Shown here piece after piece: positions 1 to 64,000 of a stretch of 64,000 bases of DNA. Under the pieces are notes generated by a model that saw nothing but the letters and a program-made list of their open reading frames with translations, did not search any database and was not told the DNA's origin. The translations under genes and the position numbers were made by a program. Within the stretch, counting starts at the first letter, position 1; every line of letters begins with the position of its first letter. The stretch lies in IMG/VR virus record IMGVR_UViG_3300027666_000001. One strand, 5' to 3'. The DNA comes from a virus.

Positions 1-90
1 ACTCACCTGCTCGGGTTCGGTCTCCTGCTCGGCCTCCGGGAGGGGCACGCTGATCGTGTCCTCGTCGGCGGCCGTCTTGTCCTCGCTCAC
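1..90 (-). CDS. hypothetical protein, N-terminal fragment (gene runs off left edge)
   Basis: GTG at 90 overlaps upstream stop (GTGA) and follows an AAGGAGGAAG SD. High GC3. Acidic N-terminus VSEDKTAADED. Confidence 0.5.
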   Translation of the reverse strand, partial: MSEDKTAADEDTISVPLPEAEQETEPEQVS

Positions 91-338
91 GATTCTTCCT
101 CCTTGCCACGGCGCAGCAGCTCGTTCACGTGGCTGCCGTCGTACCTGACCTTGTCCAGACCGGCCACTGCGAGAAAGGTGACCATCCGATCCACCTCGTG
201 CAGCGCCGCAGCGGCGAGCTGCGGATTCTCGAACTGACCGGTGCGCTGCATCCGCTCGTACTCGTCGATCAGCAAGGCGCTGGCCGCGCGGAGCTGACGC
301 AGACCGATCTCCAGGGCGCGAACGCGTTCGTCACTCAT
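87..338 (-). CDS. hypothetical protein (83 aa)
   Basis: ATG 338 behind GGAGAGGAGG SD, with 8-nt overlap of the upstream stop. The track start at 413 lacks an SD. Confidence 0.6.
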   Translation of the reverse strand: MSDERVRALEIGLRQLRAASALLIDEYERMQRTGQFENPQLAAAALHEVDRMVTFLAVAGLDKVRYDGSHVNELLRRGKEEES

Positions 339-675
339 CGTCCTCCTCTCCGGGCTCCGGGATCCGGTAGCCCTTGCGGCCGAGCTGGAAAGCCAGACGG
401 CCGACAGCCTCACTGTCTGCGGGCTCGCCTTCCGCCCATTCGGCCACCACCTGAAGAACCTCGCGAGCCGCCCGGTCCGTGGGCAGGAAGCGAACCCAGT
501 CGATCTTCCGGCCGTTGTGGTCCTTCATGGTGTCCAGCTCGACCGGGCCGTAGAACCTGCCCTGCATGTTGGCCACGGGCATGAACCACGGCTCGTTGCC
601 CGGATCCCAGAAGGCCATCCGGTAGCCGTCGTCGGAAAGCCGGAACTCCCAGCGGGTGCGTGAAGGGATGATCAT
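331..675 (-). CDS. hypothetical protein (114 aa)
   Basis: ATGA overlap with the upstream gene at 672-675. High-GC3 ORF. Confidence 0.65.
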   Translation of the reverse strand: MIIPSRTRWEFRLSDDGYRMAFWDPGNEPWFMPVANMQGRFYGPVELDTMKDHNGRKIDWVRFLPTDRAAREVLQVVAEWAEGEPADSEAVGRLAFQLGRKGYRIPEPGEEDDE

Positions 676-1367
676 CCGTTCATCCCCCAGTCGGAACGCC
701 TGACCTTGATCAGCCAGCTCTCGACGACCTTGCGGCTGGGCTTTTCTGGCAGCGGGCTTTTCGCCTGGTCGAACCGGGCCCCGGCCAGCCGCATGTACTT
801 CTCTCCCCGGGCGGGATCCTGGGCAATGGCCTGCCCCAGTTCGAAGACGCGCTCAGGGCTGATCTCGCTCGCGTTGCTGCGCAGGTCGACGACCAGCTCG
901 CCCGTGATGTACAGGTGGAAGCCCTGTTCGACGAGCCGAACCAGGTGGCGGGCGTGCTTTTCCGTGCGCTTGCGCGTGTCGGCCGAGAAGGATCCGTCGC
1001 CCCGGTCCTTCAGCCGGGTGAACTGGCTGGTCGCGTATCCCAGATAGGCGTCGCGCACCCGGGCCTTCGAGAGGAAGGAGTGACGCAGGTTCACCAGCAT
1101 CGCCCCCAGGTCGCTCATCTGCTCATACCGGTCCAGCCACAGCAGCTCGGAGACCGAGGGGTTCCCGTTGAGGCAGAGGGTGACGAACTTCTTCGCCTCG
1201 TGGAAGGTGGTATCGGGGTCCTTGGTCACCACCGATTCCTTCACATCGTCCAGCCCGAGAACTTCACTCGTCGGCGCCGCGAAAACCCCCATGTAGTCCA
1301 CATCGGAATTTTCGTGGTTCAAGCCGTAGGCCGTGGAGCCCACGACACCTTTCAGCAGAACATTCAC
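672..1367 (-). CDS. nucleotidyltransferase, Pol-beta superfamily (pfam10127/RlaP-like)
   Basis: GTG 1367 behind GGAAAGAGAG SD. GSTAYGLNHENSDVDYMGVF matches the GS-x(n)-DxD NTase signature. The region upstream of 1367 has poor GC3. Confidence 0.65.
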   Translation of the reverse strand: MNVLLKGVVGSTAYGLNHENSDVDYMGVFAAPTSEVLGLDDVKESVVTKDPDTTFHEAKKFVTLCLNGNPSVSELLWLDRYEQMSDLGAMLVNLRHSFLSKARVRDAYLGYATSQFTRLKDRGDGSFSADTRKRTEKHARHLVRLVEQGFHLYITGELVVDLRSNASEISPERVFELGQAIAQDPARGEKYMRLAGARFDQAKSPLPEKPSRKVVESWLIKVRRSDWGMNG

Positions 1368-1387
1368 GTTCTTCTCTCTTTCCGTTT

Positions 1388-1567
1388 TCAGTGATCGCCC
1401 CAGCAGCGGAGCGTGTGTTTGGCGCAGAAACCGTCTACAGCCATCCACTTCCAACATGGCATGCTCCATCGGTGAGACCGATGACTGCAATACCGCCAGT
1501 TCAGGCCGAACAGGACGATCGTCTTGTGGTGCCGCCAGCCCAGGATCAGCCGGGCCAGAACGCCCAT
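1388..1567 (-). CDS. hypothetical small Trp/Cys/His-rich protein (59 aa)
   Basis: TGATG coupling to the upstream stop at 1567. GC3 drops in the 3' half, so this call is uncertain. Confidence 0.35.
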   Translation of the reverse strand: MGVLARLILGWRHHKTIVLFGLNWRYCSHRSHRWSMPCWKWMAVDGFCAKHTLRCWGDH

Positions 1568-2163
1568 CAGTCCTTTTCCTCGTCCGGATCCGGCGGAGGC
1601 GGGAAGCCGAGCCGTTCCATGATCTGGATCAGGTCGTCGGCGTCGTACCCGGCGCCGTCGTTCACTGCGATGATCCAGCCCCACACCTCGCTCGACAGCT
1701 CCTCGGCCCGCCTTTCGGCCTTCATGCGCGCCTCGTGGGGCGTCATCGTGCCGAACGCGTCGCGCTGCACCGTGATGATGTACTTGTCGGTGGACTCGGC
1801 GACCTTCACGCCCATCTCCACCTTGTCGCCACGGTTGGCCAGATGGTCCACGCGATCAGTGAGAACCGTCTCGGAGTAGTTCGGCCCAGTGCCGATCAGG
1901 CCACGGCATGCCCCGACCCACATCGCAACCATCTCGCGGGCGGGCTCCAGGTCCATCGTCGCGGTGCCATTGCGGTACTCGGCGGCCCGGATGCCGACCT
2001 GCGCCATCTGCTCCGTGATCCAGCGCTGGGCGACCGCGTCCTCCAGCAGAGCCTCAACCACCTGCTGGGCGTCCTGCTCGGGGAGCTTCTTCGCAGTCTT
2101 GGGGCTGACCTGCTTCAGCAGTTCCAGCAGAACGCCGCCCAGACCTTCCGTCGCCTCGCTCAC
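1567..2163 (-). CDS. hypothetical protein (198 aa)
   Basis: GTG start in a GTGA overlap at 2160-2163. High GC3. Confidence 0.7.
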   Translation of the reverse strand: MSEATEGLGGVLLELLKQVSPKTAKKLPEQDAQQVVEALLEDAVAQRWITEQMAQVGIRAAEYRNGTATMDLEPAREMVAMWVGACRGLIGTGPNYSETVLTDRVDHLANRGDKVEMGVKVAESTDKYIITVQRDAFGTMTPHEARMKAERRAEELSSEVWGWIIAVNDGAGYDADDLIQIMERLGFPPPPDPDEEKD

Positions 2164-2471
2164 GTGCCCCTCTTCTCCAGTCGGATCTTGGAATCCTGGA
2201 TGCCGACCCTGACCCGGAATTCGTGCGCGCAGGGATCGACCTTCATGATGACCGCCGCGTTGTCCGTGGCGAACGCGGGCGGCTCGGTACGCATGCCGAT
2301 GTAGCCCGCCTCACCCTTGCAGCCGGGGCAGCGCGGCGCCCTGTTGTCACAGGTGACGATCTCCGGATGCTCGGTGACCAGATCCCCGGAGGGAAGGAGA
2401 AGCGGAAGCGTGCCGCAGCAGACCGCCGGGTTCTCCTTCCCGTCCCCGTCCAGCACTTCGTGGATCTTCAC
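2160..2471 (-). CDS. hypothetical Cys-rich protein (103 aa)
   Basis: GTG 2471. Paired Cys motifs (CC, CPGC). High GC3. Confidence 0.65.
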   Translation of the reverse strand: MKIHEVLDGDGKENPAVCCGTLPLLLPSGDLVTEHPEIVTCDNRAPRCPGCKGEAGYIGMRTEPPAFATDNAAVIMKVDPCAHEFRVRVGIQDSKIRLEKRGT

Positions 2472-2472
2472 G

Positions 2473-2739
2473 TCACCATCCGCCCGGAACCGTCAGGCCG
2501 GTCGCCTTCTTCTCCACCGGGCACTCGTCCTCGGGGCACCGATCCGTGTCGCGGACCATGATGAGGTGCTTCAGGCTGCGCTCCCCGCTGGCGAATGCCA
2601 CGTCGCCGTCGGCATCCCGGGCGACGATCCAGTCCGTACCGGCTGCTTCGATCTTCACGCAGTCGTAGTGGTCACGGCCGAAGCCGCCCTGGGCGAATCC
2701 GTGGATCACGTCGCCCACCTTCAGCGGTTCACTGCTCAT
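2473..2739 (-). CDS. hypothetical protein (88 aa)
   Basis: ATG behind a strong GAAGGAGGGG SD, with 11-nt overlap of the upstream stop. Confidence 0.7.
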   Translation of the reverse strand: MSSEPLKVGDVIHGFAQGGFGRDHYDCVKIEAAGTDWIVARDADGDVAFASGERSLKHLIMVRDTDRCPEDECPVEKKATGLTVPGGW

Positions 2740-3139
2740 TGCTCACCCCTCCTTCCCACTGTTTCACGATCTTCTGCGCCATCCTTCTGGCGTGGATCAC
2801 GAGATGTTCGAAGGCGCCGTACCGGTCGATTTCCTCCAGCGCCGAATTGAACAGATCGATCACCATGCGAGCGAACCGGGGGTCCATGAGCGCGATGAGC
2901 TGCGCGTCGGCCACGGTCACCTCGTTGTTCGGGTCCGACATGCAGTCACCCATGACCATGTCGCCGCGCTCGTTCATCACCCCGACCACGCGCCGGTCAT
3001 CCTCGGCCTTCTCGACCGCGAGCTGCCAGTCCATCCCCGAGTTGTTGCCGGAGACGGTGTACAGCCGCATCAGGATCTTGCGTGCGGCCCGGATGTCACT
3101 CCGGGCCGCTTCGACGTCCGCCATGTCGAGCACGGCCAT
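2729..3139 (-). CDS. hypothetical protein (136 aa)
   Basis: TGATG junction at 3139. High GC3. Confidence 0.65.
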   Translation of the reverse strand: MAVLDMADVEAARSDIRAARKILMRLYTVSGNNSGMDWQLAVEKAEDDRRVVGVMNERGDMVMGDCMSDPNNEVTVADAQLIALMDPRFARMVIDLFNSALEEIDRYGAFEHLVIHARRMAQKIVKQWEGGVSNEQ

Positions 3140-3477
3140 CAGTTGCTCAGATCCGCGATGATCCGGAAGCCGATCGCGTTGACCGGCGGGATCTCCGCCT
3201 GTCGCAGGAAGCGCTGGATCTGGCCGCGCCAGACCGCCATCTGCTCCTCGGTGAAATCGGCCATGTCGACCGGGTGCGGCTCCAGGGGCTCTGCGCTCTC
3301 GCAGTACGTGGTGATGAACAGCTCCTGGTTGGCGTAGCTGCCCGCCTCCAGGTATCCCAGGTCGGCGCCGGTCTCCGCGTTGTACTTCCGCAGGGCGCCC
3401 TTCTCCTCCAGGAGTTCCTTGAAGTGGCTGCCGACCTTCACGCAGAAAGCCAGGTAGCCCCTCGCGTACTGCCTCAC
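3139..3477 (-). CDS. hypothetical protein (112 aa)
   Basis: GTG 3477 behind GAGGAG SD in a GTGA overlap. The track start at 3603 would overlap the upstream gene by 130 nt. Confidence 0.6.
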   Translation of the reverse strand: MRQYARGYLAFCVKVGSHFKELLEEKGALRKYNAETGADLGYLEAGSYANQELFITTYCESAEPLEPHPVDMADFTEEQMAVWRGQIQRFLRQAEIPPVNAIGFRIIADLSN

Positions 3478-3974
3478 GAAATCCACTCCTCTTGGCGGGG
3501 TGCGATGTTCAGGATCTGGGCGCTCGTGCAGGGCCAGGAAACGCGACGGCCCATGCGGTAGAACTCGTCGGACCCGGTGTCCTGGTTGTGGACCTTGACC
3601 CACTTCCAGTCGATGCAGCGGGCGCAGATCTTCCGGCTCACGCTGGCGCGGTTCGCGCCGTATTCCTCGGTGGGCCGGTGGCCGAAGTCGTCGTCGGCGA
3701 CGAGCTGGACCGCGATCTCCTGGAAGCGCGGGTAGCAGACGGCGCAGGGGTCCAGGTCACGGATCGCGGCCTGGTCGATCGAGATCACCTCGGCGGCCGG
3801 GGGCTTGTCGCCCGCGCATCCGCAGTACGGGTCGCCGCACCGGCAGGCGAAGATCATGTGACCCGCTCCACGGGCCCGGCACTCGGGGTCCTCGTGGAAA
3901 CGCCTCGCCCTGCGGGAGACGTAGACCGTGTTGGACCCCTCGGTGAGCGACATCAGCGCGACGGCGAGCTTCAC
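3474..3974 (-). CDS. hypothetical Cys-rich protein (166 aa)
   Basis: GTGA overlap at 3971-3974. Several CxxC-like pairs (CRCGDPYCGC, CAVC, CARC). Confidence 0.65.
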   Translation of the reverse strand: MKLAVALMSLTEGSNTVYVSRRARRFHEDPECRARGAGHMIFACRCGDPYCGCAGDKPPAAEVISIDQAAIRDLDPCAVCYPRFQEIAVQLVADDDFGHRPTEEYGANRASVSRKICARCIDWKWVKVHNQDTGSDEFYRMGRRVSWPCTSAQILNIAPRQEEWIS

Positions 3975-4252
3975 TTCTCGTCACCCTTCGCCAGCTTCTC
4001 CTGGTGGGCCTTCTCCGCGTCGATGTCGGCCTTCAGGTCCAGACGCTCGTAGGTCATCCAGCGGCCGGTGTCCTTCTGCCACTCGTAGACCGTCACGCGG
4101 ATCACCCGGCTGGAGCCCTCACGGATCAGCTCGCGTTCGCCGTTGATGCCCGCGTAGCAGGTCGGTTTCGAGCGGAACTTCTTCTCCGGGAGCGGCGCCG
4201 CCGCCGTGAACGGCACGTACTTCCAGGTGTAGGTCGGCCTCTTCGTCGCCAC
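3971..4252 (-). CDS. hypothetical protein (93 aa)
   Basis: GTG 4252 behind GGAGAGGAGAAGG SD. Confidence 0.7.
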   Translation of the reverse strand: MATKRPTYTWKYVPFTAAAPLPEKKFRSKPTCYAGINGERELIREGSSRVIRVTVYEWQKDTGRWMTYERLDLKADIDAEKAHQEKLAKGDEK

Positions 4253-4279
4253 GTTCCTTCTCCTCTCCGGTGCCGCCCG

Positions 4280-4444
4280 TCAGCCGGGCGGCTCTTCCCT
4301 CACCCGCGCCAGCAGCTCATCCATCGAGCCGACCGGCGGGGTACGGCCGTCCCCGAAGGTGACGACCCTCCACGCTCTGTACTGATCGAGAGCCCACTGT
4401 CCGGGATCAATCCCTTCCGGTGGACCTTCTGCGTCCGTGCACAT
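4280..4444 (-). CDS. hypothetical protein (54 aa)
   Basis: ATG 4444 behind GGAAGGGAGGAAG SD. The longer track start at 4495 lacks an SD. Confidence 0.5.
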   Translation of the reverse strand: MCTDAEGPPEGIDPGQWALDQYRAWRVVTFGDGRTPPVGSMDELLARVREEPPG

Positions 4445-4549
4445 GCGCTTCCTCCCTTCCACCCGGCGAGCCGGGCCGCATGGAGAATAGCGCACTGTTC
4501 GAACGGAACTTGCTTGTGAAACAGGAATGTTCGATATGCAGGTATCCGT

Positions 4550-4906
4550 TTACTGCGAGTTCGCCACCGATGCGACCGAAAGGGGCTTCTCTCCGGGGCT
4601 GACGTGAGGAGCGAAGAGCTTCACGAGCACCGGCATCTTCGGTTCGTTGCGGTGCATGGCAGCCCGGGTGTCCAGGAGACCGGCCCCGCGCAGTGCGGCG
4701 ATCTGCTTGATGATCGTGGTGGCCCCGGCGTTGCGCCCGGCGATACCCGGGTGGAGCCGCATCAGGCCCTCCAGCGTCACCGGGAAGTACTCGTCCACGG
4801 CGTCGGCCTCACGGGAGGCGGCATCGAGGATCGCGTAGAGCCGGAAGGCGCCGTGCGGAAGATTCGAGGTCAGAGCTGCCGCAAGGACGCGGTCGGTCGG
4901 CTGCAT
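4550..4906 (-). CDS. winged-helix/HTH DNA-binding protein (118 aa)
   Basis: ATG 4906 behind GGAAAGGAGAAG SD. The segment TTIIKQIAALRGAGLLD resembles a wHTH recognition region. First gene of the leftward operon. Confidence 0.5.
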   Translation of the reverse strand: MQPTDRVLAAALTSNLPHGAFRLYAILDAASREADAVDEYFPVTLEGLMRLHPGIAGRNAGATTIIKQIAALRGAGLLDTRAAMHRNEPKMPVLVKLFAPHVSPGEKPLSVASVANSQ

Positions 4907-5786
4907 GTGCTTCTCCTTTCCGAGAACCACAGTACACCTTTTTCCACCGTCGAGCGCAAGGGTTAGCGAGAAGCACCTTTCAGGCCCATAGGCATCACGT
5001 ACCTCCTCCGCCACGAAGCCACCTGAGCCCGCCTGACGGCCCCAGCCACCCACCGACCGCCGCAGGGCCGCACCAACCCCTGCGCGCGCCCTAGAGCGCC
5101 GCCCAGCCCCCTTCCGGCCCGCACCCTGCCCACCGCCTCAGCCCCCAGATCTTTTTGGAGCGAAGCGATTCCTCCGTCCTCCCGCCGCCAGGCCGGGCGC
5201 CAGCCCGGATGGCGGGCCCTTGCCTACAGGTACAGACAGGAGAGAGGAGGATGTTTCTGTTCTTAAAGAGTGGGTGGTTCCGCAGGTCAGGGCGCAAGTA
5301 GGGGTTCAATACTCTCGTTTTTCCGAGAACTGGCAGCCAAAGAAAATCACCATGAATCGGTACGAATCGGGCACTGCATACCCCTCCCTGTTACCTGGCT
5401 GCCAGGGTTCAATGTTGACATCGCAACCCCTGCTTGCCCTGCGCCCGTCACACCCTTTGACCTGCGCATACATCGACACATAAGTGCGCACCCCCTGGCA
5501 GATTCGGGTGACCCTCCAACTTCCAAGTTCGATTCGGTCCCCGAACCAAATAGAACCGCAGGTCAGGCGAGCCATACCCACTGAGGGTATTAATTCGGAC
5601 TTATTGGTAATAAACCCTGCAACTCGGGCTGCTCTTGTTGGTGGCATGTCAAGTTGACCGCACAGACCACCAGTCAAACTGGGACATCGTGGGAGAACCT
5701 TCGTACCTTCGAAGGCTGTCGACAGCGGGCTGACCATGAGGATCGCGACCCGTACGATCAGGGACAACAGACCCGGGAGGTGGCTG
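4907..5786. promoter_or_regulatory. 880-bp lower-GC non-coding island between divergent operons (island A)
   Basis: No ORF with an acceptable GC3 or SD pattern. Holds GAWTCGRG-type repeats, the CTAG-centred GCGCCCTAGAGCGC (5086-5099) and TTGACA/TTGACC hexamers. Confidence 0.6.
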
Positions 5787-6275
5787 ATGGCAGCCGTAGG
5801 AACGACCGCTTCACAGGACGTGTATCCCGTCGACTTCGGCTCCGTGATCGGACAGATCCGGGCGCTCATTCCGGATGTCGAGCAGGTCGACTACTCGGAC
5901 TCCGGGATCGCCGAGTACATGTTCAGCGACGCCCACCTGCGCGGGCTGTACACGATCGCCATCGGTGAGGGTTCGGCACGCATCTACCGGGCGGCGGCCT
6001 CGGCCCTGCGGGCGCTCGCCGTTTCCGAAGGTCTGATCCAGAAGGTCATCCGCACCGAAGATCTTCAGACCGACGGTGCGAAGCTGGCCGGTGCCCTGCT
6101 CGCCGGAGCGAAGCAGCTCGAAGACCGGGCGGATGCGGCCGACGAGGACTCCGAGATCATGGTGATCGTGGACTTCCAGCCGGTGCCGCAGGACGGCTTC
6201 CCCTACAGCCTGCACGGTTTTCCCCAGGGGTGGACTGCCGGAATCGGCGGCCCTACCTTCGCGCGCTGGCTCTGA
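5787..6275 (+). CDS. head-to-tail adaptor-like protein (162 aa)
   Basis: ATG behind GGGAGGTGG SD. First gene of the rightward structural operon. Function assigned from position and size only. Confidence 0.4.
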   Translation: MAAVGTTASQDVYPVDFGSVIGQIRALIPDVEQVDYSDSGIAEYMFSDAHLRGLYTIAIGEGSARIYRAAASALRALAVSEGLIQKVIRTEDLQTDGAKLAGALLAGAKQLEDRADAADEDSEIMVIVDFQPVPQDGFPYSLHGFPQGWTAGIGGPTFARWL

Positions 6276-6281
6276 CAAGGA

Positions 6282-6321
6282 GGATCCGGGATTCGGGTGA
6301 AGATTCCCCGAACCTGGATCC
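6282..6321 (+). other. imperfect 40-nt hairpin bounded by GGATCC arms
   Basis: GGATCCGGGATTCGGG-tgaagatt-CCCCGAACCTGGATCC lies just after the stop at 6275. Contains GATTCGGGTGA, which is also found at 5501-5511. Confidence 0.4.
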
Positions 6322-6377
6322 TACTGGTGCGTAGGCGGGTAGCTTCCGTGGATCCAGCTTCCAAGAGGGCAGGGACC

Positions 6378-6566
6378 ATGGAAAAGAAGGAATACGAGCC
6401 GCCGATCACTGTCACCGAGGGAGGCGGAAAGATCACCATCTCCTACGACCAGACCGAGGTCTCCATCCCTGAGAACGGACCGGTGCCCAGCGGCACCCCG
6501 CCCCTCGCCTGCCGCATCTTCAACGCGCTGAAGTGCGATCTTCCGGGGCGTCTGCGTGCAGAATAG
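6378..6566 (+). CDS. hypothetical protein (62 aa)
   Basis: ATG 6378 after AAGAGGGCAGGG. High GC3 throughout. Confidence 0.5.
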   Translation: MEKKEYEPPITVTEGGGKITISYDQTEVSIPENGPVPSGTPPLACRIFNALKCDLPGRLRAE

Positions 6567-6571
6567 GCCCC

Positions 6572-7141
6572 ATGGCCTCACTCAACAGGCGCAGCGCTCT
6601 GGATCCCCGCTGGCAACTGCACCAGCGGTCGGTTCCTCGCGGCCACATGAACGCGGCGGTGGAGATCTTCCGCAGGCCGTCGCAGGGCGGTGAGTACGGC
6701 TTCGACCCCATCTCCGGCGGCCTGACGATTCCCGACGGCCAGGGCGGCGAGAAATTCCCCGAACTGATCCTGCTGTACCGGGGGCCGGGCCGCATCGCCA
6801 ACAACAAGGACTGGCGCGCGAGGGTCCGCACCCAGCGGGGCGATATGGGTACCGACCACGCGATCCGCGTACAGGTGCCGATCCGCACATGCCCGCCAGT
6901 GCATGCCAACGATCTGGTACGTGCACTTGAGCCCGACCCGAACGATCCGGAACTCGGCCATCTGATCCTCGGAGATCCGGAGCTGGTCCATTACCTTTTC
7001 CACGTACGCAACCCGCTCATGTCCTCGAATGCATGGCTGAGGAATGTCCTCTGTGACGTGGACGCGGCGCACCCGCAGACGCTGCCGCCGCCGTTCTCGA
7101 TGGAGCCCGTCGCCATGAACAACGGCGTGATGGGTCCTTGA
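6572..7141 (+). CDS. head-tail connector protein (stopper/head-closure-like, 189 aa)
   Basis: Sits between the adaptor-like and gp10-like genes. ATG 6572 lies 5 nt after the previous stop. Confidence 0.4.
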   Translation: MASLNRRSALDPRWQLHQRSVPRGHMNAAVEIFRRPSQGGEYGFDPISGGLTIPDGQGGEKFPELILLYRGPGRIANNKDWRARVRTQRGDMGTDHAIRVQVPIRTCPPVHANDLVRALEPDPNDPELGHLILGDPELVHYLFHVRNPLMSSNAWLRNVLCDVDAAHPQTLPPPFSMEPVAMNNGVMGP

Positions 7142-7160
7142 CCAGGGGAGAGGGAACCAC

Positions 7161-8075
7161 GTGGGCCTGAAGATTGCGCTGCTCAGCCGGGACAATGGCG
7201 TGGGTCTGTCGCTGGATGCCGCACTGCTCACCGAGCTTTTCGAGTCGGCTGGGCATGAAGTGGAATTCCATGACTGGCAGGCGAAGGAGATGCCCCGGAC
7301 GGACGTCGCTTTTCATCTCGAACTGGTCAGCCGGAACCTCGCCCAGTTCGCCGACAAGAACATCGCCATTCTGAACCTGGAATGGTATCCACGAGAGTGG
7401 ATGAAATACCTTGCGGCGTTTGATCAGATCTGGGCCAAGAGCAACTACGCACTGCGGTTCTGCCGCAATCGTGGCGGCAAGAACGTGCAGCTCACCGGGT
7501 TTCTGGGAACAGATCTCCATGATCCGGACGTAAAGCGTGAGCTGAAGTGCATGCATCTGCGCGGCCGGTCAGGGATGAAGGGCACGGAACAGGTCATCGG
7601 CGCCTGGCAGAAGGACTCAACCCTGCCGCCCCTGACGATCATCTCGAAGGATGAGGTGCACATTCCGGCAGGGCTCGAAGACCGCATCACCGTCGTCCTC
7701 TCACCTTCCGACGAGGAGCGCAATCGCCTGATGAACGAGGCGCAGATCCACGTCTGCCCCTCCATTGCCGAGGGGTGGGGCCACTACATCACTGAGGCCA
7801 TGTCGGTGGGCGCCATCGTGGTGACGACCGACGCCTCACCGATGAACGAGCACATCAGGCCGGAGTGGGGCTACCTGGTCGGAGTGACCAGCACGCGCAA
7901 CCACCACCAGGCGATCCTCACGTACACCTCTCCGACGCTCGTTGCCGAGGCGGTACGCCGGGCCGCAGCCCTCACCCCGGAACGACGTGAGCAGATCGGT
8001 AAAGCGGTTCGCGCCCGCTTCCTGAAGCGCAATGCCGAGTTCAAGGAAATCGCACTGAGGCTGGTGGAGCGGTGA
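7161..8075 (+). CDS. glycosyltransferase, GT-B fold (GT1/GT4-like, 304 aa)
   Basis: C-terminal EGWGHYITEAMSVGAIVVTTDASPMNE matches the E-x7-E retaining-GT motif. GTG start. Confidence 0.7.
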   Translation: MGLKIALLSRDNGVGLSLDAALLTELFESAGHEVEFHDWQAKEMPRTDVAFHLELVSRNLAQFADKNIAILNLEWYPREWMKYLAAFDQIWAKSNYALRFCRNRGGKNVQLTGFLGTDLHDPDVKRELKCMHLRGRSGMKGTEQVIGAWQKDSTLPPLTIISKDEVHIPAGLEDRITVVLSPSDEERNRLMNEAQIHVCPSIAEGWGHYITEAMSVGAIVVTTDASPMNEHIRPEWGYLVGVTSTRNHHQAILTYTSPTLVAEAVRRAAALTPERREQIGKAVRARFLKRNAEFKEIALRLVER

Positions 8076-8902
8076 AGCACACGGTTCTGGTTCCTGCGTG
8101 GCGCAGGCCCGACATGCTGCATGCCTGCCTCACCCGGCTGGCCAAGGCGGCGGCGGGTTATGACGTGCGAGTGGTGGTGACGCTGGACCGGAAGGGTACC
8201 CTGGAATGCCGTCAGGTGGCCGAATCCTTTTCCAGCTCGTTCTCCGAGATTTTTCTGCGCGTGATGCACCATCACCAGTTCCACGGGAATTCCTACAACA
8301 TCCTGTCTGGACTGAAGGATGCATTGTCCATCGAAGCCGACCTGATTCACGTGGTCGAGGACGACATCATGGTCTCGCTCGGTTACTTCGCGTATCACGA
8401 AGCAGCCCACTCGGCGGCTCCGGACGCTTTCTCGGTGAGTGCCTGCCGGAACCAGAACCTGACCGGAGAACCCCCAGCGGCGGCCTACCGGCACCCTTCC
8501 TACCAGTCGCTCGGAGTGTCTTTCCGGCCCGAGGTGGCCCGCCGCGTGGTTGCCCACAACAAGCCGGTGTACTACGGCGACATGGTCGGTTACTGCCGCC
8601 GCACCTTCCCCGGCAGTCAGATCCCGCCGGGGCATGCGGAGCAGGACGGGCTGTTCAACCGGATCCGGGAGAGCGGCCGGGGGGTGACGGTGTACCCCGC
8701 GCAGCCCCGGGCTTTCCATGCGGGGTTCTACGGGTACAACCGGACGGGCCGGAAACTCTCGGGCTCGATCGAGCGCCGGTCGGAGAGGATCCTCTCGATG
8801 ACCTCGGAAGAGATGAATGCGATGGCGGGTCTGATGAAGGACCATGAGGTCATCGACCTGGACGAGAACCTTCCGGTCGACGAGGTGAGGGAGGCCCTGT
8901 AA
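8072..8902 (+). CDS. glycosyltransferase, GT-A fold (GT2-like, 276 aa)
   Basis: N-terminal VLVPAWRRPDML plus a VVEDD DxD-type motif. GTGA overlap with the previous GT gene. Confidence 0.6.
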   Translation: MKHTVLVPAWRRPDMLHACLTRLAKAAAGYDVRVVVTLDRKGTLECRQVAESFSSSFSEIFLRVMHHHQFHGNSYNILSGLKDALSIEADLIHVVEDDIMVSLGYFAYHEAAHSAAPDAFSVSACRNQNLTGEPPAAAYRHPSYQSLGVSFRPEVARRVVAHNKPVYYGDMVGYCRRTFPGSQIPPGHAEQDGLFNRIRESGRGVTVYPAQPRAFHAGFYGYNRTGRKLSGSIERRSERILSMTSEEMNAMAGLMKDHEVIDLDENLPVDEVREAL

Positions 8903-9315
8903 TGGCGTATATCGGGATCAAGTACAACTACCGGTTCGGCGGTGCCCAGCGGTACTACGGCGGCGGCACTCCGAACGGCGCCTTCGACATCGGCCTCTCT
9001 GCGTTCGTCATCGACCACTTGAACAAGTCCCGTCAGCGACTGGTTCTGGACATGTCGAACGCCCGGCGCCGGGGCGAGGGTCTGGTGCGGGCGAAGTCCC
9101 GCGTGGACACGGGACGGATGAAGTCCTCCGTCACCGGCACGGGCGACTTCGGTACCGACATCCTGAAGATCTCCTTCGGCTGGGAGTCCAACAACCCGTA
9201 CTACGCACCCTTCCAGGAGTTCGGTACGCGTACCGGCATCACCCCGATGATGGCCGTGCTCGACGCCTTCAACCAGGTGACCACCGAGCTTCAGGCGCGA
9301 GTGGGTGGTCGCTGA
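8902..9315 (+). CDS. HK97 gp10-family head-tail connector protein (137 aa)
   Basis: VDTGRMKSSV and YYAPFQEFGT motifs are typical of the gp10 family. TAATG junction. Confidence 0.6.
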   Translation: MAYIGIKYNYRFGGAQRYYGGGTPNGAFDIGLSAFVIDHLNKSRQRLVLDMSNARRRGEGLVRAKSRVDTGRMKSSVTGTGDFGTDILKISFGWESNNPYYAPFQEFGTRTGITPMMAVLDAFNQVTTELQARVGGR

Positions 9316-9800
9316 TGGCCTCTCTGCTGGACTGGCAGCTCGACATCTACAGCCGACTGGATACGGGACTGCCCAACACGCCGGTTTTCCTGGAAGGCGT
9401 ACCCGAGAACACCGACGTCATCAAGGACCCCTCGGGCTTCTACAAGCCAAGCGTCATCCTCTGGTTCGGCCAGGCATTCGACATCTCCGGATTCGGTGGC
9501 CGCCTGTCTGTGGCGGACCTCTGCGGTGTTTCCGGAGAGGACAAGGGCGTCACGAAGAAGGCGGGATTCATTGTCGAATCCGTGGCGCCATCCGGACTTT
9601 CGCTTCTTCAGCTCGCCCAGGCATGCCGGGATCTGCTCGTCGGATACACGCCCGCCGACCAGGGCGAGATCAGCGAAGCCGGATCGGGAACAGTCCGCGA
9701 TCCCTACCCGGTTGGTGTCGGCGACACGCTGCGTTTCTACCTGGCGATCGGGTTCCAGGGTGTCGTGAATGTGGGTCAGCACACCGGAACGGGTTCGTGA
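9315..9800 (+). CDS. tail terminator-like protein (161 aa)
   Basis: TGATG junction. Lies directly upstream of the major tail protein gene. Confidence 0.45.
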   Translation: MASLLDWQLDIYSRLDTGLPNTPVFLEGVPENTDVIKDPSGFYKPSVILWFGQAFDISGFGGRLSVADLCGVSGEDKGVTKKAGFIVESVAPSGLSLLQLAQACRDLLVGYTPADQGEISEAGSGTVRDPYPVGVGDTLRFYLAIGFQGVVNVGQHTGTGS

Positions 9801-9892
9801 AGAATTCGCTTCGGGCGCCCAGCGTCCCAGGCAGGGGCTTTCGCGGTTAGACTCCGGTCAGGCACGATCATGCCTTCCGGCCGGAGGTACGA

Positions 9893-10459
9893 ATGGCAGC
9901 AGTGAAGAGCCTCCCCCCGTCGCTCACCATCTGGTGGGTCGACGAATCGGACCAGACGTCCGAGGGGTACGAGGGCACGTACGGCGAGGGTTTCGCGGAC
10001 ATCGACCACCCGACCGCCGCAGAGATCAACGCGGGTCTGAACATCTCGTGCGCACTGACCACCGACATCACGCTCGGCTGGACGGACCGTGACACGGACG
10101 ACACGCGTGGCCTCTGCGACGACTCGAACGTGGCGACCCCGACCGCGAAGAACTACGAAGGCCAGCTCAACGTCTTCCTGGACCGCGACCCGAACAAGCT
10201 CGACCCGTCGATCTACAACGACGTGATGCGCCTGTTCAAGAAGCCCCTGCGCTCGGGGTTCCTGGTCCAGCGGATCTCGAAGCACCCCGTTCGGGATCCG
10301 AACGCGGTGGACGACGACTGGGTCACGGTCTACAAGTTCCTCTCCGGCGACCCCAACGTCATCAACGACGCGACCGCCCCCCTTCAGCTTCAGCCGACCA
10401 TGTATGCCCAGGGCCAGTCCTCGGACGGCCTTGTGCAGGTCGGCAGCACCGCGAGCTGA
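9893..10459 (+). CDS. major tail protein (188 aa)
   Basis: GGAGGTACGA SD. Lies before the chaperone/tape-measure genes. The AEINAGLNIS motif resembles actinophage tail tube subunits. Confidence 0.6.
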   Translation: MAAVKSLPPSLTIWWVDESDQTSEGYEGTYGEGFADIDHPTAAEINAGLNISCALTTDITLGWTDRDTDDTRGLCDDSNVATPTAKNYEGQLNVFLDRDPNKLDPSIYNDVMRLFKKPLRSGFLVQRISKHPVRDPNAVDDDWVTVYKFLSGDPNVINDATAPLQLQPTMYAQGQSSDGLVQVGSTAS

Positions 10460-10485
10460 CAACCCGTACGACCGAAGGAACGGAC

Positions 10486-11286
10486 ATGGCGCAGGACATT
10501 GCGGAGCCGGGCAACCCGGAGCCCGGCCCCGACAACTTCAGCTTCGAGGACTACCTGGAGGGGAACTCCACGTTCCCCGTGTTCGAGCACACGGCGTACC
10601 TGGACCAGCGGAGCGGTGCCGAACTCGGCGGCGTGCTCGAAGAGCTGGAGGCTCTGGTCGAGAGCCTGGAGCGCGTGGAGAAGGACATCCGCAAGCGCAC
10701 CGAGACCTCCGCGAACTCCTTCGTGGACTCGGTGCTGGACGCTCTCCAGGAAGAGCGCACCGAGCTGGAGGAGAAGATCGACGCTCTCTCCGGCCGGGTC
10801 GAGGATCTGAAGGCGAAGATCGTGAAGTCGGGCATCACGCTCGTCTTTCAGGTCAAGACGCCGGAGGAGCTGGGAACGGTCACCCGCGAGGCGACGCGCA
10901 CGTTCCACAAGGAGAACCCGCAGTACAAGGACGCCAGCGAGAACGACCTCGACTACATCACCGCCCGCAGCCGGTACACGCTCACCGCGCAGATCTCGCA
11001 CTTCTGCATCGAGTTGAAGCTGCCCGACGGGCGCACGGTTCCGCCGCCGAGCCGCAGCGGCGCCGACCTCCTTCTGAAGAAGCTCATCTCCTCCGAGACG
11101 ATGCGCCTGATGGAGTCCGTGGGGACCGGCCTGTCGGCTTCCCGTGACTGGGCCGACAAGCTCGATGCCGGGTTTCCTGGCGGAAGCTCTCACCTGGAAG
11201 AAATCGGCATGGGTGCGACCGCTGTTGAAAACGGCGAGATCGTGGTCCGTGCCCCCGCTGACAATGCTGACGGGACGGCCCTCTGA
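10486..11286 (+). CDS. tail assembly chaperone (G-like, 266 aa)
   Basis: Lies directly upstream of the tape measure gene. Acidic coiled-coil protein. Overlaps a second open frame. Confidence 0.65.
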   Translation: MAQDIAEPGNPEPGPDNFSFEDYLEGNSTFPVFEHTAYLDQRSGAELGGVLEELEALVESLERVEKDIRKRTETSANSFVDSVLDALQEERTELEEKIDALSGRVEDLKAKIVKSGITLVFQVKTPEELGTVTREATRTFHKENPQYKDASENDLDYITARSRYTLTAQISHFCIELKLPDGRTVPPPSRSGADLLLKKLISSETMRLMESVGTGLSASRDWADKLDAGFPGGSSHLEEIGMGATAVENGEIVVRAPADNADGTAL

Positions 11287-11599
11287 CTGGGCCGACGAAC
11301 GCAACCGCAAGCTGGCCATGGCCCTGACGATCCTGGAGGAGGAGACGTGCAAGCAGTGCGGCACTCCTGCCTGGATCGGCATGTCGACGAACAACGAGAT
11401 CGTTTTCGATCTGAAGGGCGCCGTCTGCTACGGCTGCGCGGAGATCGAGAAGGATCGCGAGGACAGCGAGAAGCGGCGCGGGAAGATCCGTCAGAAGGGA
11501 GAGACCCGGTACGTGTCTGCACGTAACGTATGGGGCGCGGGCACTCCGCTCCCTTCCCGGGCGCACTCCTACCAGCACGACATGCCGGACGGCGACTGA
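10486..11599 (+). CDS. tail assembly chaperone G-T fusion via programmed frameshift into the +1 frame
   Basis: The frame of 11144-11599 is open from 11111, has no SD-preceded start, and has higher GC3 than the zero frame after about 11177. Candidate slip site GGG-TTT-CCT at 11170-11178. Confidence 0.5.
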
Positions 11600-11612
11600 A
11601 GCGGAGGTCTAG

Positions 11613-14600
11613 GTGGCAACGGGCTTCGATGCGACAGCTCGCATCAACCTGGACATCCGCTCTTTCGCGCAGGGCGCTCAGGCCGTCACCAAGTCTGGCG
11701 GCCAGATGGAGAAGGTCTTCTCCAATCTGAACACCGTTCTGAGCAAGGTAGCTCTGGTCGAAAGCGGCCTTGCCGCCAAGCTCCGCACATCGCTGACCGT
11801 CTACAACCAGATCACCTCGGCGACGAAGAACTACGCCTCCGCCGTTCAGGCGCTCCAGAAAAACGAGTCGGCGTCGGCCAATGGCGCCAAGCTGATGACG
11901 CAGGCTTTCCAGCAGCTCCGCTCTGCTCTGGCATCCGTTCAGGGCCTGAGCGAGAAGGAATACCAGCGGCTGAACCGCACGGTCACGCTGTATCAGAAGC
12001 TGGCCGCAGTGATCAATCAGCTCGCCAGTGCGCAGAAGTCGATGTCGTCGATCACCCAGAACGCCATCGCTGCGCAGCAGAAGGAAGAGCAGGCCAAGAG
12101 GAAGGCCGCCGAGACCTCCCAGCGGCTCGCACTCGAAGAGCAGAAGCTGGCCATCCAGCGGGAGAAGCTGGCCCAGTCGGCTCAGCGCATCGCTCAGCAG
12201 GAGCAGGCCCTGGCCGCCGCCCGCGCCCGTACCGCCCAGGCGACCCAGAGTGCCCACCAGTCGACGGTCTCCTACTCGGGCTCCACGTTCGCCCTGCGCA
12301 ACACCGTCGGTGAACTGGAGAGCGCCTTCCAGTCGCTGTTCAACGTCCTGTCGAAGGTGCCCACCGCGCTCGCCGGGGCAGCCATCTCGCAGGAGGCGGC
12401 ATTCGCGCAGGTGGCCCGAGTAGTCGGCGAGGCGGAAGCCGCTTCGGTCGGCCTGCTCGCGAGGTTCCAGGAGATCGCCCAGCAGGCGCCGATCTCCTTC
12501 GAGGAAGTCGCCCGCATCGGTCAGCTCGGTGCGGCCATCGGCATCTCAGAACAGAACCTCGGTGACTTCACCGACACGATCGTGAAGTTCTCGCTGACCA
12601 CGGGCGTGGCGGCCGACGAGGCAACGCTGCTCCTCGGCCGTATCGCCCAGATGCAGGATGTGCCGATCTCCGAGATCGACCAGCTCGGTTCCGCGATCCT
12701 GGCTCTCGGTACCGCGTCGGCCGCGACCGACCAGGAGATCCTGCGCGTCAACGCCTCGATCGCCACCGTGTCGAACCTGTTCGGCCTCACGGCCCAGCAG
12801 ACGGCCGGTCTCTCCGCCGCCCTTGCCACCCTCCAGGTCCGGCCCGAGCTGTCGCGTGGTGCCCTAACCCGTGTGTTCAACGAGCTGTCCACGGCGGTCT
12901 CCGACGGTGGCACCGAGCTGAGCAAGCTGGCCAAGGTCATGGGGATGACCGACTCCGAGGTCTCGAAGCTCTACAACAACCCGGCGACGCGCGGCGACTT
13001 CCTGCTGGCCTTCATCCAGGGCCTCAGCCGGGCGGCCGGAGCCGGTGGCGACGTTCAGGGCGTGCTCCGCGAGCTGGGCGTCAACGCGGTCCGCGACATC
13101 GACGTGTTCTCCCGACTGGCCAACAACGCCGACATCGTCAGCGAGTCCTTCGACCGGGCCAACCAGGAGTTTGCCAAGGGCACCGAGCTGAACCGCCAGT
13201 CCAAGGGCATCTATGAGACCACGGCGGCCGAGCTTCAGAACCTCGGGGACGCCTTCAGTACGCTGCTCGCCACCCTCGGCGGTCCGCTGGCCACGGCCAT
13301 CGGTTCCGTCGCGGGCAACCTGGCCAACGTCATCGGCTTCCTCGCCCACCTCGGACCGGTCGTTCCGATCGTCGGTACCCTTGGCGCCCTGGCGGTCACG
13401 GCAGCAGCCGGATGGGCTTTGTACCAGGTGGCACTGTCGAAGACGATCCAGTCTCTGATCGCGGCCCGGGAACTCCAGGAGCGCCTGAAGGTCAGCACGC
13501 TGAGCGCCCGCGTCGCGCTCGACATCTACCGCAACGGCTTCCAGGGCACGACGGCGGCGCAGGCAGCGGCGGCGAACTCGCAGCGTCAGCTCACGGTCAG
13601 CACGGAGGCACTGTCGACGGCGCTCGCCGCGTCCTCGACGACCATCCGGGGTTACTCCCTGGCGGCGGCCCAGTCGGCGACGGGCCTGAATGCGATGAGC
13701 ACGGCCAGCCTGAATGCGGTGCGCGGTCAGGACGCCCTGTTCGCCTCGACGCTGGCCACACAGACTTCCATGCGCCAGCTCAGCGCCCAGGCGACCGCTT
13801 CTGCCCTGGCCATGGCCAACGTCTCGAACGTCAATCGGAACCTGGCGCTCACGCAGACGCAGATCGCGAACTCTTCTCGCGTATTCGCCGGTCAGACAGC
13901 TATTTCGGCGGCGGCCGTGGCGGGCCTGAACACCACGACGGCACGCGCGGTGCCGACGACGAACCTGATGTCGGCCTCCATGCGCAACGCGGCGGCGGCA
14001 GGTGCCCAGATGGGCGCCGGTATGGGAACGGCCGCTGCGGCGAGCACCGTCGCGGCGGGCGCCTTTACCCGGGCGACCACCGGCATCACGGCCTCGGGTC
14101 TGGCGGCCCGAGCGGCAGCCTTCGCGTTCGGCCCCTGGGGTATCGCCATCGCCACGGCGGGTATCCTGCTCGGCCCGCTCATCGGCAAGATGTTCGACTT
14201 CCGTTCGGAGTCCGAGAAGATCGCCGATGCCGCGTTCGAGGCGAGTGGTGGCACGCAGGCCCTGGCCAACGCAATCAAGGCCGACACCGACGCGGCGGTC
14301 CTGGCGGCCGGTGGCGTGAAGCAGTACAACGCGGCGATCCGGGACGGCTCGAAGGAGGCCCTGGGCGCGATCGGCGTGTACCGCACGATCACCACCACGA
14401 AGGGTGACCTGGCGGACGCCGACCAGCGTTCGGCCGAAGCGGCGCGCACCGAGGCCAAGGAGCGGCTGCGGGCGATCGAGGCCACCAAGGGCTCGAAGGA
14501 GGCTCTGGAGGAGCAGGCCAAGGGGCACGGCACCGGAGCCCAGGCGGCCCAGCGCTACCTTCGCGAGATAGCGAAGGAAGAGGGCGTCATCAACAAGACG

Positions 14601-16832
14601 ACCGAGGCGCTGGGCGAGAACACGGCGGCCATCGGTGAGAACACCAAGCAGTGGCTGCTCGACACCGCGCAGGCGGCCATCGAGACGTCGAAGCTCGCCG
14701 ACGGAAGCAAGATCAGCGCCGACGCCCTTGACCAGCTCGCCACCGCTGGCGTGAACGTGGGCGATGTCCTGGAGCTGTCTCTCCAGGACCCGGGGAAGGC
14801 GCTCAAGCAGCTCGACGCGGCGATCAAGGAAGTCGGCAAGACGGCCGACAACTACGCGCCCGCCGGTTCCGGCAAGCTCGGCGAACAGATCAACAGCGAA
14901 GCGGCAGCGGCCATCCGCCTGAAGAACTTCCTGGAGGCCCTGCGCACGACGATCTCCGCCGAGGACAGCGCCTCGACGAAGCTCTCGATCACGAAGGGCC
15001 TGCTGGCCGACGCGCTCGACGAGACGGGAACCTCGGCCAGCTCGGCGAGCGGCAAGATCAAGCTGACGAAGTCCGCCCTGGAAGACCTGGACACCACGGG
15101 CGAAGAGGCACAGCAGGCGATCGACCAGCTCGCGACCTCGTTCGAGAAGTTCGGCACTCCGCTCGACGCCTTCAAGACGGCGGCCGAGTCGGCGTTCGGC
15201 AAGGCCGAGGATGCGATCGACAAGTTCTCGCTGAAGACCAAGGGCGGCCTGGACGCCTATATCAAGGAACTGGAGAAGATCGCCAAGGCGCAGCGCGACT
15301 GGTCGGCGAACCTGATCAAGATCTCCGCGACTCTCGGCCCGGAGGTCGCAGAGCAGTTCCGCAAGATGGGCCCGGAGGCGGCGCCCGCTGTTGCCGAACT
15401 GGCCGATCTCTCCGCGAAGGAGCTGGAGAAGCTGGGCCCACGCCTGGCTGAGATCGGTGGCGACGCCACCAGCAACCTCGCGGCGGCCATCATCCAGAAC
15501 TCCGGAAAGATCGAGAACGCCACCCTCCAGACCCGGACGATCATCGCCGACGTCTTCGGCAACCTGATCGACAAGGCGAAGACCAGCGAAGACTTCGCCG
15601 ATGTATCGAACCAGTACGCCAAGCTGGTGACGCAGCTCAGCCAGGTCAAGGGCGTGAAGATCGATATCTCCGCCGACGACGCGAAGGCATTCAAGTCGCT
15701 CAGCGACCTGAGCCTGTACATCGACCTCGTCGGAAAGAAGAAGGTCAAGCCCGAGGTCGCCATCGACATCATCAAGGCCCAGGGTGACATCGCCAAGCTC
15801 CAGGAGCTGCTGAAGAACGCGAACCTGAACAAGGAGGGCAAGGCCACCCTCAACACCCTGATCTTCCAGTCGCAGCTCCTTCAGCTCACCACGTTCGTGG
15901 ACGGCCTGGAGGCCGAAGGCAAGCTGGACGCGAAGGGCAAGGGAAAGCTGAGCGACGCCGAGTACCGGGCGAAGGTGCTCGCGATGACTGAGTTCCTGGC
16001 ATCTACGGAAGGCCAGGGCCTGCTGAACCCGAAGGGCAAGGCGCAGCTCAACGACAAGGAGTACCGGGCCCAGATGACGGCCCTTGCCCAGCTCATCCTG
16101 GGCAAGGAGGCGGCCGGTGAGTTCGACGTCAATGGTGACGGCAAGCTCGACGACGACGAATTCAAGGCGCTGCTGGAGGCCCTGAAGCGCGCGGTCGCCG
16201 ACGCGAACAAGGGCAAGCTGAACCCGAAGGGAACCGTCACCCTGGCCGGTGTCGGCAACTTCAACCGGCAGCTCGGCGGCATCGTCCAGGCCGCATACAC
16301 GGCCGGTGGCCGGATCACCAACGCGCTGACCAGGTCGGCCACGGTCTCGGTGGGCTACTACTACTACCAGAAGAACACTCCGCCGAAGAGCTACGCGGCG
16401 GCGAACGGCGGCTGGATCAACGGGCCTGGCGGCCCGAAGTCCGACGTGATTCCGGCGATGCTCTCCAACGGCGAGTTCGTCGTGAACGCCGCTTCGGCCA
16501 AGCGCTTCGGCGCCCTGCTGGAGATCATCAACCGATCGGGCGGCCGGGGCTTCGGCGGTGTGGCCAAGCGCCTGCTGGACTCCGGCGTGACGGGCGGCTC
16601 GAAGCAGGTCCGGGCGCGGCAGGGCGGCGCCGGAACGACGATGCTCGGCGGCAGTAGCGCGGTGCAGCAGGTACCGCCGGAGAGCGTGTCGGTGTTCACC
16701 GCCCGGCTGGTGCCGCAGAACACCGGTCCGACGAACGTATTTAACATCAATAACCAGTACCCGCAGGCCGAGCCCACGTCGACTACGATCAACAGGTCGC
16801 TGGCCTACGCAGCGACGATCAGCGGGGTGTGA
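11613..16832 (+). CDS. tape measure protein (1739 aa)
   Basis: Largest ORF, Ala/Gln-rich coiled coil with hydrophobic central segments. Standard position after the chaperones. Confidence 0.9.
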   Translation: MATGFDATARINLDIRSFAQGAQAVTKSGGQMEKVFSNLNTVLSKVALVESGLAAKLRTSLTVYNQITSATKNYASAVQALQKNESASANGAKLMTQAFQQLRSALASVQGLSEKEYQRLNRTVTLYQKLAAVINQLASAQKSMSSITQNAIAAQQKEEQAKRKAAETSQRLALEEQKLAIQREKLAQSAQRIAQQEQALAAARARTAQATQSAHQSTVSYSGSTFALRNTVGELESAFQSLFNVLSKVPTALAGAAISQEAAFAQVARVVGEAEAASVGLLARFQEIAQQAPISFEEVARIGQLGAAIGISEQNLGDFTDTIVKFSLTTGVAADEATLLLGRIAQMQDVPISEIDQLGSAILALGTASAATDQEILRVNASIATVSNLFGLTAQQTAGLSAALATLQVRPELSRGALTRVFNELSTAVSDGGTELSKLAKVMGMTDSEVSKLYNNPATRGDFLLAFIQGLSRAAGAGGDVQGVLRELGVNAVRDIDVFSRLANNADIVSESFDRANQEFAKGTELNRQSKGIYETTAAELQNLGDAFSTLLATLGGPLATAIGSVAGNLANVIGFLAHLGPVVPIVGTLGALAVTAAAGWALYQVALSKTIQSLIAARELQERLKVSTLSARVALDIYRNGFQGTTAAQAAAANSQRQLTVSTEALSTALAASSTTIRGYSLAAAQSATGLNAMSTASLNAVRGQDALFASTLATQTSMRQLSAQATASALAMANVSNVNRNLALTQTQIANSSRVFAGQTAISAAAVAGLNTTTARAVPTTNLMSASMRNAAAAGAQMGAGMGTAAAASTVAAGAFTRATTGITASGLAARAAAFAFGPWGIAIATAGILLGPLIGKMFDFRSESEKIADAAFEASGGTQALANAIKADTDAAVLAAGGVKQYNAAIRDGSKEALGAIGVYRTITTTKGDLADADQRSAEAARTEAKERLRAIEATKGSKEALEEQAKGHGTGAQAAQRYLREIAKEEGVINKTTEALGENTAAIGENTKQWLLDTAQAAIETSKLADGSKISADALDQLATAGVNVGDVLELSLQDPGKALKQLDAAIKEVGKTADNYAPAGSGKLGEQINSEAAAAIRLKNFLEALRTTISAEDSASTKLSITKGLLADALDETGTSASSASGKIKLTKSALEDLDTTGEEAQQAIDQLATSFEKFGTPLDAFKTAAESAFGKAEDAIDKFSLKTKGGLDAYIKELEKIAKAQRDWSANLIKISATLGPEVAEQFRKMGPEAAPAVAELADLSAKELEKLGPRLAEIGGDATSNLAAAIIQNSGKIENATLQTRTIIADVFGNLIDKAKTSEDFADVSNQYAKLVTQLSQVKGVKIDISADDAKAFKSLSDLSLYIDLVGKKKVKPEVAIDIIKAQGDIAKLQELLKNANLNKEGKATLNTLIFQSQLLQLTTFVDGLEAEGKLDAKGKGKLSDAEYRAKVLAMTEFLASTEGQGLLNPKGKAQLNDKEYRAQMTALAQLILGKEAAGEFDVNGDGKLDDDEFKALLEALKRAVADANKGKLNPKGTVTLAGVGNFNRQLGGIVQAAYTAGGRITNALTRSATVSVGYYYYQKNTPPKSYAAANGGWINGPGGPKSDVIPAMLSNGEFVVNAASAKRFGALLEIINRSGGRGFGGVAKRLLDSGVTGGSKQVRARQGGAGTTMLGGSSAVQQVPPESVSVFTARLVPQNTGPTNVFNINNQYPQAEPTSTTINRSLAYAATISGV

Positions 16833-16835
16833 GCG

Positions 16836-17678
16836 ATGGCGACGGCATACAAGATCAACGGGTTCACGATCGGCGGCAAGGCCATCACCTCGGGCATGTA
16901 CCTCTTGGAGGGCACCGAGTACGCCCCGGCCCTGGCGCCGCGCCGTGCCGTCATCGAGGTGCCGAACACACACTTCTCGATCCCCCAGTGGGACGATCCG
17001 CTGTCGCAGATCACGGTCTCCCTGAAGATCCGCATCGTTGACCTCACGCCGGAGGCGCTGGCCTCGCGGTGGAACACCCTGATGGGCCTGCTCGGGATGG
17101 GCACCAACCAGCCCATCACCCTTACGCGGGTCCGGGGAACGATTGAGGAGACGGCCGACGCCCAGCTCGTCTCGATGAACACCCCGGACTTCTCCTGCCC
17201 GAGCAACCGGGCCGATGCGACGATCATCTTCAATGTCCCCGGCGGCTCCTGGCGTGGCACCGAGACGACGGTGACCTTCTTCAACAGCTCCTCGAACACC
17301 CTGGCCAACGCGCTCGCTTCGACGGTGCCCATCGCCGACTCGCTCCTGCTGCTGAAGGGCCCGGCCACCTCCCTCACGGTCACCGACAACACCTCAACGA
17401 CGTCGGTTTTCTGGGGTGACGGATCATCCTCGGTCAGTTCGGCGCAGTGGCTGCTCATCGACCCCCGCTACATGAGGGCCCGTCTTCAGTCCTCGGAAGT
17501 CTGGACTTTCACCACGGGAACGAACGTGACGGGCGCCCTGGAATTCCGTGGAAACGGGCCGCTGACTTTTACGTCTCGCGGCTCCGGTTCTTTCGGGAAC
17601 AGGACCGGTACATTCACCGTTACAACTGCTGGCGGAAACAACGGAGTGCAGGTGCGATCCAGGTACGCGGTGGTGTGA
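16836..17678 (+). CDS. distal tail protein (Dit-like minor tail protein, 280 aa)
   Basis: Immediately follows the tape measure gene. Size and position are typical of siphovirus Dit. Confidence 0.6.
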   Translation: MATAYKINGFTIGGKAITSGMYLLEGTEYAPALAPRRAVIEVPNTHFSIPQWDDPLSQITVSLKIRIVDLTPEALASRWNTLMGLLGMGTNQPITLTRVRGTIEETADAQLVSMNTPDFSCPSNRADATIIFNVPGGSWRGTETTVTFFNSSSNTLANALASTVPIADSLLLLKGPATSLTVTDNTSTTSVFWGDGSSSVSSAQWLLIDPRYMRARLQSSEVWTFTTGTNVTGALEFRGNGPLTFTSRGSGSFGNRTGTFTVTTAGGNNGVQVRSRYAVV

Positions 17679-17681
17679 CAT

Positions 17682-20600
17682 ATGGCGCTGGTCAATACGC
17701 TGGTCGTTCGCTTCCGGGCGTACGCAGCAAACGGTGCAGCAATCGGGATTCTGCCTCATCCGCTTTCCTGGGAAGCGGGCATCCCGCTCAACGACATGCC
17801 CTCGCTGACGATGACCTACCCGGACGGGTCGGATGCGGCCAACCTGCTGAAGTCACCCTGCGAAGTGGCGCTTGAGCTGCGCGATCCCAACACGGGTACC
17901 TTCACCGAGCACCCCGGATGCCGGTTCATGAACGTCCGCCGGTCGTTCGATCTCGCTGCCCGGCCGCGCATCCTCTCCTTCACGATGCCGTCGTACGGAT
18001 GGCAGCTCAAGAAGGTCCGCTGGATGGACCCGGACAATCCGCGCCTGAACAAGGACGGGCAGATTGCTTACAAGACGGCCGTGTCCCCGGCGCTTCCCGT
18101 CAAGGACATCATCGACCTCGCCAGGAACCGGGGGAACATCCCTGGTCTGACGTACGACTTCACCGGCAGTGTGGACTCCGCAGGAACCGCCTGGGGCGTC
18201 ACGATGAAGGGCAACTTCGACTACGGCCAGGACGCCTGGTCGATGATCGACGCCCTCTCCCGCCAGGGCTTCTTCGACTGGCGCATGAACAAGCGTGTCC
18301 TTCAGATGTACAAGGCGGACACGACGCTGCGCCGCCAGCTCGACAGCGATACGGGCGTGCACGTCCACAGCATGGTCGGCACCACCGAGGAGCCGGTCGA
18401 GCGTACCTGGGAAGACCTGGCCGGATTCATCGTGGCCGTCGGCGACCAGCAGCTCATCTCCGGCATGGTCGAGGCGCCGGACTCCGTTGAGTACCCCTGG
18501 GGGAAGTGGGACGAGTCGATCTCGGCGTCGGGTGTTACCGACGTGCAGACGCTCGCCCAGATCACCGACAACCTGCTGCTCACGAAGTACAAGAGCCGCA
18601 CTCAGTACACGAAGAAGTTCGTCTGGACCGAAGGTGCTCCGGTGCCGCTCGTGGACTACCGGCCGGGTGACTTCATCCGGGCCATGAGCGACGCGACGAC
18701 CGGCGCCCAGAAGGCGTCGATGCGCGTCTACCAGATCACCCTGTCGGGGACGGATCCGTACGGCGTCGGCGTCGCGCTCACCCTCAACGACCGGTTCACC
18801 GACCGGGCCCTCCAGACGGAGCGCTGGGTTTCCCGCGTGTCGGGCGCAGGAGGCCCCACGGGCGGCGGAGGCACGGGCGCCGGTACGAAGCCCCAGAAGC
18901 CTGCCCCGATCGACTCCACGCCCCCCAAGGCGCCGATCCTCAACTCGGTCACCAACGAGCCGTACTTCTCGACGCTGGGCGATCCGGTTTCGATGGCCGA
19001 CGTCGCCTTCCAGGTCGCCACCAAGGACGTTGAGAACCGCACGATCGACATCCTGCGGTACAACGTGGCTGCGCGCCGGTCGGACTTCAACTGGCAGCAG
19101 GCGTTCACCGTCCAGGTGACGCAGCCCGATTCGCCGTCCACCGGGCAGGTGATCCACGCCAAGGTGCCGCTGCTGGATTCGGGCTACAGCTATGAGTTCC
19201 GGGTGCAGGCGATCCGCGACTCCGGCTACGCCTCGGACTGGTCGAATGCCATCGTGCAGACAATGGGTTACCCAACGACGGCACCCGAAATCCCTTCGGC
19301 GCCGATTCTGTCGTCGAAGCTCAGCACGGTGAAGGCCGAGTGGGACGGCAAGGACGAGGACGGGAACGCCTACCCGCCGGAATTCCGTGAGGTGCAGGTC
19401 GAGGTCTCGACCAACAACTCCACATGGTTCCACGCGGGCGAAGTCTTCTCGGGTGGCGCCGGACTCATCATGAGCGGCAAGGGCGGCATACCGACCTGGA
19501 ACGTCGGCAACACGGTCTACGTCCGCTTCAAGGCGATGAACAGCGCCTCGGTCATTTCCGCCACCTCGGCCGTCACCTCCATCGTGGTGCTCGGTGTGAC
19601 CGGACCCGACATCGCCGCCAACACCATCACGGCAAACAACATCCTGGCCGGTACGATCACGGCCGAACAGATCAAAGCGCACAGCCTCTCGGTGGAAACC
19701 CTCTCCGTCGGCGACCCGGCGAACCTGGTGGTCGACCCGGCCTTCAGCTCCGCCACCCTGAACGCGGCCCGCCTCACCCAGGCCGCTGCATCGTCCGCTG
19801 GGGGTGTCGCCTGGACCATCACGGCCGACGGAAACCCGAGGATCGACAACAACACCACGGCGAGCAGCTTCAACCGGTTCGGTTTCACCAACAACACGCT
19901 GGTGAACTACCCGCTTCAGACCCATCCCGGCCCTGGCCTGACTTCCCCCGAGCTGGCCATTCCGGTGACCCGGCCGCAGAACTCCAGTGGCCCGACGGGT
20001 AACTTCAAGGCCAGGTTCGTGGTGACCGCCACTGGAATCCCGGCCAGCCCTGGCGCCGCGACCATCAACGTGGCCGTACTGGCGCGCAACTTCCAGCGAT
20101 CCGGCGCGGGCACGGCAACCTCCGGCGTGCTGATCTCTGACTTCACGATCTCGGCGAACGGCACGTACACCGTCACGTCGACCACCGGGTACAACGTTCC
20201 CGCAGGAATCGTTGGCCTCATTCCGTACTTCTACGTGAAGTTCGAGAACGGCGTTTCCGTCGATGTGGCCCTGGAGTTCAGCCAGATCGAAATCTGGCAG
20301 GAGGGTTCGGTCTTCATCGGTGACGGCCGGATCACGGCTCCGCTGGTGGCAGCGAATGCCATCACCACCGACAAGCTGGATGCGGATGCCATCACGGCCA
20401 AGCACTCGATTCGCTCGGCGTACTACGAGATGACGAGTCAGTCCGGCGGCGCCGTCATCAAGATCACAGAGAACGCCAACTTCAACGGCCAGTCCGGAAT
20501 CCGCTGGGACGGCCTGACGAACTACGGTCCCCGCATCTTCCAGGCCGACGCCTCCGGCACTGGAGGCTGGGACCCGCGCGGCTTCGTCATCACGGGCCCT

Positions 20601-20999
20601 GAGCAGACGGTGAACTCCTCCGGCCGAGTCGACATGCAGTTCGCCTACGGAGTTGCGAACTCGAAAATCACCCGGCAGTACGGCACGGAAACAATTTCCG
20701 TTCAGGGAATCTACTGGGATTCCTCGGTTGCTCGATTCCGTATTGGTGGAATGTTCAATACGGGTCACTTCCAGAACGACATGTTCCGCATGGACCGTGT
20801 CGGATTCCAAAACGGAACATATTCGTACGGATCGGTCACAACCCGTCGGTATTACCCGATTCTCTGCCCCAACGGTGGGTCCACGGCAACAACCAGTTCG
20901 ATCTATCAGTTCCCAAGCGGAACCGAGGGCGGATTCCAGTACGTTTCCAGCTCGGGCGTGACCGAAGTATTCTTCATCTGCATGTGCGGAACCCCGTGA
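17682..20999 (+). CDS. minor tail protein, Tal-like with FN3-like repeats (1105 aa)
   Basis: Second gene after the tape measure. Central segments (PSAPILSS...VKAEWDG) look fibronectin-III-like. Confidence 0.6.
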   Translation: MALVNTLVVRFRAYAANGAAIGILPHPLSWEAGIPLNDMPSLTMTYPDGSDAANLLKSPCEVALELRDPNTGTFTEHPGCRFMNVRRSFDLAARPRILSFTMPSYGWQLKKVRWMDPDNPRLNKDGQIAYKTAVSPALPVKDIIDLARNRGNIPGLTYDFTGSVDSAGTAWGVTMKGNFDYGQDAWSMIDALSRQGFFDWRMNKRVLQMYKADTTLRRQLDSDTGVHVHSMVGTTEEPVERTWEDLAGFIVAVGDQQLISGMVEAPDSVEYPWGKWDESISASGVTDVQTLAQITDNLLLTKYKSRTQYTKKFVWTEGAPVPLVDYRPGDFIRAMSDATTGAQKASMRVYQITLSGTDPYGVGVALTLNDRFTDRALQTERWVSRVSGAGGPTGGGGTGAGTKPQKPAPIDSTPPKAPILNSVTNEPYFSTLGDPVSMADVAFQVATKDVENRTIDILRYNVAARRSDFNWQQAFTVQVTQPDSPSTGQVIHAKVPLLDSGYSYEFRVQAIRDSGYASDWSNAIVQTMGYPTTAPEIPSAPILSSKLSTVKAEWDGKDEDGNAYPPEFREVQVEVSTNNSTWFHAGEVFSGGAGLIMSGKGGIPTWNVGNTVYVRFKAMNSASVISATSAVTSIVVLGVTGPDIAANTITANNILAGTITAEQIKAHSLSVETLSVGDPANLVVDPAFSSATLNAARLTQAAASSAGGVAWTITADGNPRIDNNTTASSFNRFGFTNNTLVNYPLQTHPGPGLTSPELAIPVTRPQNSSGPTGNFKARFVVTATGIPASPGAATINVAVLARNFQRSGAGTATSGVLISDFTISANGTYTVTSTTGYNVPAGIVGLIPYFYVKFENGVSVDVALEFSQIEIWQEGSVFIGDGRITAPLVAANAITTDKLDADAITAKHSIRSAYYEMTSQSGGAVIKITENANFNGQSGIRWDGLTNYGPRIFQADASGTGGWDPRGFVITGPEQTVNSSGRVDMQFAYGVANSKITRQYGTETISVQGIYWDSSVARFRIGGMFNTGHFQNDMFRMDRVGFQNGTYSYGSVTTRRYYPILCPNGGSTATTSSIYQFPSGTEGGFQYVSSSGVTEVFFICMCGTP

Positions 21000-21005
21000 G
21001 GAACG

Positions 21006-21776
21006 ATGGCTGAAATCGACGTGATCCGGCACGTAATCCGGCCGCATCAGCCCGCCAAGGGTGAGGAGTACGACCCGACGCAGGACATGCTGATCGTTGT
21101 CCACAAGAACCCCAACGACCCTGACGATCCAGTCGAGTTCGGCCATCACATCCGCATGAGCGTGGTGGCGTATCGCAAGGAGATGTGGGGGCTGGGGGAC
21201 TACGCCAGCACCATCGACATGGAGCTGAAGGATCTGGAGCGGTACTACGCCCGGGAGTCCGACGACGAGGACTACGGCGTGCATCCGCTTGCGACCATCA
21301 CGGAGCACTACTTCGACGTGCCTCCGGTCCGCATGAGGTCTTTCGGCCCGGACTACGTCCTGGACCGCGTCGAATCCCGGCTCACTGCGCTGCCCGGAAC
21401 GACGGACGGCGTGGTGAAGATGTGCCTGGACACGGTGCTGTCGGGACTCGATGACGTGAAGGGCTGCCTGGCGTCGGACCAGCAGCAGACGTTCCCCTGC
21501 AAGGGGATGACCGGACTGTCGACCGATACGGTCGGCGCCCGGAGCGACACGATGACGCGCATGGAGGAGCAGACCCAGCGCCTCACCCTGGTCCCCTCGG
21601 CGCCGCTCGACGAAGTGCGCCAGCTCCTGACGGACCGGGAGGGTGAGCTGGAGACGGCTCGGGACGGGTTCGTGAACCACGCCCTGATGACGAGCAGCGT
21701 GCCCGAGATCATGCGCAAGCGGGTGGTGGCCGCCGCCGTCAGGCGCGGCATTCTGGAGGAGAACACGTGGATGTAG
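21006..21776 (+). CDS. hypothetical protein, tail-module associated (256 aa)
   Basis: High-GC3 ORF 6 nt after the previous stop. Confidence 0.6.
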   Translation: MAEIDVIRHVIRPHQPAKGEEYDPTQDMLIVVHKNPNDPDDPVEFGHHIRMSVVAYRKEMWGLGDYASTIDMELKDLERYYARESDDEDYGVHPLATITEHYFDVPPVRMRSFGPDYVLDRVESRLTALPGTTDGVVKMCLDTVLSGLDDVKGCLASDQQQTFPCKGMTGLSTDTVGARSDTMTRMEEQTQRLTLVPSAPLDEVRQLLTDREGELETARDGFVNHALMTSSVPEIMRKRVVAAAVRRGILEENTWM

Positions 21777-21946
21777 GAACGGTGTCCTCGGAGGACGTCA
21801 TGGCGTCGTACGAGCGCCAGCTCAGCGAGGCACACAGGAAGATCGCGATGCTGGAAGCAGCCCTGGAGCGCGAGCAGCGCGCTGCATCGCGCACTCGTAT
21901 CGCCAGCCAGCAGGGCGTCCAGGAAGAACCGCAGGAGGCGGCATGA
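21767..21946 (+). CDS. hypothetical coiled-coil protein (59 aa, below ORF-track cutoff)
   Basis: GTG behind GGAGGAGAAC SD. Ends in an ATGA overlap with the next gene. High GC3. Confidence 0.5.
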   Translation: MDVGTVSSEDVMASYERQLSEAHRKIAMLEAALEREQRAASRTRIASQQGVQEEPQEAA

Positions 21947-22416
21947 CCGACGTCCAGATTCCGCCGGACGGCGTGATCGCGAAGCTGCCGTTCGAGGTTC
22001 CCCAGCCGGGCGACTTTCCCACCATCGGCGGGGTGCGTGTCTACTTCGTCTTCGGCCAGGACAACCCGAGCCCGTTCTATCCGAAGCTGCTGATCGGCGG
22101 CCAGAGTGTGGCGTTCAGCGAGAGTGCCAGCGGTCCGATGAGCCGGACGTTCGTGGCTCAGTTCCAGGAGGCTCTGAACGCACCGCAGCAGGCCGAGGTC
22201 TGGGTGAACGATGGCATCACGCTTCAGCCCGGCTGCACGATCACCGCGTACGCCTGGGGCGCCCAGACCGAGTCCGGCACGGGCGCCCTGAACCCGGACG
22301 AGGGCGGTCAGCCCAGCACGATGACCGAGACCATCGAGCTGGGGACCGTCACGGTGCTGACGTGGCCCGAGTGGAACCGCCTGACCGGCGCGAACGAGGG
22401 GCTGGAGGGGTCGTAG
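21943..22416 (+). CDS. hypothetical protein (157 aa), last gene of rightward module
   Basis: ATGA coupling. High GC3. Confidence 0.6.
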   Translation: MTDVQIPPDGVIAKLPFEVPQPGDFPTIGGVRVYFVFGQDNPSPFYPKLLIGGQSVAFSESASGPMSRTFVAQFQEALNAPQQAEVWVNDGITLQPGCTITAYAWGAQTESGTGALNPDEGGQPSTMTETIELGTVTVLTWPEWNRLTGANEGLEGS

Positions 22417-22930
22417 CCCGGCCACCCCTCGGGTAGGCGACCTGGCACACCGGCAGGTACCGCATGCGGGTCAGGTGGGACACGGCATGCCGCAGGGAGT
22501 CCCTGACATGCCGCTGGGCGTGCTCGTGACCCATGTGGAGACCCAGCGCCTCCAGCACCTCGTCGGGAACCATGTGCTTGGCCTCGACGGGCTCCTGGGG
22601 GTGCACGGCCTCGAACAGGTCCCGCTCGAACATCACCTGCTCCACGGAACCGATGACCCGCAGTGCCGTGACGTCCTTCTGGGCGTCGTTGTTGCGCAGG
22701 TGGAAGTTCTCGTAGAGCAGGTGATGCCTGCCGGGGTACCTGGCGTTCCACTCGATGAGCTGCATCGACGGCATGGCACCCAGACTCCCCAGTCGGGGGT
22801 CGTAGGGAATCGTGGTCCAGTCGATCAGCTCGAATTCTTGCGGCCGGATGTGCAGCAGGCTCATGCCCGTCTCGCCGCCGGGGTCCATGCAGTCGAGGAA
22901 GTAGCCCCGCTCCATCGTCTCGATATCCAT
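22349..22930 (-). CDS. RuvC-like Holliday junction resolvase (193 aa)
   Basis: N-terminal LDCMDPGGETG (RuvC DPG..TG motif), ENFHLR, and C-terminal QRHVRDSLRHA. GGAAAGGGAAGGG SD. Confidence 0.55.
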   Translation of the reverse strand: MDIETMERGYFLDCMDPGGETGMSLLHIRPQEFELIDWTTIPYDPRLGSLGAMPSMQLIEWNARYPGRHHLLYENFHLRNNDAQKDVTALRVIGSVEQVMFERDLFEAVHPQEPVEAKHMVPDEVLEALGLHMGHEHAQRHVRDSLRHAVSHLTRMRYLPVCQVAYPRGGRATTPPAPRSRRSGGSTRATSAP

Positions 22931-23069
22931 CTGAACATCCCTTCCCTTTCCGATAATTGGTGCCTAATGGACGAAAATGCCTGGCGGTACGTGCATGCGT
23001 GGCCCGTACCCATGACCGACACGGCCGGGAACCGGCACCAGGTGCAGTACCAGGAGAACGCGGAAACCA

Positions 23070-23094
23070 GGCAGGTGCGCTACGTTCACCTGCC
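23070..23094 (-). terminator. hairpin downstream of the polymerase gene
   Basis: GGCAGGTG-9 nt-CACCTGCC lies 18 nt after the polymerase stop. No U-tract. Confidence 0.4.
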
Positions 23095-23111
23095 GACCTG
23101 CTGGTGCCGGA

Positions 23112-25079
23112 CTATGCGGCCTTCTCGTAGCAGCCGATCCACGACCGCGACGCCGGACTCGACCCGCACGTGATCGGGACGGTCTCGAAGAAGGTCGTCA
23201 GCGCCTTCATGGCCTTCGCCGCGATCTCCTCCACGCGCTCCTGCGGAACCTCCAGCACGATCTCGTCGTGGATCACGAGGACCAGCATCTCCAGCACCTC
23301 GCGGTCCATCCTCAGCAGGCCGTCGCAGAGCAGGTCCCTCGTTGTCGACTGACCGACCTGGGCGGGCGCCTGCGTGTACTCCTGGCCCGGAATGACGCGC
23401 AGCACGCGGCCCCACTTGCTGGGCACCAGGCCCGTCTGCTCGGCCCGGCGCCGGATACGGTCGCGCCAGCGGCACAGGACCGGGAAGGCCCGCTTCATCC
23501 CGTCGTCGAACTTCCTGGTGACCTCCAGCGGCAGCCCGGTGTGGGCAGAGGCACCCTTCGGGCCCTGGCCATAGTTCCAGGCGTGGGTGATCGCCTTGGC
23601 CCGGCCGCGCGCGTCGTCGTCGCGGCTGCCGAAGACGCGGAACGCGACCTCCCGGTGCATGTCCATTCCCGGCCGGGCGAGCTTCATGTACTCGGGGTCC
23701 TGGCACCATCCGGCCACGGCGCGGGCGTCGACCTGGTCGAGGTCGATGGCGATGAAGACGTGCCCCCGCTTCGCCTTGAACATCCGGCGCTGGAGCAGCG
23801 CGGCGCCGCGCTTGCCGATGTTCGTGACCGAGGGCTTGATGTGGGCCCAGCGGCCGGAAGCCTGGATGTCGCCGATCTGCGGGTGCACACGCCCGTCGGG
23901 ACAGACGTTCTCCAGCACCTCCTCCGCCTTGGCGCTGGCCGATCCGACCATGATGGCCGCCTCGCACAACTCCAGCACGTCGGGGTTGTCGGCGTACTTC
24001 CGGCTCAGGCCGGGTATCGACTCCTGGCCACGCAGCCAGGACTCCTTGCCGAGCGCGTCCTTCGAGAGGGCGAGCTTGCCACCGTTCAGGGTGTACGGAA
24101 CGTCCTGATCGCGGACCCCGGCCCGGCGCAGTGCCCGCTCGAAAGCGTCGCGCCCTTCGGTCGTCGTGAGCGGGGAGGCGCCGATCGTCTTGGTGCGCCA
24201 CTTCCATCCCATACGGAGGTCGGGGCACGGCCGGTTGAACAGCGACTCGTACAGGGAGCGCACGCGCTTGCCGTGCTTGGTGGTTCGGGGGATACGTACC
24301 TCGACGCGCTCCTGCCAGTGGACCTCGGAGTGGGGGAGCGGGACCCCGGCCTTCTCGTGCAGCAGCTCGTACGCTTGCGCCCGCTGCTGCTCGGCCATCT
24401 TGATCTGCCGGTGGACCTCGTCCATGTCCACGCCGAGACCCTTGAGGTACATGCCGTTCTGGATCGCCGAGATCAGCATCTCGCGCTTGACCACGGGAAT
24501 CAGGTTCTTGCGGTAGGCCCGCTGGCCCATCTCGCGGTAGACCTGGCGGGAGGCGATGAGGTCGCCGCGCAGGTAGTCCCAGTACTCGGCCAGCTTCAGA
24601 GGGATCTTGTCGTAGCCGCCGTACTGCGCGGCCAGCCGGGGCAGGTGGTCTGTCTTCCCCTCGAATCCGTAGCGCACGGCCACGTCGTTGAGGCGGTAGC
24701 TGATGCGCAGGTCGGAGGGGGTGAGGCCACGCTTCGCGAGAGCCTTGAAGTTGAGCTTCACGCCGGGCCGGAGCTTCGGGTACGGCGGGTTGATGGTGCG
24801 CTCGCCCACGAGGGTGTCGATCGCCTTCTCTGCCAGCTCGTGGTAGTCCGCACCGCAGTGGACGGCCAGGGCCACGAGGTCAAATCCGAGAATGTTGTGC
24901 CCGTAGATCACGCTGGCGTCGCGCAGGACGTCGAGCAGATCCTGGGGATCCGTGGATATCTGCGGCTCGCCGTCGTCGATCACCCAGCCGACGAGCCGGA
25001 CGAACGGGCCTTCGTAGCCCCCCTTGAAGAGCAGGTCGGCGCTGGCGGTCTCGATGTCGAAGCCGACTACACCGGCCAT
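23112..25079 (-). CDS. DNA polymerase I-like (family A) with 3'-5' exonuclease domain
   Basis: Exo motifs FDIET and HNILGFDL. Pol motifs IDLDQVDARA, RGRAKAITHAWNYG and VIHDEIVLEV. ATG 25079 behind GAGGGGGAAGAG SD. Confidence 0.9.
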   Translation of the reverse strand: MAGVVGFDIETASADLLFKGGYEGPFVRLVGWVIDDGEPQISTDPQDLLDVLRDASVIYGHNILGFDLVALAVHCGADYHELAEKAIDTLVGERTINPPYPKLRPGVKLNFKALAKRGLTPSDLRISYRLNDVAVRYGFEGKTDHLPRLAAQYGGYDKIPLKLAEYWDYLRGDLIASRQVYREMGQRAYRKNLIPVVKREMLISAIQNGMYLKGLGVDMDEVHRQIKMAEQQRAQAYELLHEKAGVPLPHSEVHWQERVEVRIPRTTKHGKRVRSLYESLFNRPCPDLRMGWKWRTKTIGASPLTTTEGRDAFERALRRAGVRDQDVPYTLNGGKLALSKDALGKESWLRGQESIPGLSRKYADNPDVLELCEAAIMVGSASAKAEEVLENVCPDGRVHPQIGDIQASGRWAHIKPSVTNIGKRGAALLQRRMFKAKRGHVFIAIDLDQVDARAVAGWCQDPEYMKLARPGMDMHREVAFRVFGSRDDDARGRAKAITHAWNYGQGPKGASAHTGLPLEVTRKFDDGMKRAFPVLCRWRDRIRRRAEQTGLVPSKWGRVLRVIPGQEYTQAPAQVGQSTTRDLLCDGLLRMDREVLEMLVLVIHDEIVLEVPQERVEEIAAKAMKALTTFFETVPITCGSSPASRSWIGCYEKAA

Positions 25080-25093
25080 CTCTTCCCCCTCCG

Positions 25094-26041
25094 TCACGCG
25101 ATTCCCGTGGTCGCGGGCAGGAGGTACTTCTCCTCCCACGAGTAGAGCAGGTCGTAGTACCTGCTTCCGAGGTGCCGGGCGCGATGTGGCCTAGGCAGCT
25201 CGGGGATACACAAATGGTAGCAGTCCTCACCGTTTCTAGGGACGGGAGTCGCAGTGAAGATGTTCTCCTTCAGGAGCATTTCCGGGAACAGATCGCGGAC
25301 CCACTCCTGGCCGTAGACGTACGGCGCCAGCTCCACGTCCCGCTCGCTCGCCATGCCCTGCCAGAACATCTGGTCCTCACGCGAACGCACCGACAGGGTG
25401 TCCAGGTCGGGGCCGACCGGCGTGAACTGCACGCCGCGCGAGGGCTCCAGGAGAACCACCTTCGGGACGCCCGTGAGCCGCGAGGCCATGGCCTCGGGCA
25501 CGCCCTTGTCCCGGACGATGTCGGCCGCGAACAGCCGGAAGGCGGTGTCGCCGCGCGTCGCCGCCTCCAGGGCCAGGTGCACCACCCGCATGTCGCACGA
25601 GCCGAGCACTCGCGTGGCCTGCATTCCCTCAGGCCGGACCATCCACTTCTGGCAGGTCGCCGATGACAGCTCGGTCATCTCCTCGAAGAAGGAGGAGCTG
25701 AAGAGCATCAGTGGGCTGAGCAGGGTCACCGCCGCCAGCCGACGCCGCCTGCTCCACCTGCGGCGGTTCACGTGGGCCCACCAGGTGAAGGAGAGGATCT
25801 GCCCTCTCTCCGCCGGGCTGTACACGTGGAGCAGGTCGACGTCGGCCGGGTTGGTGTTGTACGGGCTGCGGAAGACGGTCCGGTTGGGGGCGTCCATGAC
25901 GCGCTCCACGGCCCTCACGAGGTGTGGGAAGCGGTGCAGTGAGGGAACGAGCATCCTGGCCCGGGAGACGCGCTCCTGGGGCGTTCCGTAGCGGTCCCCG
26001 GGCGGCCTCCCCGGCGGGCGCCCGGTCGGCTTTCGGGCCAC
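25094..26041 (-). CDS. hypothetical protein (315 aa)
   Basis: GTG 26041 behind CCGGAGGAAGC SD. High GC3 except the last 40 or so codons. Confidence 0.65.
   Translation of the reverse strand: MARKPTGRPPGRPPGDRYGTPQERVSRARMLVPSLHRFPHLVRAVERVMDAPNRTVFRSPYNTNPADVDLLHVYSPAERGQILSFTWWAHVNRRRWSRRRRLAAVTLLSPLMLFSSSFFEEMTELSSATCQKWMVRPEGMQATRVLGSCDMRVVHLALEAATRGDTAFRLFAADIVRDKGVPEAMASRLTGVPKVVLLEPSRGVQFTPVGPDLDTLSVRSREDQMFWQGMASERDVELAPYVYGQEWVRDLFPEMLLKENIFTATPVPRNGEDCYHLCIPELPRPHRARHLGSRYYDLLYSWEEKYLLPATTGIA
25188..25197. promoter_or_regulatory. GGCCTAGGCa operator-like palindrome (site S1)
   Basis: 9/10 match to GGCCTAGGCC, 109 nt upstream of the polymerase start. Embedded in the rare-codon 3' end of the upstream ORF. 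A second CTAG site lies at 25232-25240. Confidence 0.45.
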
Positions 26042-26053
26042 GCTTCCTCCGGG

Positions 26054-28339
26054 TCAGCTTCGCGCGATCGGTACGTACCGCACCCTTCCGCGTTCCATCG
26101 TCTTGTGAATCAGGCCCGCCTTGGCGAGCACGTGCAGGTCCGACTCGATGTCCCTCTCCTGGATCTTAGAGCGGAATCGCGAGTAGATGTCCTGCTCCGT
26201 AACACCCTCCTTCCGTGCCTGGATCGCGGTGAGGATTTCGTTCTGCCGGGCCGCCCATTCCGAGTGGAGAATCTTGCCCGCGACGCGCGCCGTCGAGCGG
26301 TACCACTCCTCGGTCAGGTGCATCGCCTTCAGCAGGTGCGGCATCCGCACGATCTTCTCCCGCTCGGACATCGCGATGAGGACGGCCATCTTCATCATCG
26401 AGTCGCCCATGCGCGAGGTCGTGGGCAGCAGCACTTCGGCCAGCTCGTGCTTGTCGGCCGCCGCGTACAGCTCCCACTTGGCCTTCTGGAGGCGGCGCCA
26501 GGTCGGGTCGTCGAAGGGGATCATCACCGTGTCGCCCGGCTTGGTCTCCTCCATCCAGAAGGCCCGCGCCGCGAACATGTCGTTGAGCAGCCCCTGGCGC
26601 ATCACGTCGTCGGCCGGGGTCTGGCCGTCGAACTGCTCGGTGAACATGCCCTCCTCGGTCATCGGCGGCGGGTCGGCCTCCGCGATGAGGAAGCGGGCCA
26701 AGTGGCCGGACTGGTAGTCGCCGATCGTCAGGTGCTCGGTGACCTGCTGGAGCGTGCCGCACAGGAACATCAGGAAGTTCGTGCGGATGACCGACAGGTC
26801 GCGGTCCTCGTGCTCCTTCAGGTTGCCGACGCGCAGAGCGATCCGGACGCGGCCGGTGAACAGCTCCGTCATGTGCTCGCGCACGCCCGCCAGGTACCGC
26901 TTCGCCGCCTGCTCGTACAGCAGACCGTGGGCCTCATCCCGGTAGAACACCGAGGACCGGCCGTTGCGGTCGGGGAGGATGACGCTCAGGGCTTCCGACG
27001 TGACATCGGAGCCGAGCAGGTACGGGAAGGTGTCGTTGGACAGCTCGTCCAGGAAGTCGACCCACATCATCATCGCGGTCGTCTTCCGGGCCCGGGTGGT
27101 CGGGCCGAGGATGAAGAACCACAGGGTCAGGTTCGTGTCGAACTTCGTCGGGCACTTTCCGAACTCGCCCAGCACGGTGGACAGGACCGTCGCGGCGCCC
27201 GCCCGGTGATAGCAGGACGGGGCGTCGGTGCGCGTCTCGGCCCACTGCTGATACCGGTCGACGAAGGTGTCCATCGGGACACGGTCGCGCTCCTCCGGAA
27301 GAAGGATCGAGACGGCCTCGGCGAAGTCGGCGAGCTTCTTCTCGGGGTTCTCCTCGCTCTCGTCGGCCTCCTTGCGGAAGCCGATGTCGGAGAAGCTGTT
27401 GCGCTTGGGCTGGTTGTCGGGGTGGTCGTACGCCTTGCAGAGCTGCTGCCACAGCTCTTCCTCGGGACGGCCGTCGATCTTGTACTTGTTGCACTTCGCC
27501 GACCAGCCGATATGCATGGCCGTGATGCGGGAGACGTTCAACCGCGACAGCAGACTGAGCAGCTTCCACAGGGTCTTCGAGCGGTCCTGGTCCGGCTTCA
27601 GGTCGGCCGCGTACAGGTCGTGGACTTCCGGGCTGGAGCGGAAGACCTCGGCGGACTCGCGGATCGACTGCTGCGAGAAGTACCAGTCGGACTTCGGCGG
27701 CATGTCGCTGGCGACGCTCGGCCGGTCCTGCGTACTGTAGGGAGGATAGGCGCTGACCAGCGCCTTCATCGTGTACGTGGCGCCCATCTTCGGCTGCGGA
27801 ACCTGCCAGCGCGGACGCCCGTGCCGGGAGTACTTGTTGTTCGCCGTGCCCGGCACGCGCAGGAGCTGGCCCGCATCCCAGCCGCTCGGGTCGCATCCGT
27901 CGCGGGTGTGTTCGGCGGCGATGGCCCGGGAGATGTCGATGAGCTGCTGCGGATCGTCGGTCTCGGTCACCCAGTACAGGTGATGGCGCCCCTCGGACGT
28001 CTCGACGACCATGGTCGGCTCGACCTTGAGGCGGTCCAGCGGAAGCGTGTCGGCGTCGGCGTACGCGGCCCACTGGTGGGCGATGTTGTTGCCCTTGCGG
28101 CTGCTCCTGGTGCGGAACAGGGCAGGGACGGTGTAGACGTCCTTGTCGCTGCTTCCCAGGCAGAAGGCAACGAGGTCATCGCGCTGCGACGGCCACGCGA
28201 AGAAGGTGGTCTGCGTCGGTCCCGTCTTTTCGTCCGGGTCGTATATGCCGCCCGGGAACAACGAGATCGCGACGAAGCCCAGATCCTTTCCGTCGTCATT
28301 GATCTTCGGAAAGAGGGTGTCGAAGAAGACGAAGCTCAC
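26054..28339 (-). CDS. bifunctional DNA primase/polymerase with C-terminal DUF3987-like P-loop helicase domain (761 aa)
   Basis: Prim-pol motifs ADADT, SEGRHHLYW and LRVPGTANNKY. P-loop-like LGPTTRARKTT. GTG behind GAAAGGGAGGG SD. Confidence 0.75.
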   Translation of the reverse strand: MSFVFFDTLFPKINDDGKDLGFVAISLFPGGIYDPDEKTGPTQTTFFAWPSQRDDLVAFCLGSSDKDVYTVPALFRTRSSRKGNNIAHQWAAYADADTLPLDRLKVEPTMVVETSEGRHHLYWVTETDDPQQLIDISRAIAAEHTRDGCDPSGWDAGQLLRVPGTANNKYSRHGRPRWQVPQPKMGATYTMKALVSAYPPYSTQDRPSVASDMPPKSDWYFSQQSIRESAEVFRSSPEVHDLYAADLKPDQDRSKTLWKLLSLLSRLNVSRITAMHIGWSAKCNKYKIDGRPEEELWQQLCKAYDHPDNQPKRNSFSDIGFRKEADESEENPEKKLADFAEAVSILLPEERDRVPMDTFVDRYQQWAETRTDAPSCYHRAGAATVLSTVLGEFGKCPTKFDTNLTLWFFILGPTTRARKTTAMMMWVDFLDELSNDTFPYLLGSDVTSEALSVILPDRNGRSSVFYRDEAHGLLYEQAAKRYLAGVREHMTELFTGRVRIALRVGNLKEHEDRDLSVIRTNFLMFLCGTLQQVTEHLTIGDYQSGHLARFLIAEADPPPMTEEGMFTEQFDGQTPADDVMRQGLLNDMFAARAFWMEETKPGDTVMIPFDDPTWRRLQKAKWELYAAADKHELAEVLLPTTSRMGDSMMKMAVLIAMSEREKIVRMPHLLKAMHLTEEWYRSTARVAGKILHSEWAARQNEILTAIQARKEGVTEQDIYSRFRSKIQERDIESDLHVLAKAGLIHKTMERGRVRYVPIARS

Positions 28340-28379
28340 CCGCGTCCCTCCCTTTCTCGTGCGACTTTCCGGACGCAGA

Positions 28380-28443
28380 ACGGGCGGGACCCCGGAAGGC
28401 CCCGCCCGTCATGAACCGGGCGGATAACCGATCGTATCCGCCC
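28380..28443 (-). terminator. two tandem hairpins between the 411-aa gene and the primase gene
   Basis: 28380-28409 has a 12-bp stem with one mismatch. 28418-28443 is GGGCGGATA-8 nt-TATCCGCCC. Confidence 0.5.
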
Positions 28444-28460
28444 AGCTCATCTTGTTGCGA

Positions 28461-29696
28461 TCAGAGGTTCTTGGCGCCCGCGAACTCGTCGAGCCCGCCA
28501 CCCTCGCCCTCGTTGTCCTTGGCGACCTCCGTCCACTGGGTGCCCAGCCAGACGGCGGTGATCGTCTTGCCGGTCATGTCGCCCGCGCCCGCGCCGAGCA
28601 TGACGTCCACGAACACGCCCGGCGTCTTGTCCTGCGCGATGGCGCCGACCGTGCCCCAGGTGATCTCGCCCTTGACGGTGTTGCCGTTGCGCAGCTCGAC
28701 CTCGACCTTGCGCTCCGGCACCGGCAGGAACTTGGTCTTCAGGTAGTCGGTGGTCTGCGCGTAGTCCTCCATCAGCGGCGCGGAGTTCTCGCCCCGGTCC
28801 GCGATGGCGAAGACCCGGTCGTCGACCTTGACCAGCAGCTTCTCGTTGCCCTCCCACACCTGGCCGGAGCCGTCGTTGAGGATGTAGCCGGTGCCGTCCT
28901 GCGGGGAGAAGACGGTGACCGGGGCACCGGTCTCCGGGTCCACCAGCACGTTGATCGGCTGGTTGTTGCCGTCGAGACGCGGGCGGCTCTTCGTCTTCGT
29001 GGACAGCGAAATGCACGCCATCACGATCTTGCCCTCGATGCGCTTGGCGATCTCCGGCATGGTCTTCAGGCTGACCTTCTCACCGGGCTGCGTGGCGCTG
29101 GCGGCGACGCGCAGGGTGCGGCCGTCCTCGTTCTTGTAGCCCTTGCGGCCGGAGCGCTGCTCCTTGAAGAAGGCCGTCTTGATCGTGAGCGCGGGGCTCT
29201 CGATCTCGTACGGGTACCGGCGCTGGCCGAACTCGGGGGCGACGTGGTTGGCCTCGCAGATGAAGTAGGGCAGCTCCATCTCGGTGACGACCTCGGTGGC
29301 GCCGGTCTGAAGCGCGGCCTCGACCTGGTCGAACGGCACGTAGACGCGCTTCTTGCCGTCGTCGCCGACCTTCACCGCGACGCAGACCTTGGAGGAGAGG
29401 CGGGGGGTGTGCTTCTCCTTGAACTCGGCGACGGAGATCCGGATCGGGACCCACATCTTGTCCTTCAGGCCGACGTCGAGCGGGTTGACGTAGGTGTTGC
29501 CCGCCTCGTAGACGCGCACCTCCTCGTCGGACTCCTCCTCCTCCAGCTCCATCTCGGCGCCCGCGAAGAGGTCGTCCAGCTCGGCGTCCAGGTCGACGTT
29601 CGCGAGGACGTCGTCGGCCGGGGCCGCGTCGTTCACGTCGGCACCCTGGGCACCCTCGGGCTGGTTGAACGGGTCGAACTCGGCGTTGTCGCTCAT
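28461..29696 (-). CDS. hypothetical protein with acidic N-terminus (411 aa)
   Basis: High-GC3 ORF between the RecT-like and primase genes. Function unknown. Confidence 0.7.
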   Translation of the reverse strand: MSDNAEFDPFNQPEGAQGADVNDAAPADDVLANVDLDAELDDLFAGAEMELEEEESDEEVRVYEAGNTYVNPLDVGLKDKMWVPIRISVAEFKEKHTPRLSSKVCVAVKVGDDGKKRVYVPFDQVEAALQTGATEVVTEMELPYFICEANHVAPEFGQRRYPYEIESPALTIKTAFFKEQRSGRKGYKNEDGRTLRVAASATQPGEKVSLKTMPEIAKRIEGKIVMACISLSTKTKSRPRLDGNNQPINVLVDPETGAPVTVFSPQDGTGYILNDGSGQVWEGNEKLLVKVDDRVFAIADRGENSAPLMEDYAQTTDYLKTKFLPVPERKVEVELRNGNTVKGEITWGTVGAIAQDKTPGVFVDVMLGAGAGDMTGKTITAVWLGTQWTEVAKDNEGEGGGLDEFAGAKNL

Positions 29697-29727
29697 GGTG
29701 TTCTTGTCCTTGTCCTTGTGGTCCGCG

Positions 29728-30885
29728 TCAGTTGCGGAGGGAGTTGACGATGGATTCCAGGTGGAGGCTCAGCGGTGCCGAGGCATCGCCCTGGACCACC
29801 ACCTCGTCCCCCTTGCCCGCCTCTCGCGCCGCTTCCTGAATGGCGTAGATGCGGGAGATCTTGTCGTCGACAGACGCGCTGTCGTCGCCGGTCATGCGGG
29901 TGGCCCAGTCGGCGAGCTGCTGCGGGGTCCCCTTGTCGACGGCCTTGCGGGCTGCGTCGAGCATGACCTTCTGCTTCTTGCTGCCGCCCTTGGTGACGTC
30001 GATGACCTCACCCTGGATCGGCACGCCTTCCTCGTTCACCTCGGCCCCCAGCTCTTCGGGGGTGTAGGCGGCGGAGGCCATGGCCAGATGGTCGTGATCG
30101 TCCTCGGAGAGGGACAGGCCCATCTCGCCGAGGATGTTCTTGACGCCGAGGATGACGTCGATCGCACCGTCTCGCACCACACCCGACTTGGCCCGGCTCT
30201 TCAGCATCTCGGGGCCGTAGTTCTGCCAGGTGCTCTTGGAGTTGAGGCCGATCTGGTTGGCTCGCGCCATCGACCACACGGACTCGAACCGGACCAGCTT
30301 GGACAGGTCGAAGTTCGTGGTGGAGATGGATTCGCGCAGCTCGTCGAAGTTGTACTGCCCGTGCAGGGCCGCGATCTGCTTGCGCAGGGCCGCGATCTCC
30401 TCGGGGGACGCATTCTCGTCGAACTCGGCAAGGGCTCGGATGTCTTCGATGCGCTCCAGGATCTGGCCGCGCTGCATCCTGTACAGCCGGTCCATGTCCT
30501 CCAGTCGGGCCAGCTTCTGGCGCCGCTCCTCCTCGCGCATCCGCTGGAAGCGCTGGAGGTCTTCGTCCGACGTCTTGCGCACCAGGACGGCGGTCGCCTT
30601 CACGGCGTTGCCCTCGATGTGCACGGTGTGACCGGCAGCGACGGCGAGCGCCTGCATCAGGTGGGCGCTCATGCCCGCCTTCAGGCGGCCCTTGCCGTCG
30701 GGGAAGACGAAGATGTGCTGGAAGGAGGACATCGGGTCGATGCCCAGGGCGGCGCCGAAGCGCATCATGTACTCGGCGGAGGCTGCATCACCTGCGATGT
30801 GCTCCGGCATCAGCTTCGACTTCGACAGCCGCGCTGCTTCGGCGGGATCCACCTCGCCGGTTGTACGACGGACAAGCTCAGTCAT
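29728..30885 (-). CDS. RecT-like single-strand annealing protein with coiled-coil insertion
   Basis: FGAALGIDPMSSFQHIFVF and WQNYGPEMLKSRAKSG resemble RecT family blocks. Paired with an upstream exonuclease. ATG 30885. Confidence 0.55.
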   Translation of the reverse strand: MTELVRRTTGEVDPAEAARLSKSKLMPEHIAGDAASAEYMMRFGAALGIDPMSSFQHIFVFPDGKGRLKAGMSAHLMQALAVAAGHTVHIEGNAVKATAVLVRKTSDEDLQRFQRMREEERRQKLARLEDMDRLYRMQRGQILERIEDIRALAEFDENASPEEIAALRKQIAALHGQYNFDELRESISTTNFDLSKLVRFESVWSMARANQIGLNSKSTWQNYGPEMLKSRAKSGVVRDGAIDVILGVKNILGEMGLSLSEDDHDHLAMASAAYTPEELGAEVNEEGVPIQGEVIDVTKGGSKKQKVMLDAARKAVDKGTPQQLADWATRMTGDDSASVDDKISRIYAIQEAAREAGKGDEVVVQGDASAPLSLHLESIVNSLRN

Positions 30886-30955
30886 GCGTGCCTCGTTTTC
30901 AGTGCTTGTTCTTGTGTCGTTTTTGGTTCGCGTGGTGTCGTGTTCTTGTGTCTCC

Positions 30956-30988
30956 ACTCTACCACTATTTAGCCGCGCAGCCTAGGCC
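30956..30988 (-). promoter_or_regulatory. promoter-like TAGAGT -10 with aGCCTAGGCC palindrome at the -35 position (site S2)
   Basis: On the minus strand, GGCCTAGGCT is followed 17 nt later by TAGAGTGGAG, 71 nt upstream of the RecT-like start. Confidence 0.45.
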
Positions 30989-31811
30989 GAATCGAGCACG
31001 GGAAGCACTCGGGGTGGGCCGTCAACTCACCGATCTTGCCGGTGCGCACGAGAGAGGCCAGGTGGGCGGCCCTGTTGATGACGCCCTGGGCCACGTCGGG
31101 CCGGTAGGCACAGGAAGCCACCCAGATGTCGCTCACGTTGTTCGAGTCCCGAGGGATGAACGCGAGGACAGCGTAGTCCGCTTCGCGCCCCATCGCCCGC
31201 AGTCCGTACAGGTACAGCATCGTCTGGCCCATGTACTCCGACGGCACGCCGCCCGAGTGCTCCTCGGAGCGCGACATCAGCATGACCATCCGGCCCAGGT
31301 CCGCCTCGGTGAGCAGCCCGGCCCGGTCCATCGCCTTGAGCTTGGTCAGATCCTCGCGCTCCGGCGCGGTCAGCCCGTGCACGTAGGCGCCGGGGCCAGC
31401 CTGGGTCTGGTACTTCTTCAGCTTCTTCAGGTCGGTCGTCTTCCAGTCGACCAGGGTCTTCTTGCGTGGCAGGAACACGTCCACGTGGCCACGCACCAGG
31501 CCGATGCCAGGAATCTGCGCCACGTCCACAGTGATCTCCTGCTCGGCGTGGGCGTACACGCTGGGCAGGTCGCGCTCCAGCTTCTCGTGCACCGCAGTGC
31601 CGAGCCACGCCTTCAGGCTGAACCCCCGCTCGGTGTGGGAGCCCATACCCAGTGAGGCGGCGATCTTCCGCGCCACGCAGAGATCGCACTTGTCGGCGAG
31701 ATCGCTTGGACCGGGAGCCCGTTGCTTGTCGCGGGTCGATGGCCGGGTGATGGTGGCCACCGCGATTCCTTCGACGAAAGTGCGAATATTTTCCTGATCT
31801 TCTGCTGTCAT
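30969..31811 (-). CDS. PD-(D/E)XK exonuclease, RecB/Cas4-like with Cys cluster (280 aa)
   Basis: GHVDVF...LVDWKT matches the D..(D/E)xK core. N-terminal CDLC and C-terminal CFPC cysteines. Confidence 0.65.
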   Translation of the reverse strand: MTAEDQENIRTFVEGIAVATITRPSTRDKQRAPGPSDLADKCDLCVARKIAASLGMGSHTERGFSLKAWLGTAVHEKLERDLPSVYAHAEQEITVDVAQIPGIGLVRGHVDVFLPRKKTLVDWKTTDLKKLKKYQTQAGPGAYVHGLTAPEREDLTKLKAMDRAGLLTEADLGRMVMLMSRSEEHSGGVPSEYMGQTMLYLYGLRAMGREADYAVLAFIPRDSNNVSDIWVASCAYRPDVAQGVINRAAHLASLVRTGKIGELTAHPECFPCSIRPRLRG

Positions 31812-31820
31812 GTCGCAACC

Positions 31821-32528
31821 CTACACCGGGGCACTGACAGTGGAGGTCAGGTCGCGACCGGCGGCCAGCAGCGTGTCCCACGACCCTCCGGCCGCCGTCT
31901 CCTTGTAGAGCTTCAGCCTGGCCAGCGACTCGGCCGACCCTGCGTACCGGGTGATCCGCGCTGGCTTCTCGTGCCAGAGGTGATAGAGCGGAGCCCGGCC
32001 GCGCCACGACGGACCGTAGAGGCCGTTCAGGGCCAGCGCCCACGCCTCGTCCTCCTGCCCCCATCCGGCGAACCCGGGATCCAGCGGGCAGTCCAGGTAG
32101 ACCTCGCGTCGCAGCACCGTAATGCCGCCGCCCTCGAATCCCTTGTAGGGCCTCTGGTCGAGCCACCTGAGCTGCCCGGTGAAGGAGCCCGGGTTGGCGC
32201 CCTCGAAGATGTGCTTCGTGGCCACCTGGCCCATCCGGTACACCTTCAGGTGCGGAACCGCCCAGGCCGCCCCCTGCCGTACCGCACGCACGGCCTGCTT
32301 CAGGCCCGGTGTGATCGAGTCTGCGTCGGCCACGATCACGATCGGTTCGGGGCAGGATGCCAGCGCGGTGGCCACGGCCTTCGCCTTGCACCACGGCTGC
32401 TCACTGAACCCGACCTGAATCCTGGGACTTTCCAGCTCGCTGGTGTACCAGGACTTCACGTGCTCCAGCGCTTGCTTGCGCCAGGGCGTTTCGTTCCCGT
32501 AAGGGATCAGGACGGCGATGTCGTTCAT
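31821..32528 (-). CDS. glycosyltransferase, GT-A fold (GT2 / galactosyltransferase-C-like, 235 aa)
   Basis: Has IVIVADADS (DxD) and GWGQEDEAW motifs. Confidence 0.6.
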   Translation of the reverse strand: MNDIAVLIPYGNETPWRKQALEHVKSWYTSELESPRIQVGFSEQPWCKAKAVATALASCPEPIVIVADADSITPGLKQAVRAVRQGAAWAVPHLKVYRMGQVATKHIFEGANPGSFTGQLRWLDQRPYKGFEGGGITVLRREVYLDCPLDPGFAGWGQEDEAWALALNGLYGPSWRGRAPLYHLWHEKPARITRYAGSAESLARLKLYKETAAGGSWDTLLAAGRDLTSTVSAPV

Positions 32529-32544
32529 GGCCGTATCCTGACAT

Positions 32545-32585
32545 GGAAACGGGCCACCGCTCAGGGGACAGCGGGGCCCGTTTCC
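32545..32585 (-). terminator. strong hairpin (16 bp with 1-nt bulge)
   Basis: GGAAACGGGCC-A-CCGCT loop AGCGG-GGCCCGTTTCC lies between the stop at 32599 and the GT start at 32528. Confidence 0.6.
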
Positions 32586-32598
32586 TGCGGCCGGAGGA

Positions 32599-33306
32599 TC
32601 AGCCCTCGAAGCTGAAGTCCTCGTCGTCCTCGCCGGAGGGACGGGAGGCCAGGTACTTCTCCTTGTCCTCGTCGGTCGCCCGGCGGACCGTCAGCGTCGG
32701 CCCGTTGTCCTTCAGGCACGCGTCCAGCTTGTCCTGCTCGTGCTCGAAGAGCTTGCGCGCCATCGTGGCGTCGGGCTTCGGCAGGAGGATCCGCTTGTAG
32801 TCGTCGGGCGACAGGTTCCGCTTGGCGGTCGCGGCGTCGAACTTCGTGCCGGACGTGTAGACCAGGGCCACGCCGTCCTGGATGTCGATCCCCAGGTTGC
32901 CGCCCCGGCGGTACTTCGCGACGGCCTTGGCGCGGTCGACCAGGTCGGCCGCCTCCTTCTTGATGCGCTCCTGCTCCAGGATGAACACGGCCAGCGCCGC
33001 GTTGTCGAGGTTGTCGATGTCGTCGGGGTTCATGCCGCTCCAGTTGTTCTCCGGCGCCTTGACGGCGTGGGGGTGGTCCTCCGGGAGGGCCGTCAGCGGC
33101 ACGTAGCCGTTGTCCTGCGGCTGCCCGTCGGAGGCCAGGTACTCCGAGTGGATGAGCGAGGCCCGCACGGTGCGGCGGCGGCCCAGGCTGCCGTCGTTGA
33201 CCGTCGCGATGTTCGCCTCGCGGTCGTCCTTGTCGAGTACGGCAACGATCTTCTTCGTGCGGACGTTGAAGTAGATCTGCTTGCCGACGATGCTGTCCAG
33301 GCTCAC
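32599..33306 (-). CDS. hypothetical protein (235 aa)
   Basis: GTG 33306 behind GGAAGGGGAAC SD. High GC3. Confidence 0.7.
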   Translation of the reverse strand: MSLDSIVGKQIYFNVRTKKIVAVLDKDDREANIATVNDGSLGRRRTVRASLIHSEYLASDGQPQDNGYVPLTALPEDHPHAVKAPENNWSGMNPDDIDNLDNAALAVFILEQERIKKEAADLVDRAKAVAKYRRGGNLGIDIQDGVALVYTSGTKFDAATAKRNLSPDDYKRILLPKPDATMARKLFEHEQDKLDACLKDNGPTLTVRRATDEDKEKYLASRPSGEDDEDFSFEG

Positions 33307-33322
33307 GTTCGTTCCCCTTCCG

Positions 33323-33358
33323 AAGCCCCGGCTTCCGGGGCTTGTGAGTACTACTCTA
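33323..33358 (-). promoter_or_regulatory. 9-bp hairpin (33323-33343) preceded by a TAGAGT -10-like hexamer (33353-33358)
   Basis: AAGCCCCGG-ctt-CCGGGGCTT. TGGTAGAGTAGT on the minus strand lies upstream of the gene starting at 33306. Confidence 0.4.
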
Positions 33359-33406
33359 CCAGAGATCTGCGAGATTTTCGCGAATCATCGTTCTCAGAAT
33401 CGACGA

Positions 33407-33904
33407 TCAGGCGTTCTCGTCGCTTTCCTGCATGACGAGTTCGAAGGAAACCTTCCAACCCAGGATCCGCATGGCCGCCTGGATCGTCGAGACCGGGTGG
33501 TCCGCGATGTGCCGGGCGAGCGCGTCGGCCGAGGGGTTGTCGGGCTCCTCCGCGTTCAACTCGAACCTACGCCACGCCTCTGACATCGCCCGCTGGGCGC
33601 CGTACTGCTCGGACTTCTCCAGACCGTCGGCGTAGTGCATGTACGCGGCGTTCAGGGCGGCCGTCAGGCGTCGTCGCGCCTCGCCTTCGGTCATACCGCC
33701 CGGGAGGCCAGGAAAGGCGGCGTCGTACGCAGCGTCGAGCGCCCCGGGAACCGCCGTGGACTTCATGCCGACCGGAACGACAGCGGCCATGGGGTGGCCG
33801 TCACGGGTCAGGTAGAAGATCTCCCCGTTCTCGTGCGCCCTCTCGGCCAGCTCCTCGGTGCGGTCGCAGCACCCGCGCACCGGTACGTCCTGCTCCTGCT
33901 TCAC
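33407..33904 (-). CDS. hypothetical protein (165 aa)
   Basis: GTG 33904 behind GGAGAGGGG SD. N-terminal EIFYLTRDGHPMAAVVP weakly resembles the Phd/YefM antitoxin fold. Confidence 0.55.
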   Translation of the reverse strand: MKQEQDVPVRGCCDRTEELAERAHENGEIFYLTRDGHPMAAVVPVGMKSTAVPGALDAAYDAAFPGLPGGMTEGEARRRLTAALNAAYMHYADGLEKSEQYGAQRAMSEAWRRFELNAEEPDNPSADALARHIADHPVSTIQAAMRILGWKVSFELVMQESDENA

Positions 33905-33918
33905 GATCTTCCCCTCTC

Positions 33919-34464
33919 CTACAGCCCGACGGCCCACGCCGCGAGCGTCTTGAAGTCCTCGTCGAGCAGCCCGGTTCTCGGGCTGACGTAGTGCAGCAGT
34001 GCGTGACCCAGATGGCCGGATGTCACGAACTCGCGGTCACCGGTCTGGATCTCGTCGTCGATCCAGGCGAACGGACGCCCGTCGGCCCACGTCACGATGT
34101 GCGGCGTCTTCCAGAAGACGCCGTCGGTCCGGCCGCTCTTCTCCGGGTGCGGGTCGTTGGCCCAGAAGTCCACGTACTCCAGCTCGGGCAGGCCGATGAG
34201 CGGGCCGATCCACTCGTTCGCCTCGGGGCCCCACATGCTGGCCCATACCAGCTCGAAGTGCTCGGTCAGCTTCAGCAGCTCGACGCCGTGCGACTCGTTG
34301 AGCCAGACGCGCAACGGCTTGCCGTAGACGTTCGTCCAGTGCTCGCCGTTCTGGTCGGTGGGGTTCAGACGGTGCGTGCTGTACCCCTCGGGGCGGCGGT
34401 GCGGCTTCGCGGCGTGCGGGTTCAGCGGCCCGTCCACGTCGATCAGCAGCAAGGGCTTGGACAT
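33919..34464 (-). CDS. HAD-superfamily phosphatase-like protein (181 aa)
   Basis: ATG 34464 behind GGAGAAGAG SD. LLIDVDGPLNP is HAD motif I (DxD). The long track ORF upstream is out-of-frame noise. Confidence 0.55.
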   Translation of the reverse strand: MSKPLLLIDVDGPLNPHAAKPHRRPEGYSTHRLNPTDQNGEHWTNVYGKPLRVWLNESHGVELLKLTEHFELVWASMWGPEANEWIGPLIGLPELEYVDFWANDPHPEKSGRTDGVFWKTPHIVTWADGRPFAWIDDEIQTGDREFVTSGHLGHALLHYVSPRTGLLDEDFKTLAAWAVGL

Positions 34465-34486
34465 CTCTTCTCCAGTCCGGGCGGAC

Positions 34487-34508
34487 GGGCCCCGCTTCAG
34501 CGGGGCCC
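34487..34508 (-). terminator. hairpin GGGCCCCGC-ttca-GCGGGGCCC
   Basis: 9-bp perfect stem between the stop at 34551 and the HAD gene SD. Confidence 0.45.
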
Positions 34509-34550
34509 GGGAACGCCACCTTCTTGTATGACGCGCCAGCGGCGCGAATC

Positions 34551-34895
34551 TCACTGCGGGGGCTCGATGCCCAGTTCTGCGCAGACCTCCGAGATCGGCC
34601 TGGCCAGCCTCAGCTCGGGCCACTCCAGACGTTCGCCGCCCTCGTGCTCGAACGGAGGCGGGTCGCCCAGGTCGATCCGCGCCATGAAGTGCTTGCCCTC
34701 CAGCGACATCACGTCCGTCGTGTCGGCGGCCTCCAGGAACGGTGCGGCGTGGGTGAGTACGGCCCGACGCAGGGACCACAGGGCAACCACCCACACCTTG
34801 CGCGGGTCGTCGTCCTCGCAGTCCATCCGGTCGTGGTCGATCTCGGCCTTCAGGATGTACACCGGGCTCGGTAGATATCGGTGCCCCTCGGCCAT
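34551..34895 (-). CDS. hypothetical protein (114 aa)
   Basis: ATG 34895 in a TGATG junction with the upstream exonuclease gene. Confidence 0.6.
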   Translation of the reverse strand: MAEGHRYLPSPVYILKAEIDHDRMDCEDDDPRKVWVVALWSLRRAVLTHAAPFLEAADTTDVMSLEGKHFMARIDLGDPPPFEHEGGERLEWPELRLARPISEVCAELGIEPPQ

Positions 34896-35521
34896 CAGTC
34901 CTCCAGGTGTTCGACGCCGGAAGCCACCCGTACGGCCCTGGAGTGGGCCAGCAGGAACTCGTGGACCTCCTTGTCCCACCGGGCGTCGTAGAGGGCGTGG
35001 TGGGCACGCTCGGCGTACTTCTCGGGCAGCCGCAGCCCGCTCGGCAGATGGTCGTCCTCGACTCCGGCCAGCATCTCCAGGGAGGCCAGGTCCACGAACG
35101 GGTGCTTCGGGACGGACTGGGGCATCTCGCCGAACCAGTCGTTGTGGAAGAGGTTGTGGATCCGCTGCATGTCCTGGGTGCAGTGATCTGCGACGAAGCC
35201 GATCCGGTTCTTGTACTTCTGCTTGTCGGTGAGGCCGTCGAAGTACGAGCCGACTGCCGAGCGGATGGCCGTGTAGGGCACCACGTAGGGACTGCTGCGA
35301 TCGAGGGAGCCGTCGGCCCGCAGCGGCAGCTTCGACCAGATGTGGTCGCGTCGGAACGGGTCGGAGCAGAAGTCCTCACGGTCGGCGTCGGCGTTCACCA
35401 GGTACAGCCAGTCGTGGTCCGCCTGGAGGGCCGTGGACACCAGGCCCGCCGGGGTGTGGTTGTCGGGGGTGAACTCGGAGTCGGCGTAGACGAACTCGAA
35501 GCCGGGGTAGGTGGCCTTCAT
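34895..35521 (-). CDS. DEDDh 3'-5' exonuclease (Rv2179c-like, 208 aa)
   Basis: Has VYADSEF (exo I) and HHALYDARW (H-x4-D exo III) motifs. Confidence 0.6.
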   Translation of the reverse strand: MKATYPGFEFVYADSEFTPDNHTPAGLVSTALQADHDWLYLVNADADREDFCSDPFRRDHIWSKLPLRADGSLDRSSPYVVPYTAIRSAVGSYFDGLTDKQKYKNRIGFVADHCTQDMQRIHNLFHNDWFGEMPQSVPKHPFVDLASLEMLAGVEDDHLPSGLRLPEKYAERAHHALYDARWDKEVHEFLLAHSRAVRVASGVEHLED

Positions 35522-35535
35522 CTTCTCTCTTTCCG

Positions 35536-35817
35536 CTATCGGTTGATCTTGCCGCCGCAGAACATGCAGCCTGGATCCTCAATGCTCATGACCACCTCGA
35601 ACACGCAGTGCTCGATGGGGGACTCGGGACAGATGTGATGGGAGTCCATGAGGGCCGCGTCTGGACAACCCAGCAGCACGGCCAGCTCATCCAGGAACTC
35701 ACGCTCGATCTGGCGGCGCTGATTGGAGAGGCGGAACATCTGCCTGTTGATCCGGCCGATCTCCCGCCTCTTGGCCAGCAGGGAGTCCAGGGACTTCCCC
35801 TGCCACTCGCGCTTCAC
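35536..35817 (-). CDS. hypothetical Cys-rich protein (93 aa)
   Basis: GTG 35817 in a GTGA overlap. CPESPIEHC...CMFCGG suggests a zinc ribbon. Confidence 0.55.
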   Translation of the reverse strand: MKREWQGKSLDSLLAKRREIGRINRQMFRLSNQRRQIEREFLDELAVLLGCPDAALMDSHHICPESPIEHCVFEVVMSIEDPGCMFCGGKINR

Positions 35818-36188
35818 GTGAAGCTCGGATCCTGTACGTAGGCGCGGGCCGCCACAAGGACGTCCCTGCCGTACCCCAGTCCGATCTCCGTGGTGGGGCA
35901 GCCGTCGGGGTAGTTGCCGCCGTCGTGGTTCTCCAGGTGCGGGTTCATGCCGATCATCCAGGCGCGGGCGATGTCGACACCCTCCGCCTTGCGGAGAATC
36001 TGAAACACCTCGTACCCGGTGCGCAGCTTCGCCTCGATCCCGATGTCGGGCGGCTGCACCAGCCAGCGCTTCAGCGGCGCCGCCCCCGGGAGGCCGCACA
36101 GCTCACCGATCAGCGAGGGCCCGAGCCAGTCGGTCAGCGACCGGATCACCTGGTGGGTCTCGGGGACCCTCTCCTGCTCCTGCGTCAT
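35814..36188 (-). CDS. hypothetical protein (124 aa)
   Basis: ATG 36188 behind GAGGAGAGAG SD. Confidence 0.6.
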   Translation of the reverse strand: MTQEQERVPETHQVIRSLTDWLGPSLIGELCGLPGAAPLKRWLVQPPDIGIEAKLRTGYEVFQILRKAEGVDIARAWMIGMNPHLENHDGGNYPDGCPTTEIGLGYGRDVLVAARAYVQDPSFT

Positions 36189-36196
36189 CTCTCTCC

Positions 36197-36409
36197 TCAC
36201 GGAACGAAACTCTCGGGGTGCTGCTCCATCCAGGCCGTCATGACGGCCACCCGGCGGGCGGCCCGGCTGGGCTTCGGGCTCACCCAGGGCATCCCGGGCG
36301 AGTTTCGCCCGGGACAGTGAACGGTCTGGTCGCCGCGCCGGTAGGCGTGGCCGACATGGTTGAACGGCTGCCAGAGGTGGCAGGCGATGCGGGGTGTCGG
36401 CTGGCCCAT
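36197..36409 (-). CDS. hypothetical protein (70 aa)
   Basis: TGATG junction at 36409. High GC3. Confidence 0.5.
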   Translation of the reverse strand: MGQPTPRIACHLWQPFNHVGHAYRRGDQTVHCPGRNSPGMPWVSPKPSRAARRVAVMTAWMEQHPESFVP

Positions 36410-36828
36410 CACTCCTCCTCGTTGCGTTCGACGACGATGTGCCGCCGGATGGTGCCGGTGGTGCGCACCATCGTGTGGTTGTCGCTGACCACCTTCCAGC
36501 CGAAGCTGACGCCCTGGCCGTGGCTCTTGCCGAGGCAGGAGCAGGTGCACTCACGGCTCCGGGCGTTCCGGCACCGGGTGTCGCACCGTTCGGTCTGGCG
36601 GAAGTCCATGTAGACGTCGACCTTGCCGTACCGCTGCGCGAGCGCCTGCACCAGCGGACCGAAGTGATCCCGGGCGATCTCCCAGCGCTTCGTCTCGCCG
36701 TTCCAGTCGGGCCGGATCCGGCTTCCGAGCACGCTCTTGAACCAGGCCCGGTTCGTCTTCGCGAAGGGCATCTTGATGACCAGGCGCCCCTCCACGGGGC
36801 GCCACAGGGCCGGTGTTTCGTGCTTCAC
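36409..36828 (-). CDS. hypothetical protein with C-terminal Cys cluster (139 aa)
   Basis: GTG 36828 in a GTGA overlap. ERCDTRCRNARSRECTCSC cluster. Confidence 0.55.
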   Translation of the reverse strand: MKHETPALWRPVEGRLVIKMPFAKTNRAWFKSVLGSRIRPDWNGETKRWEIARDHFGPLVQALAQRYGKVDVYMDFRQTERCDTRCRNARSRECTCSCLGKSHGQGVSFGWKVVSDNHTMVRTTGTIRRHIVVERNEEE

Positions 36829-37367
36829 GAGTTCCACCCTTCGGCCAGCACCACGTAGGCGCCGGGGATCGGCTCGCCGAGCGTGCCGCGCTTCTTGCTG
36901 GAGAGGTGCACGGCCCGCGCGTTCCAGTCGCACCGGTAGGCGCGCTGGAGGCCGTCGCTGCCAGCCTCCTGGGCTACCCGCCGGGCGAACGCCTCGCCCC
37001 GCAGTGCAGAGCGGTGGCGCTTCTTGTCACACGGGCAGTACGTGGGCCGGGTGAAGTGCGAGCCCTTGTCGAGTCCGGCCTCACCCTCGGCGAGAAAGCC
37101 CAGGAAGGCCGCCTCGTCGCACTCGACCCACTCGGTGATGCCGCGCGGGAGTGCATACCTCTTCAGCTCCAGCCGCCCGTCGTCGGTGAAACGGGCGGTG
37201 ACCAGAGACTCGTCCATCCCGAAGGGGTTCCGGTGCCGCCCGTGGGCGAACTCCTGGAACGTCTTCTTCGTGTAACCGGTCTCCACGCTCCAGCCGAACT
37301 GGCGGAATCCTTCGAGGGACCCCGCCAGTTCGGCCTTCAACCAGTCGCGGTCACTTCCGGAGGGCAT
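36825..37367 (-). CDS. hypothetical protein (180 aa)
   Basis: ATG 37367 overlaps the helicase gene end by 17 nt. High GC3. Confidence 0.65.
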   Translation of the reverse strand: MPSGSDRDWLKAELAGSLEGFRQFGWSVETGYTKKTFQEFAHGRHRNPFGMDESLVTARFTDDGRLELKRYALPRGITEWVECDEAAFLGFLAEGEAGLDKGSHFTRPTYCPCDKKRHRSALRGEAFARRVAQEAGSDGLQRAYRCDWNARAVHLSSKKRGTLGEPIPGAYVVLAEGWNS

Positions 37368-38865
37368 GGCCGCCGACCGGCGCCGGGTAGTTGTCGATCC
37401 ACTTCAGGCCACCACGGTCCAGGTGCTCCTGGGCCCGCGTGACGGCCACGTAGTGAATCATGGCCTCGTGCCGGTCGATGACGCCCGGTTCCATCTGCTG
37501 GGTGAGCGGGTTCTCGAACGGCTCCGGCTCGAAAAAGTCGTCGCCGATCTGGACCTTCTTCCACTCCAGGCCCTTGATCGAGTGGCACGTCGTGACCGCC
37601 ACGTCGTGCGGCTCGTTGTACCTGGCCATGCGGTTGCACGCGGCGATCAGGTCGCTGATGCCGTACACGTTGATCAGCTTCACGATCGCCTTGAGGTGAC
37701 CGCCACCCGGCTCCTTCGTGTACTCGACCAGCTCGGCCCAGTTGTCGAAGGCGCTCAGCTCCAGGCTCCGCGCCTTCTTGCCCGCCATCAGGTCGCGGGC
37801 CGCGTAGGCGATGTCCAGGATCTGCTTGGTGCCCTTGACCATGGCGACCCGCTTGCCTGCCTTCAGGTAGCTGATCGCGTAGGTCATGGCGCCCGCGTTG
37901 GTCCGGGTCAGGACGACGTTCGGTTCCTCCATGTCGTCCTCGGTGACCATGTCGGCGATCGAGGACAGGCCCTTAATCGTCACGCCGGTCTCGGTGTGGG
38001 GAAGGTGCTTCATCGCCTCCTCGGCGACGCCGTCACCGAAGCGGAACGACTGGGTGAGGTACAGGCGCGGGGCGTCGTACCGCATGATCTGGTCGGAGGC
38101 GCCGCGCCAGGCGTACAGGGACTGCGCCGGGTCGCCGATGAGGATGCCCTGCGCGTGCTTCTGGTTGAGCAGGAACTTCATCGTGGCGTCGTTGCTGTCC
38201 TGGGCCTCGTCGATCAGGACGACGCCGTAGCCGTAGTCCTTGCCGCTCTCGGCGACCAGCTTGAAGGCGTGGTTCATCGTGAAGCGGAGACGGGAGTTCG
38301 GCATGATGGACTGCTTCCACAGGGCCCACGCGAGCTTCGCGATGAACCCACGGGCCGCCGTCATGGCCGCCTCGCCGGGACCGGCGATCGGAATGTAGAC
38401 GTCCTTCTCGGTGATCTGGACGTGGTCGGAGTTGCAGAAGCGCTCGATCGTGTCGGAGGCGAGCCGCGCCTGGGTGAACCCGTCGAGGATCAGCTTGTCG
38501 CCGAAGTCCTTCGGGGTCAGGTCCAGCGCCTTCGCGACCTCCTTGGCGGGGACCGCCGGGGCGTCGATCGCCATGCGCTCCTTGTGCGTGTTGGCGTACG
38601 CGCGCCAGGCGAGCTGGCTCGTGGTGCGGACGTCGAACCAGGTGATACCCGCCCGCTTGAACTTCGCCTCCGCTTCCTTCCGTGCCTGCGTGTTGTAGAC
38701 CAAGTAGAGACCCTTGAGGCCCTGGCTGACCAGCGTGGACTTCATCGCGACGGCGATGCCGAGCGCCGTGGCGCTCTTGCCCGAACCGGCCGGGGCCACG
38801 AGGGAGAAGTTCTCACCCTTGAGGGCGAGGTCGATCGCGGCCTGCTGTTCGTCCGTGAACTTCAC
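37351..38865 (-). CDS. UvrD/Rep-family SF1 DNA helicase (504 aa)
   Basis: Walker A APAGSGKSAT, motif II VLIDEAQD, and C-terminal TCHSIKGLEW. Confidence 0.8.
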   Translation of the reverse strand: MKFTDEQQAAIDLALKGENFSLVAPAGSGKSATALGIAVAMKSTLVSQGLKGLYLVYNTQARKEAEAKFKRAGITWFDVRTTSQLAWRAYANTHKERMAIDAPAVPAKEVAKALDLTPKDFGDKLILDGFTQARLASDTIERFCNSDHVQITEKDVYIPIAGPGEAAMTAARGFIAKLAWALWKQSIMPNSRLRFTMNHAFKLVAESGKDYGYGVVLIDEAQDSNDATMKFLLNQKHAQGILIGDPAQSLYAWRGASDQIMRYDAPRLYLTQSFRFGDGVAEEAMKHLPHTETGVTIKGLSSIADMVTEDDMEEPNVVLTRTNAGAMTYAISYLKAGKRVAMVKGTKQILDIAYAARDLMAGKKARSLELSAFDNWAELVEYTKEPGGGHLKAIVKLINVYGISDLIAACNRMARYNEPHDVAVTTCHSIKGLEWKKVQIGDDFFEPEPFENPLTQQMEPGVIDRHEAMIHYVAVTRAQEHLDRGGLKWIDNYPAPVGGHALRK

Positions 38866-39152
38866 GCCTTCTCCGTTTCCGTTTTCTCATCTTCTGGGCC
38901 CGGAACGAAATCGCCGGGCCACATCTCGAAGAACTCGGCGAGTTGATCGAGTTCCTTCGCATCCCATGTACCTGCCTGGATCTTCCTCGGCAGGTACGCT
39001 TCAGAGACTCCGAGGTGCGTTGCCAGCGCCTTCAGTTTCTCCGAGTACACCTTGCGGACCGTGCTTCCAGCCAGTCGATCTCGGTCTTCACTGACCATGA
39101 TGGCCAGCAGATTCTCGACGGTCCGGCTGATGGTCGCGCCTGTGCTGAGCAT
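38862..39152 (-). CDS. HTH DNA-binding protein (XRE-like, 96 aa)
   Basis: ATG 39152 behind ACGAGGAGG SD. LKALATHLGVSEAYLPRKIQ resembles an HTH. Confidence 0.5.
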   Translation of the reverse strand: MLSTGATISRTVENLLAIMVSEDRDRLAGSTVRKVYSEKLKALATHLGVSEAYLPRKIQAGTWDAKELDQLAEFFEMWPGDFVPGPEDEKTETEKA

Positions 39153-39229
39153 TCGGTACCTCCTCGTGAACTGGTCACTCAAAGATACCGGCGTTTTCCC
39201 TTCTTCTGCGATTCTATCACCAGAAGAGG

Positions 39230-39769
39230 TCAACTTCCAAGCAGGGAACCGAGATACGTTCCCAGGGTCATCGTCGAACCCTTGATGATGACGGGGTAGT
39301 CCGCCAGTCCGGCGCCCTCGGCGTCGTCGAGGAGGCGCTGCTTGTGCGCCTTGACCTTGGCAACGGACGCTTCGGCCACGATCGAATCGACGCGCTCCTT
39401 CTTCTTGCGCTCGATGATGCTCCGGGCCTCCTGCTGCTTCGGGGAAGCGACACGGCCCACCATCTGGATCACCTGGGCCTCCGGCTCGGGCGCAGGACTG
39501 GGCTCATCCGGGGGCGTCGCGTCCTGGACGGGAGGGACGTCCTCGACCGGAACCTGGCTCACCTGGGCAGGCGGCTCGGGATCGGGGGCCGGGAGCTGAA
39601 CCGGGGCGTCCACAGGAACCGTGAGAGCGAAGGCCGCCTCCTTGCCGTCTCGGATGAACGCCTCAACGACCTCGGCGACGGCGACGAAGTCGGCGGGCAT
39701 GGGCTGCATGGGAGCCATGAGCGTGGCCGCAGCCTGGGCGGCGACAGCACGGATTTCCTGATCGTTCAC
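39230..39769 (-). CDS. hypothetical Pro/Ala-rich protein (179 aa)
   Basis: GTG 39769 behind GGAATGGAGAAG SD. Confidence 0.6.
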   Translation of the reverse strand: MNDQEIRAVAAQAAATLMAPMQPMPADFVAVAEVVEAFIRDGKEAAFALTVPVDAPVQLPAPDPEPPAQVSQVPVEDVPPVQDATPPDEPSPAPEPEAQVIQMVGRVASPKQQEARSIIERKKKERVDSIVAEASVAKVKAHKQRLLDDAEGAGLADYPVIIKGSTMTLGTYLGSLLGS

Positions 39770-39791
39770 TTCTTCTCCATTCCAGGCCCCG

Positions 39792-39917
39792 CTACCTCCA
39801 GCGGGGCCACTCCTGGTAGATCACGAGATGACCCAGGATGAACAGGGCCGAGAAGATGGCCGCTGCCACGACGGCAAACGTCAGCTCCTTCACGGCCTGC
39901 CTGAGAAACGCCTTCAC
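39792..39917 (-). CDS. small membrane protein (41 aa, below ORF-track cutoff)
   Basis: GTG in a GTGA overlap with the upstream stop. One hydrophobic helix, FAVVAAAIFSALFILGHLVIY. Confidence 0.45.
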   Translation of the reverse strand: MKAFLRQAVKELTFAVVAAAIFSALFILGHLVIYQEWPRWR

Positions 39918-40108
39918 TGCTGGTACATCCGCTTCACGTCGCGGATGTCGTCGAGCCGATAGCGGATTCCCTGGGCGGTCCGGACCGGCTGGATGAGGTT
40001 CTGGGCGAGGATCCGGCGCGCGCGGCGTTCCTTCACGCCCATGCGCGCGGCAGCCTCGGTGATGTCGACCAGGGGATCCGAGGAGATGCTGTTCGTCATG
40101 GCGATCAC
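39914..40108 (-). CDS. MerR/excisionase-type HTH DNA-binding protein (64 aa)
   Basis: DITEAAARMGVKERRARRIL...GIRYRLDDI matches the small Xis-like HTH pattern. GTGA overlap. Confidence 0.55.
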   Translation of the reverse strand: MIAMTNSISSDPLVDITEAAARMGVKERRARRILAQNLIQPVRTAQGIRYRLDDIRDVKRMYQQ

Positions 40109-40308
40109 TCTGCCACGTTTTCCGGCTCCTTGCCCAGCAGGGAATCGAGACCCCGAAGGGTCAGAATCCGCACCACATCCACGTCGTACTGGACGCCCAT
40201 GTTCTTCTTGGCCTCGGCGAGCCGCTTCTTCTCGCTGCTCGTCCAGCGCACGACGGTCCGCTCTTCGCGCTTTTCCGGTCCCTGTTCGGACTTCTTCCGC
40301 CCGGCCAT
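40105..40308 (-). CDS. hypothetical basic protein (67 aa)
   Basis: TGATG junction. Lys/Arg/Glu-rich, possibly ribbon-helix-helix. Confidence 0.5.
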   Translation of the reverse strand: MAGRKKSEQGPEKREERTVVRWTSSEKKRLAEAKKNMGVQYDVDVVRILTLRGLDSLLGKEPENVAE

Positions 40309-40529
40309 CAGGTGTAGTCGATTCCGGAGACGGACCGACTGCCGGGACCGGATGCGGTCGCCGGACCGGTGTTCTTCACCGTGACGCTTCCGCCGGACTT
40401 CGGCGGCGGCCCGCTGTATCCGGTGACCGCCGCCCCGCCGTTCGAACTGGTGGCCGGACCGGTGTTCTCGATGACGACCGTGGCGCCGTCTCGCGTCAAG
40501 AAGTGCTTGACGCGGCTGAGGACTCCCAT
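40308..40529 (-). CDS. hypothetical Gly/Ser/Thr-rich protein with internal NTGPAT repeat (73 aa)
   Basis: ATG behind GGAAGGGAAG SD. VVIENTGPATSS and VTVKNTGPATAS repeat. Confidence 0.55.
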   Translation of the reverse strand: MGVLSRVKHFLTRDGATVVIENTGPATSSNGGAAVTGYSGPPPKSGGSVTVKNTGPATASGPGSRSVSGIDYT

Positions 40530-40556
40530 GAACTTCCCTTCCGTTCGGGTAAGTTC

Positions 40557-40586
40557 AGTTTATGGCAGCCATGCAGCCCGCGTCAA
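40557..40586 (-). promoter_or_regulatory. sigma-70-type promoter candidate TTGACG-18-TAAACT
   Basis: -35 at 40586-40581 and -10 at 40562-40557 on the minus strand, 28 nt upstream of ATG 40529. Confidence 0.45.
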
Positions 40587-41077
40587 TCCACGTCTCGGTA
40601 CTGCTGCCCGGGGGAGGACATCAGGGCGAAGACGACCGCGACACCGGCTATGGCCAGGTGCACCAGGTCGAACGTGAGGAAGGCCGTGACGGCACTCAGA
40701 CCGGCCACGATCCACATGCCGATGTAGAGCCGGTAGTCGTGGATCTTGTGCTCGACGACCTCCTGCGCCACGTACGGCGACTCCTGCTGGATGCGCGTCG
40801 TCAGCTCGTAGTCCATCTCGCGGGCGCGGACGACCGCCTCCGGTCCGTACGGGCTGGTCTCCTCGGGCGGCAGCGGGGCCATGCGTTCCTGTGGCTGAAC
40901 GGGTACGGGTACCGCGCGGGGCCGGAAGTCCGCCGTGGGCAGCTCGTCCTGGGTACGCGTGTACGCCAGAGTCCGGCGCGTCGTCGTGCCGTAGACCTCG
41001 TCCTTCTCGTGCGTCACCGGAATCGCATCACCTTTCCCTCCACTTCCGTCTTCAATTGTGCGCCAGATGTAGGTCAT
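40583..41077 (-). CDS. membrane protein (164 aa)
   Basis: C-terminal TM helices (IGMWIVAGLSAVTAFLTF, LAIAGVAVVFALM). No SD before ATG 41077, so the start is uncertain. Confidence 0.5.
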   Translation of the reverse strand: MTYIWRTIEDGSGGKGDAIPVTHEKDEVYGTTTRRTLAYTRTQDELPTADFRPRAVPVPVQPQERMAPLPPEETSPYGPEAVVRAREMDYELTTRIQQESPYVAQEVVEHKIHDYRLYIGMWIVAGLSAVTAFLTFDLVHLAIAGVAVVFALMSSPGQQYRDVD

Positions 41078-41092
41078 TCGCCAAGAGCAGAA

Positions 41093-41116
41093 AAGCCCGG
41101 CCAGAGGCCGGGCTTC
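41093..41116 (-). terminator. rho-independent terminator
   Basis: AAGCCCGGCC-4 nt-GGCCGGGCTT followed on the minus strand by TTTCTGCTCTT. Begins 2 nt after the stop at 41118. Confidence 0.7.
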
Positions 41117-41117
41117 C

Positions 41118-41831
41118 CTACATGCTGAGCAGGACCAGAAGTGCGTTGGAGGCCATCGCCACCCCGATCGCCGGTCCCTTCTCTGCGGCCGACCCGGAGG
41201 AGACGGATCCCCCCAAGAGCCGGATGTTCCACCAGCGCTTGCCCTGGATGGTCATCGGCCAGAACGCCGGAACACCGGCAGTCGTGCAGCCGTCGGCCAC
41301 CACGTGACTTGCATATCCGCCGGTCACGGCCAGCGCCATCAGCCAAGGGTCCAGGTAGATCACCGATCCGACGGCCGCCACGGCGGCGCCGAGGACGACC
41401 AAGCCGATGGTCTTCCGGTACAGCGGCCAGAGCATGAAGACTCCGAACGCAGCCAGCGCCCCACAGGCGATGGGGGAGACTATCGCCAGAACGTAGGCCA
41501 GGGCTCCCGTCGCCACCGAGGCGAGCAGGGTATGCGTCAGGGTCCGGTGGTACGGGTCCTGACCCCGGGCCTTCCGGAAAGTCAGGTAGCTCCGGTCGCG
41601 ACCGAGCGCCGTCCCCTTCACGGCCGCCTTGCACAGGCTGTGGACAACCTTGTGGACAGGCTTGCCGAGAGCCTTCGTGGCGCAGGCGTTGGGGTGATCC
41701 AGGTCGGGCATCAGGGAGAAGCCCGCTGAGACCGCCGCCATCACCGCGCCCTGAAGGACGCTGACGTGCTGAGTGAGCACGAGACCTGCCGGTGCCGAGG
41801 CTCCGATCGCCGCGTGCACCGACCCCTTCAC
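41118..41831 (-). CDS. membrane-bound metal-dependent hydrolase (YdjM/DUF457-like, 237 aa)
   Basis: Multi-TM with PDLDHP, HRTLTHT and HVVADG His/Asp motifs. GTG 41831 in a GTGA overlap. Confidence 0.5.
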   Translation of the reverse strand: MKGSVHAAIGASAPAGLVLTQHVSVLQGAVMAAVSAGFSLMPDLDHPNACATKALGKPVHKVVHSLCKAAVKGTALGRDRSYLTFRKARGQDPYHRTLTHTLLASVATGALAYVLAIVSPIACGALAAFGVFMLWPLYRKTIGLVVLGAAVAAVGSVIYLDPWLMALAVTGGYASHVVADGCTTAGVPAFWPMTIQGKRWWNIRLLGGSVSSGSAAEKGPAIGVAMASNALLVLLSM

Positions 41832-42157
41832 CGAATCGCCTTGGCGTTCAGCACTCGACGGTCGTGCCGGGCGTTGGCGATGAAGGTCTCGGCGGCCACC
41901 CATTCGCCGCTGTCGTAGGTTCCCTGCCAGGTGAAGTCCTGGAGCGAGTTCGGCGCGTCGAGGATCGTCTCGTCGTCGGCCGGGCCGAGCGTCAGGGCGA
42001 TCTCCATGCGGTCGATCTGGAGCTTGTCGGTCGACAGGGGGAGGTCCAGCATGTCCTCCCAGGCCAGCTCCAGGACCACCTTCCGCATACGGCTGAGCGG
42101 CTTCAGCAGTTCGACCTCGATCGTGATGACGCCAGCCCGCTTGGTGTTCTTCGTCAT
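41828..42157 (-). CDS. hypothetical protein (109 aa)
   Basis: ATG behind GGAAAGGAAGAAGGG SD. Confidence 0.6.
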   Translation of the reverse strand: MTKNTKRAGVITIEVELLKPLSRMRKVVLELAWEDMLDLPLSTDKLQIDRMEIALTLGPADDETILDAPNSLQDFTWQGTYDSGEWVAAETFIANARHDRRVLNAKAIR

Positions 42158-42183
42158 GCCCTTCTTCCTTTCCGGGGTGTGGC

Positions 42184-42214
42184 GACGGGCGGCCGTTCGC
42201 GTCGGCCGCCCGTC
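42184..42214 (-). terminator. 12-bp perfect hairpin
   Basis: GACGGGCGGCCG-7 nt-CGGCCGCCCGTC, 12 nt after the stop at 42226. Confidence 0.6.
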
Positions 42215-42225
42215 GGGGTCCTTCG

Positions 42226-42717
42226 TCAGCCCATCTGTCGCGCGAGGAGCAGGTACATCTCGCTGTCGGGGCGCTTGTCGTCGAAGGCGAAGGCCGCCTC
42301 GGTGATCTCCTCGATCGACTTGCCCTGCTTGGCGAGTTTCACCAGCTCGACGCGCTCCTGCGCCATCTCCATGATCACGCTCTCGGTGATGGACATCTTC
42401 GTCGCCGGGTCCTGGCCGCGCTCCACCGCGTCGTCGTGCAGCTTCTCCCAGGCGGGGAGGTTCTTGCGGTAGTGCGCCTGCATCAGGGCCACGAACCAGG
42501 GGGACCGGTTGCGGCTCTCGGCGACGAAGAGTTCGGCCAGCTTGCGGTCGACCTTCTCCTCGGTCACCTCACCTTCGATTCGAAGGGCCGCTTCGAAGCC
42601 CTTCACGGCCAGAGAGATGGCCGTCTCGCGGTCGATGCCGAACTGCTTCATCGACTGACGCAGCATGTCGTCCGGCGTGCCGAGACTGGGTTCCACGTGC
42701 TTCTCCGTTTCCGTCAC
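42226..42717 (-). CDS. hypothetical protein (163 aa)
   Basis: GTGA overlap at 42714-42717. High GC3. Confidence 0.65.
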   Translation of the reverse strand: MTETEKHVEPSLGTPDDMLRQSMKQFGIDRETAISLAVKGFEAALRIEGEVTEEKVDRKLAELFVAESRNRSPWFVALMQAHYRKNLPAWEKLHDDAVERGQDPATKMSITESVIMEMAQERVELVKLAKQGKSIEEITEAAFAFDDKRPDSEMYLLLARQMG

Positions 42718-43010
42718 TTCTCGATGTCGCCGGACTGTTCGGCCCGGCGTTTCTCGTCCTCGGCGAAGGCCAGTTCACAGAGGGTGTAATCGCCGATCCC
42801 GAGGTGACCGCCCTCGGGCCGCTCGATCTGGGCATACACCCGGAGCCGATTGCCGCCCTCCTTGTATTCGGCGTCGACCACCTGCTCCAGGGCCGACTTC
42901 AGGCTCGGCGCCTCCAGGGTGATCTCATCCCGCTCCAGGCCGACGACCCGGGTCGGGTCGCCCGCGACGGGCCTTGTCCTGCGCCATACGCGCACCGTGT
43001 GTTCAGCCAT
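42714..43010 (-). CDS. hypothetical protein (98 aa)
   Basis: TGATG junction at 43010. Confidence 0.6.
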   Translation of the reverse strand: MAEHTVRVWRRTRPVAGDPTRVVGLERDEITLEAPSLKSALEQVVDAEYKEGGNRLRVYAQIERPEGGHLGIGDYTLCELAFAEDEKRRAEQSGDIEK

Positions 43011-43609
43011 CAGGCCACCCTCGTCGCTCCGAAGTAGTCGTTCATGTAGTGCACGTTGTTGACGCGAATCTTCGTTCCGGTCCGTGGCGCATGCAGCATC
43101 TTGCCGCCGCCGATGTAGATGCCGACGTGATGGATCGAGCGCGAGTTCCCTTTCTGGCCGAAGAAGACCAGGTCGCCCGGCTTCAGATCATCCCAGGAGG
43201 GGTGGTTGCTGGTCGTGTTGTACTGGTCGTTCGCGACTCGGGGGATCTTGATTCCCGCCTTCGCGTATGCCGCCTGGGTCAGGCCGGAGCAGTCGAACCG
43301 ACCGCCCTCGGCGGCCGTTCCGGTACCTCCCCACAGGTAGGGAACTCCGATCTTCGTACGGGCGTATGCGATGGCCACCGCCGCCGCGTCGCCGGACCTG
43401 GAGCTGGAGACCTTGGTGTCCTGCTCCTGCCGCTTCGCCTCCTTGGCGCGCTGCTCCGGCGAGTACCAGTTGATCTTCTCGATCTCCGGGTTGGGGTTCG
43501 CCGTGGCGTTCGAGATCGGGGCTGCCTTGAGGGCGGCACAGGATGACGTGACTGGCACGAGCAGCGCCACGGAGGCGACCGCCAGGGCCGCTCGCTGGGT
43601 CCGGTTCAC
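43010..43609 (-). CDS. secreted NlpC/P60 peptidoglycan endopeptidase (199 aa)
   Basis: GTG 43609 in a GTGA overlap. Signal peptide ending VTSSC (possible lipobox). Catalytic DCSGL and HHVGIY motifs. Confidence 0.75.
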   Translation of the reverse strand: MNRTQRAALAVASVALLVPVTSSCAALKAAPISNATANPNPEIEKINWYSPEQRAKEAKRQEQDTKVSSSRSGDAAAVAIAYARTKIGVPYLWGGTGTAAEGGRFDCSGLTQAAYAKAGIKIPRVANDQYNTTSNHPSWDDLKPGDLVFFGQKGNSRSIHHVGIYIGGGKMLHAPRTGTKIRVNNVHYMNDYFGATRVA

Positions 43610-44241
43610 TGCTCGTACTTCCTCGTCTTCTGCTCGATGATCTTCACATAGTTGTACGTCTCGCAGCGGGCGAACGAACACGGCGGAACGCCGTTGTACT
43701 GCTGCACCCGGAAGCCGCCCGCGTTGTACCCGGCGAGCATGTTCTTCCAGGTGGGTCCCGGAATGTCCTTGAGTCCCTTCGCGAGCTTGCAGTCCAGGCT
43801 CGCGGCCGACGGGATCGCGTCCTCGGGGTCGTACTTGTTCCGCTTGCCGTCCCCGTTGGCGTCGATCCCCTCGGTCGCCCAGGTTCCGTCGATGAACTGA
43901 GCCATCCCCTTCGCGGAGGCCGGAGAGTCCAGGCGCCCGTCGATGACCTCGGGCTTGAAGCCCATGCTTTCCTGGTCGAGCTGGGCCGCGAGAAGGGCCG
44001 GGGTCAACGTCTTGCACTTGTTGCCCCACTTGTTGATCAGCTCCTCCCAGCGCTTCTTCGGAACCGAGCCGGGCTTGATCGGTGCGGAGGTGCCGGTGAA
44101 CTTGTAGTCCTGGCTGGCCTCCTGCTTCGGGGGTGCCGCGACGGACGCAGCAGACGGGACCGCCGGAATGAAACCGGTGACGGCCTGAACTGCTCCAACC
44201 GCGAAAAACACACCGACGAATGCTCCGCCCGCTCTGCGCAT
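43606..44241 (-). CDS. secreted lytic transglycosylase (SLT domain, 211 aa)
   Basis: ATG 44241 behind GGAGAAGGGAGGAAC SD. N-terminal TM/signal. Motifs QESMGF, AKGMAQF and AGYNAG. Confidence 0.7.
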   Translation of the reverse strand: MRRAGGAFVGVFFAVGAVQAVTGFIPAVPSAASVAAPPKQEASQDYKFTGTSAPIKPGSVPKKRWEELINKWGNKCKTLTPALLAAQLDQESMGFKPEVIDGRLDSPASAKGMAQFIDGTWATEGIDANGDGKRNKYDPEDAIPSAASLDCKLAKGLKDIPGPTWKNMLAGYNAGGFRVQQYNGVPPCSFARCETYNYVKIIEQKTRKYEQ

Positions 44242-44266
44242 CACGTTCCTCCCTTCTCCGGGCTCC

Positions 44267-44304
44267 ACTCTAACATTGACCTAGGCCAGCCAACAAGGCG
44301 AACC
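44267..44304 (-). promoter_or_regulatory. promoter candidate TTGTTG-18-TAGAGT with GGCCTAGGtC palindrome in the spacer (site S3)
   Basis: The minus strand reads GGTTCGCCTTGTTGGCTGGCCTAGGTCAATGTTAGAGTGGAG, 26 nt upstream of ATG 44241. Confidence 0.5.
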
Positions 44305-44324
44305 TGCAACGGAGTTGAAACGCA

Positions 44325-44358
44325 GAACGGCCGGACCCCGTGAAGGGCCCGGCCGTTC
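44325..44358 (-). terminator. hairpin after membrane-protein gene
   Basis: GAACGGCCGG...CCGGCCGTTC (10-bp arms with an inner 3-bp extension), 13 nt after the stop at 44371. Confidence 0.5.
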
Positions 44359-44370
44359 GAACCGCCCACC

Positions 44371-44949
44371 TCAGTGGAACGGGCTCTGCATGAGCTGCGG
44401 GATCCAGTTGCCGATCTGGAGCGTGATCTCGGCCCAGGTGCCACCGCCGAGCGGGAAGAAGAACCCGCAGACGGCGCCGTACATCAGATCCTGCTTGTCG
44501 TCGTCCTTGTTCCGCATCGCGAGGAATCCGAGGAAGAGGCAGATGCCCCCGGCTCCGATGTCGGACAGGACCGGCCAGTCGGACAGCGCCATGACGAGAC
44601 CCTGGAACCAGTCGACCAGGTCGACGACGAACCCACCGGTCGAGCTGACGATCGACGTCATGGCCCACATTCCTACGAGGAATGTCATTGCGGACCGCCA
44701 GTCGAACCCTTCGCTCGGACCTCCGTGAACCTTCGTCATCATGCGGCTGGTCGGCTGCTGCACAGCCTTGGTCATCAGCGCCTTGGTCAGCCCGCCCCAG
44801 AGGAACATCTGCTGACCCTTCTTGTTCCCCTTGATGCAGAGGAACGAGAGCACCAGCAGGATGATTCCGAAGCCCGCCATCGTGGTGTGACCGATCCACG
44901 AGTTCTCCGGAACCTCGATCTGCTGCTGCTGCGTAAGTGCCAGAATCAC
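44371..44949 (-). CDS. polytopic membrane protein (192 aa)
   Basis: GTG 44949 behind GGAAGGTGAGGG SD. At least four hydrophobic helices. Confidence 0.65.
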   Translation of the reverse strand: MILALTQQQQIEVPENSWIGHTTMAGFGIILLVLSFLCIKGNKKGQQMFLWGGLTKALMTKAVQQPTSRMMTKVHGGPSEGFDWRSAMTFLVGMWAMTSIVSSTGGFVVDLVDWFQGLVMALSDWPVLSDIGAGGICLFLGFLAMRNKDDDKQDLMYGAVCGFFFPLGGGTWAEITLQIGNWIPQLMQSPFH

Positions 44950-44965
44950 TTTTCCCTCACCTTCC

Positions 44966-44995
44966 CTGTGGGGCCACCCTCCAGCGGCCCCACAG
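44966..44995 (-). terminator. perfect 10-bp hairpin CTGTGGGGCC-10 nt-GGCCCCACAG
   Basis: Begins 3 nt after an in-frame second stop (44998) of the upstream gene frame and ends 17 nt before GTG 44949. Confidence 0.55.
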
Positions 44996-45174
44996 ATTCA
45001 CCGGCCGGGACCGGCGGGCCGAAGTACCGGCAGCCCGTCGAGGTCGTCGTCCTTCTGGAACACGACTCGTCCCCTTTCCAAGCGGCTCGTTCGTCCGCTT
45101 CGTACCTCCGGCCGGATGCGAACCGGCTTCCAGCGGTAGCTGGGCTGCCACTCGGCAGCGAAGGCCCTCGTGCA

Positions 45175-46137
45175 TCACCAGGCGGCGCCCGGTGCGTAGA
45201 GCAGGATCCCCGTGACGATCGACGCCAGTGGGATCATGAGCACGGCGTGGAAGATGCCCGGCCCCATGCTCTGGGACTTCTCGCGCTCCTCCTCCGACAT
45301 GGCCGACCGCTCGTGGTTGAGCCGTTCGATCCGGTCGAAGACCCACATGGTCATGTAGAACGCCATGCAGAACAGACCGGCGACCCAGAACTGCCACATC
45401 TGGAAGGTCCACGGTGACCCGAAGACCGCCGTCACCTCGTCGGGATACGAGACCCCCACGAAGAACAGGATCGGGACCAGCCACGCCGAGCGCGTCAGCC
45501 ACCTGATGCTGAAGGTGACCATTCGTCCCCGGTACGTGCTCTGGGCCAGGTATCCGGCGACCTGGTTCCGGGTGAACATGAGGAACATGGGGGCGAGCCC
45601 CATGACCGCCGCCCAGATCAGGCTGCCGAGCCGGTCCGACTCGTACGCCATGCCGATCGTGTCCCTGAACCACCTGCCAGGACCGTTCAGGATTCCCCAT
45701 CCGGTGGTCGAGGTGCCGAAGCGGATTCGCTCGTACAGAGCGGTCAGAATCTGCGGTCCGACAGCCCACGACATCACCGAGGAGATCATGAACGAAGTGA
45801 CGTACGGCCGGGTCTTTCCGTTGGCCGGGTCCAGCCCGTTCTTGATGGCGGCGGCAGCCGCCTGAACCGGCTTCATCACTTCGGCCGCGAGCTTCTTCTC
45901 CTCTGCGGCCTTTTCCTTGACAGGGGCCAGGATCTTTTCGGCCTCCTGGCGTACCTTTTCCTTCTTCTCTTCCGCCTTGCCCTGACTCTCAGTCCACCGA
46001 GTGGTGGCCGAGCCTAGCTTCCCCTTCAATGCCTTGAGGTCGCCCTTCAGGGTCCGTGGCGGCTTCCGCTTCCGGCCCTTGAGGTGCACGGTGGGGGCCG
46101 TCTTCGGCTTCGGCGGAATGGCTGCCTTCGTCGCCAC
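45175..46137 (-). CDS. polytopic membrane protein with Lys-rich N-terminus (320 aa)
   Basis: GTG 46137 behind GGAAGGAGAGAC SD. Five to six TM helices. See the finding on the in-frame extension past TGA 45175. Confidence 0.7.
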   Translation of the reverse strand: MATKAAIPPKPKTAPTVHLKGRKRKPPRTLKGDLKALKGKLGSATTRWTESQGKAEEKKEKVRQEAEKILAPVKEKAAEEKKLAAEVMKPVQAAAAAIKNGLDPANGKTRPYVTSFMISSVMSWAVGPQILTALYERIRFGTSTTGWGILNGPGRWFRDTIGMAYESDRLGSLIWAAVMGLAPMFLMFTRNQVAGYLAQSTYRGRMVTFSIRWLTRSAWLVPILFFVGVSYPDEVTAVFGSPWTFQMWQFWVAGLFCMAFYMTMWVFDRIERLNHERSAMSEEEREKSQSMGPGIFHAVLMIPLASIVTGILLYAPGAAW

Positions 46138-46152
46138 GTCTCTCCTTCCGTG

Positions 46153-46317
46153 TTACGGCTTTCCATCGGAAGCGAGTCCGATGTTGGCCTCTACGGTTGC
46201 CTCCAATCGGGCGATATCCTGGTTGGCAGCGAAGTCAGAAAGCTGCCCGAGAGTCGCTTCCGGCACGGGCCGATCATGCGACGCAACCGGCTCCTGAACC
46301 TCCCCGTTACCTTCCAT
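46153..46317 (-). CDS. hypothetical acidic protein (54 aa)
   Basis: ATG 46317 behind GAAGAGAGGGTGGC SD. First gene divergent from the GntR-type regulator. Confidence 0.5.
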   Translation of the reverse strand: MEGNGEVQEPVASHDRPVPEATLGQLSDFAANQDIARLEATVEANIGLASDGKP

Positions 46318-46371
46318 GCCACCCTCTCTTCGGTCTCTGCTGGCGTTGTGGAGTCCAGCATGACACAATAC

Positions 46372-46381
46372 GGCCTAGGCC
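46372..46381. promoter_or_regulatory. perfect GGCCTAGGCC palindrome in divergent promoter region (site S4)
   Basis: Lies 24 nt upstream of the regulator start (46405) and 55 nt upstream of the leftward start (46317). Confidence 0.55.
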
Positions 46382-46404
46382 ACAAGCGAACGCGAGGAGA
46401 AAAA

Positions 46405-47139
46405 GTGAGCGAGCAGATTCCCAAGTACCGTGCCATTGCGGCACATTACCGATCCAGGATCACCTCTGGTGAGCTGGCGCCGGGTACTCCGCTGGAGTCG
46501 CGCCGCAGGCTCGCCAAGACCCACAAGACGTCGCGCGTCACCATCGACAAGGTCGTGGAACTGCTGACGGCTGAAGGGGTCCTGGAGCCGTCCAGCGGCA
46601 ACCGGCCGCCCGTCGTGGCGGACATCTCGGGCCGCACGGCCACGGTTCAGGACCGGGTCGGGAACTACGCGGCAAGCGGCCGGGCGCTCGGCGCCCGGGA
46701 GACCTCGGAGATCCTTCGGGTCGAGACGGTTCCATGCCCTGCCGAGATCGCCACCGCGCTGGGGGTCGAACCGGGTGAGGGCGTCGTCTACCGGGAGCGC
46801 CTGAACCGGATCGACGGCAAGCCGGTCGCCACCGGGCACTCGTACTACCCGCCCGAGGTGACGGCCGTGACCCCCGAGCTGGCGATGGCGGAGGCCACGC
46901 CGCGCGGTTCGCGCGAGCTGGCCGCCGAGCGCATGGGATCCCGACAGAAGGACCTGATCCCCGTCATCACGTCGCGACTGGCGACCGACCGGGAGCGGGA
47001 GCTTCTGGAACTCAAGGGCGCGTACGCGATCGTCACGCAGACGGCACGCCGGGTCCTGCTGGCCAATGGCAAGGTCGTCGAAGTCGCGGTGAAGGTCTGC
47101 GAGGGCAACCGGCCGGTCTCGTTCCACGTGCCCCTGTGA
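46405..47139 (+). CDS. GntR-family transcriptional regulator (HutC-like, UTRA-type C-terminal domain, 244 aa)
   Basis: GTG behind AGGAGAAAAA SD. N-terminal IPKYRAIAAHYRSRITSGELAPGTPLESRRRLAKTHKTSRVTIDKVVELLTAEGVL matches the GntR wHTH pattern. Confidence 0.75.
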   Translation: MSEQIPKYRAIAAHYRSRITSGELAPGTPLESRRRLAKTHKTSRVTIDKVVELLTAEGVLEPSSGNRPPVVADISGRTATVQDRVGNYAASGRALGARETSEILRVETVPCPAEIATALGVEPGEGVVYRERLNRIDGKPVATGHSYYPPEVTAVTPELAMAEATPRGSRELAAERMGSRQKDLIPVITSRLATDRERELLELKGAYAIVTQTARRVLLANGKVVEVAVKVCEGNRPVSFHVPL

Positions 47140-47160
47140 GGACCCCATGCGGATGTGCAG

Positions 47161-47190
47161 AGCCCCCGTTGCAACGGTGCGACGGGGGCT
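47161..47190. terminator. bidirectional hairpin between convergent genes
   Basis: AGCCCCCGT-12 nt-ACGGGGGCT followed by TTTCG on the plus strand. Confidence 0.55.
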
Positions 47191-47199
47191 TTCGCATGC

Positions 47200-47925
47200 T
47201 CAGGGCTCGATCAGTTTGAAGGCGTCCTCGCCTCTGGCCAGCTCCTCTTTCATCGACTCGTAGTCCTCGTGCCTGCGTTGCGGATACAGCCAGATCAGGT
47301 GCGCCCGCATGTCGTCGTTCCAGCCTCGTTCGGTCTCGTCGTCGACCTTGATGCACTCGGCCGGACTGACTCCGTACAGCCAGGTGAGCGCACCGAAGCC
47401 GATCCAGTGCCGCTGGCCGTCGTTGACAGAGGTGATCCACCCGGGGACGACGGCGTACTTCTTGCCCGTCAGGCCGCGAGGATAGAGCGGGTAGTCACTG
47501 GGCTCCTGCTCTTGCCCTTCCGTCCGCCGCGCCACCTGATGCGCCCGTGAACCCGTCTCGCCGAACGGCCTGAAGGGCACACGGCGCTTCGCCTCCAGTC
47601 GCCCGTCATCAGGAAGCCAGCCCTCGGGGATCGGCTTCCAGTCCTTGTCGGTCTTCCTCCTCTCGGGGTCCCACAGCTTCGCCCCTCCGGCCTTCAGCCA
47701 GCTCCGGATGTCGGAGAGGTACGTGGAGGAGAAGACGATCTGGCGGCGGTGCCGGTCGAGTGCGGAGAATCTGGTGTCGATCACCCACCAGCAGCCGAAC
47801 TCCGGCTTGCCGTCTTCGGCGTCCGAGTAGTACGCCTCGACGATCAGATGGTCGTGACCGTGCACCTGGTACTTCTTGTCGTACTTCCCGGTCGACGGGA
47901 GGCGGTGCAGCAGCGGTTCAGCCAC
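47200..47925 (-). CDS. hypothetical protein (241 aa)
   Basis: GTG 47925 overlaps the upstream stop by 8 nt (GTGGCTGA). High GC3. Confidence 0.6.
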   Translation of the reverse strand: MAEPLLHRLPSTGKYDKKYQVHGHDHLIVEAYYSDAEDGKPEFGCWWVIDTRFSALDRHRRQIVFSSTYLSDIRSWLKAGGAKLWDPERRKTDKDWKPIPEGWLPDDGRLEAKRRVPFRPFGETGSRAHQVARRTEGQEQEPSDYPLYPRGLTGKKYAVVPGWITSVNDGQRHWIGFGALTWLYGVSPAECIKVDDETERGWNDDMRAHLIWLYPQRRHEDYESMKEELARGEDAFKLIEP

Positions 47926-48577
47926 TGGCCGCCACCACGTTCCCGCTGAGATCCACGAGAGCCACCTGAGCGGGGGCCTTCTTCGCGGCGAACTCGACGG
48001 TTCCGGTCGCCGTCTCGCCGGGCTCGACCCGGCGAGAGCCGGGGGCCAGCGTTCCCTCACCGATGACGGCCGGGCGACCGTCGCCCTTCACCATCGACGA
48101 CATGACCACCACGGTCTCGTCGGTGTCGTTCACGACCGTCACCTTCACGATGGCGCCGACCGTGCCGGAGCCGTCGGGTACGGCAGTGAGGGTGACCACC
48201 TTCGGCTTCTGCGGAGCGGGCGTCTGAGATGCCTCGGCCCGGTCCTGCGCACCTTCGGAGGGACCTCCACCGGCAGCAGGGGGGAACTGCTCAGCGGAAG
48301 ACGACGAGGATCCGCCAGGGGTTTCGGCCGGATTCGAGCCGTCGTGCGGCATGACAGTGAAGACCAGAACCCCTACGGCAGCAGCACCGGCCGCTCCGAG
48401 AAGAAGGCTCTTACGCCGATCCGGCTTCTGCGGATTCGGCTCTTCCTGCCGAACTGGAGGATCGGGCGGAGGGGCGGGCATCGACGGTGCGGGTTCCGGA
48501 TCCCACCCGATGGCCGGTTCCACGCGAACCGGCTCACCCTCCTGTTGCGGTGCAGACGTGTTCCACCAGTCGGTCAC
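47918..48577 (-). CDS. membrane-anchored protein with extracytoplasmic beta-rich domain (219 aa)
   Basis: GTG 48577 in a GTGA overlap. Single TM LLLGAAGAAAVGVLVFTV, then a Pro/Ser linker and a V/T-rich domain. Confidence 0.6.
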   Translation of the reverse strand: MTDWWNTSAPQQEGEPVRVEPAIGWDPEPAPSMPAPPPDPPVRQEEPNPQKPDRRKSLLLGAAGAAAVGVLVFTVMPHDGSNPAETPGGSSSSSAEQFPPAAGGGPSEGAQDRAEASQTPAPQKPKVVTLTAVPDGSGTVGAIVKVTVVNDTDETVVVMSSMVKGDGRPAVIGEGTLAPGSRRVEPGETATGTVEFAAKKAPAQVALVDLSGNVVAASG

Positions 48578-48783
48578 TCCTTCTCCCCCTTCATCATCTT
48601 CCGAGCCACGTTCAGGCCCACGCCCGTGGCGGCTCCTGCGATTACGGCACCGGTTGCCGGAACGCCGATCGCGGAGAACGTGGCGGTGTCCAGTGCGGCC
48701 CCCAGCAGGGCAGCCGTAGTCACACTGTCGTCGACATCCTCGACCGCCTTGGCGATGGCCCAGGTGACGACCTTCTCCATCAT
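48574..48783 (-). CDS. small Gly/Ala-rich membrane protein (69 aa)
   Basis: ATGA overlap at 48780-48783. Glycine-zipper-like GVPATGAVIAGAATGVG. Confidence 0.5.
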   Translation of the reverse strand: MMEKVVTWAIAKAVEDVDDSVTTAALLGAALDTATFSAIGVPATGAVIAGAATGVGLNVARKMMKGEKE

Positions 48784-49094
48784 GAGACGGGCCGGAGCGG
48801 CAGGGTCGCGCTGTAGGCGACCAGGTACTCGTAACGCCACATGGAGTGTTCGCCGTCGTCGGTTCCGGTCTCGACGATGGTGGCCTCCTGGATGCGGTAC
48901 GCCATGCCGAGCCGGTCGCGGTAGAGGGCACCCGTCGGAAGCATCGGAATCGTCGGGTGCTCGCGACCGCCCTTCGGCGAGATGGTGATCAGCGCATGCC
49001 GGATTTCACTCTCCGGGTCGTCGTCCATCATCGGCTGGATCACAACGTAATTGGCGGATCCGGTTCCTCCGGATGCCTCGATTCGCCACGCCAT
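48780..49094 (-). CDS. hypothetical protein (104 aa)
   Basis: ATG behind AGGAGAGGAGAATGAC SD. Confidence 0.65.
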   Translation of the reverse strand: MAWRIEASGGTGSANYVVIQPMMDDDPESEIRHALITISPKGGREHPTIPMLPTGALYRDRLGMAYRIQEATIVETGTDDGEHSMWRYEYLVAYSATLPLRPVS

Positions 49095-49150
49095 GTCATT
49101 CTCCTCTCCTAGTCAACACAGCCAGAATACAGGCAAGTTGGGGAAAACAG

Positions 49151-49176
49151 GAAGCCCCCGCCGGAGCGGGGGCTTC
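49151..49176 (-). terminator. rho-independent terminator
   Basis: GAAGCCCCCGC-4 nt-GCGGGGGCTTC followed on the minus strand by CTGTTTTCCCC. Lies 18 nt after the stop at 49194. Confidence 0.7.
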
Positions 49177-49193
49177 TCTGCCGTGCGGGCTTG

Positions 49194-50354
49194 TCAGCCC
49201 TGGTTCATCCAGCTCGCGAGACCGTTCTCGACGAACCACTCCAGCGGGAAGGCGGTGGTCGCCTCGGTCACCCGGGGGGCGCCCGTCTGGTTGGCCTTCG
49301 CGAAGGCGGCCTTGGTGATGCCGCCCTCGGCCGCGTCGGCGGCGTAGTAGCGGGCCGCCAGGTTCACCTTCCGGCGCTCGGCGTCGGTCAGGTTCAGGCC
49401 GTCCAGGCTGATGCCCTCCGCGTCGTCCTCCTCCTCGAAGGAAACGCCGCCCTTGGTGAGCTGCGGCCGGGAGACCTGCCCCTGGATGACGTTGAAGCCG
49501 AGGTCCAGCGGAGCCCGCAGACGCAGTTCCTGCTCGGCGTCCATCCGCTCCAGGCTGATGCCCTGCTGGCTGCGCAGGGTCTCGATCTGGAGTCGCGCGT
49601 TGAGCTGCTGACGCATCAGCTTGGTCTCGGCCTCGCCCTCCAGCTTGGCCTTCTCCAGTTCGAACTGGGCCTGCTGCTCCAGCTTCTTGCGCTCGATCTC
49701 GGCCTGGACCTTCTCGTGCTCGATGGCCGCCAGGCGCCGCTGCTCAGCCAGGGCCGCCTCGTGCTCGCGGTTCTTCAGGATCATGTCGGCCTCGTGCTGC
49801 TCGGCGGTCGCCTCGGCGTCGGCCCGGGTGAGGCGGGACTTCCGCTTCTTCGCGGCCATCTGCGCCTTCTCGTCGTCGGTCAGGTCGCTCGGGTCCTTCA
49901 GGCCGTTCAGGGCCATCGTCCACGTGAGCTTCGTGAAGACCGGGAGGACCGCCGCGAACCCCGCCGCGCCGCCGCCGATCGTCGTTCCGTGGTAGCCGAG
50001 CAGACCGGCGACGAACAGGGCCTCGACCCAGCCGATGACCGGCAGGAAGTCGAAGGGCTTCTTCCTCTTGGGCAGCTTGCCCATCAGCTTCTGACCCTGG
50101 TACTGGGCCACCATCGTCGCGCTCCAGACGACGTCCATCGTCGCGGCGGCCGAGAGGGAGATCAGGCTGAGCCCGCCCAGCTTGTCGATGGTGAGCGCGT
50201 CGACCTTGTACAGGTCGATGAAGGACCAGGTGCTCCAGGCGAGGGAGCCGATCGAGAGGATGCTCGCCATCAGAACCAGAACGGAGAAACGCTTCGGACC
50301 GTCCTCGTCGATGTCGACCTTTGCGACCTTCTCGTTGTTTTCCGTCTTGTCCAT
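49194..50354 (-). CDS. membrane protein, 4 TM plus long coiled coil (DUF2637-like topology, 386 aa)
   Basis: Four N-terminal hydrophobic helices, then an EQ/K-rich coiled coil. GGGAGAAACCCAGAC SD. Confidence 0.6.
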   Translation of the reverse strand: MDKTENNEKVAKVDIDEDGPKRFSVLVLMASILSIGSLAWSTWSFIDLYKVDALTIDKLGGLSLISLSAAATMDVVWSATMVAQYQGQKLMGKLPKRKKPFDFLPVIGWVEALFVAGLLGYHGTTIGGGAAGFAAVLPVFTKLTWTMALNGLKDPSDLTDDEKAQMAAKKRKSRLTRADAEATAEQHEADMILKNREHEAALAEQRRLAAIEHEKVQAEIERKKLEQQAQFELEKAKLEGEAETKLMRQQLNARLQIETLRSQQGISLERMDAEQELRLRAPLDLGFNVIQGQVSRPQLTKGGVSFEEEDDAEGISLDGLNLTDAERRKVNLAARYYAADAAEGGITKAAFAKANQTGAPRVTEATTAFPLEWFVENGLASWMNQG

Positions 50355-50419
50355 GTCTGGGTTTCTCCCTTTCCGAAAACCCCCGGTTTTGGAAACCTCG
50401 CTTGGGGGCGTTAGGCATG

Positions 50420-50449
50420 ACTGTGCCAGCGTGGCCTAGGCCGTGTCAA
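50420..50449 (-). promoter_or_regulatory. promoter candidate TTGACA-18-CACAGT with perfect GGCCTAGGCC in the spacer (site S5)
   Basis: The minus strand reads GGTTCGCTTGACACGGCCTAGGCCACGCTGGCACAGT. Palindrome at 50433-50442. Confidence 0.5.
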
Positions 50450-50495
50450 GCGAACCAGGGCCAGATTCGGGAAGTGGTCCGTTCTGTCCGAATTC

Positions 50496-50517
50496 ACCAT
50501 GATTCGAGAATCATGGT
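50496..50517. promoter_or_regulatory. 22-bp palindrome ACCATGATTC-GA-GAATCATGGT
   Basis: Perfect 10-bp arms in non-coding island B. Confidence 0.6.
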
Positions 50518-50617
50518 ACGAAGTGCCGCCCCGTCGTGCCCTCATTCGTCCGATTCGAGTGGAGAACAACCACCCTTTCTTTGGCTTCTTCCGACGGGAC
50601 GGAACCTCTTCCACGCT

Positions 50618-51049
50618 TCAGGAAGAGCGGGACCTCCGGAAGAGGCCGTAAAGGAAGCCCTTCCGTTCGCTGCGATGCCGTCCGGAAGGAGTCGGAATCT
50701 CCTCGGAAACCTGGTGACCAGCGGCGTCGGGATCGTCTGCCTCAATTCGTCCGGTTTCGTCTTCCAGAACCTGCTCGGAAGGGGGGTCGATTGCGGTCAG
50801 GTTCAGTACGTAGACGTTCGCCCCCCGCAGGCCGGTGGCAGAGAAGCCCGGTTCGGTGCGCAGCAGTCCGCTCCGGGTGAGTTCGGCCCTGGCTCGCACC
50901 AGGGCGCCCTGCGTCAGTCCGCTGTCCTTGAGGAGGGTGGTCGTTGCCACCTGGGCCCGCCCCGCCTCGTTCACGTGCTTCAGCAGGGCGTCCAGCAGCT
51001 TTCGTGCCTCATGGCCCAGCGCGTTGCGGTCATAGGGGTTGTCGCTCAT
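50618..51049 (-). CDS. winged-helix DNA-binding protein (143 aa)
   Basis: ATG 51049 behind GGGAAAGGTGA SD. TTTLLKDSGLTQGALVRARAELTRSGLL resembles a wHTH. Confidence 0.5.
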   Translation of the reverse strand: MSDNPYDRNALGHEARKLLDALLKHVNEAGRAQVATTTLLKDSGLTQGALVRARAELTRSGLLRTEPGFSATGLRGANVYVLNLTAIDPPSEQVLEDETGRIEADDPDAAGHQVSEEIPTPSGRHRSERKGFLYGLFRRSRSS

Positions 51050-51093
51050 GCCGTCACCTTTCCCGTGATCTGTGTCGGGCATCAGCGTACGGC

Positions 51094-51127
51094 GAAGGGC
51101 CGCCAGAACATCGTCTGGCGGCCCTTC
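51094..51127 (-). terminator. 14-bp perfect hairpin
   Basis: GAAGGGCCGCCAGA-6 nt-TCTGGCGGCCCTTC, 26 nt after the stop at 51153. Confidence 0.65.
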
Positions 51128-51152
51128 TGGTAGGCCATCTCGTGTGGCCTGG

Positions 51153-52601
51153 TCATCCGGCCCAGGGGTCGTCGTTCAGGTCGCTCAGCCAGCGGCCAAC
51201 CGTGGAGGCGTCCACGCCGAGGACACGGGCGCCTTCGGCGCGGCTCAGGTGTCCCTGCTGGATTTCCCCGTGCAGCCACGCGATGACGGCGGAGCGGGCC
51301 TCCTCCTTCTCCTCGGCCGTGAAGCCGGACTTCGGAGCCTGGGAAGCGTGGTACGTGAGCACGACCATCGGGTGACGGCCGACCGGAACCTGAGACGTCT
51401 CCTGCCCGGCTTCCACGGCCTCCGTGAGAACGGGAACGGACTCGGGCGCGGCATCTTCCTGGACGGGCTCCAGGGCGGCTTCCTCCGCTTCCGGTGCGGG
51501 TTCGATGTCGGGCGCCACCACCCACCAGTCCTCATGCTCCGGCTCCGCCGTGGCCGGGTAGGGACCGGCCAGGGCGAACTGGACCTGCAACTCCCCCTGC
51601 AAGGGTTGCTGCACGGGCCCCTTCTCCAGGCTGACCTGCACGGATTCGCTTGCATCCGGGTTCTCGTGCAAGGCCGTCTGCATAGGGGTCCGCAAGGGCG
51701 TGGTGGGCTCGTCCAGAAGCAGCCCGTCATCACCCTCAGTGACGCCCGAAACATCCAGCTTCGTCCACTGTGAAGTGGCCTGCTGCATGGGCTCTTGCAC
51801 GTCGGGAATAGGCTCCTTGACCAGGGAGTATGCCGGTTCCGGACTGGCCTGCCGCGAGGTCTCATTCCGGAAGTCGTTCGTCACCGAGGCGATGTCGTCG
51901 AACGACTGGCCCGACTTGCCCTGGTCTGCGACATCCGAAGTGGCCTGCTGCACGACCTGCGGCAATACCGTTGTGGGCGCTTCCGGAGCAGTTACCGCAC
52001 GGGTTTCGGCTTCGGGCGAAATGGCCTGCTGCACCGGCTCCTGCAAATCCGGCTGTTCGAATCGCTCAGTTTCGACCGAATCTTCCGAATCGTCCCTCGC
52101 CCGTTCGGCCTCTTCGCCGGAACTCGACTCGTCCACCTGCGGGTTTTCGAGGATCTGCGTGGGGCTCTCCGGCGCAGGGTCGACGAGCGTCTTGTTCTCG
52201 TCATCCTCACTTTCCGTGATCCCCTTCGACTCCTCTCCTTCGGTTACCCACGGCTCCTCGCGGCCCAGCTTCCGCTCACGTGCAGAGAACACCGCCAGCC
52301 CGATCACCGTGAGGAGGACGGCTGCACCGAGCGCCTGCGGAACGCTGGTCGAGTGACCGCCCCGCTCCGGGCCGCCGGTCGCCGCGCTCAGGACCACCCA
52401 GATCGGAATGAGCACGATGAACGCCCGGCCACCCTTGGCCCACACCGAGCGGTGCTCGCCGTTCTCGTCCAGCTCCAGCACCCAGTTCTTGCTTCCGTGC
52501 AGCCCCCTGCGGAACATCCTGCCCAGCCCCTTGGAGCCGTTCTGGACCTCCATCGACTGCCTGATTCCCGCTGCCTGCGGGACCTTCACGCGGATCGCCA
52601 T
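51153..52601 (-). CDS. membrane protein with acidic repeat region and C-terminal HTH (482 aa)
   Basis: ATG 52601 behind GGAGATGAGGAGG SD. Two TM helices. Repeats QEPVQQAIS, VVQQATS, QEPMQQATS and GPVQQPLQ. C-terminal LSRAEGARVLGVDASTVGRWL. Confidence 0.65.
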   Translation of the reverse strand: MAIRVKVPQAAGIRQSMEVQNGSKGLGRMFRRGLHGSKNWVLELDENGEHRSVWAKGGRAFIVLIPIWVVLSAATGGPERGGHSTSVPQALGAAVLLTVIGLAVFSARERKLGREEPWVTEGEESKGITESEDDENKTLVDPAPESPTQILENPQVDESSSGEEAERARDDSEDSVETERFEQPDLQEPVQQAISPEAETRAVTAPEAPTTVLPQVVQQATSDVADQGKSGQSFDDIASVTNDFRNETSRQASPEPAYSLVKEPIPDVQEPMQQATSQWTKLDVSGVTEGDDGLLLDEPTTPLRTPMQTALHENPDASESVQVSLEKGPVQQPLQGELQVQFALAGPYPATAEPEHEDWWVVAPDIEPAPEAEEAALEPVQEDAAPESVPVLTEAVEAGQETSQVPVGRHPMVVLTYHASQAPKSGFTAEEKEEARSAVIAWLHGEIQQGHLSRAEGARVLGVDASTVGRWLSDLNDDPWAG

Positions 52602-52625
52602 GACCTCCTCATCTCCTCTCCGAGT

Positions 52626-52652
52626 GGCCCGCCGGAGCTGTTCCGGCGGGCC
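52626..52652 (-). terminator. 11-bp perfect hairpin
   Basis: GGCCCGCCGGA-5 nt-TCCGGCGGGCC lies between the stop at 52681 and the SD of the next gene. Confidence 0.55.
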
Positions 52653-52680
52653 GTTTCCACTGGTTCTTGCAGGCCACTTT

Positions 52681-52926
52681 TCAGCGGCCCTGGACCCACT
52701 TTCTGGGGTCGTTGTGATTCTCCCAGGAGGGAACCACGATCCGGTCCCCATACCTGGTGTACCCGATGTGCGTGCCCGGCGGGATGAGCCGGTTGCCCGC
52801 CGACAGGCTGCCGCACGAGAGACAGGGGTCCCCCTCCAGGCGGCCGTGCTCGCAGCGGTGCAGGTCCAGCAGCAGCTTGGCCAGACGGCTCGTTTCGACC
52901 TCCTGCGGGGTCGGCAGCTCAGCCAC
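52681..52926 (-). CDS. hypothetical zinc-ribbon-like protein (81 aa)
   Basis: GTG 52926 overlaps the upstream stop by 8 nt (GTGGCTGA). HRCEHG...CLSCG. Confidence 0.5.
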   Translation of the reverse strand: MAELPTPQEVETSRLAKLLLDLHRCEHGRLEGDPCLSCGSLSAGNRLIPPGTHIGYTRYGDRIVVPSWENHNDPRKWVQGR

Positions 52927-53128
52927 GAGCGGCTTCCAGGGTTCGATTCGAATCGGACGAACGGGTTCGAATCTCCCTGAATTCGGTGCAGGCGCAGGTC
53001 CCACGGCCCTGTGCCAGCTTGTGGCGGCAGGCCGTACGGGAGCCCTTCAGGTGCGTTCCAGTGTGTTCGTGCCGGGGGTGCCCGCACCCCGAGGGGCCGG
53101 TACAGAGCATCTTCTCGTGCAGGCTCAT
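52919..53128 (-). CDS. hypothetical Cys/His-rich protein (69 aa)
   Basis: ATG 53128 behind ACGAGGAGAAC SD. CTGPSGCGHPRHEH...CRHK...CACTEF. Confidence 0.5.
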   Translation of the reverse strand: MSLHEKMLCTGPSGCGHPRHEHTGTHLKGSRTACRHKLAQGRGTCACTEFREIRTRSSDSNRTLEAARG

Positions 53129-53151
53129 CGCGTTCTCCTCGTTCTTGCTGG

Positions 53152-53421
53152 TCAGCGCTCGGCGGCCAGCTCGCTCAGCTTCGCCGCCAGCTTCGCATTC
53201 AGGTCCAGCGCCTGCTCGTACGTCAGCTCGGCGAACAAGCCCGGGTCCTCGTCGGCCTGGAGGTCCGTCAGCGGCACCGTCAGGCGCTCGCCGAAACCGG
53301 TCTTCACCGGGCCGAAGCCGCCGATGACGATGTGGCAGCCCGGGGTCATGCTCTTGTCCACGGCCAGCCTGGCGTTCCTGTCGATGTCGCCCAGGCTGTT
53401 CAGGGCACGGATCTCGCTCAC
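53152..53421 (-). CDS. hypothetical protein (89 aa)
   Basis: GTGA overlap at 53418-53421. Confidence 0.6.
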   Translation of the reverse strand: MSEIRALNSLGDIDRNARLAVDKSMTPGCHIVIGGFGPVKTGFGERLTVPLTDLQADEDPGLFAELTYEQALDLNAKLAAKLSELAAER

Positions 53422-53753
53422 TTCTCCTCCTCGGTCCAGGTGCGTCCCAGGTAGTCCTTGTGCGGCTCCTTGTGGCCGCGTGCCAGCCCCTCGCAGGGCT
53501 CGCCGTCGTCGGGGTGCTCCGAGCCGCAGAACAGCAGGATGTCGTGCTCCGCGAAGGCGGCGACGATCGCCGGTTCCTCGTCGTACACACCCACGGTGCC
53601 CTCGGCGTTGTTCCAGCCCATCTCCGTCAGGGCCTTGATCAGCTTGGAGGCGATGCGCTGGACGGCCTCCGCGCCGATCTGCTCCTTGACCAGGAGGATT
53701 TCGTCCATGACCGGTTCGAACACGTCGGTTCCGGCCTCGTACTTGATTCCCAC
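53418..53753 (-). CDS. hypothetical protein (111 aa)
   Basis: GTG 53753 behind GGAATGAGGAGAAT SD. Confidence 0.55.
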   Translation of the reverse strand: MGIKYEAGTDVFEPVMDEILLVKEQIGAEAVQRIASKLIKALTEMGWNNAEGTVGVYDEEPAIVAAFAEHDILLFCGSEHPDDGEPCEGLARGHKEPHKDYLGRTWTEEEK

Positions 53754-53780
53754 ATTCTCCTCATTCCGATGGTTCTTCCA

Positions 53781-53811
53781 GGGGTTCGCCCTGGAATCCA
53801 AGGCGAACCCC
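53781..53811. repeat. inverted repeat GGGGTTCGCC-11 nt-GGCGAACCCC (element E1)
   Basis: Perfect 10-bp arms with loop CTGGAATCCAA. Related to E2 at 54538-54562. Confidence 0.6.
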
Positions 53812-53816
53812 CACCG

Positions 53817-54035
53817 TCACACCGTCTCGATACGGGTCACGCGGTAGAGGCCCGCGTAGATCTCGCGTGCCGCCTCCGCGTCGTCCACATCGTCCAGCTC
53901 GACCAGGAAGGTGTGATGCTCGCCCGTCACGTCGGTGCAGAGCTTGCCGTTGACCGGGCACGGGCCGGTCTTCTTCTCGCGCGGGTTGTGCTCAGGGTTC
54001 TTCGCGAGCCGTACCGTGACCAGGAACTGTGCCAT
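53817..54035 (-). CDS. hypothetical protein (72 aa)
   Basis: TGATG junction at 54035. High GC3. Confidence 0.6.
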   Translation of the reverse strand: MAQFLVTVRLAKNPEHNPREKKTGPCPVNGKLCTDVTGEHHTFLVELDDVDDAEAAREIYAGLYRVTRIETV

Positions 54036-54502
54036 CAGCCGTTCACCCGGCCGATGTAGACCTTCCGGCCGCCGTACTTGTACTCGGAGATCGGGGCGAC
54101 GACGACCTTGTAACCCCGGTAGGAACCGGAGTTGGCGTTCAGGATCTTGTCCCCGCCGACGTAGATGCCCACGTGCTTGATGTTGCCGGACGAGGTGCCG
54201 AAGAACACCAGGTCACCCTTGGCGCGCTTGCTCCACGAGATCTTCGAGGACTTGTTGTACTGGCCCTGGGCGGTGCGCGGCAGCGTCTTGCCGTTCTTCT
54301 TGTACGAGTAGTACGTCAGGCCCGAGCAGTCGTAGGCGTTCGGACCGGCGGCGCCGTCCCTGTAGGGGTCCCCCTTCTGGGCGGTGGCCGTACTCAGGGC
54401 CTTCGTCCGTATCGGAGTGGCCGCACTGGCACTGGGCGCCACGGTCAGCATGATCCCTCCCGCGAGCGCGGTGGACAGGGCGACGGTGGTGAGCTTCTGC
54501 AT
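54035..54502 (-). CDS. secreted NlpC/P60 peptidoglycan endopeptidase, second copy (155 aa)
   Basis: ATG 54502 behind AAGGAGAAGCACC SD. Signal peptide ...APSASA. DCSGL and KHVGIY motifs. Confidence 0.75.
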   Translation of the reverse strand: MQKLTTVALSTALAGGIMLTVAPSASAATPIRTKALSTATAQKGDPYRDGAAGPNAYDCSGLTYYSYKKNGKTLPRTAQGQYNKSSKISWSKRAKGDLVFFGTSSGNIKHVGIYVGGDKILNANSGSYRGYKVVVAPISEYKYGGRKVYIGRVNG

Positions 54503-54537
54503 GGTGCTTCTCCTTGGATTCCGAGATTCTTCTGGAT

Positions 54538-54562
54538 GTTCGCGATGGAATTCCTGGCGAAC
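54538..54562. repeat. inverted repeat GTTCGC-13 nt-GCGAAC with inner GGAATTCC (element E2)
   Basis: Lies in a 59-nt spacer upstream of the NlpC/P60 gene. The loop shares TGGAAT(T/C)C with E1. Confidence 0.45.
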
Positions 54563-55029
54563 TACCAGCTCATTCCTTCGGGACTGAAGAGGACGGGGAT
54601 GCCCGCTTTCCTGGCGCGCTCGACGCAGTCGGCCGTTCCGTGGGAGGGGTGTTCGCCGGGCGGACACCAGGGGCTGTTCTTCCGGCACGGGTTCGCCCAT
54701 GCCATGACGAGCTGGGCTCCGGCGCTGACCATGTCCTGGTTGCGGAGATTGCCCGCGTAGTTGCCATGGGCGTCCCAGTCGGGCAGGTAGGGGACCTCCA
54801 GGACCAGGGAGTCGTCGAAGCGCGCAGCCCAGTCGCTGAGGTACCGGTCGGCGCCGCGCTTGTTCTTGCCGTTGCGCACGAGCAGACGGCCGTGCCGCTT
54901 CAGCAGGCGAGTGACCGGAGTCCAGACCGCACTGCGGTCCGCCCAGTCTCGTGAGCCTGTTCCGATCAGCTCGAAATACGGGACGTTGAGATTCAACGTC
55001 TCTGCCGTTAGCTGCGGTTGGGCGTTCAT
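54562..55029 (-). CDS. DUF2493/SLOG-family protein (155 aa)
   Basis: GTGSRDWADRSAV...LVRNGKNKRGADRYLSDWA...PDWDAHGNYAGNLRNQDMV fits the DUF2493 pattern. GGAGGCAC SD. Confidence 0.55.
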   Translation of the reverse strand: MNAQPQLTAETLNLNVPYFELIGTGSRDWADRSAVWTPVTRLLKRHGRLLVRNGKNKRGADRYLSDWAARFDDSLVLEVPYLPDWDAHGNYAGNLRNQDMVSAGAQLVMAWANPCRKNSPWCPPGEHPSHGTADCVERARKAGIPVLFSPEGMSW

Positions 55030-55045
55030 GTGCCTCCTATCGAAC

Positions 55046-55087
55046 GGCCTAGGCCGATCCTACCCGATGGCCTACTTCTCGGGTAGG
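55046..55087. promoter_or_regulatory. perfect GGCCTAGGCC (site S6, 55046-55055) followed by 9-bp hairpin CCTACCCGA-11 nt-TCGGGTAGG
   Basis: Lies 17 nt upstream of ATG 55029. Additional GGCCTA/TAGGCC half-sites at 55069-55074 and 55084-55089. Confidence 0.5.
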
Positions 55088-55270
55088 CCACTTCATGAGG
55101 AGGCTTGTCCTGATTCGTGGCGATTCTTGGTCACTGCGAATCATCATGAACTCCTGCGAATCGGGCATACCGGACCACTTTTTATGGATCCCCGACACGC
55201 TACAGCAGGACATAAACGGTCAATCTGGACGGTCCGAATCGAGCGATTCACCCGTTGTGTCCATTACCCT

Positions 55271-55341
55271 TCGGTAGCTTCTCTTCCGAGATTCGGGCGC
55301 CTTCCGACCTGATTCTTGTTACTTCTCGGTAGCTTCTCTTC
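55271..55341. repeat. two direct copies of TCGGTAGCTTCTCTTC (55271-55286, 55326-55341)
   Basis: Exact 16-mers 55 bp apart in non-coding island C. Each is followed by a (GA)TTCGGG-type motif. Confidence 0.7.
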
Positions 55342-55392
55342 GGGTTCGGGGTGAAGGAAAGTTACCGAACGGTAGGCAGATGGCACACGAAA

Positions 55393-55416
55393 GGCCCGCC
55401 GGTCTCCCGACGGGCC
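55393..55416 (-). terminator. rho-independent terminator
   Basis: GGCCCGCCGG-tctc-CCGACGGGCC (one mismatch) followed on the minus strand by TTTCGTGTG. Begins 6 nt after the stop at 55422. Confidence 0.65.
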
Positions 55417-55421
55417 TCCGT

Positions 55422-55706
55422 TCAGCCGTACGCGATCCAGTCGGGGATCACCGTGGGCTGGATGACGGACTCCTCGACCATGAACCCGAAGTCGTCTCGA
55501 CGGAGTCGGCCGTCCTCGGTCCGCATGTACCGGTCGATATGGATCCCCTCTTCGTCTCTCCAGATCTCCGGCCACCTCGGAATGTCCACCGGGTCCACCC
55601 CGCAGGAAGCGAGCATGGAGAGTACGTCTTTTCGCCGCTTCTCCAGAAGAGCCCTGACGGACTCTGACACCTCGGTCCGCAGTATCGCCCTCATGTCGTT
55701 TCTCAT
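55422..55706 (-). CDS. hypothetical protein (94 aa)
   Basis: ATG behind GAGGGGAGAACG SD. Confidence 0.65.
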   Translation of the reverse strand: MRNDMRAILRTEVSESVRALLEKRRKDVLSMLASCGVDPVDIPRWPEIWRDEEGIHIDRYMRTEDGRLRRDDFGFMVEESVIQPTVIPDWIAYG

Positions 55707-55726
55707 CGTTCTCCCCTCATGCCGAA

Positions 55727-55755
55727 GAGGGGCACGGCATCACGCCGTGCCCCTC
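55727..55755 (-). terminator. 12-bp perfect hairpin
   Basis: GAGGGGCACGGC-5 nt-GCCGTGCCCCTC, 10 nt after the stop at 55765. Confidence 0.6.
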
Positions 55756-55764
55756 CAGGCGGTC

Positions 55765-56178
55765 TCACTTGAACTGGACCTCGGTTCCGTCGGGCCACAC
55801 GAAGCGCGCGTTCTCCTTGCGCACTCCGTCCTTGTCGGCGACGACGCGCCAGATGTCTCCGGCCCACTCTCCGTCGACCACCATCACGCCTTGAACGGTT
55901 CTGTCGATCTCGGCCATCTCGGCGACCAGCCTCTTCACGTCCTTCTCCAGGTCGCGACAGTCGAAGGACTCCCTCCACGGGATGGCCGCACTCGACGTGA
56001 AGATGGTGGAGATGCCGGTTTCGGTCTCTTCCTCGGAGCGCTCGACCGCGAGGACCACGCCCGGGTCGTCTCGGGAGTCGGGCTTGTTGTCCAGGTAGAA
56101 CCCGCTGCTCTTGATCTCCGACCACTGGAGCGGCGGGTCGATCGTGAATACTCCGCTCACCGATCCGGTGTAGCTCAA
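55765..56178 (-). CDS. hypothetical protein (137 aa)
   Basis: TTG 56178 behind GAAGGAGAGGGGAAGG SD in a TTGA overlap. The longer track start lacks an SD. Confidence 0.5.
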   Translation of the reverse strand: MSYTGSVSGVFTIDPPLQWSEIKSSGFYLDNKPDSRDDPGVVLAVERSEEETETGISTIFTSSAAIPWRESFDCRDLEKDVKRLVAEMAEIDRTVQGVMVVDGEWAGDIWRVVADKDGVRKENARFVWPDGTEVQFK

Positions 56179-56267
56179 CGCCTTCCCCTCTCCTTCAGAA
56201 ACAGGAACACGCGAGCGGCCACCCCGGAACCAGCCAGGGTGGCCACCCACTCGATCGCGTACGACAT
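56175..56267 (-). CDS. small membrane peptide (30 aa, below ORF-track cutoff)
   Basis: Coupled at both ends (TGATG at 56267, TTGA at 56175). MSYAIEWVATLAGSGVAARVFLFLKERGRR. High GC3. Confidence 0.45.
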   Translation of the reverse strand: MSYAIEWVATLAGSGVAARVFLFLKERGRR

Positions 56268-56944
56268 CAGCCCTTGGTGCAGAGCGGGAAGAGCTTGTTC
56301 TTCTTCCCGGCCGGGACCTTGGCCGCCACGCAGTTGTCGTAGTCGACCTTGCGGACGTCCTGCTCGTACAGGTAGCCGTCGTCGGCGAGGACGAAGATCT
56401 CGTACTCCGTCTCGCACCCCTTCGGCTTGAACTGGTACTTCAGCTTGGGGATCTTCTTGCCCTTCAGCCTCTCCGGCTTTTCCGGCTTCTTCTTCAGCTC
56501 GACGCCCTTGTTCTTGACGGTCGGCGTGACCGACGGGCTGGCGCTGCGCTGCGTCGTTCCGGATCCGGTCGACGGCGTCTTTGAGGCGGGGGTCGAAGCA
56601 GCCTTGGACGGCGTCTTGGACGGCGCCTTGGAGGTCGTGGTGCCGGAGACCGCCTTGCCCTGCTTCTGCGTCTTGCTGTCGCTGCTGCTGGAGGCGTCGC
56701 CGTCGGACTCCGAGCTGGACGAGTTTCCGGAGGAGGTCTTGCTTCCCTTGCTGCCGCCCTTGTTGCCACCGGAGACGAAGGCCACCGCGTCCATCGCGAT
56801 GTCCTCGCCGGGGCAGTCGTAGTCGACCTGCTGTCCCTGCACGAGGCCGGAAACCTCGTAGTCGTAGGTGTCGGTACCACATGCGGAGATGGCCAGGATG
56901 ATGCCAGCGGCCCCGGATGCGATCTTCACGGTCTTCTTGTTCAC
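56267..56944 (-). CDS. lipoprotein with Ser/Thr/Lys-rich linker (225 aa)
   Basis: GTG 56944 behind GGAAAGGGG SD. Canonical lipobox LAISAC. Low-complexity central region. Confidence 0.7.
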   Translation of the reverse strand: MNKKTVKIASGAAGIILAISACGTDTYDYEVSGLVQGQQVDYDCPGEDIAMDAVAFVSGGNKGGSKGSKTSSGNSSSSESDGDASSSSDSKTQKQGKAVSGTTTSKAPSKTPSKAASTPASKTPSTGSGTTQRSASPSVTPTVKNKGVELKKKPEKPERLKGKKIPKLKYQFKPKGCETEYEIFVLADDGYLYEQDVRKVDYDNCVAAKVPAGKKNKLFPLCTKG

Positions 56945-57052
56945 GGTCAATCCCCTTTCCTAGAAACAGTATTGCAGGAAAGTGGGAAGTTGTCGAGTCG
57001 CTTCTTCGTAGATTCGTGCGAAGCTATGACCATCACACGGAGGGAGGAACCC

Positions 57053-58153
57053 GTGTCTACACCGATGAGCGCAGCCAGATTTCTGGCCGCTCTGAAGGCG
57101 GAAGGTGTCGAGGTTGTCGAGGTCGGCAACTGGGAGACGCACAACCGCAACAGCAAGGGACCGTGGGGCGCCGTGCACGGTGTGATGATCCATCACACCG
57201 TCACCAGCGGTACCCAGAACACCGTCAATATCGTGAACAACGGCTACTCCGGCCTGCCCGGTCCGCTCTGTCACGGCATGATCGCCAAGAGTGGCAAGGT
57301 CTACCTGGTTGGCTACGGCCGTGCCAACCACGCGGGCCTCGGCGACCCGGACGTGCTCCAGGCGGTCATCGACGAGCGCTCGGCGCCCGCCGACAACGAG
57401 GCCACCGTGGACGGCAACAGGGCCTTCTACGGCTTCGAGTGCGAGAACCTGGGCAACGGTAAGGACCCCTGGCCCGCAGCCCAGCTCGAAGCCATCGAGC
57501 GGGTCTCCGCCGCGATCTGCCGGTACCACGACTGGGGCTCGCTCTCGGTCATCGGCCACAAGGAGTGGCAGCCCGGCAAGGTGGACCCGCTGGGATTCAC
57601 CATGGACTCCATGCGTGCGCGCGTGCGCTCGCGCCTGGGGACCGATCCCAACAAGCCGACCCCGCCGCCGTCCACCGGCACCACGTACACCGTGAAGCCC
57701 GGTGACACGCTGAGCGGGATCGCGAAGGCTCTGGGCGTGACGGTCGACGCCCTGTACGCGGCCAACAAGGACAAGATCAAGAACAAGAACGAGATCTTCC
57801 CCGGTCAGGAGCTGACGATCCCCAAGGGATCCGGTCTGCCGAAGCCGCAGAAGCCGAAGGTGGACCTGTCGCAGCTCATCGCGGCTGCCAAGTCCGACCC
57901 CAAGGCGTCGGGACAGCCGGTCACGTACGCCGGAACGAAGACGGTCGAGGCCGCCCTGGTCGACGAGGGGCTGCTGGCGAAGACCTACCTGGACGGGCAC
58001 TTCGGCACGACGACCGTCGAGGCGTACCGCAAGTGGCAGCTCAAGCTGTATCCGGGCGCCAGTACGGCTCCGGGTGGTGCAGCAGACGGCATACCCGGGA
58101 ACGACAGTCTCACTAGGCTCGGCGAGAAGCACGGTTTCACCGTCGTCGCGTGA
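57053..58153 (+). CDS. endolysin: N-acetylmuramoyl-L-alanine amidase (Amidase_2/PGRP) + LysM + PG-binding-like C-terminus
   Basis: GTG behind GGAGGGAGGAAC SD. Amidase block VMIHHT...GYGRANHAG...GHKEW. LysM YTVKPGDTLSGIAKALGV. C-terminal GHFGTTTVEAYRKWQ. Confidence 0.85.
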   Translation: MSTPMSAARFLAALKAEGVEVVEVGNWETHNRNSKGPWGAVHGVMIHHTVTSGTQNTVNIVNNGYSGLPGPLCHGMIAKSGKVYLVGYGRANHAGLGDPDVLQAVIDERSAPADNEATVDGNRAFYGFECENLGNGKDPWPAAQLEAIERVSAAICRYHDWGSLSVIGHKEWQPGKVDPLGFTMDSMRARVRSRLGTDPNKPTPPPSTGTTYTVKPGDTLSGIAKALGVTVDALYAANKDKIKNKNEIFPGQELTIPKGSGLPKPQKPKVDLSQLIAAAKSDPKASGQPVTYAGTKTVEAALVDEGLLAKTYLDGHFGTTTVEAYRKWQLKLYPGASTAPGGAADGIPGNDSLTRLGEKHGFTVVA

Positions 58154-58548
58154 CCACGAAAGGTGGCCCAATGAAGATCTTCGGCAGAGAGCCGGTGTAC
58201 ATCCTGGCCTTCATCGCCGTCGCGCTGAAGCTGGCGTCGGCGTACGGCCTGGACGTATCCGACGAGATGCAGGGCGCCATCATGGCTTTCCTCAGCCTGG
58301 TGGTCGCGCTCGTCGAGGCGGTCGTCCTGAAGACGGGCGCCGTCGGTGCGGCCGTGATCAACCTGGCACAGGGCGGACTGGCCCTGTTCCTCGCCTTCGG
58401 GCTGGAGATGAGTGCCGAGCAGCAGGCCCTGTGGATGCTGATCGTCGAGAGCGCGGTCGCGCTGTGGCTCCGTGAGAAGGTCACGGCGCCCGTCGTCTCC
58501 GTACCGATCGAGCAGAAGGCGCCCGCAGCCTTCAGCCGGGCGGCCTGA
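58150..58548 (+). CDS. holin-like membrane protein (132 aa; alternative ATG 58171)
   Basis: GTGA overlap with the endolysin stop. Three to four TM helices. Confidence 0.6.
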   Translation: MTTKGGPMKIFGREPVYILAFIAVALKLASAYGLDVSDEMQGAIMAFLSLVVALVEAVVLKTGAVGAAVINLAQGGLALFLAFGLEMSAEQQALWMLIVESAVALWLREKVTAPVVSVPIEQKAPAAFSRAA

Positions 58549-58982
58549 TGGCCACGGCGATCCGGCGGCTGTACAAGAGGCTGGGTCGCCGTGGCACCGC
58601 ACTCGTACTCCTGGGGCTGGGCAAGATCTGCTTCGGCCTGGGGTACGCCCTCGATCCGGGCCCGAGCCCGGTTGGCTTGGGACTCCTCAACAGGCATGGC
58701 GGCGTTCAGTGCTGGTCGTCGGTCTGGATCATCTGCGGATCCATCACCTTCGGGTGCGCGTGGCTCCGCATCGGGAGGGATTGGCTCGGTTTCTTCACCG
58801 CGCTGATCCCTCCCCTGGTGTGGGGTTCCACGTTCCTCTGGAGTGCGGTCTCCGGCGACTATCCCAGGGGGTTCGCCCTCGCCGCGTGGTACGCGATAAG
58901 CCATGTCGGCATCATTCTGTGGGCCGCGTCAGTACCCGAGTACTCCGTGCCCCGCCAGACCCTCCAGAAGGAGCGAAGATGA
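58548..58982 (+). CDS. membrane protein, lysis-cassette associated (144 aa)
   Basis: TGATG junction. Four predicted TM helices. Confidence 0.6.
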   Translation: MATAIRRLYKRLGRRGTALVLLGLGKICFGLGYALDPGPSPVGLGLLNRHGGVQCWSSVWIICGSITFGCAWLRIGRDWLGFFTALIPPLVWGSTFLWSAVSGDYPRGFALAAWYAISHVGIILWAASVPEYSVPRQTLQKERR

Positions 58983-59353
58983 GCGAAGACTGGGGGGCTG
59001 TTCTGCCCGTCGTCGGGGCCGTTCTGGGGGCGCTCGCGCTTCTCGGTTCGGGCCTTTTTGCCGCCCGCGCAACCAAGGCGGCTGCCAAGATGACCGCCGA
59101 AGCCCAGCGGGCGACCGCCGTGGCCAACGCTGAACCGGCCCAGCGACAGCAGGATCTGGCAACCTTCCGGGAGATCCGTGACGGACTGGAGAGGAAGCTG
59201 GACCGGCATGAGAACCGCATCGACAGCCTCACTTCTCTGGTCAGGGCATTCTCCTGGTATGTCTCGGAGCTGACCGGGCAGATGCGCTCACACGGCATCG
59301 AACCTCCGGCGCCTCCGGAGAGGATTGTCGAGTACAACCGCAACGGAACCTGA
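58979..59353 (+). CDS. membrane-anchored coiled-coil protein, lysis-cassette associated (124 aa)
   Basis: ATGA overlap. N-terminal TM AVLPVVGAVLGALALLGSGLF followed by a coiled coil. Confidence 0.55.
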   Translation: MSEDWGAVLPVVGAVLGALALLGSGLFAARATKAAAKMTAEAQRATAVANAEPAQRQQDLATFREIRDGLERKLDRHENRIDSLTSLVRAFSWYVSELTGQMRSHGIEPPAPPERIVEYNRNGT

Positions 59354-59354
59354 C

Positions 59355-59386
59355 GAAGGGCCCGGCCGGGGGAGGCCGGGCCCTTC
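59355..59386. terminator. bidirectional 13-bp perfect hairpin
   Basis: GAAGGGCCCGGCC-6 nt-GGCCGGGCCCTTC lies between convergent stops at 59353 and 59392. Confidence 0.75.
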
Positions 59387-59391
59387 TGAGT

Positions 59392-59700
59392 TCATCGCCT
59401 GCGCAGGGCGCCACCGTTCACGATCGACCCCCGAGGGAGGGCGGATTCGCCGGGCTTGCCGTCGTTCATGCGCAGGTAGCCCTTCACTCCGGATCCGCCG
59501 GACGCCGTGCTCCCTGGGATGGCCTGCCGCTCATCCCAGGGCAGATCCGGAAACTCCCGCCGGGCCTTCATCAGGCGCGTGCTGATGGTCTGCGGCGAAC
59601 AGTCGAACCGGATCGACAGGTCGAGATGGGAAAGGCCCTCGATCCAGGCCAGTGCGATCTCACGGTTGTCCAGGTCGGGCCGCTTTACGCGTCCGTCCAT
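59392..59700 (-). CDS. HTH protein resembling sigma-70 region 4 / LuxR-type (102 aa)
   Basis: ATG 59700 behind GAGGGGGTGCG SD. NREIALAWIEGLSHLDLSIRFDCSPQTISTRLMKARREF. Confidence 0.45.
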   Translation of the reverse strand: MDGRVKRPDLDNREIALAWIEGLSHLDLSIRFDCSPQTISTRLMKARREFPDLPWDERQAIPGSTASGGSGVKGYLRMNDGKPGESALPRGSIVNGGALRRR

Positions 59701-60227
59701 CGCACCCCCTCGTTCCGGCCCGCCTCGTGCTCCCTCAGTTCGGGCGTGAGGGAGGGGTTCACGATTCTCAGGATCTCGTAGATGTCGGCGGGGCGCAGGT
59801 GCGGCCACATCATGCTCCGGGCCTCCTTGTACTTGCGCTCCAGGCGGTCCCTGGTGGCCCCGTCCAGGTGCTTGAGGCGGTCAGGCAGGGAGTTGTGGGC
59901 GTTGTCGCTCGTCTTCACCAGCATGGCCGCGTAGCCGCCCTGGATGACCCGCTCGATCTGCTCGCGCTTCGTCGAACCCGGCACCTTCGTGACCGCGTCG
60001 ATGATCTCCAGGGAAATCTCGGTGACGCCTGCCGACCGCAGCGACTCCAGGGTTTCGTCGGTGTCCTCGACGACGTCGTGCAGCAGTCCGGCCACGCGAA
60101 CCGGCTCGGAGAACGACGCGAGACCGGCGGAAACCGCTCGCGCGTGCTCGATGTACGGCACTCCGTTCTTGTCGAACTGGTCCTTGTGCGCCTTGGCCGC
60201 GATGACGTCGGCCTCCCAGGTGCGCAT
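59685..60227 (-). CDS. HD-domain hydrolase, RelA/SpoT-type (p)ppGpp hydrolase-like (180 aa)
   Basis: AHKDQFDKNGVPYIEHARAV...AGLLHDVVEDT matches the HD_4 alarmone-hydrolase signature. TGATG junction with the SNF2 gene. Confidence 0.65.
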   Translation of the reverse strand: MRTWEADVIAAKAHKDQFDKNGVPYIEHARAVSAGLASFSEPVRVAGLLHDVVEDTDETLESLRSAGVTEISLEIIDAVTKVPGSTKREQIERVIQGGYAAMLVKTSDNAHNSLPDRLKHLDGATRDRLERKYKEARSMMWPHLRPADIYEILRIVNPSLTPELREHEAGRNEGVRWTDA

Positions 60228-61873
60228 CACGCATTCCCCTTTTCCGTGTCGTCCCGGTACAGCGAGCCCATCCGGGAGCGCTTGCCCAGGTTGTTCAGGT
60301 AGACCTCGTCGTCGATCGTGCCGACGCTGGTGAACCGCCACCGCTGAACCGGCGAGGTCTGGCCGGGCCGGTGCAGGCGTCCTTCCGCCTGTTCGTTCAT
60401 CACGTTGTCCTCGGTGTACGAGACGATCGCCTCGCACCGGCAGACGTCCTTCAGCCAGTCGACCCCCTCCGAGAGGGACTGGAGCTGCGCAATCAGGACC
60501 CGCCACTGAGTTCCGAATCCGGATTCGATCTGTTTCCGCTTCGCCGTCGTGGTCTTCATCGTCCATGCCACGGACTGCGAACCGAGCGCCTTCTCCGCCA
60601 TCCGGGCCCAGCGCGCCGAATGCGTCCACACCAGCAGGGGTTCCTCCGGCGGCAGGTCGGCCAGAAGATCGATCAGTGCCGTCAGCTTGGGCTGCGGAGC
60701 GTCCTCCTCGTAGGAGACCTCCAGCTTGTCGACCGCGTAGGACACGTGAATCTTCGTCTGGCCGGTGTCCTCGTCGGTCTTCTCCTCCAGCATCTTGAGG
60801 TCGTACACCCTGGCGTCCATCCGCAGATCGAAGTGCTTCTGCGGGGTGACCCAGCTCTTCTTACGGGTGGTCACCTCATCGGCCCGCAGCGTTCCCAGGG
60901 CCGCCTGCCGGAGCCGGGTGCGCTGCTCCACGGGAAGTGGTGCGGCGACCGGCTGATCGGCCAGCCACGCCAGGGACTGCGCCTCGAAGTCGCGGTACTG
61001 CTCAAGCTGCTCCGCGCCGAGCGGCACAAGGATCTCCCGCTCGATGACCGGCGGAAGCTGGTCGACGACCTCCTCCGTGCGGTACCGGACCACGGCCGGG
61101 ATGTCACGCCAGACGCCGCCAGGAATCAGCTCGTCCCCGGGGACCTCCACCTCGACCTTCTTGCCCGCCTTGTAGTAGCTCTTGTCGTCCATGTGGAAGT
61201 GGGTGCGAGCCCAGTCGTGGAACGCCGGGTACCGGTCGGGCCAGACAAGGTTCAGCGGAGTCCACAGGCCCTCCGGCTTGTTTCCTCCAGGCGTCGCCGA
61301 CAGGAGAAGCCAGCGGTCCGCCTTGATGCACTTCAGGACGTGGCGCGGGACGCCGTGCCGGTTCACCATCCGGTGGGACTCGTCGAGGATGACCAGATCC
61401 CAGGTGCCGGTCCGGGTCCACGGCGGGACGGTGCCCTCCTTCATCGCCTTCAGGGCCGCCGCCTTAGTGGCCTTCGGCTCCTTGGCGAGAGCGTTGCGGC
61501 CGTTGGACGCCCGGCGCCTGATGTCCTCCGGAATGCCGCCGTGCATGGCGTTCCAACCGATGATGAAGACGCCGGGCGGCTTCGTGCGGGACGTCAGCGC
61601 GGACCAGTTCTCGGTGTCCTTGCGGTGCGTTCCGAGAAGCCGGGTGAGGCCCTTCTCGGCGAGCGACGGGAACTGCTCCTCGAAGGTTCGCTGCCACTGG
61701 CCGAGAGTGTTGATCGGGGCCACCACGAGAACGCGCGGCATCCGGCCGAGCTTGAGCAGACGCACCGCCTCGACGCTGGTGACGGTCTTACCGGCACCGA
61801 GGCCGGAAGCGTTGATGCCGCCTCCGGCCAGGATGCGCCGCGTCTCCTCCTGGTAGGGACGCAGGGTCTTCAC
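60227..61873 (-). CDS. SNF2/DEAD-like SF2 helicase (548 aa)
   Basis: Walker A GLGAGKT, DExH ILDESHRM, and C-terminal helicase block QAEGRLHRPGQ. Confidence 0.8.
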   Translation of the reverse strand: MKTLRPYQEETRRILAGGGINASGLGAGKTVTSVEAVRLLKLGRMPRVLVVAPINTLGQWQRTFEEQFPSLAEKGLTRLLGTHRKDTENWSALTSRTKPPGVFIIGWNAMHGGIPEDIRRRASNGRNALAKEPKATKAAALKAMKEGTVPPWTRTGTWDLVILDESHRMVNRHGVPRHVLKCIKADRWLLLSATPGGNKPEGLWTPLNLVWPDRYPAFHDWARTHFHMDDKSYYKAGKKVEVEVPGDELIPGGVWRDIPAVVRYRTEEVVDQLPPVIEREILVPLGAEQLEQYRDFEAQSLAWLADQPVAAPLPVEQRTRLRQAALGTLRADEVTTRKKSWVTPQKHFDLRMDARVYDLKMLEEKTDEDTGQTKIHVSYAVDKLEVSYEEDAPQPKLTALIDLLADLPPEEPLLVWTHSARWARMAEKALGSQSVAWTMKTTTAKRKQIESGFGTQWRVLIAQLQSLSEGVDWLKDVCRCEAIVSYTEDNVMNEQAEGRLHRPGQTSPVQRWRFTSVGTIDDEVYLNNLGKRSRMGSLYRDDTEKGNA

Positions 61874-62148
61874 GCGCGCTTCTCCAGCTCGTTCACGGGC
61901 CGCTGACGCTTCTGCCGCAGATGGTCCTTCATGGTGCGGGCCGCCTGGTGTTCGGTGCCGTACGTGTCACTGGGCACGTCGCCGTCGAGATCGACCCAGG
62001 AGTAACCGTCATGGCTGTACTCCTCGCCCGGGTTCCTCGGCACATGGAAGGTCCAGCCGACGATCGTCTTCCGCAGGCCCGTACTGACGGCACGGAAGTC
62101 ACTCGCCCCTTCGTGGACCTTCCTCGCATCTTCCTCGTGCTTCAGCAC
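61870..62148 (-). CDS. hypothetical protein (92 aa)
   Basis: GTG start. GTGA overlap at its 3' end with the SNF2 start. Confidence 0.6.
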   Translation of the reverse strand: MLKHEEDARKVHEGASDFRAVSTGLRKTIVGWTFHVPRNPGEEYSHDGYSWVDLDGDVPSDTYGTEHQAARTMKDHLRQKRQRPVNELEKRA

Positions 62149-62483
62149 GCCTCTTCCCCTTCCGATTCTGCCGCCCTGCGCTGAGCGACTTCCTTCCGGG
62201 CTTCCCGGAGCATGGCCTTGCCGTTGGTCCAGCGCTCGGGGACCTCGTTGATGAACTGAGTCAGCCGATCGCGTATTTCAATCGCGTCGGCCAGGCTCAG
62301 GTGAGGTTCGCGCGAGTTCATGCCGGGCGCCTCATCCACGAACAGCCACACATGCGGACCGCTGGCCGCCGAGGACTCTTGGACGCGGATCTCGACCGGA
62401 TGACCGTAGCTTGTGCGGACGGCGCTGCCGCCGTAGAGCAGGAAGCCACGGTCGCTCGCGGGGACGGCTGGATTCAGAGGCAT
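62142..62483 (-). CDS. hypothetical protein (113 aa)
   Basis: ATG 62483 overlaps the upstream stop by 10 nt. The upstream part of the track ORF is Arg/Gly noise. Confidence 0.55.
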   Translation of the reverse strand: MPLNPAVPASDRGFLLYGGSAVRTSYGHPVEIRVQESSAASGPHVWLFVDEAPGMNSREPHLSLADAIEIRDRLTQFINEVPERWTNGKAMLREARKEVAQRRAAESEGEEAC

Positions 62484-62719
62484 GCGAACACCGCCGCCGA
62501 CTCCGAGTCCCCAGCCAGCCCCAGCTCGCCCGCCATGTCGGCCAGGTCGTAGGGCCACATCTTGTTGGTGTACGTGATGACGACGGTCGCCCCTTCGCGA
62601 CGGGCATGGTTGTTGCCGCGCCTGGCCTCGGGCACCTCGCGAACGTGTTCCATGACCTTCTCCGCCGCTTCCTCGTCCAGGCATACCAGACGGACTTCCG
62701 GCAGCTTCTCACCCTCCAT
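62474..62719 (-). CDS. hypothetical protein (81 aa)
   Basis: ATG 62719 behind GGAAAGGACG SD. Confidence 0.55.
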   Translation of the reverse strand: MEGEKLPEVRLVCLDEEAAEKVMEHVREVPEARRGNNHARREGATVVITYTNKMWPYDLADMAGELGLAGDSESAAVFACL

Positions 62720-62882
62720 GGGCCTGCGTCCTTTCCGCGTCACGTAGCTTCCAGTTCAGGAATGCCACGGCTCCCTGCCGGGCGACTGCATCCTCCATCG
62801 TGTGGGAGCTTTCACCCTCGGCTTCAGCCAAGAGTTCTCGTATGACCCTGATGCGCTCCGGGTCGCTTTCCGTGTCGGCCAT
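62709..62882 (-). CDS. hypothetical protein (57 aa, below ORF-track cutoff)
   Basis: ATG 62882 behind GAGAAAGGAAC SD, with 11-nt overlap of the next start. High GC3. Confidence 0.5.
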   Translation of the reverse strand: MADTESDPERIRVIRELLAEAEGESSHTMEDAVARQGAVAFLNWKLRDAERTQAHGG

Positions 62883-62916
62883 GGCGTTCCTTTCTCGCTG
62901 AGCGCCCAGCCTATTT

Positions 62917-63126
62917 CTAGCCGATCTGACCCAGCATCCCTACGGTGCCCTTGACTGCGTCAAGAGCGATCTGCCCGGTGTTCGTTCCTGCGATGAGGAG
63001 CCCGAAAACCAGCACCAGAACTGCCGTGACTTGCACACTGCCCGAGCTGCGCGGCTCCTCTGAAGGACGGAGTCGGAAGAACAGGACGATCGCGAGAAGT
63101 ACCGCCAGATCGATGTGGAGATTCAT
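62917..63126 (-). CDS. small two-TM membrane protein (69 aa)
   Basis: ATG behind GAGGAGGGGCC SD. Hydrophobic helices. Confidence 0.65.
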   Translation of the reverse strand: MNLHIDLAVLLAIVLFFRLRPSEEPRSSGSVQVTAVLVLVFGLLIAGTNTGQIALDAVKGTVGMLGQIG

Positions 63127-63142
63127 GGCCCCTCCTCGGGGG

Positions 63143-63370
63143 CTACCGGCTCAGGACCGCCTTCGCCCAGGAAGGCGAGAGGCAGTGGGACGGGTGGTTG
63201 AATCCGATGCCGCAGCAGGTGCACAGGCGGATGCCGATGAACCAGTGCGGCACTTGCGGCAGCCGGGTGTCAGCCGATTCACGGTGCGCCGCCTCGGGCT
63301 GGCCGCAGTTCGGGAAGAGGCAGTGCCGCTCCCCTCGGAACACGTGATCACCGATGAGGGTCAGTGCCAC
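63143..63370 (-). CDS. hypothetical Cys/His-rich protein (75 aa)
   Basis: GTG 63370 overlaps the upstream stop by 10 nt (GTGGCACTGA). HCLFPNCG...CTCCG...HC. High GC3. Confidence 0.5.
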   Translation of the reverse strand: MALTLIGDHVFRGERHCLFPNCGQPEAAHRESADTRLPQVPHWFIGIRLCTCCGIGFNHPSHCLSPSWAKAVLSR

Positions 63371-63858
63371 CTGCGCCGCACCTCCTCGATCAGGTGGAAC
63401 GTCTCGGGCGAGGTCGTCATCTGGTGCGCGTGCGCCACGCAGCGCTCCAGACTCTCGACCTTGTTCCCCTTGGTGACGGCCAGGACGAACGGCGCGGCGA
63501 GCCCGCACGGACCGAGCACCTTGCCGCCGTGCGCCTCGATCAGATCCGCCTTGCAGGTTCCGCCCCGGCTGGACGTGGTGGCGATCCACTCGGTGACGAA
63601 CTTCGGCACCGGCCTGACCTCGACCGCCGGGATCTCCAGGTGGTCGCCCCACGTGTCGACGTGCACCTCGGACGTGTTCGGCTCCAGGTAGGACGCCTTC
63701 CAGTAGCGACCCTCGTCCGTGAAGACGACGGACCACAGGGAGCCGTACTCCTGGTGCTCGACGAACTCGCGGTGCACGACGAGCTTGCTCATGCCTTCGA
63801 CGGCGATGTGGTGGCGCTCCAGCCACTCGACGGGGAAGACGCGAACTTCCGCCTTCAC
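63361..63858 (-). CDS. hypothetical protein (165 aa)
   Basis: GTG 63858 in a GTGA overlap. High GC3. Confidence 0.65.
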   Translation of the reverse strand: MKAEVRVFPVEWLERHHIAVEGMSKLVVHREFVEHQEYGSLWSVVFTDEGRYWKASYLEPNTSEVHVDTWGDHLEIPAVEVRPVPKFVTEWIATTSSRGGTCKADLIEAHGGKVLGPCGLAAPFVLAVTKGNKVESLERCVAHAHQMTTSPETFHLIEEVRRRWH

Positions 63859-64000
63859 TGCTTGCGCTCCGGAACCCTCTTGAGGGGACCGATCTCCGTC
63901 ACTGCCAGGGCGGCACGGTTGACGGTACGGCGCACGGGGCCCACCTTCATGCCCCCGATGCCCGCAGTAGCGATGAGTCCGGCCGCAGCGACGCCCACCT
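63855..64000 (-). CDS. hypothetical Gly/Ala-rich protein, C-terminal fragment (gene starts beyond right edge)
   Basis: Open high-GC3 frame ending TGA at 63855-63857, coupled to the next gene. Confidence 0.45.
   Translation of the reverse strand, partial: VGVAAAGLIATAGIGGMKVGPVRRTVNRAALAVTEIGPLKRVPERKQ

Follow-up and report, generated by a model that had tools for sequence, protein, structure and literature searches.

Every conjugative Streptomyces plasmid encodes a GntR repressor, TraR/KorA, which together with traB makes up a kil-kor pair and binds the traR-spd intergenic region (PMC4447253). The KorA gene of pIJ101 is divergent from tra-spdA-spdB-kilB. A sequence-only reading of the window (the whole stretch of viral DNA analysed here, 64,000 nt) had proposed a comparable kil/kor-like arrangement in a phage, with a GntR regulator facing genes for membrane proteins and wall hydrolases. 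The six genes are real and lie at the positions claimed for them (Table 1), and the GTGA overlap between the P60 start and the SLT stop codon (43606-43608) was confirmed. The likeness to kil/kor stands as far as the divergent GntR gene and homology to plasmid genes are concerned. However, the kil gene that defines the plasmid pairs encodes the TraB/KilA translocase, and the phage block is devoid of a translocase. Sequence comparison gives good support to the view that this block, conserved in cluster-BM Streptomyces phages, is built largely from genes like those used for DNA transfer in Streptomyces conjugative plasmids. A division into three parts is equally well supported: a TraR/KorA-type GntR repressor, a divergent unit of one small and two lineage-specific polytopic membrane proteins, and a separately promoted hydrolase pair whose genes are translationally coupled.

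Table 1. Features of the block and its surroundings, in window coordinates.
Feature	Position	Strand	Remarks
NlpC/P60 (C40) peptidase lipoprotein (P60)	43010-43609	-	199 aa, GTG start
Lytic transglycosylase SLT, exported	43606-44241	-	211 aa
Promoter-like site for SLT-P60	44267-44296	-	from sequence and conservation
192-aa membrane protein	44371-44949	-	
Structured spacer, conserved	44950-45174	-	225 nt, between both membrane-protein genes
320-aa membrane protein	45175-46137	-	
54-aa small ORF	46153-46317	-	ATG with ribosome-binding site
Divergent control region	46339-46386	.	48-nt block
GntR/HutC-type regulator	46405-47139	+	244 aa; GntR HTH and UTRA
Terminator-like hairpin	47161-47190	.	from folding energy compared with shuffles
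386-aa neighbour, possibly co-regulated	49194-50442	-	promoter and palindrome upstream

The regulator combines an N-terminal GntR HTH domain (Pfam E = 3e-7) with a C-terminal UTRA effector domain (E = 4e-17). Its top plasmid matches are Streptomyces plasmid GntR proteins (40-44% identity, E = 1e-35 to 3e-38). In the three loci inspected, their genes are transcribed divergently from operons that encode uncharacterised proteins and DUF2637 proteins. With pIJ101 KorA the regulator shares 32% identity, and its matches in the PDB, DasR (38 bits) and NagR (31 bits), are weaker. The C-terminal ~50 residues of the 320-aa membrane protein resemble a Streptomyces plasmid family located in GntR-divergent operons (hhalign 92%, E = 6e-7; hmmsearch E = 1.4e-5), with unrelated membrane families compared as controls at E = 0.4-0.55. 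By these searches the plasmid link of the 320-aa protein is limited to those last residues, and the 192-aa protein has none. The SLT protein is 47-53% identical (50% in a collinear alignment) to the N-terminal half of a Streptomyces plasmid "bifunctional lytic transglycosylase/C40 peptidase", and its C-terminal half shares 47.5% identity with residues 72-197 of P60. Judged from these alignments, the two phage proteins correspond, in the same order, to the fused plasmid hydrolase split in two. The gene for the fused enzyme belongs to an operon divergent from a GntR gene and adjoins an FtsK/SpoIIIE gene there, and the earlier comparison of the pair with CwlT/PrgK-type enzymes is therefore apt. 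Clusters with fused hydrolases contain an ATPase of the FtsK family and possibly a VirB4-like one (a weak match). Regulator, hydrolase and 320-aa C-terminus thus each point to the same source, GntR-facing transfer operons of Streptomyces plasmids, so that the plasmid analogy is backed by homology.

Both enzymes carry export signals and intact catalytic motifs. SLT (Pfam SLT, E = 3.3e-9) has the catalytic Glu-Ser motif (DQES) and begins with a signal or anchor in which MRRAGG is followed by a Gly/Ala-rich hydrophobic segment. P60 (Pfam NLPC_P60, E = 1.6e-28) retains DCSG, HHVGIY and LHAP, with a lipobox that reads VTSSC here and LTGC or VGC in relatives. In GenBank, relatives of SLT carry the label "glycosyltransferase", which is probably a misnomer. 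One could see in the pair an auxiliary to lysis that pre-digests the thick wall of the hypha, in advance of the endolysin or together with it, with holin-like or regulatory membrane proteins and a plasmid ancestry of purely historical meaning. The export signals and catalytic motifs would fit, as would the SLT anchor, which we take to be comparable to that of signal-anchor-release endolysins. A third exported NlpC/P60 protein (54035-54517) suggests a broad investment of the phage in wall digestion, and related domains occur in PHROG lysins and tail lysins. However, a complete cassette of endolysin, holin and membrane protein exists elsewhere (the annotated endolysin/holin lie at about 56972-58982 on the plus strand), and the block is distinct from it, as the sequence-only reading had held. 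That reading also placed the block correctly in a replication arm. The arm is on the minus strand, with helicase, primase and polA genes to the left of the block, and the regulator gene is the sole plus-strand gene within its long course. The location amid replication genes and the control by a repressor-type regulator argue against a lysis function, as do membrane proteins that match no holin family. The enzymes are closest to plasmid transfer hydrolases rather than to phage lysins; outside cluster-BM phages the best phage match of SLT is SPbeta YomI (32%), and other phages resemble it weakly. We therefore consider an auxiliary role in lysis unlikely.

Transglycosylases and NlpC/P60 enzymes are known to cooperate, as in the mycobacterial RpfB-RipA pair. 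The best NCBIfam scores of P60 are to RipA/B/C-type endopeptidases, every one of them under the curated cut-off. An exported pair mimicking actinobacterial Rpf-RipA could stimulate neighbouring spores and hyphae to germinate or grow and so make them infectable. However, the SLT domain is of the GH23/SLT type, closest to plasmid hydrolases and not Rpf-type. P60 is a lipoprotein and SLT is probably membrane-anchored, so diffusion of either is unlikely, and the membrane proteins would be left without a role. Such manipulation of host development seems highly improbable.

The 320-aa protein has a lysine-rich N-terminal helical region of about 110 aa and then five predicted transmembrane helices, and the 192-aa protein has four; these counts come from reading the sequences, while an automatic 19-residue hydropathy scan flagged two segments at threshold in each. 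An alignment of 22 homologues of the 320-aa protein shows two invariant motifs, GPGRWFRD and the C-terminal tail IPLAS..LLYAPGAAW, both of which the positive-inside rule would place outside the membrane. In the 192-aa protein QQQ..PE.SW.G (N-terminal) and PLGGG (last helix) are invariant. AlphaFold2 models are all-helical (pLDDT 72.5 for the 320-aa and 75.2 for the 192-aa protein). Foldseek found no match for the 320-aa model in PDB or BFVD, and the structure check of the 192-aa protein gave no fold match. The 320-aa protein matches nothing in Pfam, PHROG, NCBIfam or PADLOC, and the 192-aa protein had no match by family, PDB sequence or plasmid search. Neither can be assigned to the holin, exclusion or defence families in those four collections. 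The 320-aa protein belongs to a tiny family, with 42 clusters in a set of 1.84 billion representatives, and the 42 homologues of the 192-aa protein come from short metagenomic fragments and from contigs of phage size.

The two polytopic membrane proteins are lineage-specific and evolve fast, a pattern typical of conflict genes, and conjugative elements often bear exclusion genes. The membrane proteins, perhaps together with wall remodelling, might accordingly form a superinfection or entry-exclusion barrier that stops other phages or conjugative plasmids from bringing DNA into an infected hypha. Besides the lack of a PADLOC or exclusion-family match, this would not account for two exported hydrolases of the wall whose catalytic motifs are conserved. 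Cluster-BM phages are moreover described as lytic (PMC10652959) and would gain little from a long-term barrier. We give such a barrier very little credence.

Gene order is kept in 14 of 15 related loci of cluster-BM Streptomyces phage relatives, even where the 320-aa protein is only 32% identical. The DNA of the block is 91% identical to that of phage Frankenweenie and about 80% identical to that of six further cluster-BM phages; phages of this cluster have genomes of about 185-200 kb. Membrane proteins diverge to 32-34% identity where the hydrolases hold 46-48%. The flanking genes (for the 386-aa, a YdjM-like and a 164-aa protein) are as syntenic as the block, so conserved order by itself is no proof of a functional unit.

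Within the control region, a perfect palindrome, GGCCTAGGCC (46372-46381), is flanked by inverted CCACAA half-sites. Relatives keep the 48-nt block almost unchanged even though their flanking proteins share just 50-70% identity, and the palindrome occupies the same position in related loci L001, L002, L004 and L005. Analogous CTAG-centred perfect palindromes are found in intergenic regions next to plasmid GntR genes. The region is a candidate for a promoter and operator that the leftward genes share with the regulator gene, and at which the regulator would bind. The palindrome has, however, at least 16 promoter-proximal occurrences in one related phage genome. It recurs at so many phage promoters that the regulator is probably a genome-wide phage regulator and not, as had been suggested, a Kor dedicated to the block. 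The palindrome may also be the site of a different DNA-binding protein, or a promoter element of a general kind.

The earlier reading had also assigned the leftward genes to a single operon. The promoter-like site in front of SLT, conserved in relatives, makes this doubtful, and the genes do not demonstrably form one operon. The site consists of TTGTTG, an 18-nt spacer and TAGAGT, with palindrome GGCCTAGGTC (44278-44287) inside the spacer. L004 and L005 have TTGCTA or TTGTTA, the palindrome and a TAnnnT hexamer upstream of the SLT gene. A generic sigma-70 scan called no promoter here, and we read the site as one from this conserved architecture. A longer SLT ORF running to 44268 overlaps it and is unlikely to be used. 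The 386-aa gene is preceded by TTGACA, 18 nt and CACAGT, with GGCCTAGGCC (50433-50442) within the spacer, and its homologues in L004 and L005 have the same promoter and palindrome, which suggests possible co-regulation with the block. Its product, as read from the sequence, begins with about four transmembrane helices and has an extended coiled-coil region; it lacks a Pfam match and does not resemble DUF2637 or SpdB.

The block might be no functional unit at all, its genes having stayed together by descent in a genome of strong synteny, with a general regulator and with hydrolases and membrane proteins that act independently. Equally syntenic flanks, a palindrome spread genome-wide, the separate promoter-like site of SLT-P60, and the distant relative L003, which has a different SLT and lacks P60, would all fit. 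Against this speak the single plasmid source of regulator, hydrolase and 320-aa C-terminus, and the fact that it is precisely the envelope genes that have the three promoters in which the extended motif GTTCGCTTG precedes the palindrome. Mere neighbourhood is, in our view, rather improbable.

Other elements accompany these genes. The spacer between the membrane-protein genes contains several hairpins, the last of which (CTGTGGGGCC..GGCCCCACAG) lies just upstream of the ribosome-binding site of the 192-aa gene, and an alignment of five relatives has compensatory changes at 11 of the 59 predicted pairs. A "tRNA-SeC(tca)" is annotated at this position in Frankenweenie, where ARAGORN also calls a tRNA; ARAGORN calls none in the window, and the spacer has no Rfam match. 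Where the regulator gene and gene 47200-48060 converge, a stable hairpin (-36.6 kcal/mol; z = -6.7 relative to shuffled sequences) looks like a bidirectional terminator, which would shield the leftward genes from upstream minus-strand transcription. The product of the small ORF, which has a good ribosome-binding site, is acidic, has no hydrophobic segment, and matched none of the protein families searched. The Frankenweenie annotation gives a 43-aa version against 54 aa here, and tblastn finds the C-terminal ~35 aa kept in nine relatives.

No FtsK-, VirB4- or VirD4-like gene had been noticed earlier, and none is annotated in the Frankenweenie stretch matching the window; a VirB4-like ATPase was likewise not seen in the phage annotation. 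All cluster-BM phages encode a homologue of pIJ101 Tra about 24 kb from the block, outside the window; related viral contigs have it too, and its distance from the block is constant. In contrast to plasmid Tra, the phage protein has no membrane anchor. Its connection to a block 24 kb away is a guess.

We put at about even the chances of an explanation in which a plasmid-transfer-like block brings about regulated local wall opening, possibly for mycelial spread. The repressor would bind the CTAG-centred palindrome where it overlaps core promoters, namely those of the repressor gene itself, of the membrane-protein unit, of the hydrolase pair and of the 386-aa neighbour, and probably at a dozen further phage promoters. 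A small molecule bound by the UTRA domain would release these promoters. The membrane proteins would then enter the hyphal membrane with their invariant motifs facing the wall, and SLT and P60 would reach the outside through the Sec and lipoprotein pathways, with no need of a holin. Cutting glycan strands and peptide stems beside the membrane proteins, the hydrolases would open the peptidoglycan locally and under control. It is more speculative that the opening lets phage DNA or progeny cross hyphal cross-walls or the thick wall and so spread through the mycelium, a passage to which the anchor-less Tra-like ATPase may contribute. If this explanation is true, wall opening would be separate from final lysis by endolysin and holin, and the phage enzymes would perform the same local opening that VirB1- and CwlT-type enzymes perform for conjugation channels.

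Comparison with related phages and with plasmids gives good support to the view that the block at 43010-47139 is plasmid-derived, conserved, and concerned with the envelope, and that in it this lytic phage combines a TraR/KorA-type regulator with a split hydrolase of the conjugation type. The window has a G+C content of 65%, and over the block its DNA shares 91% identity with Streptomyces phage Frankenweenie; with Satis, Kradal, JustBecause, Kela, EhyElimayoE, and Quantum the figure is about 80%. Frankenweenie and these six relatives are cluster-BM siphophages with prolate heads and genomes of 184-200 kb, and the cluster has been reported as lytic, without integrase or repressor (PMC6687918, PMC10652959). 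According to a layout drawn from a third-position-GC gene map and the Frankenweenie annotation, structural genes occupy the plus strand to about 22 kb and are followed by a long minus-strand arm with polA, primase/helicase, DnaE-like, and helicase genes. The block lies inside this arm, and the regulator is its sole plus-strand gene. Over the entire block, the proteins encoded by the viral contig IMGVR_UViG_3300023097_000002 (72,269 bp) match those of the window at 96-100% identity, and the contig may represent the same phage. Phage-sized BM-like contigs also occur in two Streptomyces assemblies, S. cucumeris NEAU-Y11 (L016, scaffold14, 185,382 bp) and Streptomyces sp. NPDC058947 (L005, 252,977 bp), which hints at a carrier state, pseudolysogeny, or culture contamination despite the "strictly lytic" description. 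In the related-locus search with alignment A1, one bacterial assembly matched, and the match was a phage-sized scaffold.

Features of the block and its surroundings (window positions unless a locus is named; L001 and L007 are pieces of the Frankenweenie genome, L003 is the most distant relative, L004 and L005 are two further related loci)
Feature	Location	Strand	Remarks
YdjM-family inner-membrane protein gene	41118-41903	-	Pfam E = 1.3e-16; PHROG "hydrolase"
P60 gene	43010-43609	-	NLPC_P60, E = 1.6e-28
SLT gene	43606-44241	-	SLT, E = 3.3e-9
Palindrome, second copy	44278-44287		GGCCTAGGTC; in spacer of TTGTTG-18 nt-TAGAGT
192-aa protein gene	44371-44949	-
Spacer, 225 nt	44950-45174	-
320-aa protein gene	45175-46137	-
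p54, small 54-aa ORF	46153-46317	-
Conserved 48-nt segment	46339-46386
Palindrome, first copy	46372		GGCCTAGGCC
Regulator gene	46405-47139	+	GntR, E = 3e-7; UTRA, E = 4e-17
Hairpin	47161-47190		-36.6 kcal/mol; z = -6.7
386-aa neighbour gene with its promoter-like site	49194-50442	-	membrane/coiled-coil protein
Palindrome, third copy	50433		in spacer of TTGACA-18 nt-CACAGT
Other palindrome-family sites	25188; 30979; 55046
Second NlpC/P60 gene	54035-54517	-	Pfam E = 2.9e-23
Endolysin/holin cassette	~56972-58982	+	annotated
Annotated tRNA-SeC(tca)	L001:22091-22163
Frankenweenie gene 156	L007:2913-4214		record 95424-96725
SSI-domain protein gene	L003:5335-5760
Adjacent GntR/UTRA paralogues	L004:5973-7753; L005:8219-9759

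All six open reading frames described by the sequence-only reading were present at the positions it gave, Pfam bore out its GntR, SLT, and NlpC/P60 assignments, and the GTGA overlap claimed for the hydrolases was found where the GTG start of P60 overlaps the SLT stop codon. Its view of the hydrolases as secreted agrees with export signals that can be read in both sequences. The polytopic character of the membrane proteins held on reading, with five (320-aa) and four (192-aa) hydrophobic helices, but an automatic hydropathy scan called only two in each at threshold.

We compared 15 related loci from assemblies and viral contigs. The order regulator, (small ORF), 320, 192, SLT, P60, with the regulator divergent, was kept in 14 of them, even at 32% identity of the 320-aa protein. 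In the most distant relative (28% identity, lower G+C) P60 is absent and the SLT-domain gene is of another type; the regulator and both membrane proteins are kept. Two loci carry two adjacent GntR/UTRA paralogues in place of one regulator. The flanking genes are as syntenic as the block, so conserved order is by itself no proof of a functional unit. The genes might accordingly be syntenic neighbours with independent functions, a reading that we think improbable. Within one and the same relative, identity is 32-34% for the membrane proteins, 46-48% for the hydrolases, and 51% for the regulator, the membrane proteins thus diverging fastest. Directly downstream of the block, the YdjM-family gene is retained in all relatives, the most distant included, and the latter encodes a Streptomyces subtilisin-inhibitor (SSI) domain protein a few genes upstream of the block.

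Sequence comparison relates the regulator, a GntR helix-turn-helix (HTH) joined to a UTRA-type effector domain, to TraR/KorA of plasmids. In NCBIfam it fell in the HutC/PhnF group, under the curated cut-offs. When 72,556 plasmids were searched, the best matches were full-length GntR proteins of Streptomyces plasmids (40-44% identity, E = 1e-35 to 3e-38), and 238 of the 381 matching plasmid records were from Streptomyces. At the three plasmid loci inspected, the GntR gene is divergent from an operon whose products are small and membrane proteins, DUF2637 proteins among them; one of these operons also encodes a "transfer protein". With pIJ101 KorA, whose gene faces tra-spdA-spdB-kilB, the regulator shares 32% identity. 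A GntR repressor of the TraR/KorA kind is encoded by all conjugative Streptomyces plasmids; traB and traR form a kil-kor pair, and TraR, which binds between traR and spdB3, probably controls spdB3-spd79-spdB2-orf108-traB, whose Spd proteins have no characterised homologues (Thoma et al. 2015, PMC4447253).

The hydrolases provide a second link to plasmids. The likeliest start of SLT is the ATG at 44241; it has a ribosome-binding site and gives 211 aa as in the Frankenweenie annotation. The SLT N-terminus reads MRRAGG and then runs into a hydrophobic stretch rich in Gly and Ala. In P60 there is a lipobox, of canonical form (LTGC or VGC) in the relatives. Judged by their motifs, both enzymes appear catalytically intact (DQES in SLT; DCSG, HHVGIY, and LHAP in P60). 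SLT is 47-53% identical to Streptomyces plasmid proteins annotated as "bifunctional lytic transglycosylase/C40 family peptidase". By local tblastn, SLT residues 65-208 correspond to the N-terminal half of one such protein (50% identity) and P60 residues 72-197 to the C-terminal half of the same protein (47.5%), with the same two domains in the same order. On this collinear alignment the phage pair is a plasmid transfer hydrolase split in two, with a lipoprotein signal gained by the second part. The split is the same in every relative having both genes. The plasmid gene directly follows an FtsK/SpoIIIE gene in an operon divergent from GntR, and downstream of it lies a gene for a 729-aa protein with weak AAA_10/TraG-P-loop matches. 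Beyond cluster BM, the best phage match to SLT was YomI of SPbeta (32%). CwlT (ICEBs1), TcpG (pCW3), and PrgK (pCF10) are functionally equivalent wall hydrolases of Gram-positive conjugation systems. The likeness to CwlT and PrgK drawn from the sequence alone stood up, both catalytic domains being present, glycosidase then peptidase, with intact motifs. The nearest NCBIfam models to P60 are RipA/B/C-type endopeptidases, under curated cut-offs; an Rpf/RipA-like effect on neighbouring cells, at which this similarity might point, is in our opinion very improbable.

In all seven of the seven deposited cluster-BM genomes the SLT-domain gene is labelled "glycosyltransferase", probably a naming slip for lytic transglycosylase. 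A second NlpC/P60 protein in the window has a classical signal peptide (MQKLTTVALSTALAGG...ASAATP). Together with SLT, P60, and the endolysin, it brings the wall hydrolases encoded by the phage to at least four, three of them with export signals of their own.

The block might serve as an auxiliary wall-weakening system for lysis, which we regard as possible but unlikely. Like lysis cassettes with secreted or signal-anchored endolysins, it has hydrolases with holin-independent export signals and adjacent membrane-protein genes. Unlike them, it lies in the replication arm under a repressor and without a holin-family match, and the canonical endolysin/holin cassette is separate, as the sequence-only reading had maintained, and lies about 10 kb away on the other strand.

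The two membrane proteins form very small families. Homologues of the 320-aa protein number 73, essentially all in phage-sized contigs or short metagenomic fragments, and an exhaustive profile search recovered 42 clusters of its family among 1.84 billion representatives; the 192-aa protein has 42 homologues. AlphaFold2 models of both are all-helical, with pLDDT of 72.5 (320-aa) and 75.2 (192-aa). Neither protein had a match in Pfam, PHROGs, NCBIfam, or PADLOC, in a profile search of PDB sequences, in tblastn against the 72,556 plasmids, or, using the models, in Foldseek against PDB and BFVD at E <= 0.001. Pfam detected no recurrent domain in 33 distant members of the 320-aa family. An exclusion barrier made up of such membrane proteins, an option raised from the start, seems decidedly improbable: none of the eight proteins tested matched a PADLOC defence or exclusion model. 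For the two membrane proteins, Pfam and PHROGs returned no holin or exclusion family.

A plasmid relationship could nevertheless be traced in the last two helices and tail of the 320-aa protein (VFDR...IPLAS..LLYAPGAAW), which resemble the C-terminus (LDRR...IPLAT..LLYAPGAL) of an uncharacterised family of Streptomyces plasmid proteins whose genes lie two or three positions into a GntR-divergent operon. Profile-profile comparison of the 320-aa family gave 60% probability (E = 9e-5) with the close plasmid family and 92% (E = 6e-7) with a broadened one, and hmmsearch gave E = 1.4e-5, over a match of just about 50 residues; unrelated membrane families compared as controls gave E = 0.4-0.55. Alignment by hhalign of the 320-aa family to pIJ101 SpdB and to one DUF2637 protein gave probabilities below 1%, a weak test of Spd relationship because SpdB has no Pfam model. 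Nothing significant linked the 192-aa family to the 150-aa plasmid proteins at the equivalent position (hhalign), and the 386-aa neighbour showed no similarity to DUF2637 or SpdB. Two motifs of the 320-aa protein, GPGRWFRD and the PGAAW tail, are invariant, as is PLGGG of the 192-aa protein. By the positive-inside rule, the two motifs of the 320-aa protein would lie outside the membrane, on the side on which the exported hydrolases work.

The regulator gene and the leftward genes are separated by 87 nt, within which a 48-nt segment is nearly invariant among relatives whose flanking proteins are just 50-70% identical. This segment holds a perfect palindrome, GGCCTAGGCC, of which a second copy occupies the spacer of a promoter-like site immediately upstream of SLT and a third that of a similar site upstream of the 386-aa neighbour; all three keep their position and promoter architecture in L004 and L005. 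The positionally conserved site before SLT suggests that SLT-P60 is probably a transcription unit apart from p54-p320-p192, so the single operon of the sequence-only reading is doubtful. A very stable hairpin stands where the regulator gene and the minus-strand gene upstream of the block converge, and the leftward genes therefore probably need their own promoter. A generic sigma-70 scan called no promoter, so that our promoter proposals are based on conservation, and a terminator scan found terminator-like sites to be no commoner than in shuffled sequences.

The tetranucleotide CTAG is depleted about 14-fold in the window (14 occurrences, where base composition predicts about 200), and six of these 14 belong to the GGCCTAGGCC family (0-1 mismatch), all on the minus-strand arm. 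Five of the six lie upstream of genes and one within the 3' end of a gene. Over 191 kb of Frankenweenie sequence we counted at least 16 CCTAGG-core sites and about 10 GGCCYRGGCC variants on both arms; most are intergenic, in a promoter spacer or right after a -10-like hexamer, with 25 or more promoter-like places marked in all. The idea that GGCCTAGGCC is an operator specific to the block was dropped, since the same or near variants occur at at least 16 promoter-proximal Frankenweenie sites. The family looks instead like a phage-wide promoter or operator signature. The intergenic regions flanking those plasmid GntR genes that are most similar to the phage regulator contain perfect CTAG-centred palindromes of their own (GCGCTACTAGTAGCGC, GCTAGTACTAGC, and three copies of ACCTTCCTAGGAAGGT), and by this analogy the phage palindrome is a plausible candidate operator for this GntR clade. 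If so, the regulator would control many phage promoters.

The spacer between the 320 and 192 genes is also conserved and predicted to fold, with compensatory changes in 11 of 59 predicted pairs among five sequences. It is annotated as tRNA-SeC(tca) in Frankenweenie, a call that ARAGORN repeats there; ARAGORN finds no tRNA in the window, and Rfam gave no match within 42500-47500. The spacer may not be a true tRNA at all, but a tRNA-like or processing element.

No ATPase is encoded among the genes at 43010-46317, so that the FtsK-like TraB/KilA of a repressed kil unit is absent. Related phages do, however, have a Tra homologue beyond the window: Frankenweenie gene 156, annotated as "FtsK-like DNA translocase", about 24 kb to the right of the block. 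Its 433-aa product is 31% identical to pIJ101 Tra (E = 2e-30) and 38% to Tra of a S. californicus plasmid (E = 2e-54), with a Walker A motif and a C-terminal HTH but without the membrane segment of plasmid Tra. Every cluster-BM phage has this homologue, and related viral contigs carry it about as far from the block. Tra-like genes near a genome end, without the hydrolase block, also occur in the Streptomyces phages Mischief19, TP1604, YDN12, and Xkcd426. No clt-like 8-mer repeats stood out around the phage tra-like gene.

The block would be repressed through the palindrome, and a ligand would lift the repression. The derepressed block would then supply membrane proteins and holin-independent exported hydrolases, which would open the wall locally. 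As to purpose, our speculative preference is for spread through the mycelium, be it of phage DNA or of progeny, because the identifiable parts all come from DNA-transfer systems, the Tra homologue is kept, and a normal lysis cassette lies elsewhere. In its fullest form, which we hold to be doubtful, the phage domesticated a Kor-type repressor, Spd-like proteins, a CwlT-like hydrolase, and a Tra-like dsDNA translocase so that its replicated genomes pass through hyphal cross-walls and infect the adjoining compartments with no extracellular virion stage; the UTRA domain of the repressor may then sense wall-derived fragments.

Streptomyces grows as a branched, compartmented mycelium, which plasmids cross with TraB and Spd proteins. 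To our knowledge, how a phage infection travels through this mycelium is poorly understood. If the functional reading is right, the retention of plasmid repressor, wall hydrolase, and translocase homologues suggests that phages may borrow the plasmid solution for mycelial travel, which would be a new way for viruses to spread in bacteria. Otherwise the block still offers two tiny conserved membrane-protein families in genetic linkage with wall hydrolases, clearly documents the passage of genes from conjugative plasmids to a lytic phage, and yields a readily tested candidate for a phage-wide regulatory motif. Either way the public label "glycosyltransferase" is corrected. Cluster-BM phages and their annotations are already public, and the plasmid connection is absent from those annotations; our literature search found no functional studies on these phages or on phage Tra-like genes. 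What appears to be new is a Streptomyces plasmid module of transfer/spread type, split and rearranged, within a lytic jumbo phage.

Among known regulators, DasR of Streptomyces and NagR/YvoA of Bacillus, sugar regulators of the HutC subfamily, share the GntR HTH and UTRA architecture, and the phage candidate operator is similar to the DasR site, TGGTCTAGACCA, with a central TA. The phage protein differs from DasR and NagR in scoring 38 and 31 bits to them (PDB search) as against 140-148 bits to plasmid regulators. Like the plasmid bifunctional enzymes and the CwlT-TcpG-PrgK class, the phage hydrolases are predicted to be exported or membrane-anchored and are encoded with membrane proteins under a divergent GntR. 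Unlike the plasmid enzyme, which is one polypeptide, they are two coupled ORFs, and P60 has acquired both a lipoprotein signal and a linker, the latter about 70 aa long. Plasmid homologue loci have a coupling or VirB4-type ATPase, whereas no FtsK/SpoIIIE- or VirB4-type gene adjoins the phage pair and none is annotated in the Frankenweenie stretch equivalent to the window.

The block is like a kil/kor system in regulator, layout, and ancestry, but the defining translocase, TraB/KilA, is missing from the unit, and we would not file the block as kil/kor. The carrier is a lytic phage of 185-200 kb, not a plasmid or an actinomycete integrative conjugative element (AICE), the translocase is 24 kb off and without membrane anchor, no plasmid counterpart exists for the 192-aa protein or for most of the 320-aa one, and the candidate operator recurs genome-wide. 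In common with pIJ101 (korA facing tra-spdA-spdB-kilB) and pSVH1 (traR facing spdB3-spd79-spdB2-orf108-traB), the phage has a GntR gene divergent from small and polytopic membrane proteins across an intergenic region with palindromic or repeated sites. It also shares with these loci a homologous regulator, the C-terminal match of the 320-aa protein, and a Tra homologue in its lineage.
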